This document shows positions 1 to 64,000 of a stretch of DNA of 64,000 bases, in pieces. The DNA lies in NCBI GenBank assembly GCA_037481835.1, contig JBBFKW010000005.1, positions 96,001-160,000 on the forward strand, given 5' to 3'. This DNA is from Desulfosoma sp. (lineage in GTDB: Bacteria; Desulfobacterota; Syntrophobacteria; Syntrophobacterales; DSM-9756). The notes beneath the pieces are model-generated. The model was not told the DNA's origin. It worked only from the letters and a program-made list of their open reading frames with translations, and did not search any database. Within the stretch, counting starts at the first letter, position 1. Each line of letters starts with the position of its first letter. A program made the translations under genes and the position numbers.

Positions 1-496
1 CGGCAATTTGGACGAATACCGTGTCGACGATCTTCTCCAATCGGGTGCCCATATCGATCTCTTCGGCATCGGCACCCGGCTTGGGGTTTCCGCCGACGCC
101 CCGTACTTGGACATGGCTTACAAGCTGGTGGAATACGACGGGCGGCCCGTGCTCAAGCTGAGCCCGGGGAAGATCACGTGGGTGGGGGAAAAGCAGGTGT
201 TCCGCTCCTATGGCCCGTCGGGATTCATGGAACACGACGTTCTGGGCCTCAAGCAAGAAAACCACCCCGGCGCCGAACCCCTCCTGGTTCCCGTGGTGGT
301 GCACGGGCGGCGAACCGCCCCCGAAGAATCCCTCGGGGACATCCGAGCCCGCTTTCAGGCCGACTGGGACCGTTTGCCCGACGACTACAAGGCCCTGCGA
401 CCGGAAAAAACCTATCCGGTCCGCCCCAGTGAGCCTCTTCGCGCACTCCAGGAGCGGGTCAGTCGCGCTCGAGTGGATCAGGAAGTCCGGTCATGA
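1..496 (+). CDS. pncB: Nicotinate phosphoribosyltransferase, C-terminal part (5' truncated by window edge)
   Basis: Motifs FGIGTRL, YLDMAYKLVEYDGRPVLKLSPGKITWVGEKQVFR typical of NAPRTase C-terminus. Confidence 0.85.
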   Translation, partial: GNLDEYRVDDLLQSGAHIDLFGIGTRLGVSADAPYLDMAYKLVEYDGRPVLKLSPGKITWVGEKQVFRSYGPSGFMEHDVLGLKQENHPGAEPLLVPVVVHGRRTAPEESLGDIRARFQADWDRLPDDYKALRPEKTYPVRPSEPLRALQERVSRARVDQEVRS

Positions 497-1234
497 CTCC
501 CGGCGAATCCATCGGATGAGGCGTCTGCGCGCCAGCAGGCCGGGCAGTTCATATGCGGCATCCTCCAGGCGGTCGAGGACCGCACCCCCTGCCAAGGCGA
601 CGTGGCCCTGAGCCGGGACGGGAGACGACGGCCCGGCCCAGTAGGCGATGAGGCCGCCCGGAGCCAGGATCGAACCCATCCTCCGGATCATGGCCTCATC
701 CATCCTTACGGCCCTCATGGTGATCACATCAAAGCTTGGTGCCCCTTCATGCCCTCGAGGCCCCTCCGTGGATCGGCAAAGCCTGGGGATCCACGGCGCT
801 TCTTCAAAACGGCCGTGCAGGACAGAGACGTTTTTCAAAGCGAGGTCCGCCGCGGCGACTTTGAGGAAACTGGCCTTCTTCCGGTCCGATTCCAACAGAA
901 AAACCTCCAACCGGGGCCGGACGACCGCCAAAGGAAGGCCGGGAAAGCCCGCTCCACTGCCCACATCCAAGGACTGGCCGCTTTCGGGAAGCCATGAAGC
1001 CGGAACAAGGCTGTCCAGCACATGCTGGATTAACGCCTCTCGTCCCGTGATCCGGGTGAGGTTTACGCGGCGGTTCCACAATTCCACCAGAGCCAAATGC
1101 CGGCAGCATAGAGCCGCCTCCCGGTCGGAGAGCGTCATGCCGCCGTCGGCACACAAGGCCCGAAGCGTTTCCCGGCACTCGTTTTCATCCACGAAGAAGC
1201 CCCAAAATCTTCCGCGCCCTATTTTCCGATGCAA
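491..1234 (-). CDS. rsmG: 16S rRNA m7G527 methyltransferase RsmG (GidB)
   Basis: WNRRVNLT, HVLDSL, LDVGSGAGFPG motifs; directly after mnmE; alternative GTG start at 1192. Confidence 0.92.
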   Translation of the reverse strand: MHRKIGRGRFWGFFVDENECRETLRALCADGGMTLSDREAALCCRHLALVELWNRRVNLTRITGREALIQHVLDSLVPASWLPESGQSLDVGSGAGFPGLPLAVVRPRLEVFLLESDRKKASFLKVAAADLALKNVSVLHGRFEEAPWIPRLCRSTEGPRGHEGAPSFDVITMRAVRMDEAMIRRMGSILAPGGLIAYWAGPSSPVPAQGHVALAGGAVLDRLEDAAYELPGLLARRRLIRWIRRES

Positions 1235-2625
1235 AACCGAGAAAAAATACGGTCCAAAACCGCTTCGTCCACGTCAAGGCCGAGGATTTCCTCCATGGCA
1301 CGCCGAGCGGTTCGGATTTCTTCCGAGACCAGTTCGGGAAGGCCTTGAGTGCGCGCCACTTCCAGGGCCGCCCCGAGGGCTTCGGCGGCGCGTTCCAGGC
1401 ATTCCTTTTGGCGCACATTGACGGCAAAAGTCGATTCGGCTCCCAGAACCATCTCCCGCAGGAACCGGTCTTCCAGAAAGGCTTTAAGGTGCTGAATATC
1501 CTTCGGATCATGAGCGCAGAGAGGGAAAATGGGATCGCCCAGAGCATACCGGGCCGAAATGGCTTCGCGGGTGGTCACCGCAGGACAATCCCTCTTGTTC
1601 AAAACGACCATGCGCCGCTTCGGCCGGGTTTTTTGCTCAATCCGGTCGTCGTCGCCGTCCAAGGGGCGGCTTTGGTCCACCACCCAGAGCACAAGGTCGG
1701 CTTCGTCCACGGAACGCAGGGTCCGTTCGATGCCCAGGGACTCGATGACATCAGGCTCTTCCCGGATGCCTGCCGTATCCAAAACCCGCACCCACAGGCC
1801 TCCCACAAGAAAGCCGTCCTCGATCACGTCCCGCGTGGTTCCGGCGATGGGCGTGACGATGGCACGGTCCTGGCCGACCAAAGCGTTCAGCAAGGACGAC
1901 TTCCCCACGTTGGGCTTTCCCACGAGGACCATGGACAGACCCTCGCGAAGCACGCGGGATTCCTCGTAATGGTCCAGGATCTGTCGAACGGCGGGCAGAA
2001 CGTGGCCCTCCACGCGCGTGGCCAGGTCTTCCATGGAGAACAGGTCCGGCTCGGCGTCCATCTCTTCCGGGAAATCCATGAGGGCCTCCAGCCGGGCCTC
2101 CATATCCAGAAGGTCCTCCCTCCACTGGGAGACGGCCTCCCCCAGGCCTTTCCGCAAATGACGCCCGGCCGCCTCCAGAGCCTTTTCCGACCGGGCGTGG
2201 ATCACATCGGCGACGGCTTCCGCCTGGGAAAGATCCAGCCGCCCATTGAGAAAGGCGCGCAGAGTGAACTCCCCGGGCCGCGCCATGCGAGCCCCTTGGG
2301 CCAAAACCAGGGAAAGGATGCGGTTGAGCACGGCGTAGCCGCTGTGGCAGTTGATTTCCACCACGTCTTCCCCCGTATAGGATCGGGGCCCGGCCATGTA
2401 GCTGGCCAGAACCTCATCCACGGCCGTTCCCGCGGCGGGATCCACGATCCACCCATACGTCAGTTTGTGGGAAGGGGGAGGAAAGGGGGACGATCGGGAC
2501 GGTGCGAAAATCTTTTGGAGGATGGTGAGGGCATCGGGGCCACTGATTTTGATGATCCCGATGCCCCCGATGCCGATGGGAGTCGCGATAGCGCAGATTG
2601 TCTCGGATCGGCAGGCAATGTCCAT
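1219..2625 (-). CDS. mnmE: tRNA modification GTPase MnmE
   Basis: TICAIATP, GKPNVGKSS, GTTRD, DTAG, NKRD, C-terminal FCIGK. Confidence 0.97.
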   Translation of the reverse strand: MDIACRSETICAIATPIGIGGIGIIKISGPDALTILQKIFAPSRSSPFPPPSHKLTYGWIVDPAAGTAVDEVLASYMAGPRSYTGEDVVEINCHSGYAVLNRILSLVLAQGARMARPGEFTLRAFLNGRLDLSQAEAVADVIHARSEKALEAAGRHLRKGLGEAVSQWREDLLDMEARLEALMDFPEEMDAEPDLFSMEDLATRVEGHVLPAVRQILDHYEESRVLREGLSMVLVGKPNVGKSSLLNALVGQDRAIVTPIAGTTRDVIEDGFLVGGLWVRVLDTAGIREEPDVIESLGIERTLRSVDEADLVLWVVDQSRPLDGDDDRIEQKTRPKRRMVVLNKRDCPAVTTREAISARYALGDPIFPLCAHDPKDIQHLKAFLEDRFLREMVLGAESTFAVNVRQKECLERAAEALGAALEVARTQGLPELVSEEIRTARRAMEEILGLDVDEAVLDRIFSRFCIGK

Positions 2626-2647
2626 CGTGCGCGGATGCAGCCTCCGC

Positions 2648-3331
2648 TCACTGTGCGTTGGATTTCGCTTCGGTCATGGAGTCTGGAATGTTTTTCGTTT
2701 TCTTGGCCGGATAGATGACCACCCGGCGCAGGTTGCCTTCGCCTTTGCTCTTGGTACGAACGCCCTGGTCTTCCTTCAGGGCCATGTGGATGATGCGCCG
2801 GTCTTGGGCGTTCATGGGACCCGTCGTCACCGGACGTCTGGATTTCTTGACCCGCTCGCTGAGCTGCAGAGCCATTTCCGTGAGGTTGCTTTCCCGTTTG
2901 GAGCGGTAGTTTTCCGTATCCACGATGACGGGCACATTGTCGCCCACCTCTCGGCTGACGATCTTGCTCACCACATACTGCAAAGCGTTCAAGGTTTTGC
3001 CCCGCTTGCCGATGAGCAATCCGGACCCGTTGCTCACGATGTTCAGATAGACGCTCTCTTCCCGCACTTCGCTTTCCACGACCGTGGGGACGTCCACATA
3101 TTTGAGAATTTCCGTGAGCACTTCCTTGGCCCGGTCACACGCCTTGCCGAGAGGCGTCTCCTTGGGGGTGGCGCGAATGCGCGCCTTGCGGGCCCCGACA
3201 ATGCCGAAAATGCCTGAAGAGCCTTTGGACAAGACTTCGATGTCCAACTTTTCTTGAGGCAGCTGGAACGCCTCGCAGGCCGATCGAATGGCGTCGTCGA
3301 GGGTTTTCCCTTCAAATTCCTGCGTTGGCAT
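2648..3331 (-). CDS. jag: Jag/KhpB (EloR) RNA-binding protein, KH + R3H
   Basis: LLIGKRGKTLNALQ (KH), RRIIH (R3H); ATG at 3331 with GGAGGAG RBS; position after yidC. Confidence 0.93.
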   Translation of the reverse strand: MPTQEFEGKTLDDAIRSACEAFQLPQEKLDIEVLSKGSSGIFGIVGARKARIRATPKETPLGKACDRAKEVLTEILKYVDVPTVVESEVREESVYLNIVSNGSGLLIGKRGKTLNALQYVVSKIVSREVGDNVPVIVDTENYRSKRESNLTEMALQLSERVKKSRRPVTTGPMNAQDRRIIHMALKEDQGVRTKSKGEGNLRRVVIYPAKKTKNIPDSMTEAKSNAQ

Positions 3332-3396
3332 ACTCTCCTCCGTTTGTCGTCCGAAGCGCACGCGCGATCGCCAATCTAGAGTGGAGAGGCGCCTGG

Positions 3397-5076
3397 TTAA
3401 GCGTAACGGTTGATCCAGTACTGCTGCACGATGGACAAGACATTGTTCACAAACCAATATAGCACGAGACCGGACGGAAAGTTGACAAAGAATACGGTGA
3501 AAATGACGGGCATCATGAGCATCATCTTTTCCTGTCTCGGATCTCCCGCCGAGGGCGTCATCTTCTGCTGAATGAACATACTTGCCCCCATGAGCAAGGT
3601 CAGAACCGGCACACCCCCCAGATAGGGGACGTCAAACCCGATGAACAACCGATCCGGAGCGGTCAGATCGTTGATCCACAGCCAGAACGGCTGGTGACGC
3701 AGCTCGATGGCGCCGTAGAGCATGCGGTAGAGGGCGAAGAACACGGGAATCTGAAGCACCATGGGCAGGCACCCTCCCAGGGGGTTCACCTTGTAGGTGC
3801 GGTAGAGCATCATGAGCTCTTGGTTGAGCTTTTCCCGGTCGTCTTTGTACTTTTCCCGGATCTGGGCCATCTTGGGCTGGATCTTCTTCATGACCTGCAT
3901 GGACTTGTAGCTCTTGTGCGTCAAAGGCCAGAAGAGGATTTTGATGATCACCGTCAGGATAATGATGGCCACCCCGTAATTGTGGGCATAGTTATAGAGC
4001 CATCGAAGGAAGATCAAGAGGGGTTTGGCCAGGAAGCTGAACCAGCCGAAATCCAAGGCGCGTTCCAGGCGGCTGTCAGCCCTTTTGAGGGCCTCCAGTT
4101 CCTTGGGACCCCAGTAGTAGGTGTTGGAAACCGTCACGGCGGCGCCCGGTGCCACCGTAAAGGGATCCGTCAGATAGACAAGCTGTACCAAACCCGAATC
4201 GGGGTCGAGCAGCCGAGGGGCCACCTGGAAATGGTCCTGCACGCCCGGCAGGACCGCCTGAATGAAGTAGTTGTTTTCATAGCCGATCCAATGCATGGGC
4301 GGTTTGAGAACGGGCGTTTCCTTCTTTAGGCTCTTTTGGTCGAATTTATCCAAAGAGCCGTTTTTGAACACGGTTACATGCGACATGTTGTAAGAGGATT
4401 CCACGCCGTCAAAGGGCATGGCATAGGAGCTGATTCCCAGCTGGTCGGTCAAAGGAGCCTCGGAAAGATTCTCCACGACGACCTCCACCCCTACGGCGTA
4501 GGTTTCGGGAGAAAAGCGCAGGAGCTTTCGCACGCGGACCGTTCCGGGGATTTCCGCAGAAAGAGTCACCGTCTTTTCCCCGTCGCCCGCATTGAGTCGC
4601 ATCTCCGCCGGCCCGTCACCGTCGTAGGGCATGGTGGCCAAGGGCCAGTCCTTGTGCTGAAGCAAATCCACGGCCAGCGGCAAATACCCCGCCCCCTTTG
4701 ACGGGATGAGGTCCATGAGGGGCGAGGCGGGGTCCACTTTTTGGCGGTGTTTTTTCAGCGTGAAACTTTCAATCCGGCCGCCTGCGGACGAAATCTTCGC
4801 CGTGTAAAGGGGGGTATCCACGACCCATGTCTTGGCCGTGGCCGCACCCGGCACGGCATGCTGCTGGGGCACGCTTTTCAGATCCACCGTCGTCTGGGTT
4901 TCCGAGGGGGTGAATGGAGCGGAGGGGGCCGGAGACGTTTGGGGTTGGGCCTGGGTCGCCGTTTGGGGCGCCGAAGGCTGCTTGGCTTTCCGAGAAGTAT
5001 CGGGGGAGAGGAAAATCTCCCAGAGAAACAAGACGGCCAAAGAGAGGGCAAACGCCAGCAAGGCTCGTTTTTCCAT
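3397..5076 (-). CDS. yidC: Membrane protein insertase YidC
   Basis: DFGWF, NYGVAIIILT, NPLGGCLP, WINDLTAPD, PSGLVLYW motifs; start MEKR at 5076. Confidence 0.96.
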   Translation of the reverse strand: MEKRALLAFALSLAVLFLWEIFLSPDTSRKAKQPSAPQTATQAQPQTSPAPSAPFTPSETQTTVDLKSVPQQHAVPGAATAKTWVVDTPLYTAKISSAGGRIESFTLKKHRQKVDPASPLMDLIPSKGAGYLPLAVDLLQHKDWPLATMPYDGDGPAEMRLNAGDGEKTVTLSAEIPGTVRVRKLLRFSPETYAVGVEVVVENLSEAPLTDQLGISSYAMPFDGVESSYNMSHVTVFKNGSLDKFDQKSLKKETPVLKPPMHWIGYENNYFIQAVLPGVQDHFQVAPRLLDPDSGLVQLVYLTDPFTVAPGAAVTVSNTYYWGPKELEALKRADSRLERALDFGWFSFLAKPLLIFLRWLYNYAHNYGVAIIILTVIIKILFWPLTHKSYKSMQVMKKIQPKMAQIREKYKDDREKLNQELMMLYRTYKVNPLGGCLPMVLQIPVFFALYRMLYGAIELRHQPFWLWINDLTAPDRLFIGFDVPYLGGVPVLTLLMGASMFIQQKMTPSAGDPRQEKMMLMMPVIFTVFFVNFPSGLVLYWFVNNVLSIVQQYWINRYA

Positions 5077-5081
5077 GAAGG

Positions 5082-5318
5082 TCACTCCGTTGACTTCCAA
5101 AATTTTTGCGGCACGGGATCGAACCCGCCGGGATGAAAAGGATGACACCTGAGAAGCCTCCAGGCCCCCAAGAGCACGCCGGCCATCGGGCCATGCTTTT
5201 CGATGGCTTCATAGGTGTATGCGGAACAGGACGGATAGAATCGACAGTGGGCTCCAAGAAGGGGAGAAAGACACTCTTGATAAATTTTCACAGCATACAA
5301 AAGCAGCCGTTTCATCAT
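5082..5318 (-). CDS. yidD: Membrane protein insertion efficiency factor YidD
   Basis: CRFYPSCSAY...RLLRCHPFHPGGFDPVP. Confidence 0.93.
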   Translation of the reverse strand: MMKRLLLYAVKIYQECLSPLLGAHCRFYPSCSAYTYEAIEKHGPMAGVLLGAWRLLRCHPFHPGGFDPVPQKFWKSTE

Positions 5319-5710
5319 GCCATTCGCAGACCGCCTTTCCTGAAACATTCCCGGAAAAGGTCGGCCAAGTGCGGTGTGGAGAAATGCTCCGCGCCGGGCC
5401 GGGCGATGACCACGATATCCAAGCCCGGCAAAGGGACAGTGTGCTTATGGAGCCGAAACCATTCGCGCAGGCGCCTCTTGATGCGGTTGCGCTGCACGGC
5501 CTTCCAGAACCGCTTTTCCACCACGAGACCCAGGCGGTGATGGCTGAGGCCGTTGGCGGCGATATTGACGAGGAACGCACCGCAGGGAAGGCGTCGGCCT
5601 TCCCTTTTCACTCGCAAGTACTCCGAACGCTTTCTCAGCCTTTCTTCCGGTCGAAAGGACCGCGGGCCGAACCCCGCCGCCGGTGCGACCGGTCTGTGTC
5701 CTTCGGGCAT
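5315..5710 (-). CDS. rnpA: Ribonuclease P protein component
   Basis: ERLRKRSEY, RLGLVV, KAVQRNRIKRRLRE (RNR motif); ATG at 5710 overlaps rpmH stop. Confidence 0.92.
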   Translation of the reverse strand: MPEGHRPVAPAAGFGPRSFRPEERLRKRSEYLRVKREGRRLPCGAFLVNIAANGLSHHRLGLVVEKRFWKAVQRNRIKRRLREWFRLHKHTVPLPGLDIVVIARPGAEHFSTPHLADLFRECFRKGGLRMA

Positions 5711-5844
5711 CACACAGAAAGGCGCTTTCGACCCTTGGCCCGCCGGCGATTGATGACGGCGCGACCCGACTTGGTGGCCATGCGGACCAAAAACCCGTGC
5801 GTGCGTTTTCTTCTCAAGTTGTGCGGCTGGAATGTGCGTTTCAT
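5710..5844 (-). CDS. rpmH: 50S ribosomal protein L34 (44 aa; below the ORF-track size cut-off)
   Basis: Manual translation [44 protein letters not shown]. Confidence 0.97.
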
Positions 5845-5954
5845 GAATCTTTCCTTCCCCTTTCATCGCAATGTTTGGCGCGCGGGAAGCGCTCTTCCCC
5901 GCGTTTTGTCCCTTCGGGCGCACGTAAGCCTTTCGCTCTGGAAGCGAATTGTTG

Positions 5955-5984
5955 CTTATAGTCAAGGCCCCGATTCCTTGTCAA
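5955..5984 (-). promoter_or_regulatory. Putative sigma70 promoter of rpmH operon
   Basis: TTGACA-N18-TATAAG on minus strand, ~110 nt upstream of rpmH. Confidence 0.6.
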
Positions 5985-6285
5985 GCCTCGCGCTTGGTTC
6001 AGCCCATGGGCGGGACGGATTGTTCGTCCAAATGGGGGGAAGGATCCCTCCTGCGGGACACCTGCAACGGCAAAGGCTTTGCCGCCGCTGCCGAATCTTT
6101 GAGCCTCTATCGGGAAAGGAACCTTGCGACCATGGATCGCCATCCCAAGGCGAATGGATGAAGATCCCGAAGAGGCGGCTCGAGACATGGCCCCCGAGAG
6201 TTCCTGCGGGAAGACGGGCCGCGCGGAAAGGAGAGTCACGGCGGGCGATTCCGGCAGGGGCGATCCGCCGATCCGGCGACAGGGT

Positions 6286-7116
6286 TCATGAGCTTCTGGA
6301 CGCAAAGAGGGGGAGTCCCAGGTCGGCGGCCAGGCGTCGGCGCACTGCAGGGTCGTCCAAGGCGGCCACCCGGCCATGGTAGTCTTCGGCCAAAGGCGTG
6401 GCCAGCCACCAGATGAGGGCCGCCGGTTCGTCAACGGGCCGAAGAAGGCCCTGGGCGTGGTAAGCGCGAAAATCCTCCACGCGCGGGAACCGCTCTGCCG
6501 GCGTTTCCCGGATCTTTTGCTGCATGGCCGTGTCCACAACCCCTGGATAGAGGACGTGGACCCGGATGCCGGGGGCGGCGCCACGGAGTTCCTCGGCAAG
6601 GGTTTGGGCGAAAAGATCCAGCCCGGCCTTGGCGGCGCAATAGGCGCTCCAGCCCGCCACGGGATGCGTGGCCGCCCCGCTTGAGGTGAAAATGAACACC
6701 CCCCGGCCGGCTTCCACCATGGCGGGCCCGAAGGCCCGAACGAAATGGAAGGCGCCGGTGAGATTGACGGCGAGATTGTAAGCCCAGTCATCGGGATCCA
6801 GGGTCCAGGTCCGCCCGACGGGTTCGATGACGCCCGCGTTGGCGACCACGACATGCGGCGTGCCGAAGGCATGGCACACGGATTGGGCCATACGCCGCAC
6901 ATCCTCCCATCGGGAAACATCCCCTGCGAAAGGTTCCGCCAAGCCCCCTTGGGCGCGAATCCTCTCCGCGGTTTCACGCACAGCCTTTTCGCTCCTCGCC
7001 GCCAAGGCCACGCGGGCTCCCGCACGAGCGAGCTGCTCGGCCGCCGCCCGTCCAATCCCCCGACCCGCCCCCGAGATGACGGCCAGCTGTCCGTCCAGGC
7101 GCCCTTTCTCTGTCAT
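6286..7116 (-). CDS. Short-chain dehydrogenase/reductase (SDR)
   Basis: [17 protein letters not shown] catalytic motif, PGVVDT. Confidence 0.92.
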
Positions 7117-7173
7117 CGCCTCCTGCCGCACGGATCACCTCCCCGGGCGCCACACGCCCGCGTCGCCACTCAG

Positions 7174-7189
7174 TGTTCCACGTGGAACA
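7174..7189. promoter_or_regulatory. parS centromere-like site (ParB binding)
   Basis: Perfect palindrome TGTTCCACGTGGAACA, intergenic, matching the bacterial parS consensus, next to the rpmH-yidC cluster. Confidence 0.88.
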
Positions 7190-7304
7190 CGGTCCGTCGC
7201 CTTCACCCAGCCCACCTTTTCTTCCTTGCCCTCGGCGTGATACTGTCCTTCCCACGCCACAACTCCAGCTTTCGTTTTCCTATCTTAGCCAGGAGGCTTT
7301 CCCC

Positions 7305-7724
7305 ATGAAAAGCCATCGAAAAGAACTCTGGATGCACATCCCCGCCCGACGGGGTTTCGTCAACATCACCTCGGAGGTGGAAGCCGCCGTCCGCGAAAGC
7401 GGCATCCAGGAAGGCTTGGTCTTGGTGAACGCCATGCACATCACGGCTTCCGTCTTCATCAACGACGACGAACCCGGCCTGCTCCAGGACTACGAAGAGT
7501 GGCTCGAACGGCTCGCCCCCCATGAGCCCGTAAGCCGCTATCGCCACAACCGCACGGGCGAAGACAACGGCGACGCCCACCTCAAACGCCAAATTATGGG
7601 CCGCGAGGTCGTCGTCGCCGTCACCGGCGCCCGCCTGGATCTCGGTCCCTGGGAACAGATCTTTTATGGGGAATTCGACGGGCGGCGCCGCAAAAGGGTT
7701 CTCATCAAGATCATCGGCGCGTGA
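7305..7724 (+). CDS. YjbQ/UPF0047 family protein
   Basis: [44 protein letters not shown]. Confidence 0.92.
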
Positions 7725-7783
7725 GCCGACCCTCCCTTAGCCCCGCCGGCACCCCCTCCATGGCGGGCATGCGCGGAACCCGT

Positions 7784-9055
7784 CTACCGGGGATAGGTTT
7801 CCTTCATGAAGGCCGTGCACGCCGTCGTCACGGCGGAGGCCGCCAGCAGCGCAAGGAGCATGGCGCTGTAGGCTTCCACGGGATAGCCCACACCGGGTTT
7901 TGCGCCGTAGGCATCCAGCAGCCGCCCCAAGAGGGGCATGGCTGCGGCACCCCCGAGAAAAGGAAAGAGGTTCAAAGCGCCCAAGCACGTTCCCGCAATG
8001 TCCGCCGGAAAGAGCTCCTTTGCGGCCGTGAAGGCCACCACCACAACCGAGGACGAGCTGATGGAAAAGAGGAAAAAAAACGCCGTGAGCAGCCCCACGG
8101 GGAGGCCCGATGGGAATCCGTAAAGGAACCCCAGTTCCACGGTCATCGTGACGGCGCACCCCACCAGGAGCTTTTTTCGGCTTTTGAGCACCCGGTCGGA
8201 AATGATGCCCATGAGCGGCCCGCCCACGATCATTCCCCAGGCGATGAGGCTCAAGACGGCTCCGGCCTTCTCGCGGCTCATGCCGTAGACGTGCATGAGG
8301 TAGGGACCGCTCCACAGGCCGCCGAAGCCGAAAAAGATTCCGTAATTTAAAAAACACCAGAGCGCAAAAACCCAAAACTGCCCCGATTGAAGCACGCGGC
8401 CGAGCCCCTGGAAAAGGGCCGACGCCCCGGGGTTGGATGCGGCGCCCGCGGCCGAGCGGTGCGGATTCTTCACCGGGAAGAGGCCCGTTTCTTCCGCGGG
8501 ACGATCCCGAACCACAAGCCACACCACAAGCGAAATGGCCGCGGTGAGCGCTCCGATCAACTGAAACGAGGTCCTCCAGCCCAAAACGCCCGCAAGCCAG
8601 GCAAGGAGCCAGGTGGCCGCCAAGATGCCCAGGCCCCCCACGGCGTTGAGCAGCCCCGAAACGGAGGCGAATTCGGTGGGGCGAAACCACTGGGCAAGAA
8701 TTTTCATCGTGGGGATAAAGACCATGGCCGCACCGATGCCCACCAGGAATCGGCCCGCGAACGCCCAGGAAAGCGACGGGGCCAGCCCGAAGAGCGCACT
8801 GCCCACCGCAGCGAGGATGGTGAAAAAGGCCACCGTCTTTCGAGGACCGAGGGAATCGGACAGGAGCCCGGCAGGGAATTGCATGAGGGCGTAACAATAA
8901 AAATAAACGGAGCCCAAGAGTCCCAAGGACCCCGCCGACGTCTGAAAAGCCCGGGACAGTTCTTCCGCCACCACTGTCAGGGAAAGCCGATGGAAATAAA
9001 CGAAGAGATACGCACAGGCCAAAGCACCGAAAATGAACCAGCGCTGATGCTTCAT
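7784..9055 (-). CDS. MFS transporter
   Basis: About 12 hydrophobic segments; GLLSDSLGPRK and GIISDR loop motifs. Confidence 0.9.
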   Translation of the reverse strand: MKHQRWFIFGALACAYLFVYFHRLSLTVVAEELSRAFQTSAGSLGLLGSVYFYCYALMQFPAGLLSDSLGPRKTVAFFTILAAVGSALFGLAPSLSWAFAGRFLVGIGAAMVFIPTMKILAQWFRPTEFASVSGLLNAVGGLGILAATWLLAWLAGVLGWRTSFQLIGALTAAISLVVWLVVRDRPAEETGLFPVKNPHRSAAGAASNPGASALFQGLGRVLQSGQFWVFALWCFLNYGIFFGFGGLWSGPYLMHVYGMSREKAGAVLSLIAWGMIVGGPLMGIISDRVLKSRKKLLVGCAVTMTVELGFLYGFPSGLPVGLLTAFFFLFSISSSSVVVVAFTAAKELFPADIAGTCLGALNLFPFLGGAAAMPLLGRLLDAYGAKPGVGYPVEAYSAMLLALLAASAVTTACTAFMKETYPR

Positions 9056-9087
9056 GACGTCACCTCAAGCCCCCCGGGGCAAAGCCT

Positions 9088-9888
9088 CTAGAGCCGTTCC
9101 AAGTGTTCCGGAGGATCGGCCCCCGGCGGTCGGACCTTCCGTCGGACTTCCTCTCGCAGCTTTTCCATCTCCACGCCCGTGAGCTCCCGCTGCGGCGCCT
9201 CCAGGACCAGCGGGGCCTCCATGTGCGCGTAGACGGTCGTCCCGGTGAGGATGCCTCGTGTCTTGGTGACGATGTGTTGGAGCATCCATCCCGAATCGCC
9301 GATGAGCACGGCGAAGCAAAACGACCCGTAGACCGTCTCCAAAATCCGAGCCCGCGCGACGGGCCCATCGGTCAGGATCGTCACGGTCCCTTCCTTGAGT
9401 TTCTCGTCCTCGGGATCCCGGGCGGCGACCACCGTCAGGCCGTCGATGCGGATTTCCCTTTTGACTAGAGGGCGTCGCACCCGCGAGGCCACATAATCCA
9501 AAACCACCCGGTGATTGGCTTCATCCACGGGTGAGAACCCGTGATAGTTCAAGTCGCCGTGGGAATGAATCCACCCGTTGACGACCCATCCCGGCTGGAG
9601 TTCTTCGTGAAAGGCCAAAAGATCCCGACTGTCCAGGCTTGTGTATTGCTGCAAATTGGCGGCATTCCGCGGAAGCCCGATATCCCTGATGACCTCGGGA
9701 CGGTCTTCTTCCCCTAAAGTGAGCCCGTACCATTCGTAGCTTTCCCCGTAAAGCTCGCGCACCAGGGAGGAAACGGCCAAGGCCTTGCTGCGCGCATAGC
9801 CCGTCATGGTCACCCGATCGGGAAATCGGCCCAAGGGAATTTCCAGCAGGGACGGCCTTTTCAAATCGTTAAGTCTTTTCAGCTTCAT
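9088..9888 (-). CDS. JAB/MPN+ (JAMM) metalloprotease-like protein
   Basis: EWYGLTLG ... GWIHSHGDLNYHGFSPVD fits E-xn-HxH-x8-S-x2-D; AAGGAG RBS. Confidence 0.75.
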   Translation of the reverse strand: MKLKRLNDLKRPSLLEIPLGRFPDRVTMTGYARSKALAVSSLVRELYGESYEWYGLTLGEEDRPEVIRDIGLPRNAANLQQYTSLDSRDLLAFHEELQPGWVVNGWIHSHGDLNYHGFSPVDEANHRVVLDYVASRVRRPLVKREIRIDGLTVVAARDPEDEKLKEGTVTILTDGPVARARILETVYGSFCFAVLIGDSGWMLQHIVTKTRGILTGTTVYAHMEAPLVLEAPQRELTGVEMEKLREEVRRKVRPPGADPPEHLERL

Positions 9889-9904
9889 GGCCGCGAGGGC
9901 TCCT

Positions 9905-11008
9905 TTAGGCCAAAGCCGCCTTGACCTGCATGGCGTTCACTTCGTAGTCGCCCGTATGGGTTCCGGGCAGAGAAAACATGGGCTCCAGAAGCACCCGATG
10001 GAGGATGCTCGTCAGTCCCCGCGCACCCACCCCTTCTTGTTCCGCCCGGCGTGCCACCTCCAAGACGGCCTCATCGGTAAAAATCAGCCGAATGCCCCAC
10101 GCTTCGAAGTCCTTGATGAAGGCTTGCAGCGGGCTGTCCTCGCTCTTGGTGAGAATGTCCCGAAGGTTGGCCGTGGTGAGCGCATTGTAGACCACGCGGA
10201 CGGGCAGCCGCGCCATGAGTTGCCGTTCCATGCCGTAGCGCACCAAATCGTCCGGCAGGAGGTGATCCCGCCACAGTCCCTTGATCCCGAGGCGCTCCAT
10301 GCGCTTTTGAACGATCTCTTCCAGCCCTTCAAAAGCCCCTCCGGCGATAAACAGGACGTGACGGGTAGACAGGGTGAGGCGGTCCTTTCCGAATTCGATG
10401 GTGTTTTCCATCCCCTCCAGCATCTTGAGGAGCCCTTTTTGGACGCCTTTTCCCGAAACATCTTTGGTCAGGGTCTTTTCCGAGGCGATCTTGTCGATCT
10501 CGTCAAGATAGACCATGCCCGTTTGCGCCGTCAGCGCATGCCCGCCCGCCGAAACCAGAAGGTCCACCAGAATGTCCGAAGTGCTCTGTCCCACGTAGCC
10601 TGTTTCGCTGAACTTGGTGAGGTCTTCCACGATGAAAGGGACCCCGACTAACCGCGACGCCACCTCGCACGTATAGGTTTTTCCGCAGCCCGTCGGCCCC
10701 ACGATGAGGATGTTGGCCTTGGGGGTCTTGACCCGCTGTAAGGCCTTTGCCACATCGCCGCCGCTGTGCGAGGCCGCTTCCTGTAAGGCCGCCCCCAAAC
10801 GGCGGTAGTGGTAGGCAATGGCGGTGGCCAGGATCTTTTTCCCCTTTTCCTGACCAATGACGTACCGGTCCATTTCGGCCTTGAGCTGCGACGGAGTCTT
10901 GTCGAAGCCGGCGATGTGTTCCACGGTCTGGGCGGTCTTTCGGTCCCGCACTCCGTCCATTTTTTCTTGGATCCTCAACCGGCTTTCAGGAGCCATGGGC
11001 TCAGCCAT
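9905..11008 (-). CDS. ClpX/HslU-family AAA+ ATPase lacking N-terminal Zn-binding domain and IGF loop
   Basis: YVIGQE, KANILIVGPTGCGKT, GYVG, VYLDEIDK, DVSGKGVQKGLLKMLEG, GARGL; GGAGG RBS before ATG 11008. Confidence 0.85.
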   Translation of the reverse strand: MAEPMAPESRLRIQEKMDGVRDRKTAQTVEHIAGFDKTPSQLKAEMDRYVIGQEKGKKILATAIAYHYRRLGAALQEAASHSGGDVAKALQRVKTPKANILIVGPTGCGKTYTCEVASRLVGVPFIVEDLTKFSETGYVGQSTSDILVDLLVSAGGHALTAQTGMVYLDEIDKIASEKTLTKDVSGKGVQKGLLKMLEGMENTIEFGKDRLTLSTRHVLFIAGGAFEGLEEIVQKRMERLGIKGLWRDHLLPDDLVRYGMERQLMARLPVRVVYNALTTANLRDILTKSEDSPLQAFIKDFEAWGIRLIFTDEAVLEVARRAEQEGVGARGLTSILHRVLLEPMFSLPGTHTGDYEVNAMQVKAALA

Positions 11009-11447
11009 AGGACGCCTCCAGGGCCCGTTTCTTGGCGGCGTAAAACCGATAGAGAAAGGCATAGGAATAGCGCGAGAGCAGCCGCGGAGCGATATTGGGG
11101 TTGAGGGCGTAAAGCGGCCGGCACAGCAGAAGGTCTTCCGGGGTTTCGGCCCACGCACGGTAAGGGCCTTCAATGCGGGTGGCGATGGTCTCGACAATTG
11201 CATAGGATTCGGGAGGAACGAGCGCAAACAGGGGGACCGGAACGGGCGCCTTCCGAAGCGCTCCCTGGGCAAGAGCACGAGCCGCCGTCTCTGTCTCCGG
11301 CTCCTCGTCCAGCCGCCTCAGGAAATCTTTTCCGTCCACGCCGAAAGCCGTGAGGACGGACGCCACGCGGGTAAACGCGTCGGGTTGAAAAACCAGGGGC
11401 GTCTTGCCCTGTTCCCTGTGCTTTCGAATGGCATCCCTGATGGCCAT
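11001..11447 (-). CDS. Hypothetical protein (148 aa) in putative Ubl cluster
   Basis: Stop overlaps start of ClpX-like gene; same strand; protein-like composition; start uncertain. Confidence 0.65.
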   Translation of the reverse strand: MAIRDAIRKHREQGKTPLVFQPDAFTRVASVLTAFGVDGKDFLRRLDEEPETETAARALAQGALRKAPVPVPLFALVPPESYAIVETIATRIEGPYRAWAETPEDLLLCRPLYALNPNIAPRLLSRYSYAFLYRFYAAKKRALEASYG

Positions 11448-11600
11448 GTCTTTTCCCCGGATGATTCCGTTATGCCGGCAGACGGCTTCCCATGCGGGCA
11501 GGGGCGACCCCACGACACCCTTTTAGTCGAAGCGCCTCCAGCCTATTCGCTCCGCCCCAAACCCTGTTTTCCGCCGGGTCGCTCCAGCCCCGTCTCGCAC

Positions 11601-12812
11601 TCACGAAAAGGCGTTGGTCACGGGAACTTCTCCGGAAAGGCAGCGCGGGTCGTCCGACGGGATCTTCAAGTCGTCGAAGTGAATATCTCCTTGGAAGCCG
11701 GAGAAGTGATCCAGTCGATGATAGCCGTTTCTTTTTCGGGGATCGTACCCGTGATACAAGGCGTTCAGGCCGTCTTCCAGCGACCGGATGATGTGAGCCG
11801 CCGTAAAGGTTCGCCCTGCCGGTGAGTGCCCGAGACAGATTCTCTGCCAGGGCTGATGGCGCGGCAAAAGAGGGTGCTTGTAGCTGTCCACGACCACGGG
11901 CCAGAGGTCCTGGGAAGTCACGGCCACGCGGCAATCGGGGAAAAGGTACAGCCGGTTGTAGTAATCCCTCAGAGCATATCGGCCGCTCCGCTTGTAGATC
12001 ACGAGCTCTCCGTCGGAAGCCCTTGCGAAAAAACCGAAGCCGTCCACTTCCAGAGCCCCTCGCGTGAGCACAAAGAGCATGAAGCCCAAGGCGGGCGCGG
12101 GCCAATCCCAATACGGGCGAAGCTTTTCCCGAAAATTTTCCTGTTCCTTCCCCAAAGCTTCACGCCACGCCATCTCTAAGGAAGCCTCCAGGTCCCTTTG
12201 CAGGGTCTCGGCTCCAACGATCCGCCTCCCGGCGTCGTCGCACCCTTCACGCCCAAAGGGGCCCGGAAGCTTGGGCACTCCACGTTCGACGTCTTGGCGC
12301 CGGATATCCACAGCCCACCGATGAAAGCGTTCCGGCACTCCGACCTTTTTTGAAAGCCACAAGGCCAGGGCTTGGGGTCTGTTTCCGGCCGATTTCACCC
12401 ACGCGGGCAGACGCACAAACCGGGGAAGCACCTGGAAAAGCGCGGTTTCCAGGTGGACCGTGTTTCCAAGGACGATCCGAGCTTTTCCCTTGCCGAAAAG
12501 ATCCCGGCAGACCTTTTTTCGAATCCCTGAGGCAAGCTGCGGGAAAAGCACGGGGGCGTGACGGACGAGCCCCTCCCATGCGATGGTTTCGATGTAAGGA
12601 ACCCCTTCATGGAAAACGACCTTCGGCCCGTGGACGCCCCTTTGAAAGACTCCGGCGAAAGCTCCGCCTTCGCCCGCCTTTCGAAGCTCCCGAGCGGTCT
12701 CGGGATCCATCGGGCATGGAAGATAGACGCTCCCGCCCTTGAAAAGGACTCTGTGGTCTTGGAGATCGTCAAAAAATCTTGAGAAATGGTTTTTCTTCAC
12801 CCGGCTTTTCAT
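11601..12812 (-). CDS. Hypothetical protein with putative C-terminal E2 (Ub-conjugating)-like domain
   Basis: YKHPLLPRHQPWQRICLG followed by helix IIRSLEDGLNALYHGY; ATGA overlap with upstream gene. Confidence 0.55.
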   Translation of the reverse strand: MKSRVKKNHFSRFFDDLQDHRVLFKGGSVYLPCPMDPETARELRKAGEGGAFAGVFQRGVHGPKVVFHEGVPYIETIAWEGLVRHAPVLFPQLASGIRKKVCRDLFGKGKARIVLGNTVHLETALFQVLPRFVRLPAWVKSAGNRPQALALWLSKKVGVPERFHRWAVDIRRQDVERGVPKLPGPFGREGCDDAGRRIVGAETLQRDLEASLEMAWREALGKEQENFREKLRPYWDWPAPALGFMLFVLTRGALEVDGFGFFARASDGELVIYKRSGRYALRDYYNRLYLFPDCRVAVTSQDLWPVVVDSYKHPLLPRHQPWQRICLGHSPAGRTFTAAHIIRSLEDGLNALYHGYDPRKRNGYHRLDHFSGFQGDIHFDDLKIPSDDPRCLSGEVPVTNAFS

Positions 12813-13207
12813 CGCCCTTTCTCGCAAACATGAACCGGGGCGGGAAAGCCTCCCTCCTGGGGCCTTAGAGCCCTTACGGCCACGTAATAATACTTTTCAC
12901 CCTCATCGGTTTCTTCCACCCGGGCCCGTTCCAGGGGATCTCCCTCAATGGGCCGTCCTGCACACAAAAGGACCCCTCTTTCCATCTGCAGGAGAATGTC
13001 CTCGAGAATTTCCCGCTCTTCAATGGAGAGGTCCTGTCTCGCGAGAATCACGTCTACCAGCTCTTGGAGCGTCTTGCCTTCATAAGTTCCCGGCTCGAAG
13101 ACCTCCAGAAGTCCCTCGGCCGCCTGCCCCGGAAGGATTTCCACCACGAGAGGCACCGGCAATTTCCGCCGTTCCTTTTCTTTTTCCTCAAGAACCCGAA
13201 TCGTCAT
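12809..13207 (-). CDS. Putative ubiquitin-like (beta-grasp) protein precursor with internal GG
   Basis: 132 aa ending YVAVRALRPQEGG-FPAPVHVCEKGR; strand/helix pattern resembles ThiS/MoaD/Ubl. Confidence 0.5.
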   Translation of the reverse strand: MTIRVLEEKEKERRKLPVPLVVEILPGQAAEGLLEVFEPGTYEGKTLQELVDVILARQDLSIEEREILEDILLQMERGVLLCAGRPIEGDPLERARVEETDEGEKYYYVAVRALRPQEGGFPAPVHVCEKGR

Positions 13208-13241
13208 CTTAGGCCCCGATTGTTTCGCGGTTTTTCTGTTA

Positions 13242-13270
13242 TTTTGACATGGAATTTTAAGAAGTCAAAA
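13242..13270. promoter_or_regulatory. Inverted repeat TTTTGAC-N15-GTCAAAA overlapping a putative promoter of the Ubl cluster
   Basis: AT-rich IR 35 nt upstream of ATG 13207; minus strand reads TTGACT-N16-CAAAAT. Confidence 0.45.
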
Positions 13271-13707
13271 ACCGGCGACAGGCCCCTGCACAAAGGGCGG
13301 GTCTTTGCTTTGACAATCTTGAAGGAGCCGCCTTGCAGGCCATGGGATTCGCGGCAAAGCCCGATCCCATCCTTGGAGCTTTTCGGGGCTGTCGGAGCCT
13401 GTTCGGCGACACTGGATTCCCGGGCACGCCCTATCCTACGCAGGAAGGTCCCTGACCGGGGCAAGCCCTGTCGTCCGGCGGGCGGATCTTCACAGTGCCT
13501 CGGGCATGCCGGCCCGCCACATGAGGCATGCCGATGAGGACCATTATGGGGGTGCCGTTTTTCACCCGTGCGGGGCACATTCCCCCGCCAGGCCTCGTGC
13601 GTCGCAGGACTTCCCGGCCGCATTCCTCCCCCGGGCGCTTTGACATCCACACTCCCGACGAGTGTCCGGAGCCATCTCAGGCATGGATCTTCGGGGATGC
13701 GCGCGTC

Positions 13708-15993
13708 TTAGGGCTCTCGACGTCTTTTTTCTGCAACAGCCGACAAGATCGCCTGAACCCTGGGATGCCCCTTCATCGTGTCCAGATCCCAAGGCACTTT
13801 CCGTCTCCAGTTGGGATGTTCCGTGACGGTGCCCGGCACGTTGACTTGGTCGGGGACACCGCACAGGTCTTCCAGGGACAAGGCCAAGAGCTTCGATCCG
13901 GTCGCCGCCAGATAACGATAAACGGCCGCCGCACGATCGCGGCTCTGAGTCTCTTCGTCGGGAAAGCCCGGCATGTCGATTTCGTCCTCCACGTACCCCC
14001 ATGCCGAGAGAAGCTTGCGCAAGGCTTTTTGATCGGCGGTTCGGCCGAGAAGCATTTTTTCGCGAACCTCTTCGCTGGGGAAAAGATCCAGGCTTTCCCG
14101 AACCCGAAGGTCCTGGCCCTGCCAAAATCCTTCGAGAGTGGGAAGATCATGAGTGGAGAACGAGGCGACGGAAAAGGGCGGGTAGTTTTCGGGAGGCGGG
14201 AAAGAGCCGTCTTCCAGCCTTTCGAAAAAGCAGAGCCGGCAGCCGAAAAGGCGGGTCTCTTCCATGGCGGCGCGGACGCGGTCGGGAACGGTTCCCAGGT
14301 CTTCTCCGACCACGAGGCACCGGTTTCTCTCACTTTCCAAAAGCACAAGGCCCAAGAGATCCTCGAACGGGTACCGCACATAGGCGCCGTGTCGCGCATC
14401 CAGACCCGCCGGGATCCAGAACTGGCGCATGAGACCCATGACATGGTCGATGCGAAGGGCTCCGAAATCGCTCATGTTGGCCCGCAGCATGGCAATAAAC
14501 GGCTCGTAGGCGGCATCCTTGAGAGCCTGCGGCAAAAAGGGGCACACTCCCCATTCCTGCCCTTTCGGGTTGAAATCGTCCGGTGGAGCTCCAATGCGCA
14601 CCGTTAGGGCAAAAAGCGACGGGGTCAACCAGGTGTCCAGGCCGGCAGGGTCCACCCCCACGGGAAGATCCCCGTAAAGGCCGACGGCCAGGCCCCGCTC
14701 CCACGAGCGACGCCCGCAGGCGGCAAGCTGTTCCCATGCGTTCCACGCCACATAGAGGAAAAACGTCACGGCCTCGCCGTGCTCCTTGGCGAACTCCGCC
14801 ACCGCGGAAGACTTCGGATCGTGGTATGCCCGGGGCCAAAGGGGCCAGCCCCACACTGAAGGATCGCTCCGCCGAAAATGGGCATCCAAGGCATGGAAGA
14901 CCCCGTAACTTTCCAAGTCCTTGCCGCCGTCTTCCACGAATCGGCGAAACCTTCGAGCCCGTTCGGAATCTTTTGTGAGATGATGGTCCCTGAAATGCCT
15001 GTAAAGCTTCTCCAAAGCTTCCCGTTGGATCGGCCAGGCCGTTTCGTAATCCACCAAGGGGGCCCGCCGAGCGGCCTCACACGCCTCCCGGATATGATCC
15101 TCGCCGAACCAGCGACGCACCTCCTCAGACTCCCAAAACTCCGGGATCGCTTCCACGTCCACATACCACGGCTGCAGGAAACGCCGGCTGGAGGGACCAT
15201 AGGGGCTGACCTTGGAAGGGTCCTCGGGAAAAAGGAGCCACACCGGGTTGATCCCCACAAAGCCCGCTCCCACATCGGCAGCCCAGTCGAGCAGCGCCCG
15301 AAGATCGGAAAAGGTGCCGATTCCCCAGTTCTTATTCGAGCGAATCCCGTAGAGTTGGGCTGTGAGGCCCCACGTTTTCCTTTCCCCGGCAAGCGATTCC
15401 GGCACGTAAGCCTGCCGGGGAACGACGATCAGTTTCTGCCGAGCGGGCATTTCGGAAAGTCCCGCCCCGACAAAAACTTCCAAATCGTGGTACCCGATCC
15501 CCAAGGGTTCCTGGATATAGAGCACGCGACGGCTGTATCGGCCGCCGGGTCCTCCCCGTTCCTCCACCCCTTGAAGGGCGCCGATCCTTCCTTCCCCCAG
15601 CGTTTCCCATCCGTCCTCCCGGCGCAGCCGCCAACGATATGGAACACGGTCATGGGATTCGGGATAGGTGAGCATGACGGCAATGGGCGCCGTTCCCACG
15701 GGGACGACCTGGACCGGTTCCACCACGTTGCGGACGGCGCGCGCCTCAAGGGCTTCGAGGGTTTGGATGAGATCGTCCCGGCTCGCGGCGCAAAACCCGA
15801 AGCCTTCGAGCAGGGCCTTCAGGACGGCATCGTCCACGTCGTGGCGCACCCCTGAAACGTCCTCATAATGGGGGTCCACGCCGCACAAGGTCGCCACATG
15901 TTCCAAGAGAACCCGGTCCGGACTGCGTTTTCGCCCCTCGGGGTCTTCCATAAACGACGCTCGAAGCTTTTCGGGAAATCTATGGGGATTCAT
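13708..15993 (-). CDS. malQ: 4-alpha-glucanotransferase (amylomaltase, GH77)
   Basis: SPYGPSSR, GAPPDDFNPKGQEWG, LRIDHVMGL, GEDLG, STHD, NVPGT..HPNWRR. Confidence 0.95.
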   Translation of the reverse strand: MNPHRFPEKLRASFMEDPEGRKRSPDRVLLEHVATLCGVDPHYEDVSGVRHDVDDAVLKALLEGFGFCAASRDDLIQTLEALEARAVRNVVEPVQVVPVGTAPIAVMLTYPESHDRVPYRWRLRREDGWETLGEGRIGALQGVEERGGPGGRYSRRVLYIQEPLGIGYHDLEVFVGAGLSEMPARQKLIVVPRQAYVPESLAGERKTWGLTAQLYGIRSNKNWGIGTFSDLRALLDWAADVGAGFVGINPVWLLFPEDPSKVSPYGPSSRRFLQPWYVDVEAIPEFWESEEVRRWFGEDHIREACEAARRAPLVDYETAWPIQREALEKLYRHFRDHHLTKDSERARRFRRFVEDGGKDLESYGVFHALDAHFRRSDPSVWGWPLWPRAYHDPKSSAVAEFAKEHGEAVTFFLYVAWNAWEQLAACGRRSWERGLAVGLYGDLPVGVDPAGLDTWLTPSLFALTVRIGAPPDDFNPKGQEWGVCPFLPQALKDAAYEPFIAMLRANMSDFGALRIDHVMGLMRQFWIPAGLDARHGAYVRYPFEDLLGLVLLESERNRCLVVGEDLGTVPDRVRAAMEETRLFGCRLCFFERLEDGSFPPPENYPPFSVASFSTHDLPTLEGFWQGQDLRVRESLDLFPSEEVREKMLLGRTADQKALRKLLSAWGYVEDEIDMPGFPDEETQSRDRAAAVYRYLAATGSKLLALSLEDLCGVPDQVNVPGTVTEHPNWRRKVPWDLDTMKGHPRVQAILSAVAEKRRREP

Positions 15994-15996
15994 GGT

Positions 15997-17664
15997 TCAC
16001 GACTCGAACAGCAACAGGGGCGGGTCGTAAAAACGTGGGGGCTCGCACCCAAGGAGCTGCATGAGTGTAGCGGCGATATTCGTCAATCCCGGATTTGTCA
16101 CATCAGGATCGATCTTTACTTTCAGCCCTTCGACACCGCTGTAGACGATAAACCAAACGGGATTGAGGGTGTGGGCCGTCTTGGCTTTGGGCTCGCCGTC
16201 GGGATGGCGTTTGGCGAGTCCCGTCTTCTTGTCGATCTCGTACATCTCGTCGGCGTTGCCATGATCGGCCGTGACCAGCAGGACGCCCCCGGCTTCCCCC
16301 ACGGCCTTCATGATCCGTCCCAAGCACAAGTCCACCGTTTCCACAGCGATGTGGGCCGCTTGATAGACGCCTGTGTGTCCTACCATGTCGCCGTTGGCGA
16401 AGTTCAGCCGAATGAAGTCGAACCGCCTCGAGGCGATTTCCTCGAGAACCCGGTCGGTGATTTCCGCCGCCTTCATCCAAGGCCTCTGTTCGAACGGCAC
16501 GCGATCCGACGGAATTTCCACGTACTCTTCCAGGGTTTCGCTGAATTTTCCCGATCGGTTCCCGTTCCAGAAATAGGTGACGTGGCCGAACTTCTGGGTC
16601 TCGCTGATGGCCAGCTGCGTGAAACCCTGAGCGCACAAGAACTCGCTCACCGTCTTTTCGATATGCGGCGGTTCCACGAGGTAACTCTTGGGGATGTGCA
16701 AGTCGCCGTCGTATTCCATCATCCCCGCGTAGGCCACCTTGGGATAGGGCTTCCGCTCAAACTTATCGAAATGTTCTTCTTCGAAGGCCCTGCTGATTTC
16801 GATGGCCCGGTCCCCTCGATAATTGAAAAAGATCACGGCGTCGCCGTCCCGAATCGGCCCTACGGGGCCGTCGGCATCGGCGATGACGAAGGGCGGCAGG
16901 TCTTGGTCGATCACGCCGGGGATTTCCCTTCGGTAAGTTTCAATGGCTTCCTGGGCCGAGGCGAAGAAACGGCCTTCGCCCGCCACGTGGGTTTTCCAGC
17001 CGAGGGCCACCATGTTCCAGTTGGCTTCGTAGCGATCCATGGTGATGACCATGCGCCCGCCGCCGCTGGCGATGCGGTAATCAACCCCGGCCTGTCGGTT
17101 CAAGGCCGCCAGGTACGCTTCGAATGGGATGACGTACTCCAAGGCCGAGGTTTCTCCCACATCCCGCCCGTCCAAGAGGATGTGGATCCGGCACCGGGGA
17201 ATTTTCTCCACCAAGGCGGCGTGATCCAGCATCTTCTTCAAATGATCCAAGTGACTGTGCACGTTCCCGTCGGAAAAGAGCCCAATGAAATGAAGCGTCC
17301 CGTTGTTTTCCCGGCAGAATTCCATAAGACGCCGCCATGTTCTGCCTTGGAAAAGCTGCCCCGTGGCCAAGGCTTCATTGACCAGGCGCGCCCCTTGCGC
17401 GTAGATCCTGCCGGCCCCCATGGCATTATGGCCCACCTCGGAATTGCCCATGTCCGCGTCGCTGGGAAGACCCACGGCCGTGCCGTGGGCTTTGAGCAAC
17501 GTGTAGGGGCAGTGGGCCAAAAGCCAGTCCAGGTGGGGAGTGCACGCATCGGATACGGCGTTGCCCACGGAACTCGAAGAGTAGGCGATGCCGTCCATGA
17601 TCACCAGGACGAGGGGTCGCGGGCCGTCTTTCGGCAAAAGACGCGTCACTTTCATGGGCTCCAT
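15997..17664 (-). CDS. gpmI: 2,3-bisphosphoglycerate-independent phosphoglycerate mutase
   Basis: MGNSEVGH, SDGNVHSH, DGRD, NGDMVGHTG, TADHGNAD. Confidence 0.96.
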   Translation of the reverse strand: MEPMKVTRLLPKDGPRPLVLVIMDGIAYSSSSVGNAVSDACTPHLDWLLAHCPYTLLKAHGTAVGLPSDADMGNSEVGHNAMGAGRIYAQGARLVNEALATGQLFQGRTWRRLMEFCRENNGTLHFIGLFSDGNVHSHLDHLKKMLDHAALVEKIPRCRIHILLDGRDVGETSALEYVIPFEAYLAALNRQAGVDYRIASGGGRMVITMDRYEANWNMVALGWKTHVAGEGRFFASAQEAIETYRREIPGVIDQDLPPFVIADADGPVGPIRDGDAVIFFNYRGDRAIEISRAFEEEHFDKFERKPYPKVAYAGMMEYDGDLHIPKSYLVEPPHIEKTVSEFLCAQGFTQLAISETQKFGHVTYFWNGNRSGKFSETLEEYVEIPSDRVPFEQRPWMKAAEITDRVLEEIASRRFDFIRLNFANGDMVGHTGVYQAAHIAVETVDLCLGRIMKAVGEAGGVLLVTADHGNADEMYEIDKKTGLAKRHPDGEPKAKTAHTLNPVWFIVYSGVEGLKVKIDPDVTNPGLTNIAATLMQLLGCEPPRFYDPPLLLFES

Positions 17665-17813
17665 CCTTTGGTTGCCTTCCAGGAACTCTTATCCAGAGCT
17701 CGGCTCTTGGGGCCGGCTTGAAGGGCTTGCCGTCCCAAACACCTCTCAGGGGCACGATCACGCCGCCGCCATGCCCCGAGCCGCTTCTCCAGGGGAAGCG
17801 GCCCGCCCTTTTC

Positions 17814-18593
17814 TTAACGCTCCTTCCACACGGGCTTGCGCTTCTCCATGAACGCCGCCACGCCTTCCTTGGCGTCTTCCGTAGTGCACAATCGTGCAAA
17901 CACCTCGTTCATGTAGTCAAAGGCTTTGTGGTATTCCATGTCGGCGGCGACGTAAAAGCCGCGCTTGGCGATCTGCACAGCGATGGGACTCTTTTGGGCC
18001 AGTACGGCCGCCCAGTCCTGAGCCGCCTTTTCCAGTTCGTCCGCCGGAACGACCCGGTTGAGCAACCCTCGAGCCTGGGCCTCCCTCGCTTCCATGAGTT
18101 CCCCGTAGAGGAGCATCTCCAGGGCGATTTTTCGACCCACCGACTTGGACACGGGAATAACCGGCCCCACACAGTTGAGACCCACATTGATGGCCGTAAG
18201 GCCGATTCGGGCCGTCTCCGCGGCAATGGCCAAATCGCAGGCCGCGACGAGCCCCGCGCCGTTGGCCGCCGCCACTCCATGCACTTGGGCGATCACGGGT
18301 TTGTTCATTTCGCTGATGGTCACCAAAGGGGTTTCCATGCGCTCGATCCACGCGCGCAGCTCCATGGCGGTCTTGCCGCTCATTTCACTGACATCGATTC
18401 CGGCACAGAAATGCTTTCCCGCCCCCTTGATGACGATGACGCGCACCTTGGGATCGGCGTCCAGAGACTTTAACGCCCGGGTCAATTCGTCCGCCAGCGG
18501 CGTCGTGAAGGTGTTGAGCTGGTTCGGGCGGTTGAGGGTTACGGTCGCCACATAATTTTCGCTGACCTCCACGAGCAACGTTTCGTAAGACAT
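17814..18593 (-). CDS. Enoyl-CoA hydratase/isomerase (crotonase) family protein
   Basis: TLNRP, FCAGID, KPVIAQVHG, DAKEGVAAFMEKRKPVW. Confidence 0.92.
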   Translation of the reverse strand: MSYETLLVEVSENYVATVTLNRPNQLNTFTTPLADELTRALKSLDADPKVRVIVIKGAGKHFCAGIDVSEMSGKTAMELRAWIERMETPLVTISEMNKPVIAQVHGVAAANGAGLVAACDLAIAAETARIGLTAINVGLNCVGPVIPVSKSVGRKIALEMLLYGELMEAREAQARGLLNRVVPADELEKAAQDWAAVLAQKSPIAVQIAKRGFYVAADMEYHKAFDYMNEVFARLCTTEDAKEGVAAFMEKRKPVWKER

Positions 18594-18648
18594 CGCGGTC
18601 TCCTCCCCTAGGTTTCCACTTTTTGCATCAAGACCCCACTCCTTGACG

Positions 18649-19737
18649 TCATCGCATGCGGTAGCCCTGAGGCCTTTCCCCCAAGACCACGGGCATCCGA
18701 TCCCGGCTTCCTTCCCAGTGGACCACGTCCAAAGTCACCTTGTCTCCAGGCCGATACCTTCGCAAGGCCCTCATGAAGTCTTCGGTGCTTTCCACCGCAG
18801 TGCCGTCCACGCCCACAATGATGTCTCCCCCCACAACGATGATGGAATTGCCGACCTGGGCCCGGGTTTTGCCGCCGCGAAGGCCCGCCTTGTCCGCCGG
18901 GCCTCCAGGGACCAACTCCACGATCATGGCCCCTTTGGACACGCTCAGCTGCAACGCGTCGGCAAGGCCGGGAGAGAGGGTCATGAGGGTCGCTCCGATC
19001 CACGGGTACCCGTAAGAGCCTTTTTCGATGAGCTCCTTGACGACTTGTTTGACGGTGTCGATGGGGATGGCGAATCCAATGCCCACATTGGCTCCCGTAG
19101 GACTGAAAATGGCCGTATTGACGCCGATCATGAACCCGGAGGAGTCGATGAGCGGGCCGCCGGAATTTCCGGGATTGATGGAAGCATCCGTCTGGATCAC
19201 GTCTTCCACCAAGGCGCCCCCCGGAGCCTGCAAGGTCCTGCCCACGGAACTGACCACCCCCGTGGTCAGGGTCTGCCCCAACCCGAAGGGATTCCCGATG
19301 GCCAAGACCTTCTGGCCCACCTTCAGGTCCTTGGAACTGCCCATGGGGATGACCGTCAAGTCCTTCTTGGGGGCATCGATCTTGAGAACCGCAATATCGC
19401 TGTTGGGATCGGAGCCGATGAATTTGGCCGGGTATTTCTTGCCGCTGAAAAGGGTGACTTCCAGCTTGCCAGCGTCTTCAATCACGTGGTGATTGGTGAG
19501 GATATAGCCCCGTTCATCAATCACCGATCCCGACCCGGCGCCTTGACGGGGCACGATGTTAAAGAAAAAGTCCCGTTCCAAAACCGTGCTCGTGATGTTC
19601 ACCACGCCGCGTGACAGCTTTTCGTAAAGTTCGATATTGTTCTTCTCATCCTCCGTGAGGCTCCAAGCCGTCCCTGGAACCGCCGAAATCGCCGCACACA
19701 CCCACAAGCTCCACACCACCAGCCTTCTTCTGCGCAT
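18649..19737 (-). CDS. HtrA-type serine protease (trypsin + PDZ) with signal peptide
   Basis: GSGSVI, ILTNHHV, DIAV, IQTDASINPGNSGGPL, one PDZ. Confidence 0.93.
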   Translation of the reverse strand: MRRRRLVVWSLWVCAAISAVPGTAWSLTEDEKNNIELYEKLSRGVVNITSTVLERDFFFNIVPRQGAGSGSVIDERGYILTNHHVIEDAGKLEVTLFSGKKYPAKFIGSDPNSDIAVLKIDAPKKDLTVIPMGSSKDLKVGQKVLAIGNPFGLGQTLTTGVVSSVGRTLQAPGGALVEDVIQTDASINPGNSGGPLIDSSGFMIGVNTAIFSPTGANVGIGFAIPIDTVKQVVKELIEKGSYGYPWIGATLMTLSPGLADALQLSVSKGAMIVELVPGGPADKAGLRGGKTRAQVGNSIIVVGGDIIVGVDGTAVESTEDFMRALRRYRPGDKVTLDVVHWEGSRDRMPVVLGERPQGYRMR

Positions 19738-19987
19738 CCGCCATCACCTCCGATTCGCCCGGACCGACGGTCCCACGGGGTCCAGCCGGCCGCCGCCACG
19801 GCTCCGTCCAGTGCCTTTTCTGAACTATGGCTCAAACCCCACCCCGTGCCTAGCACAAATTCTTTGATCCCATCTCCTGGGAAACGCTATTCTACCTCCG
19901 TCCCACGAGAGAGGAGCGGTCATGCCGTTAATTCGCACACAAACTACCAAAAACCCTTCGGGTTCGCAAACGGTGAAGGGATTTGCC

Positions 19988-20653
19988 ATGAGCTCTGCCG
20001 CGGCGCCGCTCGGTCGGCTTTTCGCCGAAGCCCTACGTCGCCTTCGAGAGGCCCATCCCTGGACGCACCTGGCGGCCCTCTTCGGTTCGCACATCTTGGG
20101 GGCGTTCTTCATCGACGGCTTCATAAGCAGCCGCCATCCCGGACGCCTCGCGGCTCTTTCCGCCCTTGGAGCGGGCTTGGCCGTCTGCCTTTGGGGCCGC
20201 AAGCGCTACCCCGAGATGCAATCTCCCCCATGGCTCCGCCTGCTCCCCGTCTTGTGCTATGCCTTTTTCATCACGGCCATGTCCCATGAGCCGCTTCGGG
20301 GGGTCCGCCTGCCGGTTTCAGGAAATGCCTTCCATCCCATCGTTTACGCGTGCTTGGCTGTTTTCTTGGGATGGCTCATGATTTCGCTTCTCTACCGCCG
20401 GCTTTTCGTCCCCTTCGGTTTCTGGGTCCTGGCGCCCGGCACTCTTTTCGCCATCTCGGATGAATGGCACCAGAGTTGGGTGCCGGGCCGGTGCAGCAGC
20501 GCACTGGACGTTTTTTTGGACGTCATGGGCTTGGGCATCGGCATAGGGGTCGTAATCTTTCTTCAACGGTGGGCTCCCCGATGGAACCCGAGAAGCGCGG
20601 GGCCCGCCCTTCAGGACCCCATGACGGTCAGGGTCACGGCCAACAAGCCATGA
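19988..20653 (+). CDS. VanZ-family membrane protein
   Basis: FHPIVYACL, SDEWHQSWVPGRCSSALDVFLD; start uncertain. Confidence 0.75.
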   Translation: MSSAAAPLGRLFAEALRRLREAHPWTHLAALFGSHILGAFFIDGFISSRHPGRLAALSALGAGLAVCLWGRKRYPEMQSPPWLRLLPVLCYAFFITAMSHEPLRGVRLPVSGNAFHPIVYACLAVFLGWLMISLLYRRLFVPFGFWVLAPGTLFAISDEWHQSWVPGRCSSALDVFLDVMGLGIGIGVVIFLQRWAPRWNPRSAGPALQDPMTVRVTANKP

Positions 20654-21093
20654 GCATAAAGTCCTGCGGCCACATCATCGGCGACGATGCCCAAGCCCCC
20701 TTTCAACTGACTGTCCAAGACGCACACGGGCCACGGCTTGAGGATGTCCATGGCTCGAAAATACAAGACGGCGAACAGGAGCGACATGGGTGTCACGGGA
20801 ATGCCGATGGTGGTCAACAAGAACCCTACGATTTCATCCAGGACTACCTCCCGCGGATCGTCCCGACCCAAACTCCTTTGGGCTTCCCCGCACACCCAAC
20901 AGGCACAAAGAAAGATAAGAGTGAGCACGATGCAGGCCCATCCATAGGGGAGGAGCGAGAGGATGGAAGCCAGTGGAACTCCGGCCGCCACTGTGGCTAC
21001 CGTGCCCGGAGCTTTGGGGGCTTTGCCCAAAAAGCCCAGTCGGGCGATCCTCACGACGATCGACCCCCGAATAACCTGGGCATCAAAGGACAT
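20611..21093 (-). CDS. pgpA: Phosphatidylglycerophosphatase A
   Basis: APGT, DPREVVLDEIVG, FRAMDILKPWP, GIVADDVAAG. Confidence 0.92.
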   Translation of the reverse strand: MSFDAQVIRGSIVVRIARLGFLGKAPKAPGTVATVAAGVPLASILSLLPYGWACIVLTLIFLCACWVCGEAQRSLGRDDPREVVLDEIVGFLLTTIGIPVTPMSLLFAVLYFRAMDILKPWPVCVLDSQLKGGLGIVADDVAAGLYAHGLLAVTLTVMGS

Positions 21094-21197
21094 GAAGGCT
21101 CCTTGAATGTCGTGTTTTGACGCCGCCGGTCATGGCCCCATTCCGGTTTACGGGAGCCATGCCGTTTCCGCGTCGGTTTATCGCACAGAGGTCTTCC

Positions 21198-24100
21198 ATG
21201 AACGAAAAGAGACACTCCGAGGACCTGGATCCCCGTTCGGCCTTCCGGATTATCACGCCGGAAGAGTATGCCCTTTACGGCATCAACCCTCAAGACATTC
21301 CCATGGGCACTTTCGCCGCCCACGACCATCCCTCTTTTCTGCTCAGCCCCTATGGCGGCAACGCCTACGGGTTTGGGCTGCTGGAACAAAACAAGCTGAA
21401 CTCCGACGACTACGATTTCCTCGAGCGCATCGACCTGAGCGACCGGCGGGTCATCATCCGTCACGTGGATCGCTTGAACGAGATCTATAAGAAACTCGGG
21501 CTCCTTATGCGCTTTTCCAGTCAGGGAGCCCCCTACTACCTCATTCCCATCAACCTGGTGGCCCAGTCCATCCAGGACGTCAAAGCCAAAGCGGAAGCCA
21601 TCGAGGAAGTCATTGCGGAGCATGCCCGCTCGACGGGTTCAGAACGGCTGGACATCGTCCTTTTCAGCACCGCCAAGGATCTCATCGCCCACGATTTGAC
21701 CGCCCGATTGTCCAGCCACAGGCTTTTTATCCTGGACGATATCCGGAAACTCAGGGCTTGGCGCACTTTTTTCGATATCGCCGTCTTTCCCCGCGATCCC
21801 TACGATTACCTGCTGGGACATCCGCTCCCCAAACCCACGCGGACCATGTCGCGAAAGAGGCGGTTGTTGCGCTACGCGGCCTACGTGGCGGGAAAGATTT
21901 ACGATCTACTGGAACCGTCGGGGAAGGTCGTCGTCCTCGCAAACTGTCCGGGGTGCGTGGAAAAAGCCTCCGACTACAGCGTGGAATTCCTCAGCGAGCT
22001 TGAAATCAAGAAATTTCTGCTGTTCGGCCACATCTTTAAGACCCACAAGCGATACACCTCGCAGGCCCGCCCCTTTCTCGTCCACCCCATGGATCTTCAT
22101 TTCTATCTCCAGCACGACCCCGTAACCGACAATCTTCTTCGGGAAACTTTCACAGGAACCCGCATCGATGATCTGTCATTGGAACAAATCGACCGCCTCC
22201 CGTACCTGGACCGCCCCATGCCTCTCCGATACCGAAAAGGCGCTCCGCTCCCTTGGGAAAAAGCCTTTGCGCCGTATTTCGATCTCCACATGGTGGGCAC
22301 CACAAGCACATGGGCCTACGAAGACCGCTGGGGAAAGCGCCTGCGCCTCGAGAAAGCATGGCCTAACGATCTTGGGGTTTTTGCCGGCCTCCCGCGTAAG
22401 GCGGCGGTGTCCCAAGAGGAGGTGGAGGAGGCCGCCAAGAAAGGCGGCATGATGGGATGCCAACCGGCGTTGACCGCATCCTACCGGAACTCTTTCCGCT
22501 ACGTCTGCGACGTCCTGGAAGCCTTGGCGAAAATACGGGATGGATTTCTCGTCCATATTGGTGAGGTGGAACGGGATCGCCTCGTCAATCCTTTCCGACG
22601 AAAAGAGCTCAGCGACCACGGATTCTTGCCCATCAGGCAGCTTTTGCGCCAGGTGAACAAATTGAAGGTCATCGAAGAGTCCCTGAACCCGGACCAGCTG
22701 GAAGGACCTTCCACACCCGTTTTGGAAAACCTGGAAAAACTCTCCCTCCACGGCTTCACTCCCGCTCAGCTCGTGGAACTCGTTCTCATCGTCACCGGCC
22801 ACAGCGCCATGAGCCGTATCGTTTTGGGCAAGATGCCCGCCAGAAATCTGAAACCTCTCACCGACGCCGCCTCCCACACCGAAGCCCATGTCATCGTGGA
22901 CCGGCTGCGCATCTGCCGGCTCATGACCGTCGCCGAAATCACGGCCTCTTTCGGACATCCCCTGACGGCGGCCCAAGCTGAAGAAATTTTTCGTATCTAT
23001 CACGACGCCGTGCGCGTTGCCACGAACCGGAACCTGGACTGGGACGCTCTGGAAGACCACCGGATCAGCGAAATGGGCGGGGTGCAATACAAGGCCCTTC
23101 GAGAAATGCTCAAATTCTTTAATCTATTCGACTTCCTTAACAATTGGCATGAATTCCTGGACAAAGGCCCTCTTGAGAGGGAAGTCTTGTGCGACTACGA
23201 CCCGGAAAAAGTCCTGGGGATCGAACAGGTCCTCCAGCTTGCCCGCATTGTCGATCGTTTTCGCTCTCGGGATCGGGACAGCTCCATCCCGCGCCAAACC
23301 TTTTTCTTCCGCCAGTTCCTCCAAACGGAGTTTCACGGCACGGGGCACCTCTTTCCTTCCCTGGGCCCTGAGCTGGGCTTCAAGCTGCTGTGGGTGACAG
23401 TCCAGGTCTGCCCCCATCGGATCGTCAATTTCAATCCCCTCTTGGCACCCATCCCTCCCGAGAAAAAACGGGCGCGATTGGAAAAGATCAAGGAAGCCCT
23501 TGGGAGCCTTCCCGTCGAAAGGATGCGGGAGGAACAGCTGGATGAGCTCCGGAGGAAACTCCTTTCGGGACACCCCACCTTTCTTCCCAATACAGGCCTT
23601 CGGCTTCACCACAATCCTGCCACCAAGGCCACCGATGTCTCCTTTGTGGACGTTCAGGAAAACCTCGAACTCATCGAGGAGCTCTTGGGGCGCTTCGAGA
23701 GCTTGAAACTGCAGGACTTAAGCCTTAAGGACGTGACCAACCTTGAAAGGCTCTTTTCAGAAATATCCAGCTACAAGATATACTTGACCGAAGAAGGGCA
23801 AAGTGAACCGGACATGCACCAGGAAGGGCCTCCAAGCCCGTCCCTCATGGGTCTGAGGCTCGCTTACATCGAAAACAGAATTCGGCACGTTTTCCTTTCC
23901 CAGATCCTCGTCCCGGAAGAAATCTTCAACACGGTGAGCCTCCTGGTGGAACACTGCCCCAACCTCCTCCGCTTCGTCATGCCCGAACTCCATCGCCTCG
24001 GCCAGCTTATGGAACACCGCCCGACGCGAAAGCGCCAGTCGGTGGGAACGTACGTCATGCGATGCCTCGGCAAGTTCCAGGCCCTCATCCTCAAGGATCG

Positions 24101-25901
24101 GGAAAGCTTCCAGGATCTCAACACATTCTATCAAATGGCCAAGCAGGAATTCGGCCCTCTGGCGGCAGAAGATATCGGCGCCAAACACCACCAGTTGGAA
24201 ACCCTGGAGCACTTGGTGGAGCGGATCCAGGAGGAACGGCCCCTCTTATACCAAGCCTTGACACTGGCGTTGCTTTTTCAAGACCTGGGCAAGTTGGACA
24301 CCTACACCGAAGAGCACAAAATCCTCGGACGCATCTGGACTCATGCGGAACGCAGCGTCCACATCCTGCACCACCGGGGGATTCTGGGCCAGTACGGACT
24401 GAAGGAAGAAGTCAAGGCACTGACCTTTGAACTCATTCGCCATCACGGCCTCATCGGTCACGTCATTCAAGGCTCAGAGCCTGCATCCGCCATCTCCCGC
24501 CTGACCGAAACCGACGATAAGGATCTTCTGGACGCCTACGTCCTGCATGCCGTTCTCGCAGCGGCATCCGTGGAAGAAGGCCTTATGACGGAAGATCTGC
24601 TGGACCTCTTTTTGGAATACCGCCATGCAGGCCTCCATGTGATCAAGACGGGCAGTTCCTGGAACGAACACTTCAAAGATAAACTCCGGGACAAGGGCCG
24701 CGCCGTCCTTTACGGATCGGAATCCGTTCGGGAAATTTTGTCCTTTCAGGTTTCCCGTGACGAGATCCCGAGGGTTTACGGACGGGAAGCCGAAGTGGAT
24801 GAGCTCTTGTGGTGCGGCCGGCAAATCGAGGCTTTCGAAAGGCTCTTACGCCTCATGGGCGTGGCTTGGGTGGATTTTCATGATCTCCAAATGCACTTTA
24901 TGAATGTCCCGGTGGCCTTCATCCACCACCAAAAAGGCCTTCGTAGTCTGGGGGTGGATCACTTCAAGAGGTCCTTTTCCCAGTCCTTGGAAATTTTTGA
25001 AGCGCTGCAGCGACTGCCGGCCCCCTTCAGGGCCTATCTCCTTTACAGCCTGGATCCTTACGGGGGGGCGTTTCGCATCTATGACTTTCAGAACCTTCCC
25101 CCCTTCCTGTCGGTGGAAGCGTCCCTGAAGATGCTTGCCGTCGGCGTGGCGGCATACCACCGGCATTTCCCCGGAAAACCCAAAGGAGGACTTGTAAGTT
25201 TTCGTCCGCTCGGCCGGGCCGTACGATACCGGCATGAAACGCTGGAGCAGCACTTGACCGGTCTTTCCCTCGAAAGTCCCGCCGACTGGGGCGCATCGGC
25301 CTCGTCGCCGCAGATTCTGGATGAGTTCCTTTTCATCGAAACCAGCCCGTTCGGCCCCGGTGTTCGATTGGCCTTTCGAGGGAGCGTCCAGGTCGAGGCC
25401 CTCATTCGCTCCATTGCGCAGGCGGATACGCATGAAGAACTCCGGCGTCTCTACAGAGAACAAATGAAGAAAATGCAAAGCTTTCCTTTTACGACCCCGG
25501 AACAAATGGAAAGCGTCAAAGCGGCCTACCACAAGCGCATGGCGGAAATCAGCCGATCCCTCCTGTTTTCCATCCAAAACGACCTGGCTCGTCTGTCCTC
25601 TTTCGCCGAATTGGATGCCTTCCGCTCCAGACTGACCGATTTGCTTCCCAAAGCGGCTCTCTCGGAAGAAGATCATTTCCTGATCCAAGAGATGCTGGAC
25701 CACCACCGCGGTCGGCTTCGCGATGCCTTCTTGACGCACGTGTCCGAAAAGCTGCAGAGGCTGGAGGACAGGGAAGCTTTGATCGCCTATTGGAACGAAG
25801 TCAAACAAGACCTGTTCCGCTTCCGGCACGACATCGGCAAAGAATACGAAGCCATGATCGCCTCGTACATCGACACCAAGCTGCAGCGCACGGAACCCTA
25901 G
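21198..25901 (+). CDS. Large hypothetical protein (~1570 aa) with degenerate HD-like domain
   Basis: Long ORF with RBS before ATG 21198; LLFQDLGK...HAERS...LIRHHG resembles HD domain with HD changed to QD. Confidence 0.75.
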   Translation: MNEKRHSEDLDPRSAFRIITPEEYALYGINPQDIPMGTFAAHDHPSFLLSPYGGNAYGFGLLEQNKLNSDDYDFLERIDLSDRRVIIRHVDRLNEIYKKLGLLMRFSSQGAPYYLIPINLVAQSIQDVKAKAEAIEEVIAEHARSTGSERLDIVLFSTAKDLIAHDLTARLSSHRLFILDDIRKLRAWRTFFDIAVFPRDPYDYLLGHPLPKPTRTMSRKRRLLRYAAYVAGKIYDLLEPSGKVVVLANCPGCVEKASDYSVEFLSELEIKKFLLFGHIFKTHKRYTSQARPFLVHPMDLHFYLQHDPVTDNLLRETFTGTRIDDLSLEQIDRLPYLDRPMPLRYRKGAPLPWEKAFAPYFDLHMVGTTSTWAYEDRWGKRLRLEKAWPNDLGVFAGLPRKAAVSQEEVEEAAKKGGMMGCQPALTASYRNSFRYVCDVLEALAKIRDGFLVHIGEVERDRLVNPFRRKELSDHGFLPIRQLLRQVNKLKVIEESLNPDQLEGPSTPVLENLEKLSLHGFTPAQLVELVLIVTGHSAMSRIVLGKMPARNLKPLTDAASHTEAHVIVDRLRICRLMTVAEITASFGHPLTAAQAEEIFRIYHDAVRVATNRNLDWDALEDHRISEMGGVQYKALREMLKFFNLFDFLNNWHEFLDKGPLEREVLCDYDPEKVLGIEQVLQLARIVDRFRSRDRDSSIPRQTFFFRQFLQTEFHGTGHLFPSLGPELGFKLLWVTVQVCPHRIVNFNPLLAPIPPEKKRARLEKIKEALGSLPVERMREEQLDELRRKLLSGHPTFLPNTGLRLHHNPATKATDVSFVDVQENLELIEELLGRFESLKLQDLSLKDVTNLERLFSEISSYKIYLTEEGQSEPDMHQEGPPSPSLMGLRLAYIENRIRHVFLSQILVPEEIFNTVSLLVEHCPNLLRFVMPELHRLGQLMEHRPTRKRQSVGTYVMRCLGKFQALILKDRESFQDLNTFYQMAKQEFGPLAAEDIGAKHHQLETLEHLVERIQEERPLLYQALTLALLFQDLGKLDTYTEEHKILGRIWTHAERSVHILHHRGILGQYGLKEEVKALTFELIRHHGLIGHVIQGSEPASAISRLTETDDKDLLDAYVLHAVLAAASVEEGLMTEDLLDLFLEYRHAGLHVIKTGSSWNEHFKDKLRDKGRAVLYGSESVREILSFQVSRDEIPRVYGREAEVDELLWCGRQIEAFERLLRLMGVAWVDFHDLQMHFMNVPVAFIHHQKGLRSLGVDHFKRSFSQSLEIFEALQRLPAPFRAYLLYSLDPYGGAFRIYDFQNLPPFLSVEASLKMLAVGVAAYHRHFPGKPKGGLVSFRPLGRAVRYRHETLEQHLTGLSLESPADWGASASSPQILDEFLFIETSPFGPGVRLAFRGSVQVEALIRSIAQADTHEELRRLYREQMKKMQSFPFTTPEQMESVKAAYHKRMAEISRSLLFSIQNDLARLSSFAELDAFRSRLTDLLPKAALSEEDHFLIQEMLDHHRGRLRDAFLTHVSEKLQRLEDREALIAYWNEVKQDLFRFRHDIGKEYEAMIASYIDTKLQRTEP

Positions 25902-26000
25902 GAGGCTGTCCGAGAACTCGATTCTTGCCGATCTGAGCAACGTAAATTCAAATAGTTAGGATGCCATAAAGCACCAAAATCGGCATTCTCGGACAAGCTC
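25902..26000. mobile_element. MITE-like element, copy 1 (99 bp)
   Basis: 15-bp terminal inverted repeats GAGGCTGTCCGAGAA / TTCTCGGACAAGCTC (13/15 match), flanked by CTAG. Confidence 0.75.
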
Positions 26001-26004
26001 CTAG

Positions 26005-26103
26005 GAGGCTGTCCGAGAACTCGATTCTTGGCGATCTGAGCAACGTAAATTCAGATAGTTAGGATGCCGTAAAGCACCAAAATCGGCATTCTCGGACAAG
26101 CTC
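26005..26103. mobile_element. MITE-like element, copy 2 (99 bp)
   Basis: Direct repeat of copy 1 with 3 substitutions, flanked by CTAG. Confidence 0.75.
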
Positions 26104-27504
26104 CTAGGCGGTGTCGGACGACGGCACATCCTGAGATTCTTTGAGGGGCAAGATAAAATAAATCGTGTTGCCGTACTTTTTCGGCTCGCACCCCACCTCC
26201 CCGCCGTGGATTTCCACTACGTTTTTCACAAAGTGCAAGCCATGCCCGGTGCCTTTTTCCCGACCCACATTGGATGCGCGAAAGCCCTCATCGAAGAGTT
26301 TCTGTGCTTCCTCAGGGGAAAGGGGCCTTCCTGTGGTGAAGATGCTGAATCGGACGCCGTGGATTCCATCGGCGAAATGATTTTTCAAGATATTTCGGTC
26401 GTAGGAAACCATCTTGATCTTTTGGCCCCGCGCATCTTCCACCTCTCGGGTGTACTTGACGGCGTTGGAAAAGAGATTTTCAAAAACCTGGGAAATCAGA
26501 CCCTTGTCGACAAAGAGCGTCACCTCCTCGTCGGGGATATCCCCCAGCTTGTTGTCCACCGTGATGCCGGCCTTGGCAAAGATGGGAATGTAGCGTTCCA
26601 GGAGCGGCTGGATGATCTCCGTTCGGAAATTGCACGGCTGACGCCGCAAGACATAGGTCCCCTTTTCGAAATGATCCCGGCGCAACAGGGTTTCCAGGAA
26701 CAAGCTGGTGTGTTCGTAATGTTTTTTCAAAGCGTGATATTCTTCTTCCAGTTCGTCGTTATCCGTGGACAGCAGATGATACATTTCGCACAATTCGCGG
26801 CACAAGGTGCTGTCCTGAGTCTGGGTGAACATGATAAGATCCCTGAGCTTTTCCTGGAGTTCCCTGTAATTTTCTATGGCCTTTTTAAGCCGCAAAAGAA
26901 AAAGTTTATAATAAAGGTTCGGGGAGATGACGTTGTGTTCGATGTCCGCGACGAGCTGGTTGATGAATTTGATATGCTGAATGTTTTGTTGGAGAAGGAG
27001 CTTTTGGTGCAGGTTATACCCGATGCGGTTGCTGAATTTTTCAAGAAAGAAAAGCCCTTTGTCGTCCACCCGGTCCTTGGGATAGATTTCGAAGAGCCCC
27101 AGGATCGCGTGGCCGCTGGCGAAGGGAAGCCATTGGGTTAGGGCCACGTTGCCGCGGATGGGGAGGATGTAAGAGTGATCGGTTTCCGTGATTTTCTCGG
27201 AAAGGGGCGGCACCGTTCGATCCGCCCCTTGGGCCTCGGAGATCAACCCCTCTTCACTGGTGCACACCTTCTCCAACCGCCCGCTCTTGGAATGAAGCAC
27301 GTAGAGGCGGCTTTCCAAGTTGAAGAACTCTTTGGGCACCGTGACGCAAATGAGGTAGAGGTTCTCCAGGCTTGTGTATTCTTGGGCCAGGTCGAAGAAG
27401 GTGGCGAAGGCCTCTTCTTGAAGCCTTTCGAAATTGTATCGTTCGTAGGCCGATTTCTTTTCGCGCACCCGCGCGGCCATTTCCTCAAGGGCTTTCTGAC
27501 TCAT
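26104..27504 (-). CDS. Orphan cytoplasmic sensor histidine kinase-like protein
   Basis: HATPase boxes NLFSNAVKY, LFDEGF, GTGHGL; atypical H-box DIEHNVISP; no obvious TM segment. Confidence 0.8.
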   Translation of the reverse strand: MSQKALEEMAARVREKKSAYERYNFERLQEEAFATFFDLAQEYTSLENLYLICVTVPKEFFNLESRLYVLHSKSGRLEKVCTSEEGLISEAQGADRTVPPLSEKITETDHSYILPIRGNVALTQWLPFASGHAILGLFEIYPKDRVDDKGLFFLEKFSNRIGYNLHQKLLLQQNIQHIKFINQLVADIEHNVISPNLYYKLFLLRLKKAIENYRELQEKLRDLIMFTQTQDSTLCRELCEMYHLLSTDNDELEEEYHALKKHYEHTSLFLETLLRRDHFEKGTYVLRRQPCNFRTEIIQPLLERYIPIFAKAGITVDNKLGDIPDEEVTLFVDKGLISQVFENLFSNAVKYTREVEDARGQKIKMVSYDRNILKNHFADGIHGVRFSIFTTGRPLSPEEAQKLFDEGFRASNVGREKGTGHGLHFVKNVVEIHGGEVGCEPKKYGNTIYFILPLKESQDVPSSDTA

Positions 27505-27545
27505 GAATGCCGCCGCTCCCCATGCCGCCCCCCTGCGGAGGCTTC

Positions 27546-28571
27546 TCATGCCAACGGAAATTCCAACTCGGATTTCAGGTCCCGTTCCATAAGGTCCCAG
27601 ACGGCCTGACGCGGGTCCTTGCCTTCCTGGAGGATTTTGTACATTTGCTCGCAGATGGGCATCTCCACGCCCATTTTTCGGGCGAGCTCGTGCACCGAGG
27701 TGCACGTGCGGATCCCTTCCGCCACCATGCGCATATCGGCCAAAATGTCTTTCAACAGTTCCCCGCGTCCCAAGCGATAGCCCACGGTGCGGTTTCGGCT
27801 GAGATCCCCCGTGCAGGTCAACAGGAGGTCGCCGATTCCTGAAAGACCGGCAAATGTCAGAGGATGGGCTCCCAGGCGAACTCCGAGGCGGGTGATTTCC
27901 GCAAGGCCCCGAGTGATCAGGGCCGCCCGGGTGTTGAGCCCGTAGCCCAGGCCGTCGCAGACACCGGCGGCGATGGCGATGACGTTTTTGAGGGCCCCGG
28001 CAAGTTCCACACCCACCTTGTCCGGGCTCGTGTAGACGCGAAAATACGGCGTATGAAACACGTGCTGCACTTCTTTGGCCGTTTCCAAATCTTCCGCGGC
28101 CACCGTGACGGCCGTGGGGGTTTTCTGCATCACTTCCCGGGCGAAAGATGGTCCGGCCAGGGTGACCACCCGAACGCCCAAAGACTCCGGAAGGATTTCC
28201 TTCCAGATTCCAGACATGGTCAAAAGCGTCTCGTTTTCAATCCCCTTGGTGGCCGAAACGATAATGGCCTTTTCCTCAATGTGGGGAACCATCCGGACGG
28301 CCACGGACCGATACACGTGGGACGGCACCACCATGACGAGCAGGCGTCGGCCGGCTGTTACGGCCGAAATGTCATTGGAGGGCCTAATACGCCCACTTAA
28401 AGGAAAGCCCGATAGGTACAGCGTGTTCTCCCGCGTCTTTCGGATCGTTTCGCACAGGTCTTTTTCGAAGACCCACAGGTCCACTCCGTAACCCTTCTCC
28501 CCTAGGAGATGGGCAAGCGTCGTTCCCCAACTGCCCGCCCCGATCACCGCGATGCGCGTCTCGCCGCTCAC
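27546..28571 (-). CDS. gpsA: NAD(P)H-dependent glycerol-3-phosphate dehydrogenase
   Basis: [38 protein letters not shown]. Confidence 0.96.
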
Positions 28572-30991
28572 TGCGCCGTATCCTCCTCGTCCGATTCCGC
28601 CACGACCGCCACGTCCACGATTTCTTCAGAGGTGTCCAAGTCCATGAGCTTGACGCCTTGAGTGGACCGGCCCATTTCCCGGATTTCCTGGACCTTGAGG
28701 CGAATCAGACGGCCTGTGTTGGTGATGAGCAGCACCTCGTCGTCGTCCCTGACCTGGCGGAAAGCCACCACTTCCCCGTTTTTCTCGGTAATCCGAACGT
28801 TCAGGACGCCCTGCCCGCCGCGCCCTTGGACTCTGTATTCCGAAGACGCCGTTCTCTTGCCGAAGCCTTTTCGGGTCACCACGAGCATGGAAGCCCCCTC
28901 GTCGATGGTATCCATGCCCACCAAGACGCTTCCCGCCAGGTCCATGGCCTTGACGCCCCGGGCCTCCCGGCCCATGGGCCTCACGGTCTCCTCGTTGATG
29001 CGAATGCACTTGCCCGCCCGGGTCATGAAAAACAAATCCTTGGTGCCGTCGGTCATGCACGCGGCGATGAGCTCATCCCCTTCGTCAATGGCCACGGCCC
29101 GAATGCCCGTGCTTCGCGGATTGCTGAAAGCCCGAATCTCCGTCTTCTTGACGATACCATTACGCGTGGCCATGACCACGAAACCGTCTTGATCGAAGTT
29201 CCTGACCGGCATGACCGTGGCGACCCTTTCGTTTTCCTGGAGCGGCAGCAGATTGACAATGGCCTTGCCCATGGAAGCGGGGCCCACTTCCGGAATGGCG
29301 TAAACCTTGAGCCAGTAGACTCGGCCCTGCGAGGTAAAAACCAGCAGGTAGTCGTGGGTGGATGCCGTAAAAAGAGCCCGCACGAAATCCTCTTCGCGGA
29401 TGCTCATGCCTGTGCGGCCCTTGCCTCCGCGCCGTTGGCTTCGGTACGTATCCACGGGTGTTCTTTTCACGTAGCCCGCGTGAGAGATGGTCACCACCAC
29501 GTCTTTGTCGTCGATGAGATCCTCCACGGACACATCCCGGGTTTCGGAAAGAATTTCCGTCCTTCTCCCGTCGCCGTAAGTCTGGATGATTTCCTCGAGT
29601 TCCTGGTAAATGAGCTCATCGACCAAGGCCGGAGATGAGAGGATGGACCGGTATCGCTCGATGTCCTTGAGGAGCTGTTCATACTCGCTGAGGATCTTTT
29701 CCCGTTCCAGAGCCGTCAGGCGCTGCAGGCGCATGTCCAAAATGGCCTGGGCTTGGGCCTCGCTGAGCTCCAAGGACTCCATGAGCCTCTCTTTGGCCGT
29801 CGCCGGATTGGGCGCCGCCCGAATCAATGCAATCACCTCATCGAGCCGGTCCAGGGCCTTCTTGAGACCTTCCAAGATGTGGGCCCGTTTTTCCGCCTGG
29901 TTGAGTTCGTAGCGGGTGCGCCGAACCACCACGTCCCGGCGGAAATCCAAGAAGTGCTGCAACAAACCCTTGAGGGTCAGCAGTTCGGGACGGTTGTTCA
30001 CCACGGCCAACAAGGTGACCCCGAAGGTGGATTCCACGGCGGTGAACTTGTAAAGCTGGTTTTCAATGACTTGAGGGTTCTCGCCGGCTTTGAGGGACAA
30101 GACGATGCGCATGCCTTCCCGGCTGGATTCGTCGCGAATGTCTTGAATGCCCTGGATCCGTTTTTCCTTGACGAGCTCGGCGATGCGCTCCAGCAGCCTG
30201 GCCTTGTTCACTTGAAAAGGCAATTCGGTGATGAGGATCTGTCGCCGCTTGGCCGTTTCTTCGATTTCCACCCGGCCGCGCACGCGGATGAGCCCCCGGC
30301 CTGTTTCATAGGCTTCGCGAACGCCCTCCGTGCCCACGATGAACCCCCCCGTGGGAAAATCCGGCCCCGGAATGTATCGCATCAACTCCCTTGGACCGGC
30401 TTCGGGGTTTTTCAAAAGAACCTGGAGGCCTCGGCACAGTTCCGTGATGTTATGGGGTGGGATGTTGGTGGCCATACCTACGGCGATTCCGGAAGCCCCA
30501 TTGAGCAAAAGGTTGGGCACGCGGGTGGGAAGGACGGACGGTTCCTTGAGGGAGTTGTCATAGTTGGGCAGGAAATCCACGGTTTCCCTTTCGATATCTT
30601 GGAGAAACTCGTGCGCCAGCCGAGCCATGCGAATTTCCGTGTAACGCATGGCCGCCGGCGGATCGCCGTCGATGGATCCGAAGTTGCCCTGTCCGTCCAC
30701 CAGGGGATAGCGCATGGAAAAGTCCTGGGCCATGCGCACGATGGTATCGTAGACGGCCGCATCCCCGTGGGGGTGATACTTACCGATGACGTCGCCGACG
30801 ATGCGGGCCGATTTCTTGTAGGGCTTGTTGTAATCGTTCTTGAGTTCGTACATGGCGTACAGCACACGCCGATGCACGGGTTTGAGGCCGTCGCGCACAT
30901 CGGGCAGCGCCCGCCCGATAATGACGCTCATGGCATAATCGAGGTAGGACAGCTTGATCTCGTCCTCGATGTTGACCGTGGGTAAACTCAT
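28568..30991 (-). CDS. gyrA: DNA gyrase subunit A
   Basis: [15 protein letters not shown], GyrA-box QRRGGKG. Confidence 0.98.
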
Positions 30992-31036
30992 GGGGATCCT
31001 CTCTCAGGCCGCGCTCTTCGCCACCGGGCCGATTTT

Positions 31037-33640
<2,604 letters not shown>

Positions 33641-33712
33641 TCAAAAAGTTAAATAATACCCGAGCACCTTTCAAAAACCGGGGAAAGCGTCCCACCGAAT
33701 TTCGGGGCCCCG

Positions 33713-34825
33713 TTAGACCATCATGGGCATGATTAAAGCCAAAACGCTTGGATCCTCCGGGTCCCGGAACACTCCCCCACGGTAGCCATCCACCCATTCG
33801 AAGCGAACGGTTCGCCCGGAAAAGTTTTGGACCACATCCATGACATAGCGGATATTGAACGCAACGGCAAAGTTTTCCCCTTTATAGTCCACCGGGATTT
33901 CTTCGTACGCGGTACCGAGTTCCGCGCTTCCTGCTTCGAGCCCCAAAAGGTTTTCGGAAATCAAAAACCGCACGTGGATCGCCGAGGCATCGGTGACCAC
34001 CGCCATGCGTCGCAGCGCGGCGTAGAATTCCACACGGGGAATTTCGATCCATCCCGAGACGGCCTCAGGAAGGATCAGTTCGTACTGGGGGAAGGCTTCT
34101 TCAAGAAGGTGCACGCTGAGGTAGGTGTCCGGTGTGTGGAGGATGAGGCGGTTTTCGTGCAGGGCCCCGGCGGCCGTCTCCGCCTTTTCCAAAAGCCGGA
34201 TGATTTCCTGGACGCCCTTGCGCGGGACGACGACGCCCCGTTCGCGGCCGAAAAAGTCTTCCGAAGGAAAGGGGATTTCCTTCAGTGCCAGGCGATGCCC
34301 ATCGGAACTCACAAAACGCACCCGATCGGATGCCGTGCAATGCCAAAACATGCCGGGAATGCTCAGAGCGTCTTCCTCCTGGGGAACGGCGTACACGGTG
34401 CTTTCCAAGGCTTGACGCACTGTGGCCGTGTCCAAAACATAGGTTTGGGCCGGGTTGATGGTTTCAAAGTAGGGGAAATCCGCAGCGGGAATGGTCGCTA
34501 AAACGTAGTTGACCATGCCGGCGGTGATGCTCAAGCGACTGCTCTCCAAGAGGTCGCACTGGAGCCGGTCCTGCTTCAGTTCCTTGACTCCTTCCAGGAA
34601 TTTCCGGGCCGGGACGGTCGTTTGCCCGGGGATTTCCACCTGGGCATCGATGCTCGTGCGCAAACTGATGTCGAGATCCGTCGCCGACAATCTCAGGCGG
34701 TTGTCCGCCGTCGCCTCCAGCAGCACGTGGGAAAGGACCAGCATGGTCGTTTTCTTCTGTTCGGTCACCCCGACGACTTTCTGCAGGGCACCAACCAGGG
34801 CATCCCGGCTCACGGACCATTTCAT
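33713..34825 (-). CDS. dnaN: DNA polymerase III beta sliding clamp
   Basis: LSATDLD, VPARK, SDGHRL, VPRKG, FNIRY, C-terminal LIMPM; upstream of gyrB. Confidence 0.93.
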   Translation of the reverse strand: MKWSVSRDALVGALQKVVGVTEQKKTTMLVLSHVLLEATADNRLRLSATDLDISLRTSIDAQVEIPGQTTVPARKFLEGVKELKQDRLQCDLLESSRLSITAGMVNYVLATIPAADFPYFETINPAQTYVLDTATVRQALESTVYAVPQEEDALSIPGMFWHCTASDRVRFVSSDGHRLALKEIPFPSEDFFGRERGVVVPRKGVQEIIRLLEKAETAAGALHENRLILHTPDTYLSVHLLEEAFPQYELILPEAVSGWIEIPRVEFYAALRRMAVVTDASAIHVRFLISENLLGLEAGSAELGTAYEEIPVDYKGENFAVAFNIRYVMDVVQNFSGRTVRFEWVDGYRGGVFRDPEDPSVLALIMPMMV

Positions 34826-34893
34826 GGGGCGGATTCCTCGACGGTATGCGGTTTCTTATTCTTTTTGTCTTTCCTTCTTGAAAAGGCGTAGCA

Positions 34894-34922
34894 ACCATAA
34901 TCAAAGCCTGTTCAATTGTCAA
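34894..34922 (-). promoter_or_regulatory. Putative sigma70 promoter of dnaN
   Basis: TTGACA-N17-TATGGT on minus strand. Confidence 0.55.
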
Positions 34923-35150
34923 AACGAGACCCAAGCCGCGGCTTTGCCAAAAGAAACATTGCACATGGAATGCGTGCCGATTTTCCCCGGATCACGATGC
35001 CGCCCCCGGGTGTTTCCCAAGCCTTGAACGTTTTTGAACAGGCGGCGAACAAAGCCCCGGGCGTTTTGAACCTCCTGTGATCCCCTTGCCGACCATCCCA
35101 TCCGGAAGCCAACTCACCTGAAGCCTTGAGATTCTTTTGACCTTTTCTGC

Positions 35151-35179
35151 TTGACAACCCTCCAAAGCTTCAGTACGGT
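35151..35179 (+). promoter_or_regulatory. Putative sigma70 promoter of fhs-folD
   Basis: TTGACA-N17-TACGGT. Confidence 0.55.
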
Positions 35180-35393
35180 GTCAAATGTGAAAAATAGTTC
35201 TTATGGAAAAAACCATTCCCCATTGTCGCTCTCTTCACCGCATTGCTCGGATAGGCCGATTGCCGGAGTCGTGTCAACAGGGATGTTTCCTGTATGGCCC
35301 GAAGTGAAAGGGGGGAGACCTCGAGGCCCGAGGAGCCTGCAAGGACGAACCCGTGAGCCCAATCCATAACGTTCACCTTTGAGGAGGAGAGGT

Positions 35394-37157
35394 ATGCCGT
35401 ACGATCCGACCAAAATGGCAGATTGGCAGATTTCCGAAGAGGCCGAAAAGAACATGCCGACCCCGGACCAATGGCGGGAAAAACTCGGACTGCAAAAGGA
35501 CGAGGTCATCCCCATCGGCCGTCTGTGCCGCCTCAATTTCATGAAGATCATCGAGCGGCTCAAGGACAAACCCGACGGCAAGTACATCGAAGTCACCGCC
35601 ATCACCCCGACGCCCCTCGGCGAAGGCAAAAGCACCACCTCTTTGGGGCTTATCGAAGGCCTGGGCAAGCGCGGCAAGAACGTCGGCGGCTGCTTGCGGC
35701 AACCTTCCGGCGGACCCACCATGAACATCAAGGGGACCGCGGCCGGCGGCGGCAACGCGCTCCTCATTCCCATGACGGAATTTTCCATGGGTCTTACGGG
35801 CGACATCAACAACATCATGAACGCCCATAACCTGGCCATGGTGGCCTTGACGGCCCGGATGCAACATGAGCGGAACTACACCGACGAGCAGCTGCAGCGG
35901 CTCACCCGCATGCGCCGCTTGGACATCGACCCGACCCGCGTGGAAATGGGCTGGGTCATCGACTTTTGCGCCCAGGCGCTTCGAAACATCGTCATCGGCT
36001 TGGGCGGCCGCTTCGACGGCTACACCATGCAGTCCAAGTTCGGCATTGCCGTGAGCTCGGAAATTATGGCCATCTTGTCCATCGTGACGGACCTGGCGGA
36101 CCTTCGCGACAAGATGAGCAAGATCACGGTGGCCTTCGACAAGCGCGGCAACCCCGTGACCACGGGCGACCTGGAAGTGGCCGGCGCCATGACGGCCTTC
36201 ATGGTGGAATCCATCAACCCGACGCTGTGCAGCACGGCCGAATACCAGCCGTGTATGGTCCACGCCGGTCCCTTTGCCAACATCGCCGTGGGGCAGTCGT
36301 CCATCATCGGCGATCGGGTGGGCCTGAAGCTGTTCGACTACCACGTGACGGAAAGCGGTTTCGCGGCGGACATCGGCTTCGAAAAATTCTGGAACGTCAA
36401 GTGTCGGTTCAGCGGTCTCAAACCCCACGTTTCCGTGCTCACCACGACCATCCGCGCCCTCAAGATGCACGGCGGCGGTCCCAAGGTTGTGGCGGGGCTC
36501 CCGCTGCCTGAAGAATACACCAAGGAAAACGTGGCCCTGGTGGAAAAGGGTGTGGCCAACATGGTCCACCACATCAACACGATCCGCAAGTCCGGCATGA
36601 ACCCCGTTGTGTGCATCAACGCGTTCCATACGGACACCAAGGATGAAATCGCCGTGGTGCGCAAAGCGGCCGAAGCGGCCGGCGCGCGATGCGCCCTGTC
36701 CGAACATTGGCTCAAGGGCGGCGAAGGCGCTTTGGAACTGGCTGATGCGGTCATCGAAGCGTGCGAACAGCCCAGCGAATTCAAGTTCCTGTACCCGTTG
36801 GAAATGAAGCTGCGGGACCGCGTGGAACTCATCGCCAAGGAAGTCTACGGCGCCGACGGCGTGGCGTGGCAGCCGGAAGCGGAAGCCAAGGCCAAGATGT
36901 TGGAATCCGACCCGAAGTATGCCGACTTCGCCACCATGATGGTCAAGACCCACCTGAGCCTCACCCACGACCCGAGCCTCAAGGGTGTGCCCAAGGGCTG
37001 GATCCTGCCGATCCGCGACGTTTTGATCTACTCGGGCGCCAAGTTCCTGTGTCCGTGCGCCGGTACCATCAGTTTGATGCCCGGTACGTCGTCGGATCCC
37101 GCCTTCCGCCGGATTGACGTGGATGTCAAGACGGGCAAGGTCATGGGCCTGTTCTAA
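35394..37157 (+). CDS. fhs: Formate--tetrahydrofolate ligase
   Basis: [53 protein letters not shown]. Confidence 0.96.
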
Positions 37158-37171
37158 TTGGAAGTTGAATC

Positions 37172-37205
37172 ACGGCGGGGGGTGAAAACCCCCCGTTGTC
37201 CTTTT
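37172..37205 (+). terminator. Hairpin between fhs and folD
   Basis: ACGGCGGGGGGT-GAAA-ACCCCCCGTTGT followed by CCTTTT. Confidence 0.55.
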
Positions 37206-37228
37206 GGGAAGGATGAAAGGAGAGCCCC

Positions 37229-38119
37229 ATGTCGGCGAAACTCATCAAAGGAGCGGAAGTCGCCAAGCAGATCCGTGAAGAGCTGGCCGAGGAGGTCAAA
37301 CGAATCAAAGAGAAATACGGGGTGGAACCGGGCTTGGTGACCATCCTCGTGGGCGAAAACCCCGCGTCCCAAAGCTACGTGCGGGCCAAGCAAAAAGCGG
37401 CCCACGAACTGGGTTTCTACTCCGTCCAGGACAACCAGCCGGCGGACATCTCGGAAGATGCCCTCCTGGCTCTCATCGATAAGTACAACAAAGACCCGAA
37501 AATCGACGGCATCTTGGTGCAGCTGCCGTTGCCGAAGCACATCGACGAAAACAAGGTTCTCTACGCCATCGATCCGGGCAAAGACGTGGATGCGTTCCAT
37601 CCCTTCAATGTGGGCAAACTGATGATCGGTCAACCGGATTATCTGCCCTGTACGCCTGCGGGCATTCAAGAGCTGCTCATCCGTTCGGGCACGGAAACGT
37701 CCGGCGCGGAAGTCGTCGTGATCGGCCGTTCCAACATCGTGGGCAAGCCCATCGCCGTCATGATGATGCAGAAAGGCAAAGGAGCCAACGCCACGGTGAC
37801 GGTCTGCCATACGCGAACCAAGGACGTTCAATTCCACACCAAACGGGCCGACATTCTCATCGTGGCGGCCGGCGTCACGGAATACGTCAAGGGCGATTGG
37901 ATCAAGCCCGGAGCGGTGGTCATCGACGTGGGCGTGAACGAAGTGGGCCAGACGGCCGACGGCAAGAGGATCCTCAAAGGAGATGTGGCTTTCGACGAAG
38001 CCAAGGAAGTGGCGAGCGCCATCACGCCCGTTCCCGGCGGCGTCGGCCCCATGACCATCACCATGCTCATGAAGAACACGGTCCGCGCGTGCAAGGTCCA
38101 CCACAACATCAAGGACTGA
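37229..38119 (+). CDS. folD: Bifunctional methylene-THF dehydrogenase/cyclohydrolase
   Basis: GILVQLPLP, KDVDAFH, PCTPAG, GRSNIVGKP, TPVPGGVGPMT. Confidence 0.97.
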   Translation: MSAKLIKGAEVAKQIREELAEEVKRIKEKYGVEPGLVTILVGENPASQSYVRAKQKAAHELGFYSVQDNQPADISEDALLALIDKYNKDPKIDGILVQLPLPKHIDENKVLYAIDPGKDVDAFHPFNVGKLMIGQPDYLPCTPAGIQELLIRSGTETSGAEVVVIGRSNIVGKPIAVMMMQKGKGANATVTVCHTRTKDVQFHTKRADILIVAAGVTEYVKGDWIKPGAVVIDVGVNEVGQTADGKRILKGDVAFDEAKEVASAITPVPGGVGPMTITMLMKNTVRACKVHHNIKD

Positions 38120-38307
38120 TATCGATCTGCGCCTCTGCCCTTCACCCTGCCCTCTCCCCTTTGGGGGAGAGGGACGATCGGGCCGGGCTTCCCGCACCAG
38201 CCGCCTTCACAGCCGAAAGTTCTTCCCGACGAAGAAAAAGGATCATCCTTGGTGCGAAGGAATGGCGGAAAAAGGCCGTTTCACGCTGAGGGCGGCGCAT
38301 AAAATAA

Positions 38308-38347
38308 AAAGCGGCCCACGGAAGGGATTCCTTTCGTGGGCCGCTTT
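38308..38347. terminator. Bidirectional terminator between convergent folD and mvhD
   Basis: AAAGCGGCCCACGGAAGG-GATT-CCTTTCGTGGGCCGCTTT with A-tract on left. Confidence 0.75.
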
Positions 38348-38368
38348 CCTTTATGCCGAAAGTCTTGG

Positions 38369-38779
38369 CTAATCCTTGAGCGGGCTAGGGCCCAAAGCGC
38401 GGACCTTTTCCACCATGGCTTTGGCCGCATCCACGAATTCCTGCCCTTTTCCGGCCATCATGTGGAAAAGGGCGACCCGGTCGGCTTCCACACCCAGGGA
38501 GGGAAGGAGTCCCTGGACGTATTTCACCTTCTTTTGAGCCTTTTCGACGCCGTGCTTGAACTGGCAGCTGTCCGGCTGGCAGCCCGCCACGTAGACCCCG
38601 TCGGCCCCCGCTTCCAAAGCCTTCAACAGATGGAGGCTGTCCAGACGGCCCGTGCACGGCAATTGGATCACTTTCACGTTTTCGGGAAGGCTCAAACCCA
38701 TCTTCTCTGAAATCTGGGCGGCCGAAGAAGCGCAATTGGCGCAGCAGTAAGCAATGATTTGCGGTTCAAAGGTGCTCAT
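38369..38779 (-). CDS. mvhD: MvhD-like [2Fe-2S] subunit (Cys form)
   Basis: FEPQIIAYCCANC, PCTGR, GADGVYVAGC...C, LGPSP. Confidence 0.88.
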   Translation of the reverse strand: MSTFEPQIIAYCCANCASSAAQISEKMGLSLPENVKVIQLPCTGRLDSLHLLKALEAGADGVYVAGCQPDSCQFKHGVEKAQKKVKYVQGLLPSLGVEADRVALFHMMAGKGQEFVDAAKAMVEKVRALGPSPLKD

Positions 38780-38823
38780 AGGACCACTCCTTGTCTCTTG
38801 TCTCAAGAAGCCGCGGCTTCCCC

Positions 38824-41589
38824 TCAGTTCACGGCGGATCCCAGAAGGCTGCGGGCCACAACGGCGATGTGCTCATCGCTCAGCCGTCGATAGGAAATGG
38901 CCTTCCCAGGACATTCGCTGACGCACATGCCGCATCCTTGGCACAGACCGGGGTCGATGAACGCATGCCCTTGAGGGCTGTCGATGAACGGGATGTGGAA
39001 CGGGCAGGTGCGCACGCAGGTGAGGCATACCGCGCATTTGTCGGGATCCACTTCGGCCACGGCCCCGCCGACAAGCATGACGTCTTGGCGCAGAAGCCGC
39101 ATGGCTCGTCCCGCCACGGCCCAACCTTCAGCGAGGCTTTCTTCCACCGCTTTGGGCGCCAGGGCCAAGCCGGCGAAAAAGACACCTTCCGTCTCTCCGT
39201 CCACCGGCCGCATTTTTGCCGGCGATTCGGCGAAGAACCCGTCTTCGTTCAGGGAAACCTTGTAATAGGCGGCCAAGTCGGCGGCTTCGGCAGGGACGAT
39301 GGCCGTCTGCAAAGAAATGAAATCCGGCGACAAAACGAGGGGCCGGCCGAGAATGGGATCCGTCACCAGCACCTTCAATCGACCGCCTTCAACGCTCACC
39401 TGGGGTTTGGAATCTAAGTCGTAGCGGATGAAAAACACGCCCTTTTCCCGGGCTTCTTTGTAAATCCGCTCCCTTTCGCCGAAAGTGCGCACTTCCCGGT
39501 AGAGCACATAGACGTCCATATCCGGATTCAACGTCTTGAGATCGATGGCCGATCGGACCGCGAAGGTGCAGCACAGTCGGCTGCAGTAAGGCCTTTGAGG
39601 TTCCCGGCTGCCTACGCATTGGATGAACACGGCGCATTGGGCCGATTTGAAAGCTCCGGGATCGTCGATGAGCTTCTTCGTGAAATCCGACCAACGATAG
39701 ATTTCGGGGTGGGTGCCGTAAGCATATTCGTTGGGCTTGATGGAATGAGCCCCCGTGGCCAGGACGACGACCCCGTGTTCCACCTCTTTTTTCTGGCCGC
39801 CCTGGAGGACGGTGCTGATGTAATTTCCGGCGAATCCTCGGGCCCCCACGACTTCAGCCGATGTGAGAACGGAAATTTTCGGGTTCTGCGAAACCTTGTC
39901 GATCATGGCCTTGAGAAGGTCCTGGACGGACTCCCCTTTCCATGCCGACCGGACCTTATGGGCATGGCCCCCCAGCCGGTCTTTCTTTTCCACCAAGGTC
40001 ACCGGCACGCCCATGTCGGCAAAGGCGAGCGCCGCCTGCATTCCCGCCAAGCCGCCGCCCACAACCAGGGCGGATTTCTTGACCGGCACCTTGGCGTAAT
40101 TGAGCGGTTCCAGCATGCGGGCCTTGAGGACGGCCGTGCGGAAAAGGTTTTGGAGCCGCCCCATTTCCACGGGGGTGCTTCCCAAGGCGCGCAAATCCAC
40201 AAACTCGTAAAGGCTGGGGTTCAACCCCGCATCCTTCATGGCGCCTTCCACCAGTTCCTGGTGCATGATGGGCGTGCAGCTTGCATACACCAACCGATTG
40301 ACGCCGGAAGCCTTCATGCGTTCCGAAAGCCGACCGAAAGCGGCGCCGTCCTGGAGGTCCAGGCGTTCCACGAAGGTCACGCCGGGAAGGGTCTTGACAA
40401 AGGCCTCCAAGGGTTCGAGCAGGGCTTCGAACTCAGGCAGCTTGGACGGACACAGGCTCAGCACGACTCCGACGGAAGGCGCTTCCCCGCTCACATCGCG
40501 AAGCTCGGGGACAGCCCCGTTGCCGGAAACCCCCTTCATGAGTGCGGCGGCCTTACCGGCGGCCGCCGCCGCTTCCACCACACTTTGATGGACGTCCCGA
40601 GGCCCCGTGGCGCCGCCGCACACGAAAACGCCGGGAACGTTGGTTTCGCAGGGCTTGAAGGTATCCACGGCCACGTAATGATCTTCCGAAAGGGTCACGC
40701 CCAGCATTTTGGCCAGGTCTTCCAATTCCGCCGACGGACGAAGCCCCACGGACAAAACCACCAAGTCGAAGGTTTCCGATTGCTTGACCCCGTTTTCGTC
40801 CACGTATTCCAGGACCAAGTCCTCGGTCCCGGCCGCCTTTTCAATGCTGTGGATCCGGCTTCGAACGAGTCGCACACCCTTTTGCTTGGCGTCTTCAAAG
40901 TAGCGTTCATAGCCCTTGCCGTGGGTGCGCATGTCCATGAAGAAAATGGTCGTTTCCGCCTCGGGAAGCGCCTCCTTCAGCTGGACGGCTTCCTTGAGGG
41001 CATACATGCAGCACACGGACGAGCAGTAGGGGGCGTCGCACTTGTTGATTTCTCGGGATCCCACGCACTGGAGCCACGCCACTTTCTTCGGCGGCTGGCC
41101 GTCGGACGGTCGCTTGGGGATGCCCTGGAACGGCCCGACAGGTTTTTGGAGCCATTCCAGTTCAATGCTGGAGATCACATTTTCATAGGCCGCATAAGCA
41201 TAGGTGTCATAGGCCTGCGGGTTGAACGGTTCCACGCCCAAGGCAAGAATCACCGCATCGGCCTCGACGGCACTTTCCCCGGCGGGTCCCGCAATGACGG
41301 CTTGGAAAGCCCCGGCTTGGCCTGAAATGCGAGCGACGCTCGATTGGGTCCACGCACGGATGTTGGGGTGCATTTTGCAGAGCGTCGCGCGGTTTGCGGC
41401 CTTGCAGCAGCTGCACAGAGGGTAGAGCCGGTGGAGTTTGGCCACCGTCCCGCCCAGGTCGCTTTCCTTTTCCACCAGGTCCACGTGGTAGCCTTGGGCC
41501 GCCAAGTCCAGGGCGGCATTCAGCCCGGCGACACCGCCTCCAACCACCAGGACATTGCCTTTGTTCTTCTTTTCTTTTGTCTCCGTCAT
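38824..41589 (-). CDS. hdrA: Heterodisulfide reductase subunit A-like flavoprotein
   Basis: Two GGG.AG FAD motifs, QCVGSR, YCSSVCCMY, C-terminal 2x[4Fe-4S] ferredoxin. Confidence 0.88.
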   Translation of the reverse strand: MTETKEKKNKGNVLVVGGGVAGLNAALDLAAQGYHVDLVEKESDLGGTVAKLHRLYPLCSCCKAANRATLCKMHPNIRAWTQSSVARISGQAGAFQAVIAGPAGESAVEADAVILALGVEPFNPQAYDTYAYAAYENVISSIELEWLQKPVGPFQGIPKRPSDGQPPKKVAWLQCVGSREINKCDAPYCSSVCCMYALKEAVQLKEALPEAETTIFFMDMRTHGKGYERYFEDAKQKGVRLVRSRIHSIEKAAGTEDLVLEYVDENGVKQSETFDLVVLSVGLRPSAELEDLAKMLGVTLSEDHYVAVDTFKPCETNVPGVFVCGGATGPRDVHQSVVEAAAAAGKAAALMKGVSGNGAVPELRDVSGEAPSVGVVLSLCPSKLPEFEALLEPLEAFVKTLPGVTFVERLDLQDGAAFGRLSERMKASGVNRLVYASCTPIMHQELVEGAMKDAGLNPSLYEFVDLRALGSTPVEMGRLQNLFRTAVLKARMLEPLNYAKVPVKKSALVVGGGLAGMQAALAFADMGVPVTLVEKKDRLGGHAHKVRSAWKGESVQDLLKAMIDKVSQNPKISVLTSAEVVGARGFAGNYISTVLQGGQKKEVEHGVVVLATGAHSIKPNEYAYGTHPEIYRWSDFTKKLIDDPGAFKSAQCAVFIQCVGSREPQRPYCSRLCCTFAVRSAIDLKTLNPDMDVYVLYREVRTFGERERIYKEAREKGVFFIRYDLDSKPQVSVEGGRLKVLVTDPILGRPLVLSPDFISLQTAIVPAEAADLAAYYKVSLNEDGFFAESPAKMRPVDGETEGVFFAGLALAPKAVEESLAEGWAVAGRAMRLLRQDVMLVGGAVAEVDPDKCAVCLTCVRTCPFHIPFIDSPQGHAFIDPGLCQGCGMCVSECPGKAISYRRLSDEHIAVVARSLLGSAVN

Positions 41590-41769
41590 AGGATCCCCTC
41601 AACTCTTTGATGGCTCAACGGACAAAAAAGCTCCCCCACCGTGTGGCGGCAAACCCTTGCGACGCCCGTCGCCGTGCAGCGACTTTTCGAGGAAAAAGGC
41701 TCTTGTTCCGGCCCGTTGTTGAAGGTTCGGTGCTCCCTACCGCGGGTAGATGATCCACAACACACGGTT

Positions 41770-41798
41770 CTTGTATGTGAAAAAAGAGGCAACGTCAA
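41770..41798 (-). promoter_or_regulatory. Putative internal sigma70 promoter for second hdrA-mvhD
   Basis: TTGACG-N17-TACAAG on minus strand just past the stop of the large hdrA. Confidence 0.45.
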
Positions 41799-41801
41799 GT
41801 T

Positions 41802-44800
41802 TCATTGTTTTTGACCGGCCGCACGGGTTCGGTCGGCATCCGCCTCCCGGCACACGGCGGCGATGGCCTTGTGGAGCAGCTGCACATCCGTGAAATGCTG
41901 CAGCTGGATGGCTTTTCCCGGGCATTCGGCCACGCAGGCGCCGCAGCCTTGGCACTTGGCCGGATCGATGTATGCCGATCGGCGCACGGCCGTGGTGGGC
42001 GTGACCACCACGGGGACTTCGTAGGGGCAGGTCCGCACGCACGTCAGGCACACAGCGCATTTGGCCGGGTCCACCACGGCCACGCGCCCGCCCACATAGA
42101 GGTTCTCCTTGCTGAGGACCGTGGCGGCTCGAGCGGCGGCGCCTTTGGCCTGGGCGATGGATTCTTCCAAAAACTTGGGGCTGTGGGCCAACCCGCACAG
42201 GTAAAGACCCGGACTGGCAAAATCCAGCGGCCTCAGTTTCACATGGGCTTCCATAAAAAACCCGTCGGCGTCGGTGCTCAGTTTGAAGAGCCCCGCCAGT
42301 GCCGCATTGGTCGCCCGGGGCACGACGGCCGCGCTGAGCACCAAAAAGTCAGCCCGAAGGCGGATGGGCACACGGAGGTTCTGGTCGAAGAGCTGGATGC
42401 GGACGGCGGCGTCTTCGAAGAAAACCTCCGGTTTTTCTTCCGGACGATACCGGAAGAAGCGCACGCCCGCTTCCCGCGCCTTTCGATAGAGCAATTCCCG
42501 GGTCCCGAAGGTTCGAATGTCCCGGTAGAGTACCGTCACATGGGCTTCAGGGTGGATTTCCTTGATGCGCAGGGCGTTGGCCACCGCCGCCGTGCAGCAC
42601 ACCCGGCTGCAATAGGGCCGCTGTTCGTCGCGCGAGCCGACGCATTGGATCATGACCACATGGGATAGGCCCCGGATCCTGGACGGTTCTTCGGCCAGAA
42701 TTTTCTGCAGCTGCAATTGGGTCAGCACCCTCGGGTCGGACCCATAGCCGTATTCTCGGGGCTGGTATTCTTCCGCCCCCGTGGCCACGATCAAGGCGCC
42801 GTATTCCAAGGTCCTTTCCCCTTGGGGGGATTTGACGCGGCTGAGGAAATGGCCTGTGTGGCCTTCAAAGGAGAGGATCTCCGTTTGGGTGAGCACTTCG
42901 ATCTGCGGGTGGTTTCGCACGGTTTCGATGGCTCGCAAGACCTCTTGGGTCACATCGATCCCGCTGGGGTGAAACCGCATCCACGCCCGGGCCTGGCCCC
43001 CCAGGTCCGGCTCGCGTTCCACCAGATAGGTGAAAAATCCCTGATCCGCGAGGTGGCGCGCGGCGGTCATGCCGGCCATCCCGCCGCCGACCACCAGAGC
43101 CTTCTGGGTCACGGCCACGGGCATTTCGTGGAGCGGTTCCAAGAAGAGCGCCTTGGCGACGGCCATGCGCACCAAATCCTTGGCTTTTTCAGTGGCCTCT
43201 TCGGGGCTTGCCCCATGAACCCAGGAACACTGATCCCGAATGTTGGCCATTTCGAACAGGTATTTGTTGACGCCAGCCTCCCGTAAGCATTCCTGGAACA
43301 GGGGCTCATGGGTTCGTGGGGAACAGGAGGCGACGACCACGCGGTTAAGGTTCTTTTCCTGAATAATTTTCTTGATTTTTTCGGTGGAATCGGTGGAACA
43401 GGAAAACAGAAGATTTTCCGCGTGGACCACGTTGGGCAAGGTTGCGGCGTAGGCGGCCACCGCCTTTACGTCCACGACGCCGGCGATGTTGATGCCGCAG
43501 TGGCAGACAAAAACGCCGATGCGCGGAATATCCCCGGGAAGGGAGCGTTCCTGGATGAAAACCGGCGGCGTCGTGCAGGTATGGCGCGCCGCCGCCAACA
43601 GACACTGGGCCGAGGCGGCCGCGGCGCTGGCCTGGGCCACCGTTTCCGGAATGTCCTTGGGATCCGTGCTCACCCCGCAGGAAAACACTCCGGGCCGGCT
43701 GGTCTGCACAGGGTCCAGAGGGTCGGAGACGATGAAGCCGAACCGATCCAGATCGGTGCCGAGGCGCCGGGCTGTTTCCTTGGCGCCGTCCGAAGGGACG
43801 AGCCCCACGGAAAGAACCACCATGTCGAAAACGTCCCTCTGAAGGGTGTTGTTTTCGTCCACATAGGCAATTTCCAGATTATGGCCGTCCACGGTTTCGA
43901 CGATGCGGCTGATCTGGCACCGCACGTAACGTACCCCGTGTTGGGACTGAGCCCGATCCCAGTAGCGTTCGAAACCTTTCCCCATGGCTCGAAGGTCGAT
44001 GTAGAAAATGGTCGTCTCCACGTCGGGCTCATGATCTTTGGTGACGATGGCCTGCTTGGTGGCGTACATGCAGCAGACGCTGGAACAGTAATCCCGCCCG
44101 ATGGAGGCATCCCGCGACCCGACGCATTGAATCCACGCCATTTTCTTCGGCACGGCGCCGTCGCTGGGCCGTTTCACGTGGCCGCCCGTAGGGCCGGATG
44201 CGGCGAGAATCCTTTCATATTCCAAGCTCGTGATGACGTTGGGATAGCGGCCGTAGCCGTATTCGGCTTTCTGGGCGGCATCGAAGGGAGTGAAGCCGCA
44301 GGCGTAGAGGATGGCCCCCACTTCCACGGTTTCCTCCCGAGGCTGCATCGTGTGGTCGATGGCCTGGGGGAGACAGGCGTCCACGCACCGATAGCACTCA
44401 CTGCACACGCCGCATTGGAGGCACCGTTGAGCTTCGGATCGGGCCGTCTCTTCGTCGAAGCCCAATTGGACCTCCTCAAAAGATCGGATGCGCTCCGGCA
44501 TTTCCAATCGGGGCATGGGGGATCGAGGCGCTTTGGGGACCGGTTTGTCCGGGCAGGGCGCCGTGCGGGACGGAACAAACCGCCCTTCTCTGAGATCCAC
44601 CCCGCGAAGATAGCGGTCGATGGATTCGGCCACTTCTTTTCCGGCCGCGATGGCCTGAACGACGGTGGCCGGCCCGGACGTCACGTCGCCTCCCGCGAAA
44701 ACGCCCGGTCGGTTCGTTTCATAGGTCACGGGATCGACCACAAAGGTGCCCCAGCGGCTCACCATGGGACGGCTTTCCGGCTCCATGGCGTCGATGACGG

Positions 44801-46310
44801 AGGGATCCGTCATGAGTCCCACGGCGGCGATGACGCTATCGATATTCACCTGGTATTCGGATCCCGCCACCGGGATGGGCCGGCGACGACCGCTTTCATC
44901 CGGCGGCCCCAGTTCCATGCGGATGCATTCGATGGCCGTCACATGGCCTTCGGCGTTTCCGTGAATGGCCACGGGTGCCGCAAGGAAATGCATCTGCACG
45001 CCCTCTTCCAGCGCCTCTTCCACTTCCTCCTGATTGGCCGGCATTTCGTCCCGGCTTCTGCGGTAAAAGAGGTGGACTTCTTCCAGTCCCAAGCGAAGGC
45101 ACGAGCGGGCCACGTCCATGGCGCAGTTGCCGCCGCCGATGACGGCCACCTTTCGGCCCACGGGAGGTCTTTGGCCCATGTTCAGCTGCTTGAGAAAACT
45201 CGTCCCTGTGTACACTTCTTGGAGGTTTTCGCCGGGGATGTTGAGTTTGAGGTCCGTCTGGGTGCCGATGGCGAGGAAAAACGCGTCGTAGCCTTGCCGG
45301 CGCAGATCTTCCAGCTGGAAATCCCGCCCCAGGGCCGTGTTGGTTCGGATTTCCACGCCGACTTTTTGGATGTAATCGATTTCCGCCTTCAACACATGGC
45401 GCGGCAGGCGATATTCGGGAATGCCGTACCGGAGCCACCCTCCCGGTTCGGGCATGGCCTCGAAGATGGTGACAGAGTAGCCTTTCAGCGCCAGGTAATA
45501 GGCCGCCGTCAAACCGGCCGGCCCCGCCCCCACAACGGCCACCCGACGCCCGTTGGGGTCCTTTTTGGGCGGCGCAGGCCCCTCGCCCGTTCGGGCTTCC
45601 CAGTCACACACGAACCTCTTGAGAAAATCGATGGCCACAGGCTCATCCACCGTGCCACGGCTGCACACCGTTTCACAGGGATGGTGGCACACACGGCCGC
45701 ACACCGCCGGCAAAGGATTGTCTTTGCGGATGAGATCGAGGGCCTCCCGGTAGCGGCCTTGGGCGATGAGGGCCACATAGCCCTGGACACTGATCCCCGC
45801 GGGGCAGGCCGCCTTGCACGGCGCCATGCCCTTCTTGTCGATGGCGAAAGTGGAAGGGATGGCTTGGGGGAAATGCCGGTAAATGGCTTTACGTTTCCCC
45901 AGCCCTTGGTCGAAGTCGGCCGGCAGTTCAACCGGGCACACGCGCAGACATTCTCCGCAGGCCGTGCACCGGTCTTCCAGAACGTAACGGGGTTCCCGCC
46001 GCAGGGTGACCCGGAATCGCCCCGGTTCCCCGTCCAGCTCGGTGACCTGGGTTCGTGTGAGGATGTCGATGTTCGGATGGCTCGCCACCTCGATGAGTTT
46101 GGGCGAGATCATGCAGGTGGAGCAGTCGTTGGTGGGAAACGTCTTGTCCAGTTTGGCCATGTTGCCGCCGATGCTGATGTCCCTTTCGACGAGAAGGACG
46201 CGGTAGCCGCTGTTGGCCAAATCCAGGCTCGCCTGCATGCCGGCGATGCCGCCTCCGATGACCATGACCGATCCGCTGACGGATTGCGTTGATGCCGCCT
46301 GAGCGCTCAT
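41802..46310 (-). CDS. hdrA: Large HdrA (HdrL-type) with inserted GltD-like NAD(P)-binding module
   Basis: LDKTFPTNDCSTC, APCKAACP, GRVCHHPCE, GAGPAG, IGGGN, QCVGSR, VFVCHCG, NIRDQCSWVH. Confidence 0.9.
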   Translation of the reverse strand: MSAQAASTQSVSGSVMVIGGGIAGMQASLDLANSGYRVLLVERDISIGGNMAKLDKTFPTNDCSTCMISPKLIEVASHPNIDILTRTQVTELDGEPGRFRVTLRREPRYVLEDRCTACGECLRVCPVELPADFDQGLGKRKAIYRHFPQAIPSTFAIDKKGMAPCKAACPAGISVQGYVALIAQGRYREALDLIRKDNPLPAVCGRVCHHPCETVCSRGTVDEPVAIDFLKRFVCDWEARTGEGPAPPKKDPNGRRVAVVGAGPAGLTAAYYLALKGYSVTIFEAMPEPGGWLRYGIPEYRLPRHVLKAEIDYIQKVGVEIRTNTALGRDFQLEDLRRQGYDAFFLAIGTQTDLKLNIPGENLQEVYTGTSFLKQLNMGQRPPVGRKVAVIGGGNCAMDVARSCLRLGLEEVHLFYRRSRDEMPANQEEVEEALEEGVQMHFLAAPVAIHGNAEGHVTAIECIRMELGPPDESGRRRPIPVAGSEYQVNIDSVIAAVGLMTDPSVIDAMEPESRPMVSRWGTFVVDPVTYETNRPGVFAGGDVTSGPATVVQAIAAGKEVAESIDRYLRGVDLREGRFVPSRTAPCPDKPVPKAPRSPMPRLEMPERIRSFEEVQLGFDEETARSEAQRCLQCGVCSECYRCVDACLPQAIDHTMQPREETVEVGAILYACGFTPFDAAQKAEYGYGRYPNVITSLEYERILAASGPTGGHVKRPSDGAVPKKMAWIQCVGSRDASIGRDYCSSVCCMYATKQAIVTKDHEPDVETTIFYIDLRAMGKGFERYWDRAQSQHGVRYVRCQISRIVETVDGHNLEIAYVDENNTLQRDVFDMVVLSVGLVPSDGAKETARRLGTDLDRFGFIVSDPLDPVQTSRPGVFSCGVSTDPKDIPETVAQASAAAASAQCLLAAARHTCTTPPVFIQERSLPGDIPRIGVFVCHCGINIAGVVDVKAVAAYAATLPNVVHAENLLFSCSTDSTEKIKKIIQEKNLNRVVVASCSPRTHEPLFQECLREAGVNKYLFEMANIRDQCSWVHGASPEEATEKAKDLVRMAVAKALFLEPLHEMPVAVTQKALVVGGGMAGMTAARHLADQGFFTYLVEREPDLGGQARAWMRFHPSGIDVTQEVLRAIETVRNHPQIEVLTQTEILSFEGHTGHFLSRVKSPQGERTLEYGALIVATGAEEYQPREYGYGSDPRVLTQLQLQKILAEEPSRIRGLSHVVMIQCVGSRDEQRPYCSRVCCTAAVANALRIKEIHPEAHVTVLYRDIRTFGTRELLYRKAREAGVRFFRYRPEEKPEVFFEDAAVRIQLFDQNLRVPIRLRADFLVLSAAVVPRATNAALAGLFKLSTDADGFFMEAHVKLRPLDFASPGLYLCGLAHSPKFLEESIAQAKGAAARAATVLSKENLYVGGRVAVVDPAKCAVCLTCVRTCPYEVPVVVTPTTAVRRSAYIDPAKCQGCGACVAECPGKAIQLQHFTDVQLLHKAIAAVCREADADRTRAAGQKQ

Positions 46311-46371
46311 GACGCCTCCCTATCGCCTCGACGGTGATCTTTTCGAAGCTCTGTCCAAAGTGGCGCAATGC

Positions 46372-47226
46372 TCATAAGCCCACGGATGCGAGCAAGGGCT
46401 CGGGATCCGCCACGTGCCGGCTGATCCAGTCCCGAGCGCTGCGTTCGCCGAGGGCGAGGCCGATGAGGTCCGTGAAATAGAAAACGGGCATGGGCAGATG
46501 GAGCTGGTGTTCTCGAGCGATGCGTTCCTGATAGAGATCCAAGTTGGCATGGCACATCTGGCAGGAAACGACCACACAGTTGGCGCCTTGATCCAAAGCC
46601 CGCCGGAAGAGTTTGCCCACCAGGGCCGTCACCAGATCGGGCCGGGCCACGGCGTGGCTGGCGCCGCAGCAGTCCGTCTTGAAAGGCCAATCCAAGACCT
46701 TCGCCCCGACGGCCTGAACGAGCCGATCCATGGTGGTGGGGTTCTCCCACGCCTGGGCGTCGGTCACCTTGGGCGGCCGGTTGACCATGCAGCCGTAATA
46801 ACAGACGGCACGCAACCCTTCCAGGGGCCTCACGACCTGCCGTTCGATCTCGGCCACAATTTCGGGGCGACCGAAGTATTCCACGAGGTCCCAGACCCGC
46901 ACGGTGGAGCCTTCCGCAGCGGAAGGATCCTGAGGGGCCTTTTTTTTCAGAGCCTTTTCCGCCGTTTTTAAGCGGTTGAAACAGAGGGCGCACGGGGCCG
47001 CCAGGTCCTCAAGACCCTGCTTTTGGGCCAGGATGAGATTGCGGGCCGGCAAGGCGATGGCCAGGTCGTAGTCCAAGCTGTGGGCCGCCGTCGCACCGCA
47101 GCAGCTCCAATCGTCCAGTTCCACGAGCTCGATCCCGAGCCGCCCGCAGACACCCTCGATGGAGGCCGCGTAATCCCGTGCCGTCCCTTCCAAGGAACAT
47201 CCCGGATAATAACCGAGCGTCGGCAT
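46372..47226 (-). CDS. hdrB: Heterodisulfide reductase subunit B-like (CCG domains)
   Basis: YYPGCSL, WSCCGA, YYGC, CCGAS, CQMC. Confidence 0.9.
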   Translation of the reverse strand: MPTLGYYPGCSLEGTARDYAASIEGVCGRLGIELVELDDWSCCGATAAHSLDYDLAIALPARNLILAQKQGLEDLAAPCALCFNRLKTAEKALKKKAPQDPSAAEGSTVRVWDLVEYFGRPEIVAEIERQVVRPLEGLRAVCYYGCMVNRPPKVTDAQAWENPTTMDRLVQAVGAKVLDWPFKTDCCGASHAVARPDLVTALVGKLFRRALDQGANCVVVSCQMCHANLDLYQERIAREHQLHLPMPVFYFTDLIGLALGERSARDWISRHVADPEPLLASVGL

Positions 47227-47246
47227 AGCTTCTCCTTCGGCAGGGT

Positions 47247-47867
47247 TCAGGAATCGGAAGACTGCATCGTGTTTTCGGACGACGCAGGGCTTTTTTCAAA
47301 AAGGCGATGCACATCGTGGACGTTGCGGACTCCTCGGGGCCACAGGGGGAGCCGGCCGCGTCGCAAGAGGGCCAGGCCCAAACGCACTTCATCCCACAGG
47401 GTGCCTTCGGAAAGCTTGACCTTCCAGGCGCCGCTGGACAGCATGTAGCGCTGCAGAAGGCCCGTTTCGAAGACACGGCCGCGCCGGCCGATGTCGTCCA
47501 AAAAAGCCCTGTGAAAGGCGTAGGACAGGTTTTCCTTGGGCCGGACGAGCCCTCGGGCGTGGGCTTGCTGTTTCAGGTAGTCCATGAGCCCGGCGATGTC
47601 GATTTCGTTGGGGCAGCGCGTCGTGCACGTCTCGCAGGAGGAACACACCCATATGGTGGCGCTGGAAAGGACCTTGTCTTCCAACCCCATGAGCAGGTAG
47701 CGCACGATCTGATCCGGGTAATAGTCCATGGCGAAAGTCAGAGGGCATCCGCTGGTGCATTTGCGGCACTGATAGCACAGCTCGGGGCTGATCCCGCTCA
47801 AGGCCCGGACCTTGCCGGTCACCTCGTAGTCCGGTTCCAGGAACACCACGTCCCCACGGTCTTCCAT
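47247..47867 (-). CDS. hdrC: Heterodisulfide reductase subunit C-like
   Basis: CYQCRKCTSGCP and WVCSSCETCTTRCP. Confidence 0.9.
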   Translation of the reverse strand: MEDRGDVVFLEPDYEVTGKVRALSGISPELCYQCRKCTSGCPLTFAMDYYPDQIVRYLLMGLEDKVLSSATIWVCSSCETCTTRCPNEIDIAGLMDYLKQQAHARGLVRPKENLSYAFHRAFLDDIGRRGRVFETGLLQRYMLSSGAWKVKLSEGTLWDEVRLGLALLRRGRLPLWPRGVRNVHDVHRLFEKSPASSENTMQSSDS

Positions 47868-47884
47868 AGCGCACCTCCCGGCAC

Positions 47885-47917
47885 AAAAAAAGAGAACGGG
47901 ACAAAAGTCCCGTTCTC
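47885..47917 (-). terminator. Terminator-like hairpin between gcvH-like gene and hdrC
   Basis: GAGAACGGGAC-TTTT-GTCCCGTTCTC followed by T7 on minus strand. Confidence 0.65.
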
Positions 47918-47973
47918 AACGAGGGGAAAAGCGACACAACAACGAAACGCCGGCCTCCACAGACGCATGCACG

Positions 47974-48882
47974 CTAGGGTGCGAGAAACTCCGCCACCAA
48001 CCGATCCCACGTGAGATGCGGCACACTGCCATAGATGTCCTCGACCACCTCACCACCGGTTGCCGCCAGAGGAAGTTCGGAATCCGGAGCCACCAAGGCT
48101 TCCAACCGGTGCACTTCCGCCGTAAGCCAGCTTCGAGCCGCCTCATCGGCGTAAAGCTCCGCCAGGTCTCGCTTGAGATGGCGCGGTTCGACGACCACCA
48201 GCCACCCTTCGCCATAAGGATCCTCTTTGATAATCTGGGGGTTGTCGGAGGCTTTATGGTTTACCGCAACGACCACGCCGTCCATGGGGGCCACAAGCGG
48301 CGCGATCTTTTCTTCCCGCCGAAACGTCCACGCCGGTTTGTTTCCTTCCACGTGCACGCCCAACTTGGGTAACCGTACATGGGTAACATATCCTAACAAG
48401 TGCATGGTGAAATCATCAACACCAAATCGCACCAGCCCCCCATGTTCCACCCGCGCCCAGGTGTGACGGGGGTGGTAAGAGTAGCCGTCGGCGAGCCGGA
48501 ACCCGGAAACCTCGTGCAGCGGCGGCCGGCCGATAAGTTCCGTCGTGGAGCGGCTTTCCAGGATCTGGTCGAATTCGCACTGGGCGCATTCGTAAGCGTT
48601 GCCGCACAAACGCATGGGAACGCGACCGGTCAGCGCATGCCGGCATTCCTTTTGGTTATAGGTTTTTTCTTGATAGGCGGACCGCCACGCGCGAAAATGC
48701 GGATCACCGGCATCCACTCTCTCGGACATGGCTTTGTCAAAGGCACACGTCAGGCAATCGTAGGCGTTGTCGCAGAGTTTGAAATTGATGACGCCGGCCT
48801 TCATCCACACGCACGGATGATCCCCCTCGAGCCCGAAGACTCGAACTTTCGCCTTTTTTTCTTTCATGGACGCAACCTTCAT
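47974..48882 (-). CDS. GcvH-like protein with two N-terminal Cys4 repeats
   Basis: YHPRHTWA, RFGVDDF, APMDGVVVAVN, DPYGEGWL; two C-x12-C-x5-C-x2-C repeats. Confidence 0.82.
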   Translation of the reverse strand: MKVASMKEKKAKVRVFGLEGDHPCVWMKAGVINFKLCDNAYDCLTCAFDKAMSERVDAGDPHFRAWRSAYQEKTYNQKECRHALTGRVPMRLCGNAYECAQCEFDQILESRSTTELIGRPPLHEVSGFRLADGYSYHPRHTWARVEHGGLVRFGVDDFTMHLLGYVTHVRLPKLGVHVEGNKPAWTFRREEKIAPLVAPMDGVVVAVNHKASDNPQIIKEDPYGEGWLVVVEPRHLKRDLAELYADEAARSWLTAEVHRLEALVAPDSELPLAATGGEVVEDIYGSVPHLTWDRLVAEFLAP

Positions 48883-48925
48883 GGGGTAACCCTCCTTTCC
48901 GGGGTGATGGGTTACCCCAAAGGAA

Positions 48926-48941
48926 AGCATGGAGCGTGCCA
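48926..48941 (-). promoter_or_regulatory. sigma54 (-24/-12) promoter of gcvH-like/hdr genes
   Basis: TGGCACG-CTCC-ATGCT on minus strand; divergent NtrC-type activator operon. Confidence 0.7.
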
Positions 48942-49126
48942 GGCGAGCTCGAAACGACCCGGAAAAACCGTGGGGCTTGGAAGAACAAGAAAAGGCACGC
49001 TTTGGAGGAGGCCGGCCGGGCCTTTCGGGCTATGGTGAAAGAAACAACACCGTGTTGTTTTTTTAGGCAGGGGTCCGGCGCTCCGAGGTGCGAAAGCCCC
49101 GGAGTGCCAAGGGAGGAGGGAGTTCC

Positions 49127-50644
49127 ATGAAGGGGCAGGCCAAGGATCGGCCGATGCGCATCGCCGTCATCGGAGGAGGCCGGCGGTGCAAGGCGTTTTT
49201 GGAAATGATGGATGCTCGGCGCTTTCCCGGGCTTCGGGCCCAGATCGTCGCCGTCGCCGATCCCAACGAAGAGGCGGTGGGCGTCCAGCTGGCCCGATCC
49301 CTGGGTATTTTCGTGACCAAGGACTACAAGGACTTTTACAAGATCCCCAATCTGGATCTGGTCATTCAGCTCACCGGCAAGGAAGAACTCCTCGAGGATT
49401 TCATCAAACACAGCCCGGCCAAGGTCCGCGTGCTCGAAGCGGCCATCTCCCGCCTTTTCGGGGATATCATCCGCTTTCAGGAAGAATCCCTGCTGCGGGA
49501 GCGCCAGCTGGAACTGGTGGAAGGGATCGTGGAAAGCATGTTTTCCAGCATTCGAGACCGGGTGCTCATCATGCAGCCCGACCGCAAGATTGTGGATGCC
49601 AATCGAGCCTTCCTCGATTGGGTCGGGATCAGCAAAGAGGAGATCCTCGGGAAATTTTGCCACCAGATCACGCACCGGTCCTTGGACCCTTGCCATCACA
49701 AGGATTTTCACTGCCCTTTGGAAGAAAGTCTTCAGACGGGAAGCACCGGCCATGCGATCCACGAGCACTACGACAGGAACAACGAGGTGCGCTACTGCGA
49801 AATCACCACCGTGCCGCTGAAAAGCCCTGACGGCGCCGTGGAACTGGTCCTGGAAATCCAAAGAGACATCACGGACGAGCTGGAACAGAAGCTGGAACAA
49901 AAAACCCGGGCCCTCAAAAGGGACCTGGCCCGCCTGATCCACGAAGACAAGATGATCGCCTTGGGGAAGCTCGTGGCCAGCGCCGTGCACGAAATCAACA
50001 ATCCTCTTTCGGGCATCCACGCTCTCGCGCGGCTCATGCGCCGACAGCTGGACGAGGGCCTGTCCCCGTCAGAGCTGGACCAGTTCAAGTTCTACCTCCA
50101 GCTCATCGACACCGAATCGGCGCGCTGCAGCGCCATTGTGTCCAACCTCCTTTCGTTCGCCCGCCAGCAGAAGTTGGAACGGCGCCCGTTCGATGTGAAC
50201 CGGATCATCCAAAACGTGGTGATGTTGAGCCGGCATCGCATGGAACTGCAGCATGTGACCTTGAAGCTGGAACTGGAAGAGGGATTGCCTGAAATCCAGG
50301 GGGATCCGGGGCAGATCCAGCAGTGTTTTATCAATTTGATCTTCAATGCCATGGAAGCCATGCCGGAAGGCGGGCGCTTGACCATTCGATCCGCCTTGGA
50401 CTCCAAGCGCCGCGAAGTGCGCGTGGAAGTGGAAGACACGGGCGTGGGCATTCCCAAGGAGTTGCTGTCCCAGATCTTCGAGCCCTTTTTCAGCACCAAG
50501 AGCCAAGACAAGGGGGTGGGGCTTGGCCTTTCCGTCGTCTATGGTATCGTGAAGCAGCATCGGGGTGTCATCTACGTCAAGAGTGAGGTGGGGAAGGGTT
50601 CGTGCTTCATCGTTCGCTTTCCCATCACGTCTGAAACTTCCTGA
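49127..50644 (+). CDS. PAS histidine kinase with N-terminal Rossmann-like domain
   Basis: RIAVIGGGRRC N-terminus; PAS; HEINNPL, NAMEA, DTGVG, FEPFFSTK, GVGLGL. Confidence 0.9.
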   Translation: MKGQAKDRPMRIAVIGGGRRCKAFLEMMDARRFPGLRAQIVAVADPNEEAVGVQLARSLGIFVTKDYKDFYKIPNLDLVIQLTGKEELLEDFIKHSPAKVRVLEAAISRLFGDIIRFQEESLLRERQLELVEGIVESMFSSIRDRVLIMQPDRKIVDANRAFLDWVGISKEEILGKFCHQITHRSLDPCHHKDFHCPLEESLQTGSTGHAIHEHYDRNNEVRYCEITTVPLKSPDGAVELVLEIQRDITDELEQKLEQKTRALKRDLARLIHEDKMIALGKLVASAVHEINNPLSGIHALARLMRRQLDEGLSPSELDQFKFYLQLIDTESARCSAIVSNLLSFARQQKLERRPFDVNRIIQNVVMLSRHRMELQHVTLKLELEEGLPEIQGDPGQIQQCFINLIFNAMEAMPEGGRLTIRSALDSKRREVRVEVEDTGVGIPKELLSQIFEPFFSTKSQDKGVGLGLSVVYGIVKQHRGVIYVKSEVGKGSCFIVRFPITSETS

Positions 50645-50660
50645 GAGGGCGGGAACCGTC

Positions 50661-52010
50661 ATGGCGGGGCGTTTCAAGATCCTAGTGGCCGACGACGAGC
50701 TCATTGTCCGGGAATCTCTGGTGGCCTGGCTGAAAAAAGGAGGCTATCAGGTGGAGGCCGCCTCCGGTGGCCGCGAAGCCTTGGAGTCCCTGGAGAAAGC
50801 GGCCTACGACTTGGTTTTTCTCGACATCAAAATGCCGGACATGAACGGCATCGAAGTCCTCAAGGTAGTCAAACAGCGTTACCCCGGGACCATGGTGGTC
50901 ATGATCACGGCCTACGGGTCCGTGGAAAACGCGGTGGAAGCCATGAAGCTGGGGGCCAACGACTACCTCATGAAACCCTTCGAACCGGAACAACTGGCCC
51001 TCCTGGTGGAAAAACTCCTGCAGCACAAGAAGCTCATCGACGAAAACATTCTCCTTCGGGAGCAGATGGCCACGGCGGCGGTGGAGCGCTACCAGGACAT
51101 GATCGGCGCGTCCCCCGCCATGCAGGCTCTCTTCGAGATGCTGGAAAAAGTGGCTGCCGTGGATTCCCCCGTCCTCATCAAGGGCGAAACGGGTACGGGA
51201 AAGGAACTGGTGGCCAAGGCCATCCATGCGCGCAGTTCCCGCCGGTATGGTCCCTTCATTGCCATCAACTGCGGCGCCTTCACGGAAAGTCTCCTGGAGA
51301 GTGAACTCTTCGGCCATGAAGTGGGCTCCTTTACGGGCGCCGTCAAGGCCAAGAAGGGCCGTTTGGAGTTGGTTCGAGGGGGGACCTTGTTTCTCGACGA
51401 AGTGGGGGAAATCCCCATGAAAATGCAAGTGGATCTGCTGCGCGTGCTGGAGGAACGAAGGATCCACCGGGTCGGAGGCACTCGGGACATCCCTGTGGAT
51501 TTCCGCCTGATCTCGGCCACCCACCGGGATCTTTCCAAGGCCATGGAAGAAGGCCACTTTCGCCGGGATTTCTACTTTCGGCTGAACGTGGTGGAATTGG
51601 AGGTGCCCCCGCTGAGGGCTCGACGGGAAGACATCCCCCTTTTGGCCGATTTTTTTCTGCGCCGATTCCGAAAGGAAACCAACAAGCCGGTGGAAGGCCT
51701 GGACAAGAAGGCGGTGGAACTGCTCTGCGCTTACGAATGGCCCGGGAACGTGCGCGAGTTGGAAAACGCCGTGGAGAGGGCCGTGGTTTTGGCAAAAGGA
51801 AGGATCCTCACGGAAGACGATTTCGCCTTCTTGAAAAGAGCCGTGGGGACCGTGGAACCCCAATCTTTGGAAGATATGGAAAGACTGCATATCCAGCGCA
51901 TCCTCACCCTATGCCGGGGAAACATCAGTCAGGCCGCACGGATTCTCAAGATCAACCGCACCACGCTTCACCACAAGATCAAAAAGTACGGCATACCGGG
52001 GAGCGCGTGA
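50661..52010 (+). CDS. sigma54-dependent response regulator (NtrC family)
   Basis: REC domain (DD, LDIKMP), GETGTGKE, ESELFGHEVGSFTGA, WPGNVREL, Fis-type HTH. Confidence 0.95.
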   Translation: MAGRFKILVADDELIVRESLVAWLKKGGYQVEAASGGREALESLEKAAYDLVFLDIKMPDMNGIEVLKVVKQRYPGTMVVMITAYGSVENAVEAMKLGANDYLMKPFEPEQLALLVEKLLQHKKLIDENILLREQMATAAVERYQDMIGASPAMQALFEMLEKVAAVDSPVLIKGETGTGKELVAKAIHARSSRRYGPFIAINCGAFTESLLESELFGHEVGSFTGAVKAKKGRLELVRGGTLFLDEVGEIPMKMQVDLLRVLEERRIHRVGGTRDIPVDFRLISATHRDLSKAMEEGHFRRDFYFRLNVVELEVPPLRARREDIPLLADFFLRRFRKETNKPVEGLDKKAVELLCAYEWPGNVRELENAVERAVVLAKGRILTEDDFAFLKRAVGTVEPQSLEDMERLHIQRILTLCRGNISQAARILKINRTTLHHKIKKYGIPGSA

Positions 52011-52012
52011 GG

Positions 52013-52612
52013 GTGGCCGAAGAACGGGATGCGGTGGCCTTGCACGGGTTTCGGGCGATGATCGGCGTCGTTCCCATGGGCGACGTGGGAGACGTGGCCG
52101 TGCGCATCGTGGCCGCCCATCTCCAGGCCGTTCTGGGCCTGAGTGCCGACGTCCTGGAGCGACGGCCGCTGAACGACGCCTGCTATGTGCCGGATCGGCG
52201 GCAATACGACGCCGCCAAACTTATCGCTTCCTTGAACGACTGCAGTGCGCCGTGGCCTTATTTGAAAATTGTGGCCGTGGTGTCCGTGGATCTGGGGGTG
52301 CCCATCCTGCGGTTCGTTTTCGGGGAAGCCCAGATGGGAGGGCGCTGCGCCGTGGTTTCCGGCTACCGGCTTCGCCGCAACGAGGACGGCACCGACGCCG
52401 GGTTGGAACTCTATTACGAGAGGTTGGCCAAGGTGGCCTTGCACGAAGCGGCGCACACCTTGTCGCTTTTTCATTGTGAGGATTCCCGGTGCCTCATGCA
52501 TTTCGCCGCATCCCCCAAGCACCTGGACCGCATTCGATTGTTTTTTTGCCCGCGGTGTGCGTTTCTTCTCAAAGAAACGCTGAAAAGCCTCGCCCTTTCG
52601 GCTGGACCATAA
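52013..52612 (+). CDS. Archaemetzincin-like Zn metalloprotease (M54)
   Basis: RRQYDA, FVFGEA, HEAAHTLSLFHC, CLM, FCPRC; start GTG 52013 or ATG 52058. Confidence 0.82.
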   Translation: MAEERDAVALHGFRAMIGVVPMGDVGDVAVRIVAAHLQAVLGLSADVLERRPLNDACYVPDRRQYDAAKLIASLNDCSAPWPYLKIVAVVSVDLGVPILRFVFGEAQMGGRCAVVSGYRLRRNEDGTDAGLELYYERLAKVALHEAAHTLSLFHCEDSRCLMHFAASPKHLDRIRLFFCPRCAFLLKETLKSLALSAGP

Positions 52613-52637
52613 AAGAGGTGCGGCGCGTGAAGGCGCC

Positions 52638-52688
52638 TTGACAACAAAAAGCCCATTGGATATAGGTTGATCTGTGAAAATTGTCTCA
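52638..52688 (+). promoter_or_regulatory. sigma70 promoter of mvhD-metVF with downstream Rex/CRP-like box
   Basis: TTGACA-N17-TATAGG, then TGTGA-AAATTG-TCTCA at 52673-52688. Confidence 0.55.
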
Positions 52689-52737
52689 TTACCTGTGCCG
52701 CCTGTGCCATCGAGGGAACCCCCGCAGCGAGTGTTCG

Positions 52738-53184
52738 ATGAGCGAGTTTGAACCCAGGATAGTGGCTTTTTGTTGCATGTTCTGAGCCTACACCGCAGCG
52801 GACCTGGCAGGTTCGATGAGGCTCAACTATCCGCCCAATGTGCGCATCGTCAATGTGCCGTGTACAGGCCGGGTGGACATGATCCATCTGCTCAAGGCCA
52901 TCGAAACGGGGGCGGACGGGGTGTATGTGGCCGGCTGCATGGAAGGCGAGTGCCATTTCCGCAACGGCAACATCAAGGCCAAGCGGCGGGTCATGGCGGT
53001 CAAGAAGATCCTGCAGGAGGTGGGGCTGGAGCCGGAGCGGGTGGAAATGTTCAACGTGTCGGCTTCCGACGGCCCTCGGTTTGCTGCTATCGCGCGGGAG
53101 ATGACGGAACGGATTCGGGCCCTCGGCCCCAGTCCCTTGCGGGACCCCGAGGCCTGTGCGGTATGGATGGAGGCGGCTCAGTAG
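52738..53184 (+). CDS. mvhD: MvhD-like subunit with likely selenocysteine (in-frame TGA at 52783)
   Basis: MSEFEPRIVAFCCMF-U-AYTAADLAG in frame with ORF 52816-53184; TGA at conserved Cys; hairpin at 52799-52815. Confidence 0.85.
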
Positions 53185-53312
53185 GCCGAATTTTCGGGGC
53201 TCGGTGAGCGAGCGCGCAGTGGGGGGTGCGGACGAACGCGGCCCGCATCACGGGTGACGGACCAGTCCGAGGGTGCACGGCACTCGAGGACGCGCCAAGG
53301 GAGGAAGGATTT

Positions 53313-53984
53313 ATGGTTGTAGCCGAACGGAAACCCATCGAGGAAATCCTTGCGATGGTCGCCGACTTCAAAAAGGTTCTCCTGGTCGGCTGCAAGGGTT
53401 GCGTGACGGTCTGCTGTGCCGGGGGCACCAAGGAAGTGGGCATTTTGGGCTCCGCGCTCCGGATCGCCAGGAAGAAGCAAGGCAACCCCTTGGAGGTTGT
53501 CGAGCACACGCTGGAACGCCAGTGCGACCCCGAGTATGTGGATCAGTTGGCGCCCATGCTCAAGGAAAACGGCTTCGACGCGGTCCTGTCCATGGCCTGC
53601 AGCGTCGGCCCGCAGTTCATCGCCAAAAGGTACACCATTCCGGTCTACCCCATGCTCAACACGACCTTCATCGGCGGGGCCCTGGAACACGGCGTCTGGG
53701 CGGAATTTTGCCAGTCGTGCGGCAACTGCATCATCCACAACTTCGGCGGCCTGTGTCCCATCGCGCGCTGTTCCAAGAGCCTCATGAACGGTCCGTGTGG
53801 AGGCTCGGCCAACAAAAAATGCGAAGTCAGCCCGGAAATCGACTGTATCTGGCATTTGATTTACGACCGAATGGTGGAACTCGGGCAGTTGGATAAGCTT
53901 CGACCCGTCTTCCCCATCAAGGATTGGTCGACGAGCCGTGATGGTGGTCCCCGAAAGATCGTGAGGGAGGATTTGAAGCTATGA
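53313..53984 (+). CDS. metV: Methylene-THF reductase small Fe-S subunit MetV
   Basis: GCKGCVTVC, CQSCGNC, CPIARCSKSLMNGPCGG, CEV...CIW; overlaps metF start. Confidence 0.9.
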   Translation: MVVAERKPIEEILAMVADFKKVLLVGCKGCVTVCCAGGTKEVGILGSALRIARKKQGNPLEVVEHTLERQCDPEYVDQLAPMLKENGFDAVLSMACSVGPQFIAKRYTIPVYPMLNTTFIGGALEHGVWAEFCQSCGNCIIHNFGGLCPIARCSKSLMNGPCGGSANKKCEVSPEIDCIWHLIYDRMVELGQLDKLRPVFPIKDWSTSRDGGPRKIVREDLKL

Positions 53985-54907
53985 AAGCCGGAAGCAACCT
54001 GGAGAAGGTTTTTACCCAAGGGCATTTCGCAGTCACTGGCGAGTTGGGTCCTCCCCGCGGCGCATCCGTTGAGGTCATTGAAAAGAAGGCCGGTTATCTG
54101 CGCGGCGTGGTGGATTCCATCAACGTGACGGACAACCAAACCTCTGTGGTGCGCATGTCCAGCGTTGCCGTGTGCAAGCTTTTGGTGGACATGGGCCTGG
54201 AGCCCAACCTGCAGATGGTCTGCCGGGATCGCAACCGCATCGCCATGCAGAGCGATCTTCTGGGGGCTTATGCCTTGGGCATCCGCAACGTGTTGTGCCT
54301 GTCCGGGGACCATAACCGATTCGGGGATCACCCCCAGTCGAAAAACGTCTTCGATGTGGATTCCATGCAGCTCATCAGCATCGTGAAGAAACTTCGCGAT
54401 GAAGGCAAGATGCTGAGCGGCCAGGAATTGGAAGGGGTCCCCAAGTTTTTCATCGGGGCGGCGGCCAACCCCTTCGGCGACCCCTTTGAATTCCGGGTGA
54501 CGCGCCTGGCCAAGAAGATCGACGCCGGCGTGGACTTCATCCAGACCCAGTGCATCTACAACATGGAAAAATTCCGTAAATACATGCACATCGCCCACGA
54601 AGAGGGCCTCACCGAAAAGTGCTACATCATGGCGGGTATCACCCCGTTGAAATCCGTGGGCATGGCCCGGTACATGGCCAACTTTGTGCCCGGCTTGGAT
54701 GTGCCCGGTTACTACATCGAGCGGCTCAAAGGCGTGGACAAGAAGAAACAGGCGGACGAAGGGATCAAGATCGCCGTGGAACAGATCCAGGAAGTACGGG
54801 AAATTCCCGGTGTGAAGGGGATCCACCTCATGGCCATCGAATGGGAGCACAAGGTGCCCGAAATCCTTCAGGCGGCGGGGCTCCTGCCGAGACCGTCCGT
54901 CAACTGA
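53981..54907 (+). CDS. metF: Methylene-THF reductase MetF
   Basis: GELGPP, NVTDNQ, CRDRNRIAMQSDL, LSGDH, KKIDAGVDFIQTQ. Confidence 0.94.
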   Translation: MKAGSNLEKVFTQGHFAVTGELGPPRGASVEVIEKKAGYLRGVVDSINVTDNQTSVVRMSSVAVCKLLVDMGLEPNLQMVCRDRNRIAMQSDLLGAYALGIRNVLCLSGDHNRFGDHPQSKNVFDVDSMQLISIVKKLRDEGKMLSGQELEGVPKFFIGAAANPFGDPFEFRVTRLAKKIDAGVDFIQTQCIYNMEKFRKYMHIAHEEGLTEKCYIMAGITPLKSVGMARYMANFVPGLDVPGYYIERLKGVDKKKQADEGIKIAVEQIQEVREIPGVKGIHLMAIEWEHKVPEILQAAGLLPRPSVN

Positions 54908-54930
54908 TCCGGCCCGATTCCGGGGGCCTG

Positions 54931-54964
54931 AAAAACGGGTGGGACGCTGGTCCCACCCGTTTTT
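54931..54964 (+). terminator. Intrinsic terminator after metF
   Basis: AAAAACGGGTGGGAC-GCTG-GTCCCACCCGTTTTT. Confidence 0.8.
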
Positions 54965-55079
54965 GTTTGCAGCCTTTCCCGAAGTACCCGGTGTCGGTGG
55001 TTTTCGGTGCGGGCATGAAAACGCCCTGGGGAAGAGGCGCCGCTTGCAGGTCCCATGCCTTGGCTTGGCGGGGGCGCAG

Positions 55080-55109
55080 TTGACAGGACGCCGTCCTGCC
55101 GAATAGGAT
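55080..55109 (+). promoter_or_regulatory. Putative sigma70 promoter of cooC-pur operon containing a palindrome
   Basis: TTGACA-N18-TAGGAT; CAGGACG-C-CGTCCTG at 55084-55098. Confidence 0.5.
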
Positions 55110-55161
55110 ACCTCGCCTTCCCGAGGGAAGGCGACGCCTGCTCACAAAAGGAGGATTCCCC

Positions 55162-55923
55162 ATGGGACTGACGGTGGCTTTCGGCGGAAAAGGCGGCACG
55201 GGGAAAACCACCCTGGCCGGCCTTTTGATTCGATATTTGATCGAAAAAGGCATGAAACCCGTTCTTGCGGTGGACGCCGATTCCAATGCGAACCTGAACG
55301 ACGTCTTGGGCGTGCCCCTGGCAGAAACCCTCTCGGATGCCCGGGAAATGATGAAAAAAGATGTGCCGACGGGCATGACCAAGGACATTTTCATGGAACT
55401 GAAGATGGAACAGGCCATGGTCGAAGGGGACGGCTTCGACCTCATTGCCATGGGCCAACCGGAAGGGCCCGGCTGCTATTGCGCGGCCAACAATCTGCTC
55501 AGCAGCCTTCTCGACCGCTTGATGAAAAACTACAACTACCTGGTCATCGACAACGAGGCCGGCATGGAACACTTCAGCCGCCTCACCCAAAAGGATGTGG
55601 ACGTGCTCGTGTTGGTGTCCGATCCCAGTCGGCGGGGGTTGACGGCCGCCTGCCGGATCGCCGAGCTGGTGGATTCCCTGCCCATGCGCGTGGGCCGAAA
55701 AGTCCTGGTGGTCAACCAGGTCCAGGAGCCGCCCGACCAGTGGCCTTCCGAGGTGGGCAAGATTTTTTCCAACGGAAACATTTACACCATGCCCGCCGAT
55801 CCGCTCTTGGCTCAATTCGATAGAGAAGGAAAGCCCACGAGCCGACTTCCGGAAGATTCCCAGATGGTCCGGGCCGCGTGGGCTTTGTTTGACAAGATCA
55901 TCCAAGAAGCCCAAAAATCTTGA
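55162..55923 (+). CDS. cooC: CooC/AcsF-type nickel-insertion ATPase
   Basis: GKGGTGKTT, VDADSNANL, GPGCYC, DNEAGMEHFSR. Confidence 0.88.
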   Translation: MGLTVAFGGKGGTGKTTLAGLLIRYLIEKGMKPVLAVDADSNANLNDVLGVPLAETLSDAREMMKKDVPTGMTKDIFMELKMEQAMVEGDGFDLIAMGQPEGPGCYCAANNLLSSLLDRLMKNYNYLVIDNEAGMEHFSRLTQKDVDVLVLVSDPSRRGLTAACRIAELVDSLPMRVGRKVLVVNQVQEPPDQWPSEVGKIFSNGNIYTMPADPLLAQFDREGKPTSRLPEDSQMVRAAWALFDKIIQEAQKS

Positions 55924-55958
55924 GGCTTCACGACGGGGCGCCGTAAAGGGGGGGAGCC

Positions 55959-56549
55959 ATGGTCGCCGTGCGACAAGCGTTGCTCAGCGTGACGGACAAA
56001 ACGGGCTTGGTGGAATTGGCACAGGGGCTGGTGCGCCATGGCGTGCGCCTCTTATCCACCGGGGGGACGGCCAAGGTGCTCATGCAAGCCGGGCTGCCCC
56101 TGCGGGAGGTTTCCGACTACACGGGCTTTCCGGAAATGCTGGACGGGCGGGTGAAAACCCTCCAGCCCAAAATCCACGGCGGGATCCTGGCCATGCGGGA
56201 TCGTCCCGAGCACATGGAAACCTTGGCGGCTCACGGCATCGAACCCATCGACATGGTGGTCGTGAACCTCTACGCCTTTGAAAAGACGGTGGCTGATCCG
56301 GGCTGTCGATTCGAAGACGCCATCGAAAACATCGATATCGGCGGCCCGGCGCTCATTCGGGCGGCGGCCAAAAACCATGCCCATGTGGTGGTGGTCACCG
56401 ACCCGCAGGACTATGAGCCGGTGCTCCGGGAAATGGATGACAACGCCGGCAGGGTCTCCGCGGAAACCCGTTTGCGTTTGGCCACCAAAGCTTTCTGCCT
56501 GACCCATCGATACGACGGGGCCGTTTGCCGTTATCTTGAAAGCCGATAG
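55959..56549 (+). CDS. purH: Stand-alone IMP cyclohydrolase domain (PurH N-terminal half only)
   Basis: [41 protein letters not shown]; ends before the transformylase domain. Confidence 0.85.
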
Positions 56550-56647
56550 GGCGTTTTCGAGGCTTTCGAAAGCTCCGAGGGCCGTGGCAAGTGGGGGACT
56601 TCCCCGCTTTTCTATTTGTGCTTTTTAAGCCTGTGGGAAAGGGGCGC

Positions 56648-57943
56648 ATGAAGGTACTCGTGGTGGGAAGCGGCGGCAGGGATCATGCCATTGCGTGGAA
56701 ATTCGCCCAAAGCGACCGGGTCAAAAAGGTTTACGTTGCCCATGGCAACGCGGGCATTTCGCAGACGGCCGAATGCGTGGATGCCCAAACGCCCGAGGCC
56801 ATCGTGGATTTTGCCGAAAAGGAGAGAATCGATTTGACCTTCGTAGGTCCGGAAAAACCCCTTTCGGCGGGGATCGTGGACCTTTTTGAAAGCCGCGGTC
56901 TGGCCATCATTGGACCCGATCGGCGGGCAAGCCGGCTGGAATCCAGCAAATGCGACACCAAAGTCATGCTCCGGAATCTGGGCATCCCCGTGCCGGACTT
57001 CGAAGTGTTTTCGGATCCCGACCGGGCGCGGGCCTATGTCCGATCCGTGGGCTATCCCGTGGTGGTCAAAGCCGACGGGCTTGCGGCGGGCAAAGGCTCC
57101 CTGGTCTGCGACGATGTCTCCGATGCGGAGGCCGCCATCCATGACATTATGGAAGCCAGGATTTTCGGGGATGCCGGATCCCGGGTGGACATCGAAAAGC
57201 GCCTATACGGCAGGGAACTGTCCTTCTTTTGTTTTGCCGACGGCTACAGCCTGGTGCCCATGGTGGCCGCCCAGGACTATAAGCGGGCTTGCGACGGCGA
57301 CCAGGGAAAAAACACCGGGGGCATGGGTTCCTACTCTCCCCATCCCTGGCTGGACGAGCCACTCGTGCGCACGATCATGGGCCGGGTTGCCGAACCGTTG
57401 GTTCGGGGCATTCGGGAAAAATACGGCATTCTTTACCGCGGCGTTTTGTACCTGGGCTTGATGCTCGTGCAGGAAGGCTCGGCGATCACGCCTTATGTGT
57501 TGGAGATCAACATTCGATTGGGCGACCCGGAGGCCCAGGTCATTCTGCCTCGGCTGGACACAGACTTGGTGGATGTGTGCGAAGCCATCCTGGCGGGGCG
57601 GCTCAAGGATGTGCCATTGCGCTGGGATCCTCGATATCGCCTGTGCCTCATTGCCGTGAGCGGCCGGACCAAAGGGAAAAAGGGCTGGTACAAGGGCTAT
57701 CCGGACCGGTACAAGATCGGGGTTCCCATCTACGGCTTGGAAGCCATAGACCCGGGGTGTTTGGTTTTCCACTCGGGAACGGGATGGGGGGATAGCGGGG
57801 GCTTGGTCACCACGGGAGGGCGGGTGTTCGGCATCGTGAGCACGGGGCAAACCCTCGAGGAGGCTCGAAGCATCGCCTACCGGGAAATGGAAAAGGTGAC
57901 ATTCGAAGGCATGTACTACAGGAAAGACATCGGCAGGGATTGA
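56648..57943 (+). CDS. purD: Phosphoribosylamine--glycine ligase
   Basis: VVGSGGRDHA, KADGLAAGKG, QDYKR..DGD.G.NTGGMG, RLGDPE, YRKDIG. Confidence 0.96.
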   Translation: MKVLVVGSGGRDHAIAWKFAQSDRVKKVYVAHGNAGISQTAECVDAQTPEAIVDFAEKERIDLTFVGPEKPLSAGIVDLFESRGLAIIGPDRRASRLESSKCDTKVMLRNLGIPVPDFEVFSDPDRARAYVRSVGYPVVVKADGLAAGKGSLVCDDVSDAEAAIHDIMEARIFGDAGSRVDIEKRLYGRELSFFCFADGYSLVPMVAAQDYKRACDGDQGKNTGGMGSYSPHPWLDEPLVRTIMGRVAEPLVRGIREKYGILYRGVLYLGLMLVQEGSAITPYVLEINIRLGDPEAQVILPRLDTDLVDVCEAILAGRLKDVPLRWDPRYRLCLIAVSGRTKGKKGWYKGYPDRYKIGVPIYGLEAIDPGCLVFHSGTGWGDSGGLVTTGGRVFGIVSTGQTLEEARSIAYREMEKVTFEGMYYRKDIGRD

Positions 57944-57997
57944 GAAAGCGCCGGTCGAACGGTGCACGACGTCCTGTGGGCGGGAAAGGGAGCGATC

Positions 57998-58522
57998 ATG
58001 GTGGAAAAACACCCCCTTGTGGGCGTTCTCATGGGGAGCGATTCCGATCTTCCGGTGATGGAAGGGGCTTTCGAGGTGCTTCGAAAATTTGAAATTCCCT
58101 TCGAGACGGCCGTGCTTTCGGCCCATCGCACACCGGATCATGCGGCTCGATACGCCGAGACGGCGGCCGGGCGGGGCTTGAAAGTCCTCATTGCGGCGGC
58201 GGGGTGGGCCGCCCACCTGGCAGGCTTTCTGGCTTCCAAGACAACCCTGCCCGTGATCGGGGTTCCTATTGATTCGTCACCGCTCAAGGGCATGGATGCC
58301 CTCTTGTCAACAGTGCAAATGCCCCCGGGGATTCCCGTGGCCACCATGGCCATCGGCAAAGGCGGCGCCCGAAATGCGGCCCTCTTTGCGGTCCAAATCC
58401 TGGCCCTGTCCAATGAGGCCTTATCGGAAGGGCTCCGACGGTACAAGGCCGATATGGCCTCGGACGTTCTCGCCAAGAATGAGAAGATCGAGGCGTCCGT
58501 GAGGGTCCGGGACCTGGCATGA
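57998..58522 (+). CDS. purE: N5-CAIR mutase / AIR carboxylase PurE
   Basis: [33 protein letters not shown]. Confidence 0.96.
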
Positions 58523-59187
58523 AACCGCTTCGGCGATGGATCCCGCCGCTCGTTCCTGTCCCTCGGGATTTGGAAGAGCTGCTGCACCGAGGGGGCGTGA
58601 TCATTTACCCCACGGAAACCGTTTACGGGTTGGGGGGGAACCCCGAGATCCCCGGCGTCGTGGACAGGATCTACGAAATCAAAGGGCGTCCTTCGGGAAA
58701 GCCGCTTCCCCTGATTGCGGCCGATGTGGATGCCGTTCGAAAATGGACCGTGTGGCGAACCGATCCGCTGGATCGCCTTGCGGAAGCCTTCTGGCCGGGG
58801 CCGTTGACCCTCGTTTTGGAAGCTTCGCCCCGGGTGCCGAAAGCTGTGGCGTCGTCCGAGGGGACCGTGGCCGTCCGGGTGAGCTCCCATCCCGTGGCGG
58901 GGATGCTCGCCCGAGCGTGCGGCGGCTGGATTGTGGCCACCAGCGCCAATCTTTCCGGACAATCGCCGGTTTCCGACCCGGCGGCGATCCCCTCGGCTTT
59001 GCTGCACGCCGTCGACGGGCTTGTGGACGGCGGGCCCCTTGCTCCCTCTTCCCCGTCGACCCTGGTGGCCGTCCGGTTCCATCACGGGCGCGTTTCATGG
59101 GCTGTTCTTCGTGAAGGAGCGGTTTGTCGGGAAACCTTGTCCCTGTTTTTCGACCGCGGAAAGAACGCGGCAGCGGAGGAACTTTGA
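58519..59187 (+). CDS. tsaC: Threonylcarbamoyl-AMP synthase (YrdC/TsaC)
   Basis: [29 protein letters not shown]. Confidence 0.92.
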
Positions 59188-61349
59188 TTTACTGGCTGGT
59201 TACGGCGGGGTTTTTCTTGACGGCTTTGGCCGCCGGCGGGCTGTGGAGTGCCCGAGCCTGGCGAAGGGATCTCAAGGGAGCGAGGCGTGTCGTCCTCACC
59301 GGCGGAGGCACGGGCGGCCACGTGAATCCCGCCTTGGCCATTGCCGAGGCCATTAAAAATCGGGAACCGGACACCCGGTTTCTCTACGTCGGGGTTGCCG
59401 GCAAGGCCGAAGCCGTCATCGTAAAGCGCGCGGGCCTGCCTTTGCGGTTCGTGTCGTCCCGGGGTCTTCCCGGATATCGACCGTCCCCGGCCTTGCTGCG
59501 TTTTTTGATCGCCTGGGCATGGGGGATCGTGCAGTCCGTGGCGATTTTGGTTCGGTTCAGGCCTCATTGGATCATCGCCACGGGAGGCTACGTGAGCGCT
59601 CCCATCGTGACGGCGGGCGTTGTGCTCAGAGCGCTCGGCATCGCCCCGGTGAAAATCTTCGTGCATGAACAGAACAGTGTCCCAGGCCAAATGAATCTCC
59701 TGCTGGGGCGCTACGCCCACCGGGTGCTCCTGACCTTTCCCCAAACCTTGGCCTACTTTCCCAAAAATGGGGTCGTCGTGGGCTATCCGGTGCGGGGTTC
59801 CATCCTGGAAATCCCTGCAGAGGAAGCCCGCCGGAGGCTGCCTTTTTCAATCCCGGAAGGCCGCAAAGTCGTCTTCGTCTTCGGCGGCTCCCAAGGGGCG
59901 AGAACCATCAACCGCGCCGTGGTGGAGGCGCTTTCCGTGTTGGCAAATTACCGGGACCGCCTTTTCCTCATTCACGGCATGGGCTTGGCGGCTTCGGAAG
60001 ACTACCACGCCGTGCAGGATACCGAAGCCTTGTTGAGGGCCCGCTACGGGGACGAGGTTCTGGCGTCTTTCCAGGATTTTTATTACCGGCAGGACTACTT
60101 TCACAACATTGCCGAAATCTACGCCGTGAGCGATCTTGTGGTGTGTCGAAGCGGCGCCGGCAGCCTCAACGAGCTGGCCCGGCTAGGAAAACCTTCTCTC
60201 TTGATCCCCAAGGCCAATCTCCCCGGCGACCATCAGGTCATGAACGCCAGGGCCATGAAGCAGGCCCGGGCCGCCGAGGTCCTTTTCGAAGACACGGTGG
60301 TGGAAGAAGGCAAGCTTCGCGACCGCATCGACGGGCTGCAGCTTGCGGAAAAGATTGTGGAGCTCCTCGCCGATGACGACAAGCGGGCCGAAATGTCACA
60401 GAAATGCCGCCAATTTTTCAGAAAACAAGCGACGGCGAGGATCTTGAGCGAGCTCTACGGAGACCGCAGTTTCGACAACGGCTGGACGGCCCACACCTTG
60501 GAATCCCTCCCGCCCCTCCTCACCAACACCCAGCTCTTGCGTCGCCTTCAAAAGGCGTATGAGGCCGATCCGAACCATTACGATCCGGAGCGGATAGCCG
60601 ACATCGCGGAAGATTTGGCCTATTACCGCTACCGAGCCGCCGCCCTTTTGGTCCATCCTGCGTGGTCCATGCGAAACCTCGGCGTGAAACTCATCGGCCT
60701 CACCCGGTACCACGAAAAGGCGTCCACTTTGATTCACATGCTTTTGGATCGCACGCCCGCCTCACGCCTGGAACGCCTTTTCGGCGGCGACTACCACCAG
60801 GTGGGCTTTATTCGCCGCAACGCCGTTTCGGCCCTGATGGTGATGAACCGCATGGAGTCTTCCGTGGAAGAAGCACTCATGGCGGCCATGGAAGATCCCT
60901 ACTACGAGGTCAGGGCCCAGGCATGCCGAGCGGTATCGCATTTCGGCCGGCATTTGGCCGGAAAGGAACGATGGCTGAAAATCCTCCTCAAGAAACTGGA
61001 GGACCACTGTTTTGAAGTCACCGTGGAAGCGGCTCGGGCGCTGGGAGAAATCGGCACGGACGGGCGCGCCTTGGAGGCGCTCTTGAACCTCGGCGAGGCG
61101 TTCCACTGGCAGGTACGCAATGCGGCCTTGCTGGGGGTGCGAAGACTCATGGAAAGGCAGGTCATATGGCCGAGCGAAGAGCTCTTAAGGCGGCTCAGCC
61201 GCTTTATCCTGAACGCCCCCGATTTCCGACCTCATTTCGTCATTCGCGAAAACTACAACGCCGTGATGCGACTGTGCCGGCATCCCGGGGGGGTGAGCCA
61301 GGAGGCCGAAAACGTCGAGGCCGGAGCCGTTGCGGGAAAACGCTCATGA
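59184..61349 (+). CDS. murG: MurG-like glycosyltransferase with N-terminal TM helix and C-terminal HEAT repeats
   Basis: GGGTGGHVNP, TGGYVS, HEQN, GGSQGA, CRSGA, HQVMNA; HEAT-like EDPYYEVRAQAC, EAARALGEIG; TTG start inferred. Confidence 0.82.
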   Translation: MIYWLVTAGFFLTALAAGGLWSARAWRRDLKGARRVVLTGGGTGGHVNPALAIAEAIKNREPDTRFLYVGVAGKAEAVIVKRAGLPLRFVSSRGLPGYRPSPALLRFLIAWAWGIVQSVAILVRFRPHWIIATGGYVSAPIVTAGVVLRALGIAPVKIFVHEQNSVPGQMNLLLGRYAHRVLLTFPQTLAYFPKNGVVVGYPVRGSILEIPAEEARRRLPFSIPEGRKVVFVFGGSQGARTINRAVVEALSVLANYRDRLFLIHGMGLAASEDYHAVQDTEALLRARYGDEVLASFQDFYYRQDYFHNIAEIYAVSDLVVCRSGAGSLNELARLGKPSLLIPKANLPGDHQVMNARAMKQARAAEVLFEDTVVEEGKLRDRIDGLQLAEKIVELLADDDKRAEMSQKCRQFFRKQATARILSELYGDRSFDNGWTAHTLESLPPLLTNTQLLRRLQKAYEADPNHYDPERIADIAEDLAYYRYRAAALLVHPAWSMRNLGVKLIGLTRYHEKASTLIHMLLDRTPASRLERLFGGDYHQVGFIRRNAVSALMVMNRMESSVEEALMAAMEDPYYEVRAQACRAVSHFGRHLAGKERWLKILLKKLEDHCFEVTVEAARALGEIGTDGRALEALLNLGEAFHWQVRNAALLGVRRLMERQVIWPSEELLRRLSRFILNAPDFRPHFVIRENYNAVMRLCRHPGGVSQEAENVEAGAVAGKRS

Positions 61350-62452
61350 TTTACGAAATCGCCAACATCATTTTGGATTCGTGGCAGTTTTTTTCCTTTC
61401 TGCGCCTGATCAACTACCTGACCTTCAGGGCCATCGTGGCGGCGCTCACCGCCGCCGTTTTCATGTTCCTCTTCAGCCGCCGTTTCATCCTGTACGTGCA
61501 CCGGCGCGGTTTCCAGGACCAGCAGCGGGAAACGGGCCTTTCGACCCATGACAAGGGTGGCACGCCCACCATGGGCGGGATCCTCATCGTCGGCGCCGTT
61601 GTTTTTTCCATGGTCCTGTGGGGCAATTGGCGAAGCCCCTTCTTGCTCCTCCCCATGATTGCCATGCTCTGGCACGCTCTCATGGGCTTTTGGGACGACT
61701 ACAGGAAAATTCTTAAAAAGAGCGGAAACAGGGGGCTTTCGGAAAAGACCAAGCTGGCGTTACAGAGCCTTTTCAGCGCCGGATTTGCCTGGATCATGGT
61801 GGGTCCCTTGTCCCCCATGGGGCCGGAGATGGCCGTGCGGCTCTACGTGCCGTTCGTCAAGGTTCCCGTGGCGACCCTTCATCCCCTTGTCTACGCGGTC
61901 TTCATTTTTCTTTTCGTGATTTTCGTCTCCAACGCCGTCAACATCACCGACGGCTTGGACGGGTTGGCCATCACCCCCTCTTTGTTTGTCATGGGCGTGC
62001 TTGGGGTTTTTGCTTATGTGCAGGGCAACACCATCTATTCGGCCTACCTTTTCTATCCCTATCTCAAGGGCGCAGGGGAGCTTACCGTCTTCGGCGCGGC
62101 GTTCATCGGCGCCGGCTTAGGGTTCCTCTGGTATAACGCCTACCCGGCTCAAATTTTCATGGGCGACACGGGCTCCTTGGCCATTGGAGGGACCGTGGCA
62201 GTGGTGTCGGTTCTGCTGAAGCAGGAGTTTCTCTTCCCCATTCTGGGGGGGCTTTTCGTGGCCGAGGCTTTGAGCAGCCAAATTCAGGACAAAATCGGAG
62301 TGCGCTGGCTGGGACGCCGCCTTTTCTACCGCGCGCCCCTGCACCATAACTTGCAGCATCGAGGCATTGCGGAAACCAAGGTGGTCATCCGCCTGTGGAT
62401 CATCTCCGGCCTCTTGGCCCTCGTCGCCCTGGCCACCCTGAAAATTCGCTAG
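61346..62452 (+). CDS. mraY: Phospho-MurNAc-pentapeptide transferase MraY (outside a dcw cluster)
   Basis: TPTMGG, GFWDDY, SNAVNITDGLDGL, FMGDTGS, APLHHN. Confidence 0.92.
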   Translation: MIYEIANIILDSWQFFSFLRLINYLTFRAIVAALTAAVFMFLFSRRFILYVHRRGFQDQQRETGLSTHDKGGTPTMGGILIVGAVVFSMVLWGNWRSPFLLLPMIAMLWHALMGFWDDYRKILKKSGNRGLSEKTKLALQSLFSAGFAWIMVGPLSPMGPEMAVRLYVPFVKVPVATLHPLVYAVFIFLFVIFVSNAVNITDGLDGLAITPSLFVMGVLGVFAYVQGNTIYSAYLFYPYLKGAGELTVFGAAFIGAGLGFLWYNAYPAQIFMGDTGSLAIGGTVAVVSVLLKQEFLFPILGGLFVAEALSSQIQDKIGVRWLGRRLFYRAPLHHNLQHRGIAETKVVIRLWIISGLLALVALATLKIR

Positions 62453-62475
62453 CGCCCCTTTTCACCCGCGCGGTT

Positions 62476-63795
<1,320 letters not shown>

Positions 63796-63898
63796 TGTCT
63801 CTCCAACTCCGGATACAGTAATCTTCTAATGACATGAGCGACGAAGCCTTGTCGGTCGCCACTCTACCACAGCCGCTCGAGAAGTGAAGAGCCAAGCC

Positions 63899-64000
63899 AT
63901 GCGCCGTGTGTCTCTCCGGACGAAAATCTTTGCGGCCCTTGTGGTCGTCAGCGTCGTGACCCTTGCGACCTCCGGCGCTTTTCTGTTCCGGTACGGCGGC
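63899..64000 (+). CDS. Start of a membrane-anchored protein (possibly a sensor), truncated by window edge
   Basis: MRRVSLRTKIFAALVVVSVVTLATSGAFLFRYGG: basic N-terminus plus hydrophobic helix. Confidence 0.5.
   Translation, partial: MRRVSLRTKIFAALVVVSVVTLATSGAFLFRYGG

Follow-up and report, generated by a model that had tools for sequence, protein, structure and literature searches.

The window, that is, the whole 64,000-nt stretch of Desulfosoma sp. DNA that was analysed, carries five co-oriented ORFs at this locus (table 1). These ORFs and the overlaps and gaps between them were all recovered in the ORF check of the window, as described by an earlier reading of the letters alone (the sequence-only reading). 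In detail, the Ubl and E2-like genes share an ATGA overlap (12809-12812), a gap of 153 nt separates the 403-aa from the 148-aa gene, the gene of the small protein x overlaps with the ATPase gene by 8 nt (11001-11008, with the TGA of the 148-aa gene within ATGGCTGA), and the 16 nt between the ATPase and JAB genes contain AGGAG. The support for the promoter candidate is positional only; one site was found in 5.2 kb against 0.9 expected from shuffles, which alone is not significant.

Table 1. Positions of the genes and of the promoter candidate at the five-gene locus
Feature	Positions	Strand	Remarks
Ubl-like modifier precursor	12809..13207	-	132 aa; ends in ...RPQEGG and a 12-aa tail FPAPVHVCEKGR
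E2-like conjugating-enzyme candidate	11601..12812	-	403 aa; H313-P314 ... C326
Small protein x, no known family	11001..11447	-	148 aa; likely ATPase partner/adaptor
ClpX-like AAA+ unfoldase	9905..11008	-	367 aa; lacks the Zn-binding domain, RKH loop and IGF/LGF ClpP-docking loop
JAMM/JAB metallopeptidase	9088..9888	-	266 aa; candidate Ubl-tail trimmer and deconjugase
Sigma-70-like promoter candidate	13241..13268	-	TTGACT-16-CAAAAT plus TG; 34 nt in front of the Ubl gene

The putative mature part of the Ubl-like protein comprises residues 1-120 and is followed by the tail. Across 64 aligned sequences, residues Q117, E118, G119, and G120 never vary, and QEGG is present in 67 out of the 68 intact orthologs, eight of which end directly at the GG and 59 of which carry unconserved tails of 1-151 aa. 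Distant low-GC relatives show an ..EGG end with a short tail, and in natural Ubl-GNAT fusions the junction lies immediately after the GG. The GG end and the variable tail thus appear to follow the pattern of a ubiquitin-like precursor. The profile of the small protein had no Ubl match in the PDB search and did not resemble ThiS/MoaD in hhalign either, which counts against a tagging function. A further point against it is that no model of Pfam, NCBIfam, or PADLOC recognises this protein, the E2-like protein, or x.

The E2-like protein is helical in its N-terminal part, and its C-terminal domain is of alpha/beta type and carries the residues H313, P314, and C326. The HP and IC-LG elements proposed by the sequence-only reading are present, but their spacing is ten residues and not eleven (HP-x10-IC-LG; H313 P314 ... 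I325 C326 L327 G328). The three residues and the HP-x10-IC motif are invariant across 61 diverse relatives, whereas a second cysteine (C294) is not. The third residue of the HPN-type motif is L or F instead of N, and the cysteine follows approximately ten residues later. In the fold search, matches were almost exclusively to E2/UEV/RWD proteins, plus the bacterial Cap2 and Bub complexes, which is weak but one-sided structural support, and the features of the protein in the atlas are closest to Prok-E2_D. Pfam returned no family for the window protein at E<=1, and none of the E2 models (Pfam UQ_con, Prok-E2_A to E) matched any of 32 members scanned at E<=10. Within the 301 genomes of the phylum, Prok-E2_D has no match and Prok-E2_B a single one, located in another genome (G279). 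Since no curated E2 model matches, the protein is named E2-like and is placed outside any Pfam Prok-E2 family; it is a candidate conjugating enzyme with weak support for a UBC fold.

The ATPase matches Pfam AAA_2, AAA, and ClpB_D2-small. Similarly to canonical ClpX (NF003745/TIGR00382), it has the AAA+ core with Walker A and Walker B, the GYVG pore-1 loop, GARGL, the sensor/Arg-finger block, and the C-terminal small domain. Its score against NCBIfam NF003745 (267 bits, E 2.4e-79) is sub-equivalog, below the curated cut-off of 359 bits; the canonical ClpX of the genome (665 bits) is encoded separately. Aligned with the latter, the ATPase has no zinc N-domain and shows deletions of 7 aa at the RKH loop and of 13 aa at the IGF/LGF loop. 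Based on the low score and these three missing elements, it is ClpX-like and not ClpX. Protein x has a conserved block, NPY..(F/W)A.(S/T)PE(E/D), and its orthologs hold the same position in most loci; it is likely a partner or adaptor of the ATPase.

The peptidase is assigned to the JABs because of its JAMM motif. All of 63 sequences share residues E52, H108, S109, H110, S119, and D122, and about 130 aa at the C-terminus form a further conserved domain. The spacer from HxH to S is 8 residues long, compared with the canonical 7, which counts against a tagging function. Against Pfam Prok-JAB, for which the cut-off is 25 bits, the protein of the window reaches 13.3 bits (E 0.078); 32 out of the 63 orthologs match this model at E<=1 (best 2.5e-4), and orthologs of the distant branch, in the same position of the cassette, reach 35.0 and 37.5 bits. 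The JAB profile weakly matches the Rpn11-like structure 6fju (E 0.64) across the HxH..S..D block.

The sequence-only reading had stated that there is no E1 and that this enzyme must be elsewhere or dispensable. No ThiF/E1 match exists within the window, but the genome-wide search for ThiF gave three matches (contigs C2, C4, and C6). The one on C4 (G000, about 1090-2505) encodes an E1 of 471 aa, whose orthologs are located inside the cassette in 60 out of the 80 related loci, as a regular sixth gene. A system with no E1 is therefore wrong: the enzyme is indeed elsewhere, and it does not seem to be dispensable. The C4 protein and the E1s of the cassettes are reciprocal best matches (6.8e-92, compared with 1e-7 for the housekeeping ThiF). 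In three congeners the E1 is intact and unlinked, each time on a different contig from the cassette. As the E1 is unlinked in this genome, its co-regulation with the other five genes is not a given, which counts against the proposed six-gene cassette. The E1 consists of an N-terminal Rossmann-like half and a C-terminal ThiF domain (PF00899, 112.8 bits, cut-off 28.1), with C415 placed after a variable insert; neither NLNRQ nor C415 varies among 45 sequences. Its PDB matches are Uba4 (best, 3e-9), UBA5 (1.5e-8), Uba1, ThiF, and Cap2. When such an operon appears to have no E1, the rest of the genome should be searched for the enzyme before it is called dispensable.

Most of 80 genome loci, collected through the 403-aa E2-like protein, and of 80 metagenome loci carry these genes in an identical order. 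With U for Ubl, 2 for E2-like, C for the ClpX-like ATPase, J for JAB, and 1 for E1, all six genes are present in 49 of the 80 genome loci, mostly in one of two fixed orders, U-2-x-C-J-1 (35/80) and 1-U-2-x-C-J (13/80). This six-gene arrangement is far beyond chance. Of the metagenome loci whose sequence continues for at least 3.5 kb beyond the downstream end of the E2-like gene, 30/34 contain the ATPase and 34/34 the JAB, and 13 of the 14 loci with wide flanks contain the E1. Carriers include sulfate reducers, Methylomirabilota, Binatia, and others, and even in the very distant low-GC branch the genes are still linked (U-2-J-1-C in locus L100). The expected co-occurrence elsewhere and the conservation of the GG and of the E2-like Cys in homologs are hence both confirmed. 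The locus is probably the core of a widely conserved bacterial Ubl-tagging cassette with its own ClpX-like motor. The cassette is apparently undescribed, as no description was found in the literature searched.

The five genes are best explained as the core of a six-gene cassette of Bil type (Ubl-E2-JAB-E1), into which a two-gene module of x and a ClpX-like AAA+ unfoldase would have been inserted, and whose E1 gene would have moved to another locus in this genus. A probability of roughly 0.6 is assigned to this explanation. The tagging system with a dedicated unfoldase, as originally proposed, holds in comparative terms with regard to the conserved cassette and to its GG, Cys, JAMM, and ClpX-like parts, and fails in its omission of the E1. 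From the gene content, the fixed order, the invariant GG, HP..C and JAMM motifs, the ClpX-like core devoid of docking loop and the E1 located elsewhere, we infer the following biochemical steps, together with their targets and the substrate of the ATPase. The JAMM peptidase would remove the 12-residue tail of the 132-aa precursor and expose Gly120. The E1 would then adenylate the GG end and take the tag as a thioester on Cys415, from which it would pass to Cys326 of the E2-like protein and on to lysines of the targets. A ClpX-like hexamer, predicted to be unable to dock ClpP, may engage tagged proteins with the help of x and unfold or extract them; in parallel, the JAMM peptidase may remove and recycle the tag, following the logic of Rpn11 and the Rpt ring, or of Cdc48. 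Since no protease, E3, or substrate gene is encoded within the cassette, a point which counts against tagging, the target of the unfoldase is a guess.

More tentatively, and at less than even odds, several bacterial phyla may run a tag-and-unfold pathway, in which an E1/E2-conjugated diglycine modifier directs proteins to a ClpP-independent ClpX-like unfoldase that cooperates with a JAMM deconjugase and a small adaptor. Such a pathway would be a bacterial counterpart of ubiquitin-Cdc48 or the proteasome lid on a different AAA+ branch, serving cellular proteostasis or regulation and not phage defence.

The same biochemistry could instead act in anti-phage defence as in Bil, with tagged phage structures being unfolded or dismantled by the motor and x. 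The closest characterised relatives, BilABCD and the type II CBASS Cap2/Cap3, are defence systems according to the accessible part of the source (bioRxiv 10.1101/2023.09.26.559546). In accordance with a defence role, the distribution is patchy (47/122 genomes and 13/31 genera of the class, and 6/39 species in one genus), and the cassette moves as a unit among unrelated neighborhoods. On the contrary, several genera are nearly or wholly positive by sampled species (3/3, 3/3, 3/3, 5/5, and 15/18), and the cassette is usually single-copy. When 100 flanking ORFs were searched with Pfam, 61 had matches, in no case to a domain of integrases, transposases, phages, or restriction/defence systems; the neighbors are metabolic, transport, and regulatory genes. 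PADLOC fits none of the Ubl, E2-like, and JAB proteins, and of the E1 it recognises only the ThiF part, through generic CBASS E1-E2 models. Defence is thus considered unlikely.

Still less probable is that the ATPase services the tagging machinery itself, for example by unfolding the precursor for trimming, by releasing tight E1-E2-Ubl complexes, or by stripping the tag from auto-modified enzymes. Cassettes in which x and the ATPase are jointly absent do exist, namely the minimal 1-U-2-J variants L122, L131, and L173, as well as L060 and L074. This is an indication that tagging probably works without these two proteins, which form an add-on. The ATPase and JAB genes are also tightly coupled, with gaps of 0-3 nt or overlaps in many loci in addition to the short gap observed here. 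However, the retained GYVG pore loop suits any threading substrate and does not discriminate between service of the machinery and the unfolding of tagged substrates. Finally, it is highly improbable that the GG-ended protein is an E1-activated, JAMM-trimmed carrier of sulfur or acyl groups, akin to ThiS/MoaD/QbsE, for the synthesis of cofactors or small molecules. Trios of E1, GG-protein, and JAMM are known from sulfur-carrier pathways (CysO/Mec+ and QbsE/QbsD), and the best PDB match of the E1 is the sulfur-relay E1 Uba4. However, the profile of the small protein does not resemble ThiS/MoaD (hhalign probability 0.5%), the genome carries separate genes for ThiS/MoaD and ThiF, and Pfam finds neither a rhodanese nor any further domain in the E1. 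Biosynthetic genes are not conserved beside the cassette, and such pathways have no use for an E2-like Cys protein or an AAA+ unfoldase.

The closest known system to the proposed tagging cassette is BilABCD (Bil, bacterial ISG15-like; types I and II). In the available part of its description, BilA has a conserved C-terminal Gly and a short unconserved tail which needs trimming by the JAMM protein BilC, and the Bil E1 combines an inactive and an active adenylation half with a Cys-bearing insert (bioRxiv 10.1101/2023.09.26.559546). As far as that part allows, the likenesses are as follows. The order Ubl-E2-JAB-E1 is kept in part: in relatives around the inserted x and ATPase, exactly in the 1-U-2-J variants, and not in the window, where the E1 lies on another contig. 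QEGG is followed by an unconserved tail (0-151 aa in orthologs, 12 aa here), and the halves of the E1 and its C415 resemble those of the Bil E1 with its Cys insert. Within the same scope, the cassette differs by having x and the ClpX-like ATPase between E2 and JAB in most loci, and by an E2-like protein that measures about 400 aa, is helical over a large N-terminal part, and carries HP-x10-IC as its catalytic-type motif. In addition, its neighborhoods consist of housekeeping genes and not of defence islands. No sequence model ties the cassette proteins to Bil (PADLOC 2.0.0, which may lack Bil models), and the two were compared by description.

Bacterial operons with E1, E2, Ubl, and JAMM (Bil, Bub, and CBASS Cap2/Cap3) are already known, and the ATPase and x are what the cassette adds. 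In the literature searched, none of these systems is described as coupled to an unfolding ATPase. For instance, the accessible text on Bub operons (PMC11601596) names no ATPase among the components: the word "ATPase" is absent (0 occurrences), and "AAA" is found only within the title of a reference and the name of a strain.

The lid and base of the ubiquitin-proteasome system, Cdc48, and the Caldiarchaeum Ub operon share with the cassette a diglycine tag, E1/E2 chemistry, a JAMM peptidase, and an AAA+ unfoldase encoded together, and the weak match of the JAB to the Rpn11-like structure is a further likeness to Caldiarchaeum. On the other hand, the ATPase belongs to the ClpX/HslU branch and not to PAN/Rpt/Cdc48, and neither a proteolytic chamber nor a RING E3 is present in the cassette; a common descent of the coupling between tag and unfoldase does not follow from these likenesses. 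In pupylation (Pup-PafA/Dop-Mpa/ARC), a bacterial small-protein tag is likewise coupled with an AAA+ unfoldase dedicated to it. The disordered Pup is attached through its C-terminal Glu by a glutamine-synthetase-like ligase, and Mpa docks on a proteasome; pupylation is not known to involve an E1, E2, or JAMM. The eukaryotic ubiquitin-proteasome and Cdc48 systems are defined by a logic in which a diglycine tag, an AAA+ motor, and a JAMM peptidase are linked, and the same combination is now found in a bacterial cassette. The existence of tag-directed unfolding in bacteria, and its operation without a docked protease, become directly testable, with the six proteins as a compact set for reconstitution.

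Five open reading frames on the minus strand of the window were re-derived, as in the sequence-only reading, which had described five co-oriented genes. They encode a small, putatively ubiquitin-like protein (Ubl), an E2-like protein, a protein x, a ClpX-like ATPase and a JAB protein. The junctions are also as described there, that is, an ATGA overlap (12809-12812), an 8-nt overlap (11001-11008), a 16-nt gap with AGGAG preceding the JAB gene and a 153-nt gap downstream of the 403-aa gene. The sole correction to this layout is the spacing of a motif in the E2-like protein, which reads HP-x10-IC-LG and not HP-x11. Upstream of the Ubl gene, at a distance of 34 nt, there is a single sigma-70-like site, which is close to the number expected from shuffles. 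Public sequencing runs listed as containing this DNA comprise 8 of DNA and none of RNA. The ATPase is the only cassette protein of the window recognised by curated models: it matches NCBIfam ClpX (E 2.4e-79; 267 bits, below the 359-bit cut-off) and Pfam AAA_2, AAA and ClpB_D2-small. The JAB protein scores no more than 13.3 bits against Prok-JAB, and Ubl, the E2-like protein and x have zero matches in the Pfam, NCBIfam and PADLOC models.

Coordinates of the cassette genes in the window and of related features at other loci (L numbers) and on other contigs (C3, C4) of the window's own genome (G000)
Feature	Location	Strand	Remark
Ubl-like protein, 132 aa	12809-13207	-	ends ...RPQEGG + 12-residue tail
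E2-like protein, 403 aa	11601-12812	-	ORF
Protein x, 148 aa	11001-11447	-	ORF
ClpX-like ATPase, 367 aa	9905-11008	-	ORF
JAB protein, 266 aa	9088-9888	-	ORF
Third ClpX-family gene	G000:C4:168865-169962		659-aa open frame
Ubl-GNAT fusions	L020:6114-6932, L021:6114-6932, L027:6120-6938; clusters P0260-P0263		in frame right after QEGG
Ubl, apparent frameshift	L051:6523-6903		QEGG lost (..RAIRAPRRW..)
Ubl, internal stop	L022:6540-6965		
Neighbour protein, ~93-108 aa (examples)	L036:11841-12119, L045:4534-4857, L054:4920-5210		
Metallo-beta-lactamase-fold + TPR protein (example)	L007:4679-5899		400 aa
Its G000 ortholog	G000:C3:71990-73144		43% identity
Amidoligase_2	L058:11168-12232, L076:2162-3124		<3.5 kb from cassette
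GATase_4 (class-II glutamine amidotransferase)	L047:7202-7945, L076:1413-2153		<3.5 kb from cassette

The E2-like protein has 176 near-length relatives in a set of 5.8 billion proteins, all unnamed or 'hypothetical', and at E<=1e-3 a set of 1.84 billion yields 208 representatives. Within the class its gene is found, mostly in single copy, in 47 of 122 species genomes (27/67 high-quality genomes; 13/31 genera), being uniform in some genera (3/3, 3/3, 3/3, 5/5 and 15/18) and patchy in one (6/39). The genome loci compared here are the best 80 of the 101 confirmed in a scan of species genomes. With the window proteins as tblastn queries, the five genes appear in the same order at every genome locus with a long enough contig, and the window's flanking genes (MFS, MalQ, PGM) are shared solely with the closest relative, L004. 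An independent second set, reached via a distant sub-branch, comprises 80 of 169 confirmed metagenome loci. Of the 34 that continue downstream of the E2-like gene for 3.5 kb or more, 30 have the ATPase gene and all 34 the JAB gene; E1 is present in 13 of the 14 with wide flanks. All six genes, E1 included, are held by 49 of the best 80 genome loci and 11 of the 14 wide-flank metagenome loci, which establishes their co-occurrence elsewhere. A chance adjacency of the cassette genes is ruled out by these counts.

Pfam was applied to 100 of 302 flank ORFs, nine rows having been removed by hand beforehand. Matches were obtained for 61 of the 100, which are metabolic, transport and regulatory genes, with no integrase, transposase, phage or restriction domain among them. 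In 28 of the best 80 genome loci a further small conserved protein is encoded, always adjoining the cassette and placed either beside E1 or between x and the E2-like gene. The L036 query did not recover it from the window's own genome. In 25 of the best 80, a protein combining a metallo-beta-lactamase fold with TPR lies nearby in either orientation. Its ortholog in the window's genome is on another contig, and the protein is possibly an additional component with loose linkage to the cassette. Amidoligase_2 and GATase_4 genes occur close to the cassette at a few loci, possibly by chance.

The absence or dispensability of E1, as proposed from the window, did not survive the genome search. ThiF matches number three in this genome and zero in the window. 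An E1 ortholog of 471 aa is encoded on contig C4, next to genes for an ammonium transporter and a 3-hydroxyacyl-CoA dehydrogenase, and combines a ThiF domain at the C-terminus (112.8 bits) with a Rossmann-like N-terminal half. Its homologs directly adjoin the cassette in 60 of the best 80 genome loci (33-40% identity, E 1e-80 to 1e-101), 3' of the JAB gene in 35 (order U-2-x-C-J-1, for Ubl, E2-like, x, ClpX-like, JAB and E1) and ahead of the Ubl gene in 13. Only L004, L005, L039 and L074 lack E1 despite flanks of over 4 kb on either side. When the window's genome is searched with the cassette E1 of L036, the C4 gene ranks first (6.8e-92) and the housekeeping ThiF reaches 1e-7. Similarly, each of the three congeners has a stop-free E1 ortholog with 62-63% identity, and its contig is not the one that bears the E2-like gene. 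In the E1 alignment NLNRQ is invariant, as is Cys415, which follows a variable insert; the PDB relatives are Uba4, UBA5, Uba1, ThiF, MoeB and Cap2. The C4 ortholog, the cassette-linked homologs and the intact unlinked orthologs of the congeners thus indicate that E1 is neither absent nor dispensable and was relocated in this genus.

The GG of the small protein is conserved in homologs, Q117, E118, G119 and G120 being invariant in the 64 aligned Ubl sequences. For the C-terminal tails, 69 orthologous ORFs were collected and one (L022) was excluded for its internal stop. QEGG is found in 67 of the remaining 68, and the exception, L051, reads as frameshifted. Eight orthologs end exactly at GG and 59 carry tails of 1 to 151 residues which share nothing. 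The damage in L051 and L022 may reflect assembly errors or decay. Invariant QEGG with variable tails appears, from these alignments, to be the signature of a ubiquitin-like precursor needing trimming. At three genome loci and in four protein clusters, a GNAT N-acetyltransferase domain of ~150 aa is fused directly after GG, and several assemblies annotate the product as a single gene of 270-272 aa. Such fusions would be naturally occurring Ubl precursors that recall the fusion genes of ubiquitin. In another cluster (P0012, 525 aa; 10 member sequences, one contig), Ubl and E2-like regions with 80% and 50% identity to those of the window form a single protein, which may be genuine or may stem from a frameshift at an ATGA-type junction. 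A PDB profile search with Ubl gave zero Ubl matches. Complex prediction for E2-like residues 235-403 with Ubl 1-120 (ipSAE 0.01 and 0.00) counts neither way.

The E2-like cysteine likewise proved conserved. Only F291, Y311, H313, P314 and C326 are invariant in a set of 61 proteins, of which 35 are more divergent relatives (mostly 430-590 aa) recovered with the E2-like profile; the second cysteine, C294, varies. In the AlphaFold model (mean pLDDT 81.6, pTM 0.71), a helical N-terminal part is followed by a helix (239-251), strands (253-299), an extended loop with HP and Cys326, and a helix (338-354). By title, 41 of the 50 fold matches listed are E2, UEV or RWD domains, and two further rows are bacterial Cap2 and Bub complexes. 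Foldseek against PDB and BFVD gave zero matches at E<=1e-3, and PDB profile searches with the protein and its enlarged alignment gave nothing relevant. In the language-model Atlas the nearest clusters are Prok-E2_D (0.93, 206 shared features). The Prok-E2_D Pfam model does not match the window protein and has 0 matches over 301 genomes of the phylum (Prok-E2_B, 1); Pfam domains were found in 0 of 30 distant relatives.

In 63 JAB sequences E52, H108, S109, H110, S119 and D122 are invariant, with an 8-residue spacer. Prok-JAB matches 32 of these 63 orthologs at E<=1, proteins at the JAB position in the distant branch exceed the Pfam cut-off, and the JAB profile has a weak Rpn11-like match in PDB (E 0.64). 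In the very distant low-GC branch (L098, L099, L100 and L102; GC 0.32-0.39), JAB proteins span 561-954 aa owing to long extensions at the C-terminus that are unannotated, and Ubl ORFs end ..QDQEGG-LKLYM and ..NHEGG-LEL. The order in L100 is Ubl-E2-JAB-E1, then a 535-aa ClpX-like ATPase.

The genome also encodes a canonical ClpX (665 bits). Aligned with it, the cassette ATPase is without the zinc-binding N-domain, 7 RKH-loop residues and 13 residues of the LGF ClpP-docking loop, and retains Walker A, the GYVG pore loop, Walker B and the GARGL block. Because the pore loop and ATPase motifs are kept and the docking loops are gone, it should thread polypeptides without docking ClpP. A third ClpX-family gene, distinct from both, is located on C4 (310 bits on TIGR00382, below cut-off). 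Protein x belongs to no known family and has a conserved NPY..A.SPE block. Its gene overlaps that of the ATPase, and both are missing from variant cassettes at two genome (L060, L074) and three metagenome loci (L122, L131, L173), which marks x as the probable ATPase partner. These five loci are minimal cassettes, E1-Ubl-E2-JAB, and their existence suggests that the x and ATPase module is an optional extension of a Bil-like core.

In the proposed mechanism, the JAB protein would cut the precursor to mature Ubl; the tag would be carried by E1, next by Cys326 of the E2-like protein, to lysines; the ClpP-independent motor with x would unfold or extract the tagged proteins; and the JAB protein would recycle the tag. 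A defence role is a rival that keeps the same chemistry. Alternatively, the motor might service the machinery and not the substrates. A sulfur-carrier pathway is disfavoured by the Ubl profile, which has no similarity to 29 ThiS/MoaD proteins of relatives (hhalign probability 0.5%).

In conclusion, the cassette is best read, on sequence grounds, as a Ubl-E2-JAB-E1 system of the Bil type into which a module of x and a ClpX-like ATPase has been inserted. A full-text search of the main texts of papers outside subscription journals gave no description of an AAA+ ATPase, ClpX-like or other, joined to a bacterial Ubl/E1/E2/JAB operon, and a term search of the Bub preprint (PMC11601596) gave none. 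The kind of system is known and this ATPase-bearing form is apparently undescribed. In BilABCD, the closest characterised system, the same pattern of a conserved C-terminus and trimmable tail is reported for BilA, with the JAMM peptidase BilC. The Ubl-E2-JAB-E1 core would be common to both, and x and the ClpX-like ATPase are the addition of the cassette.
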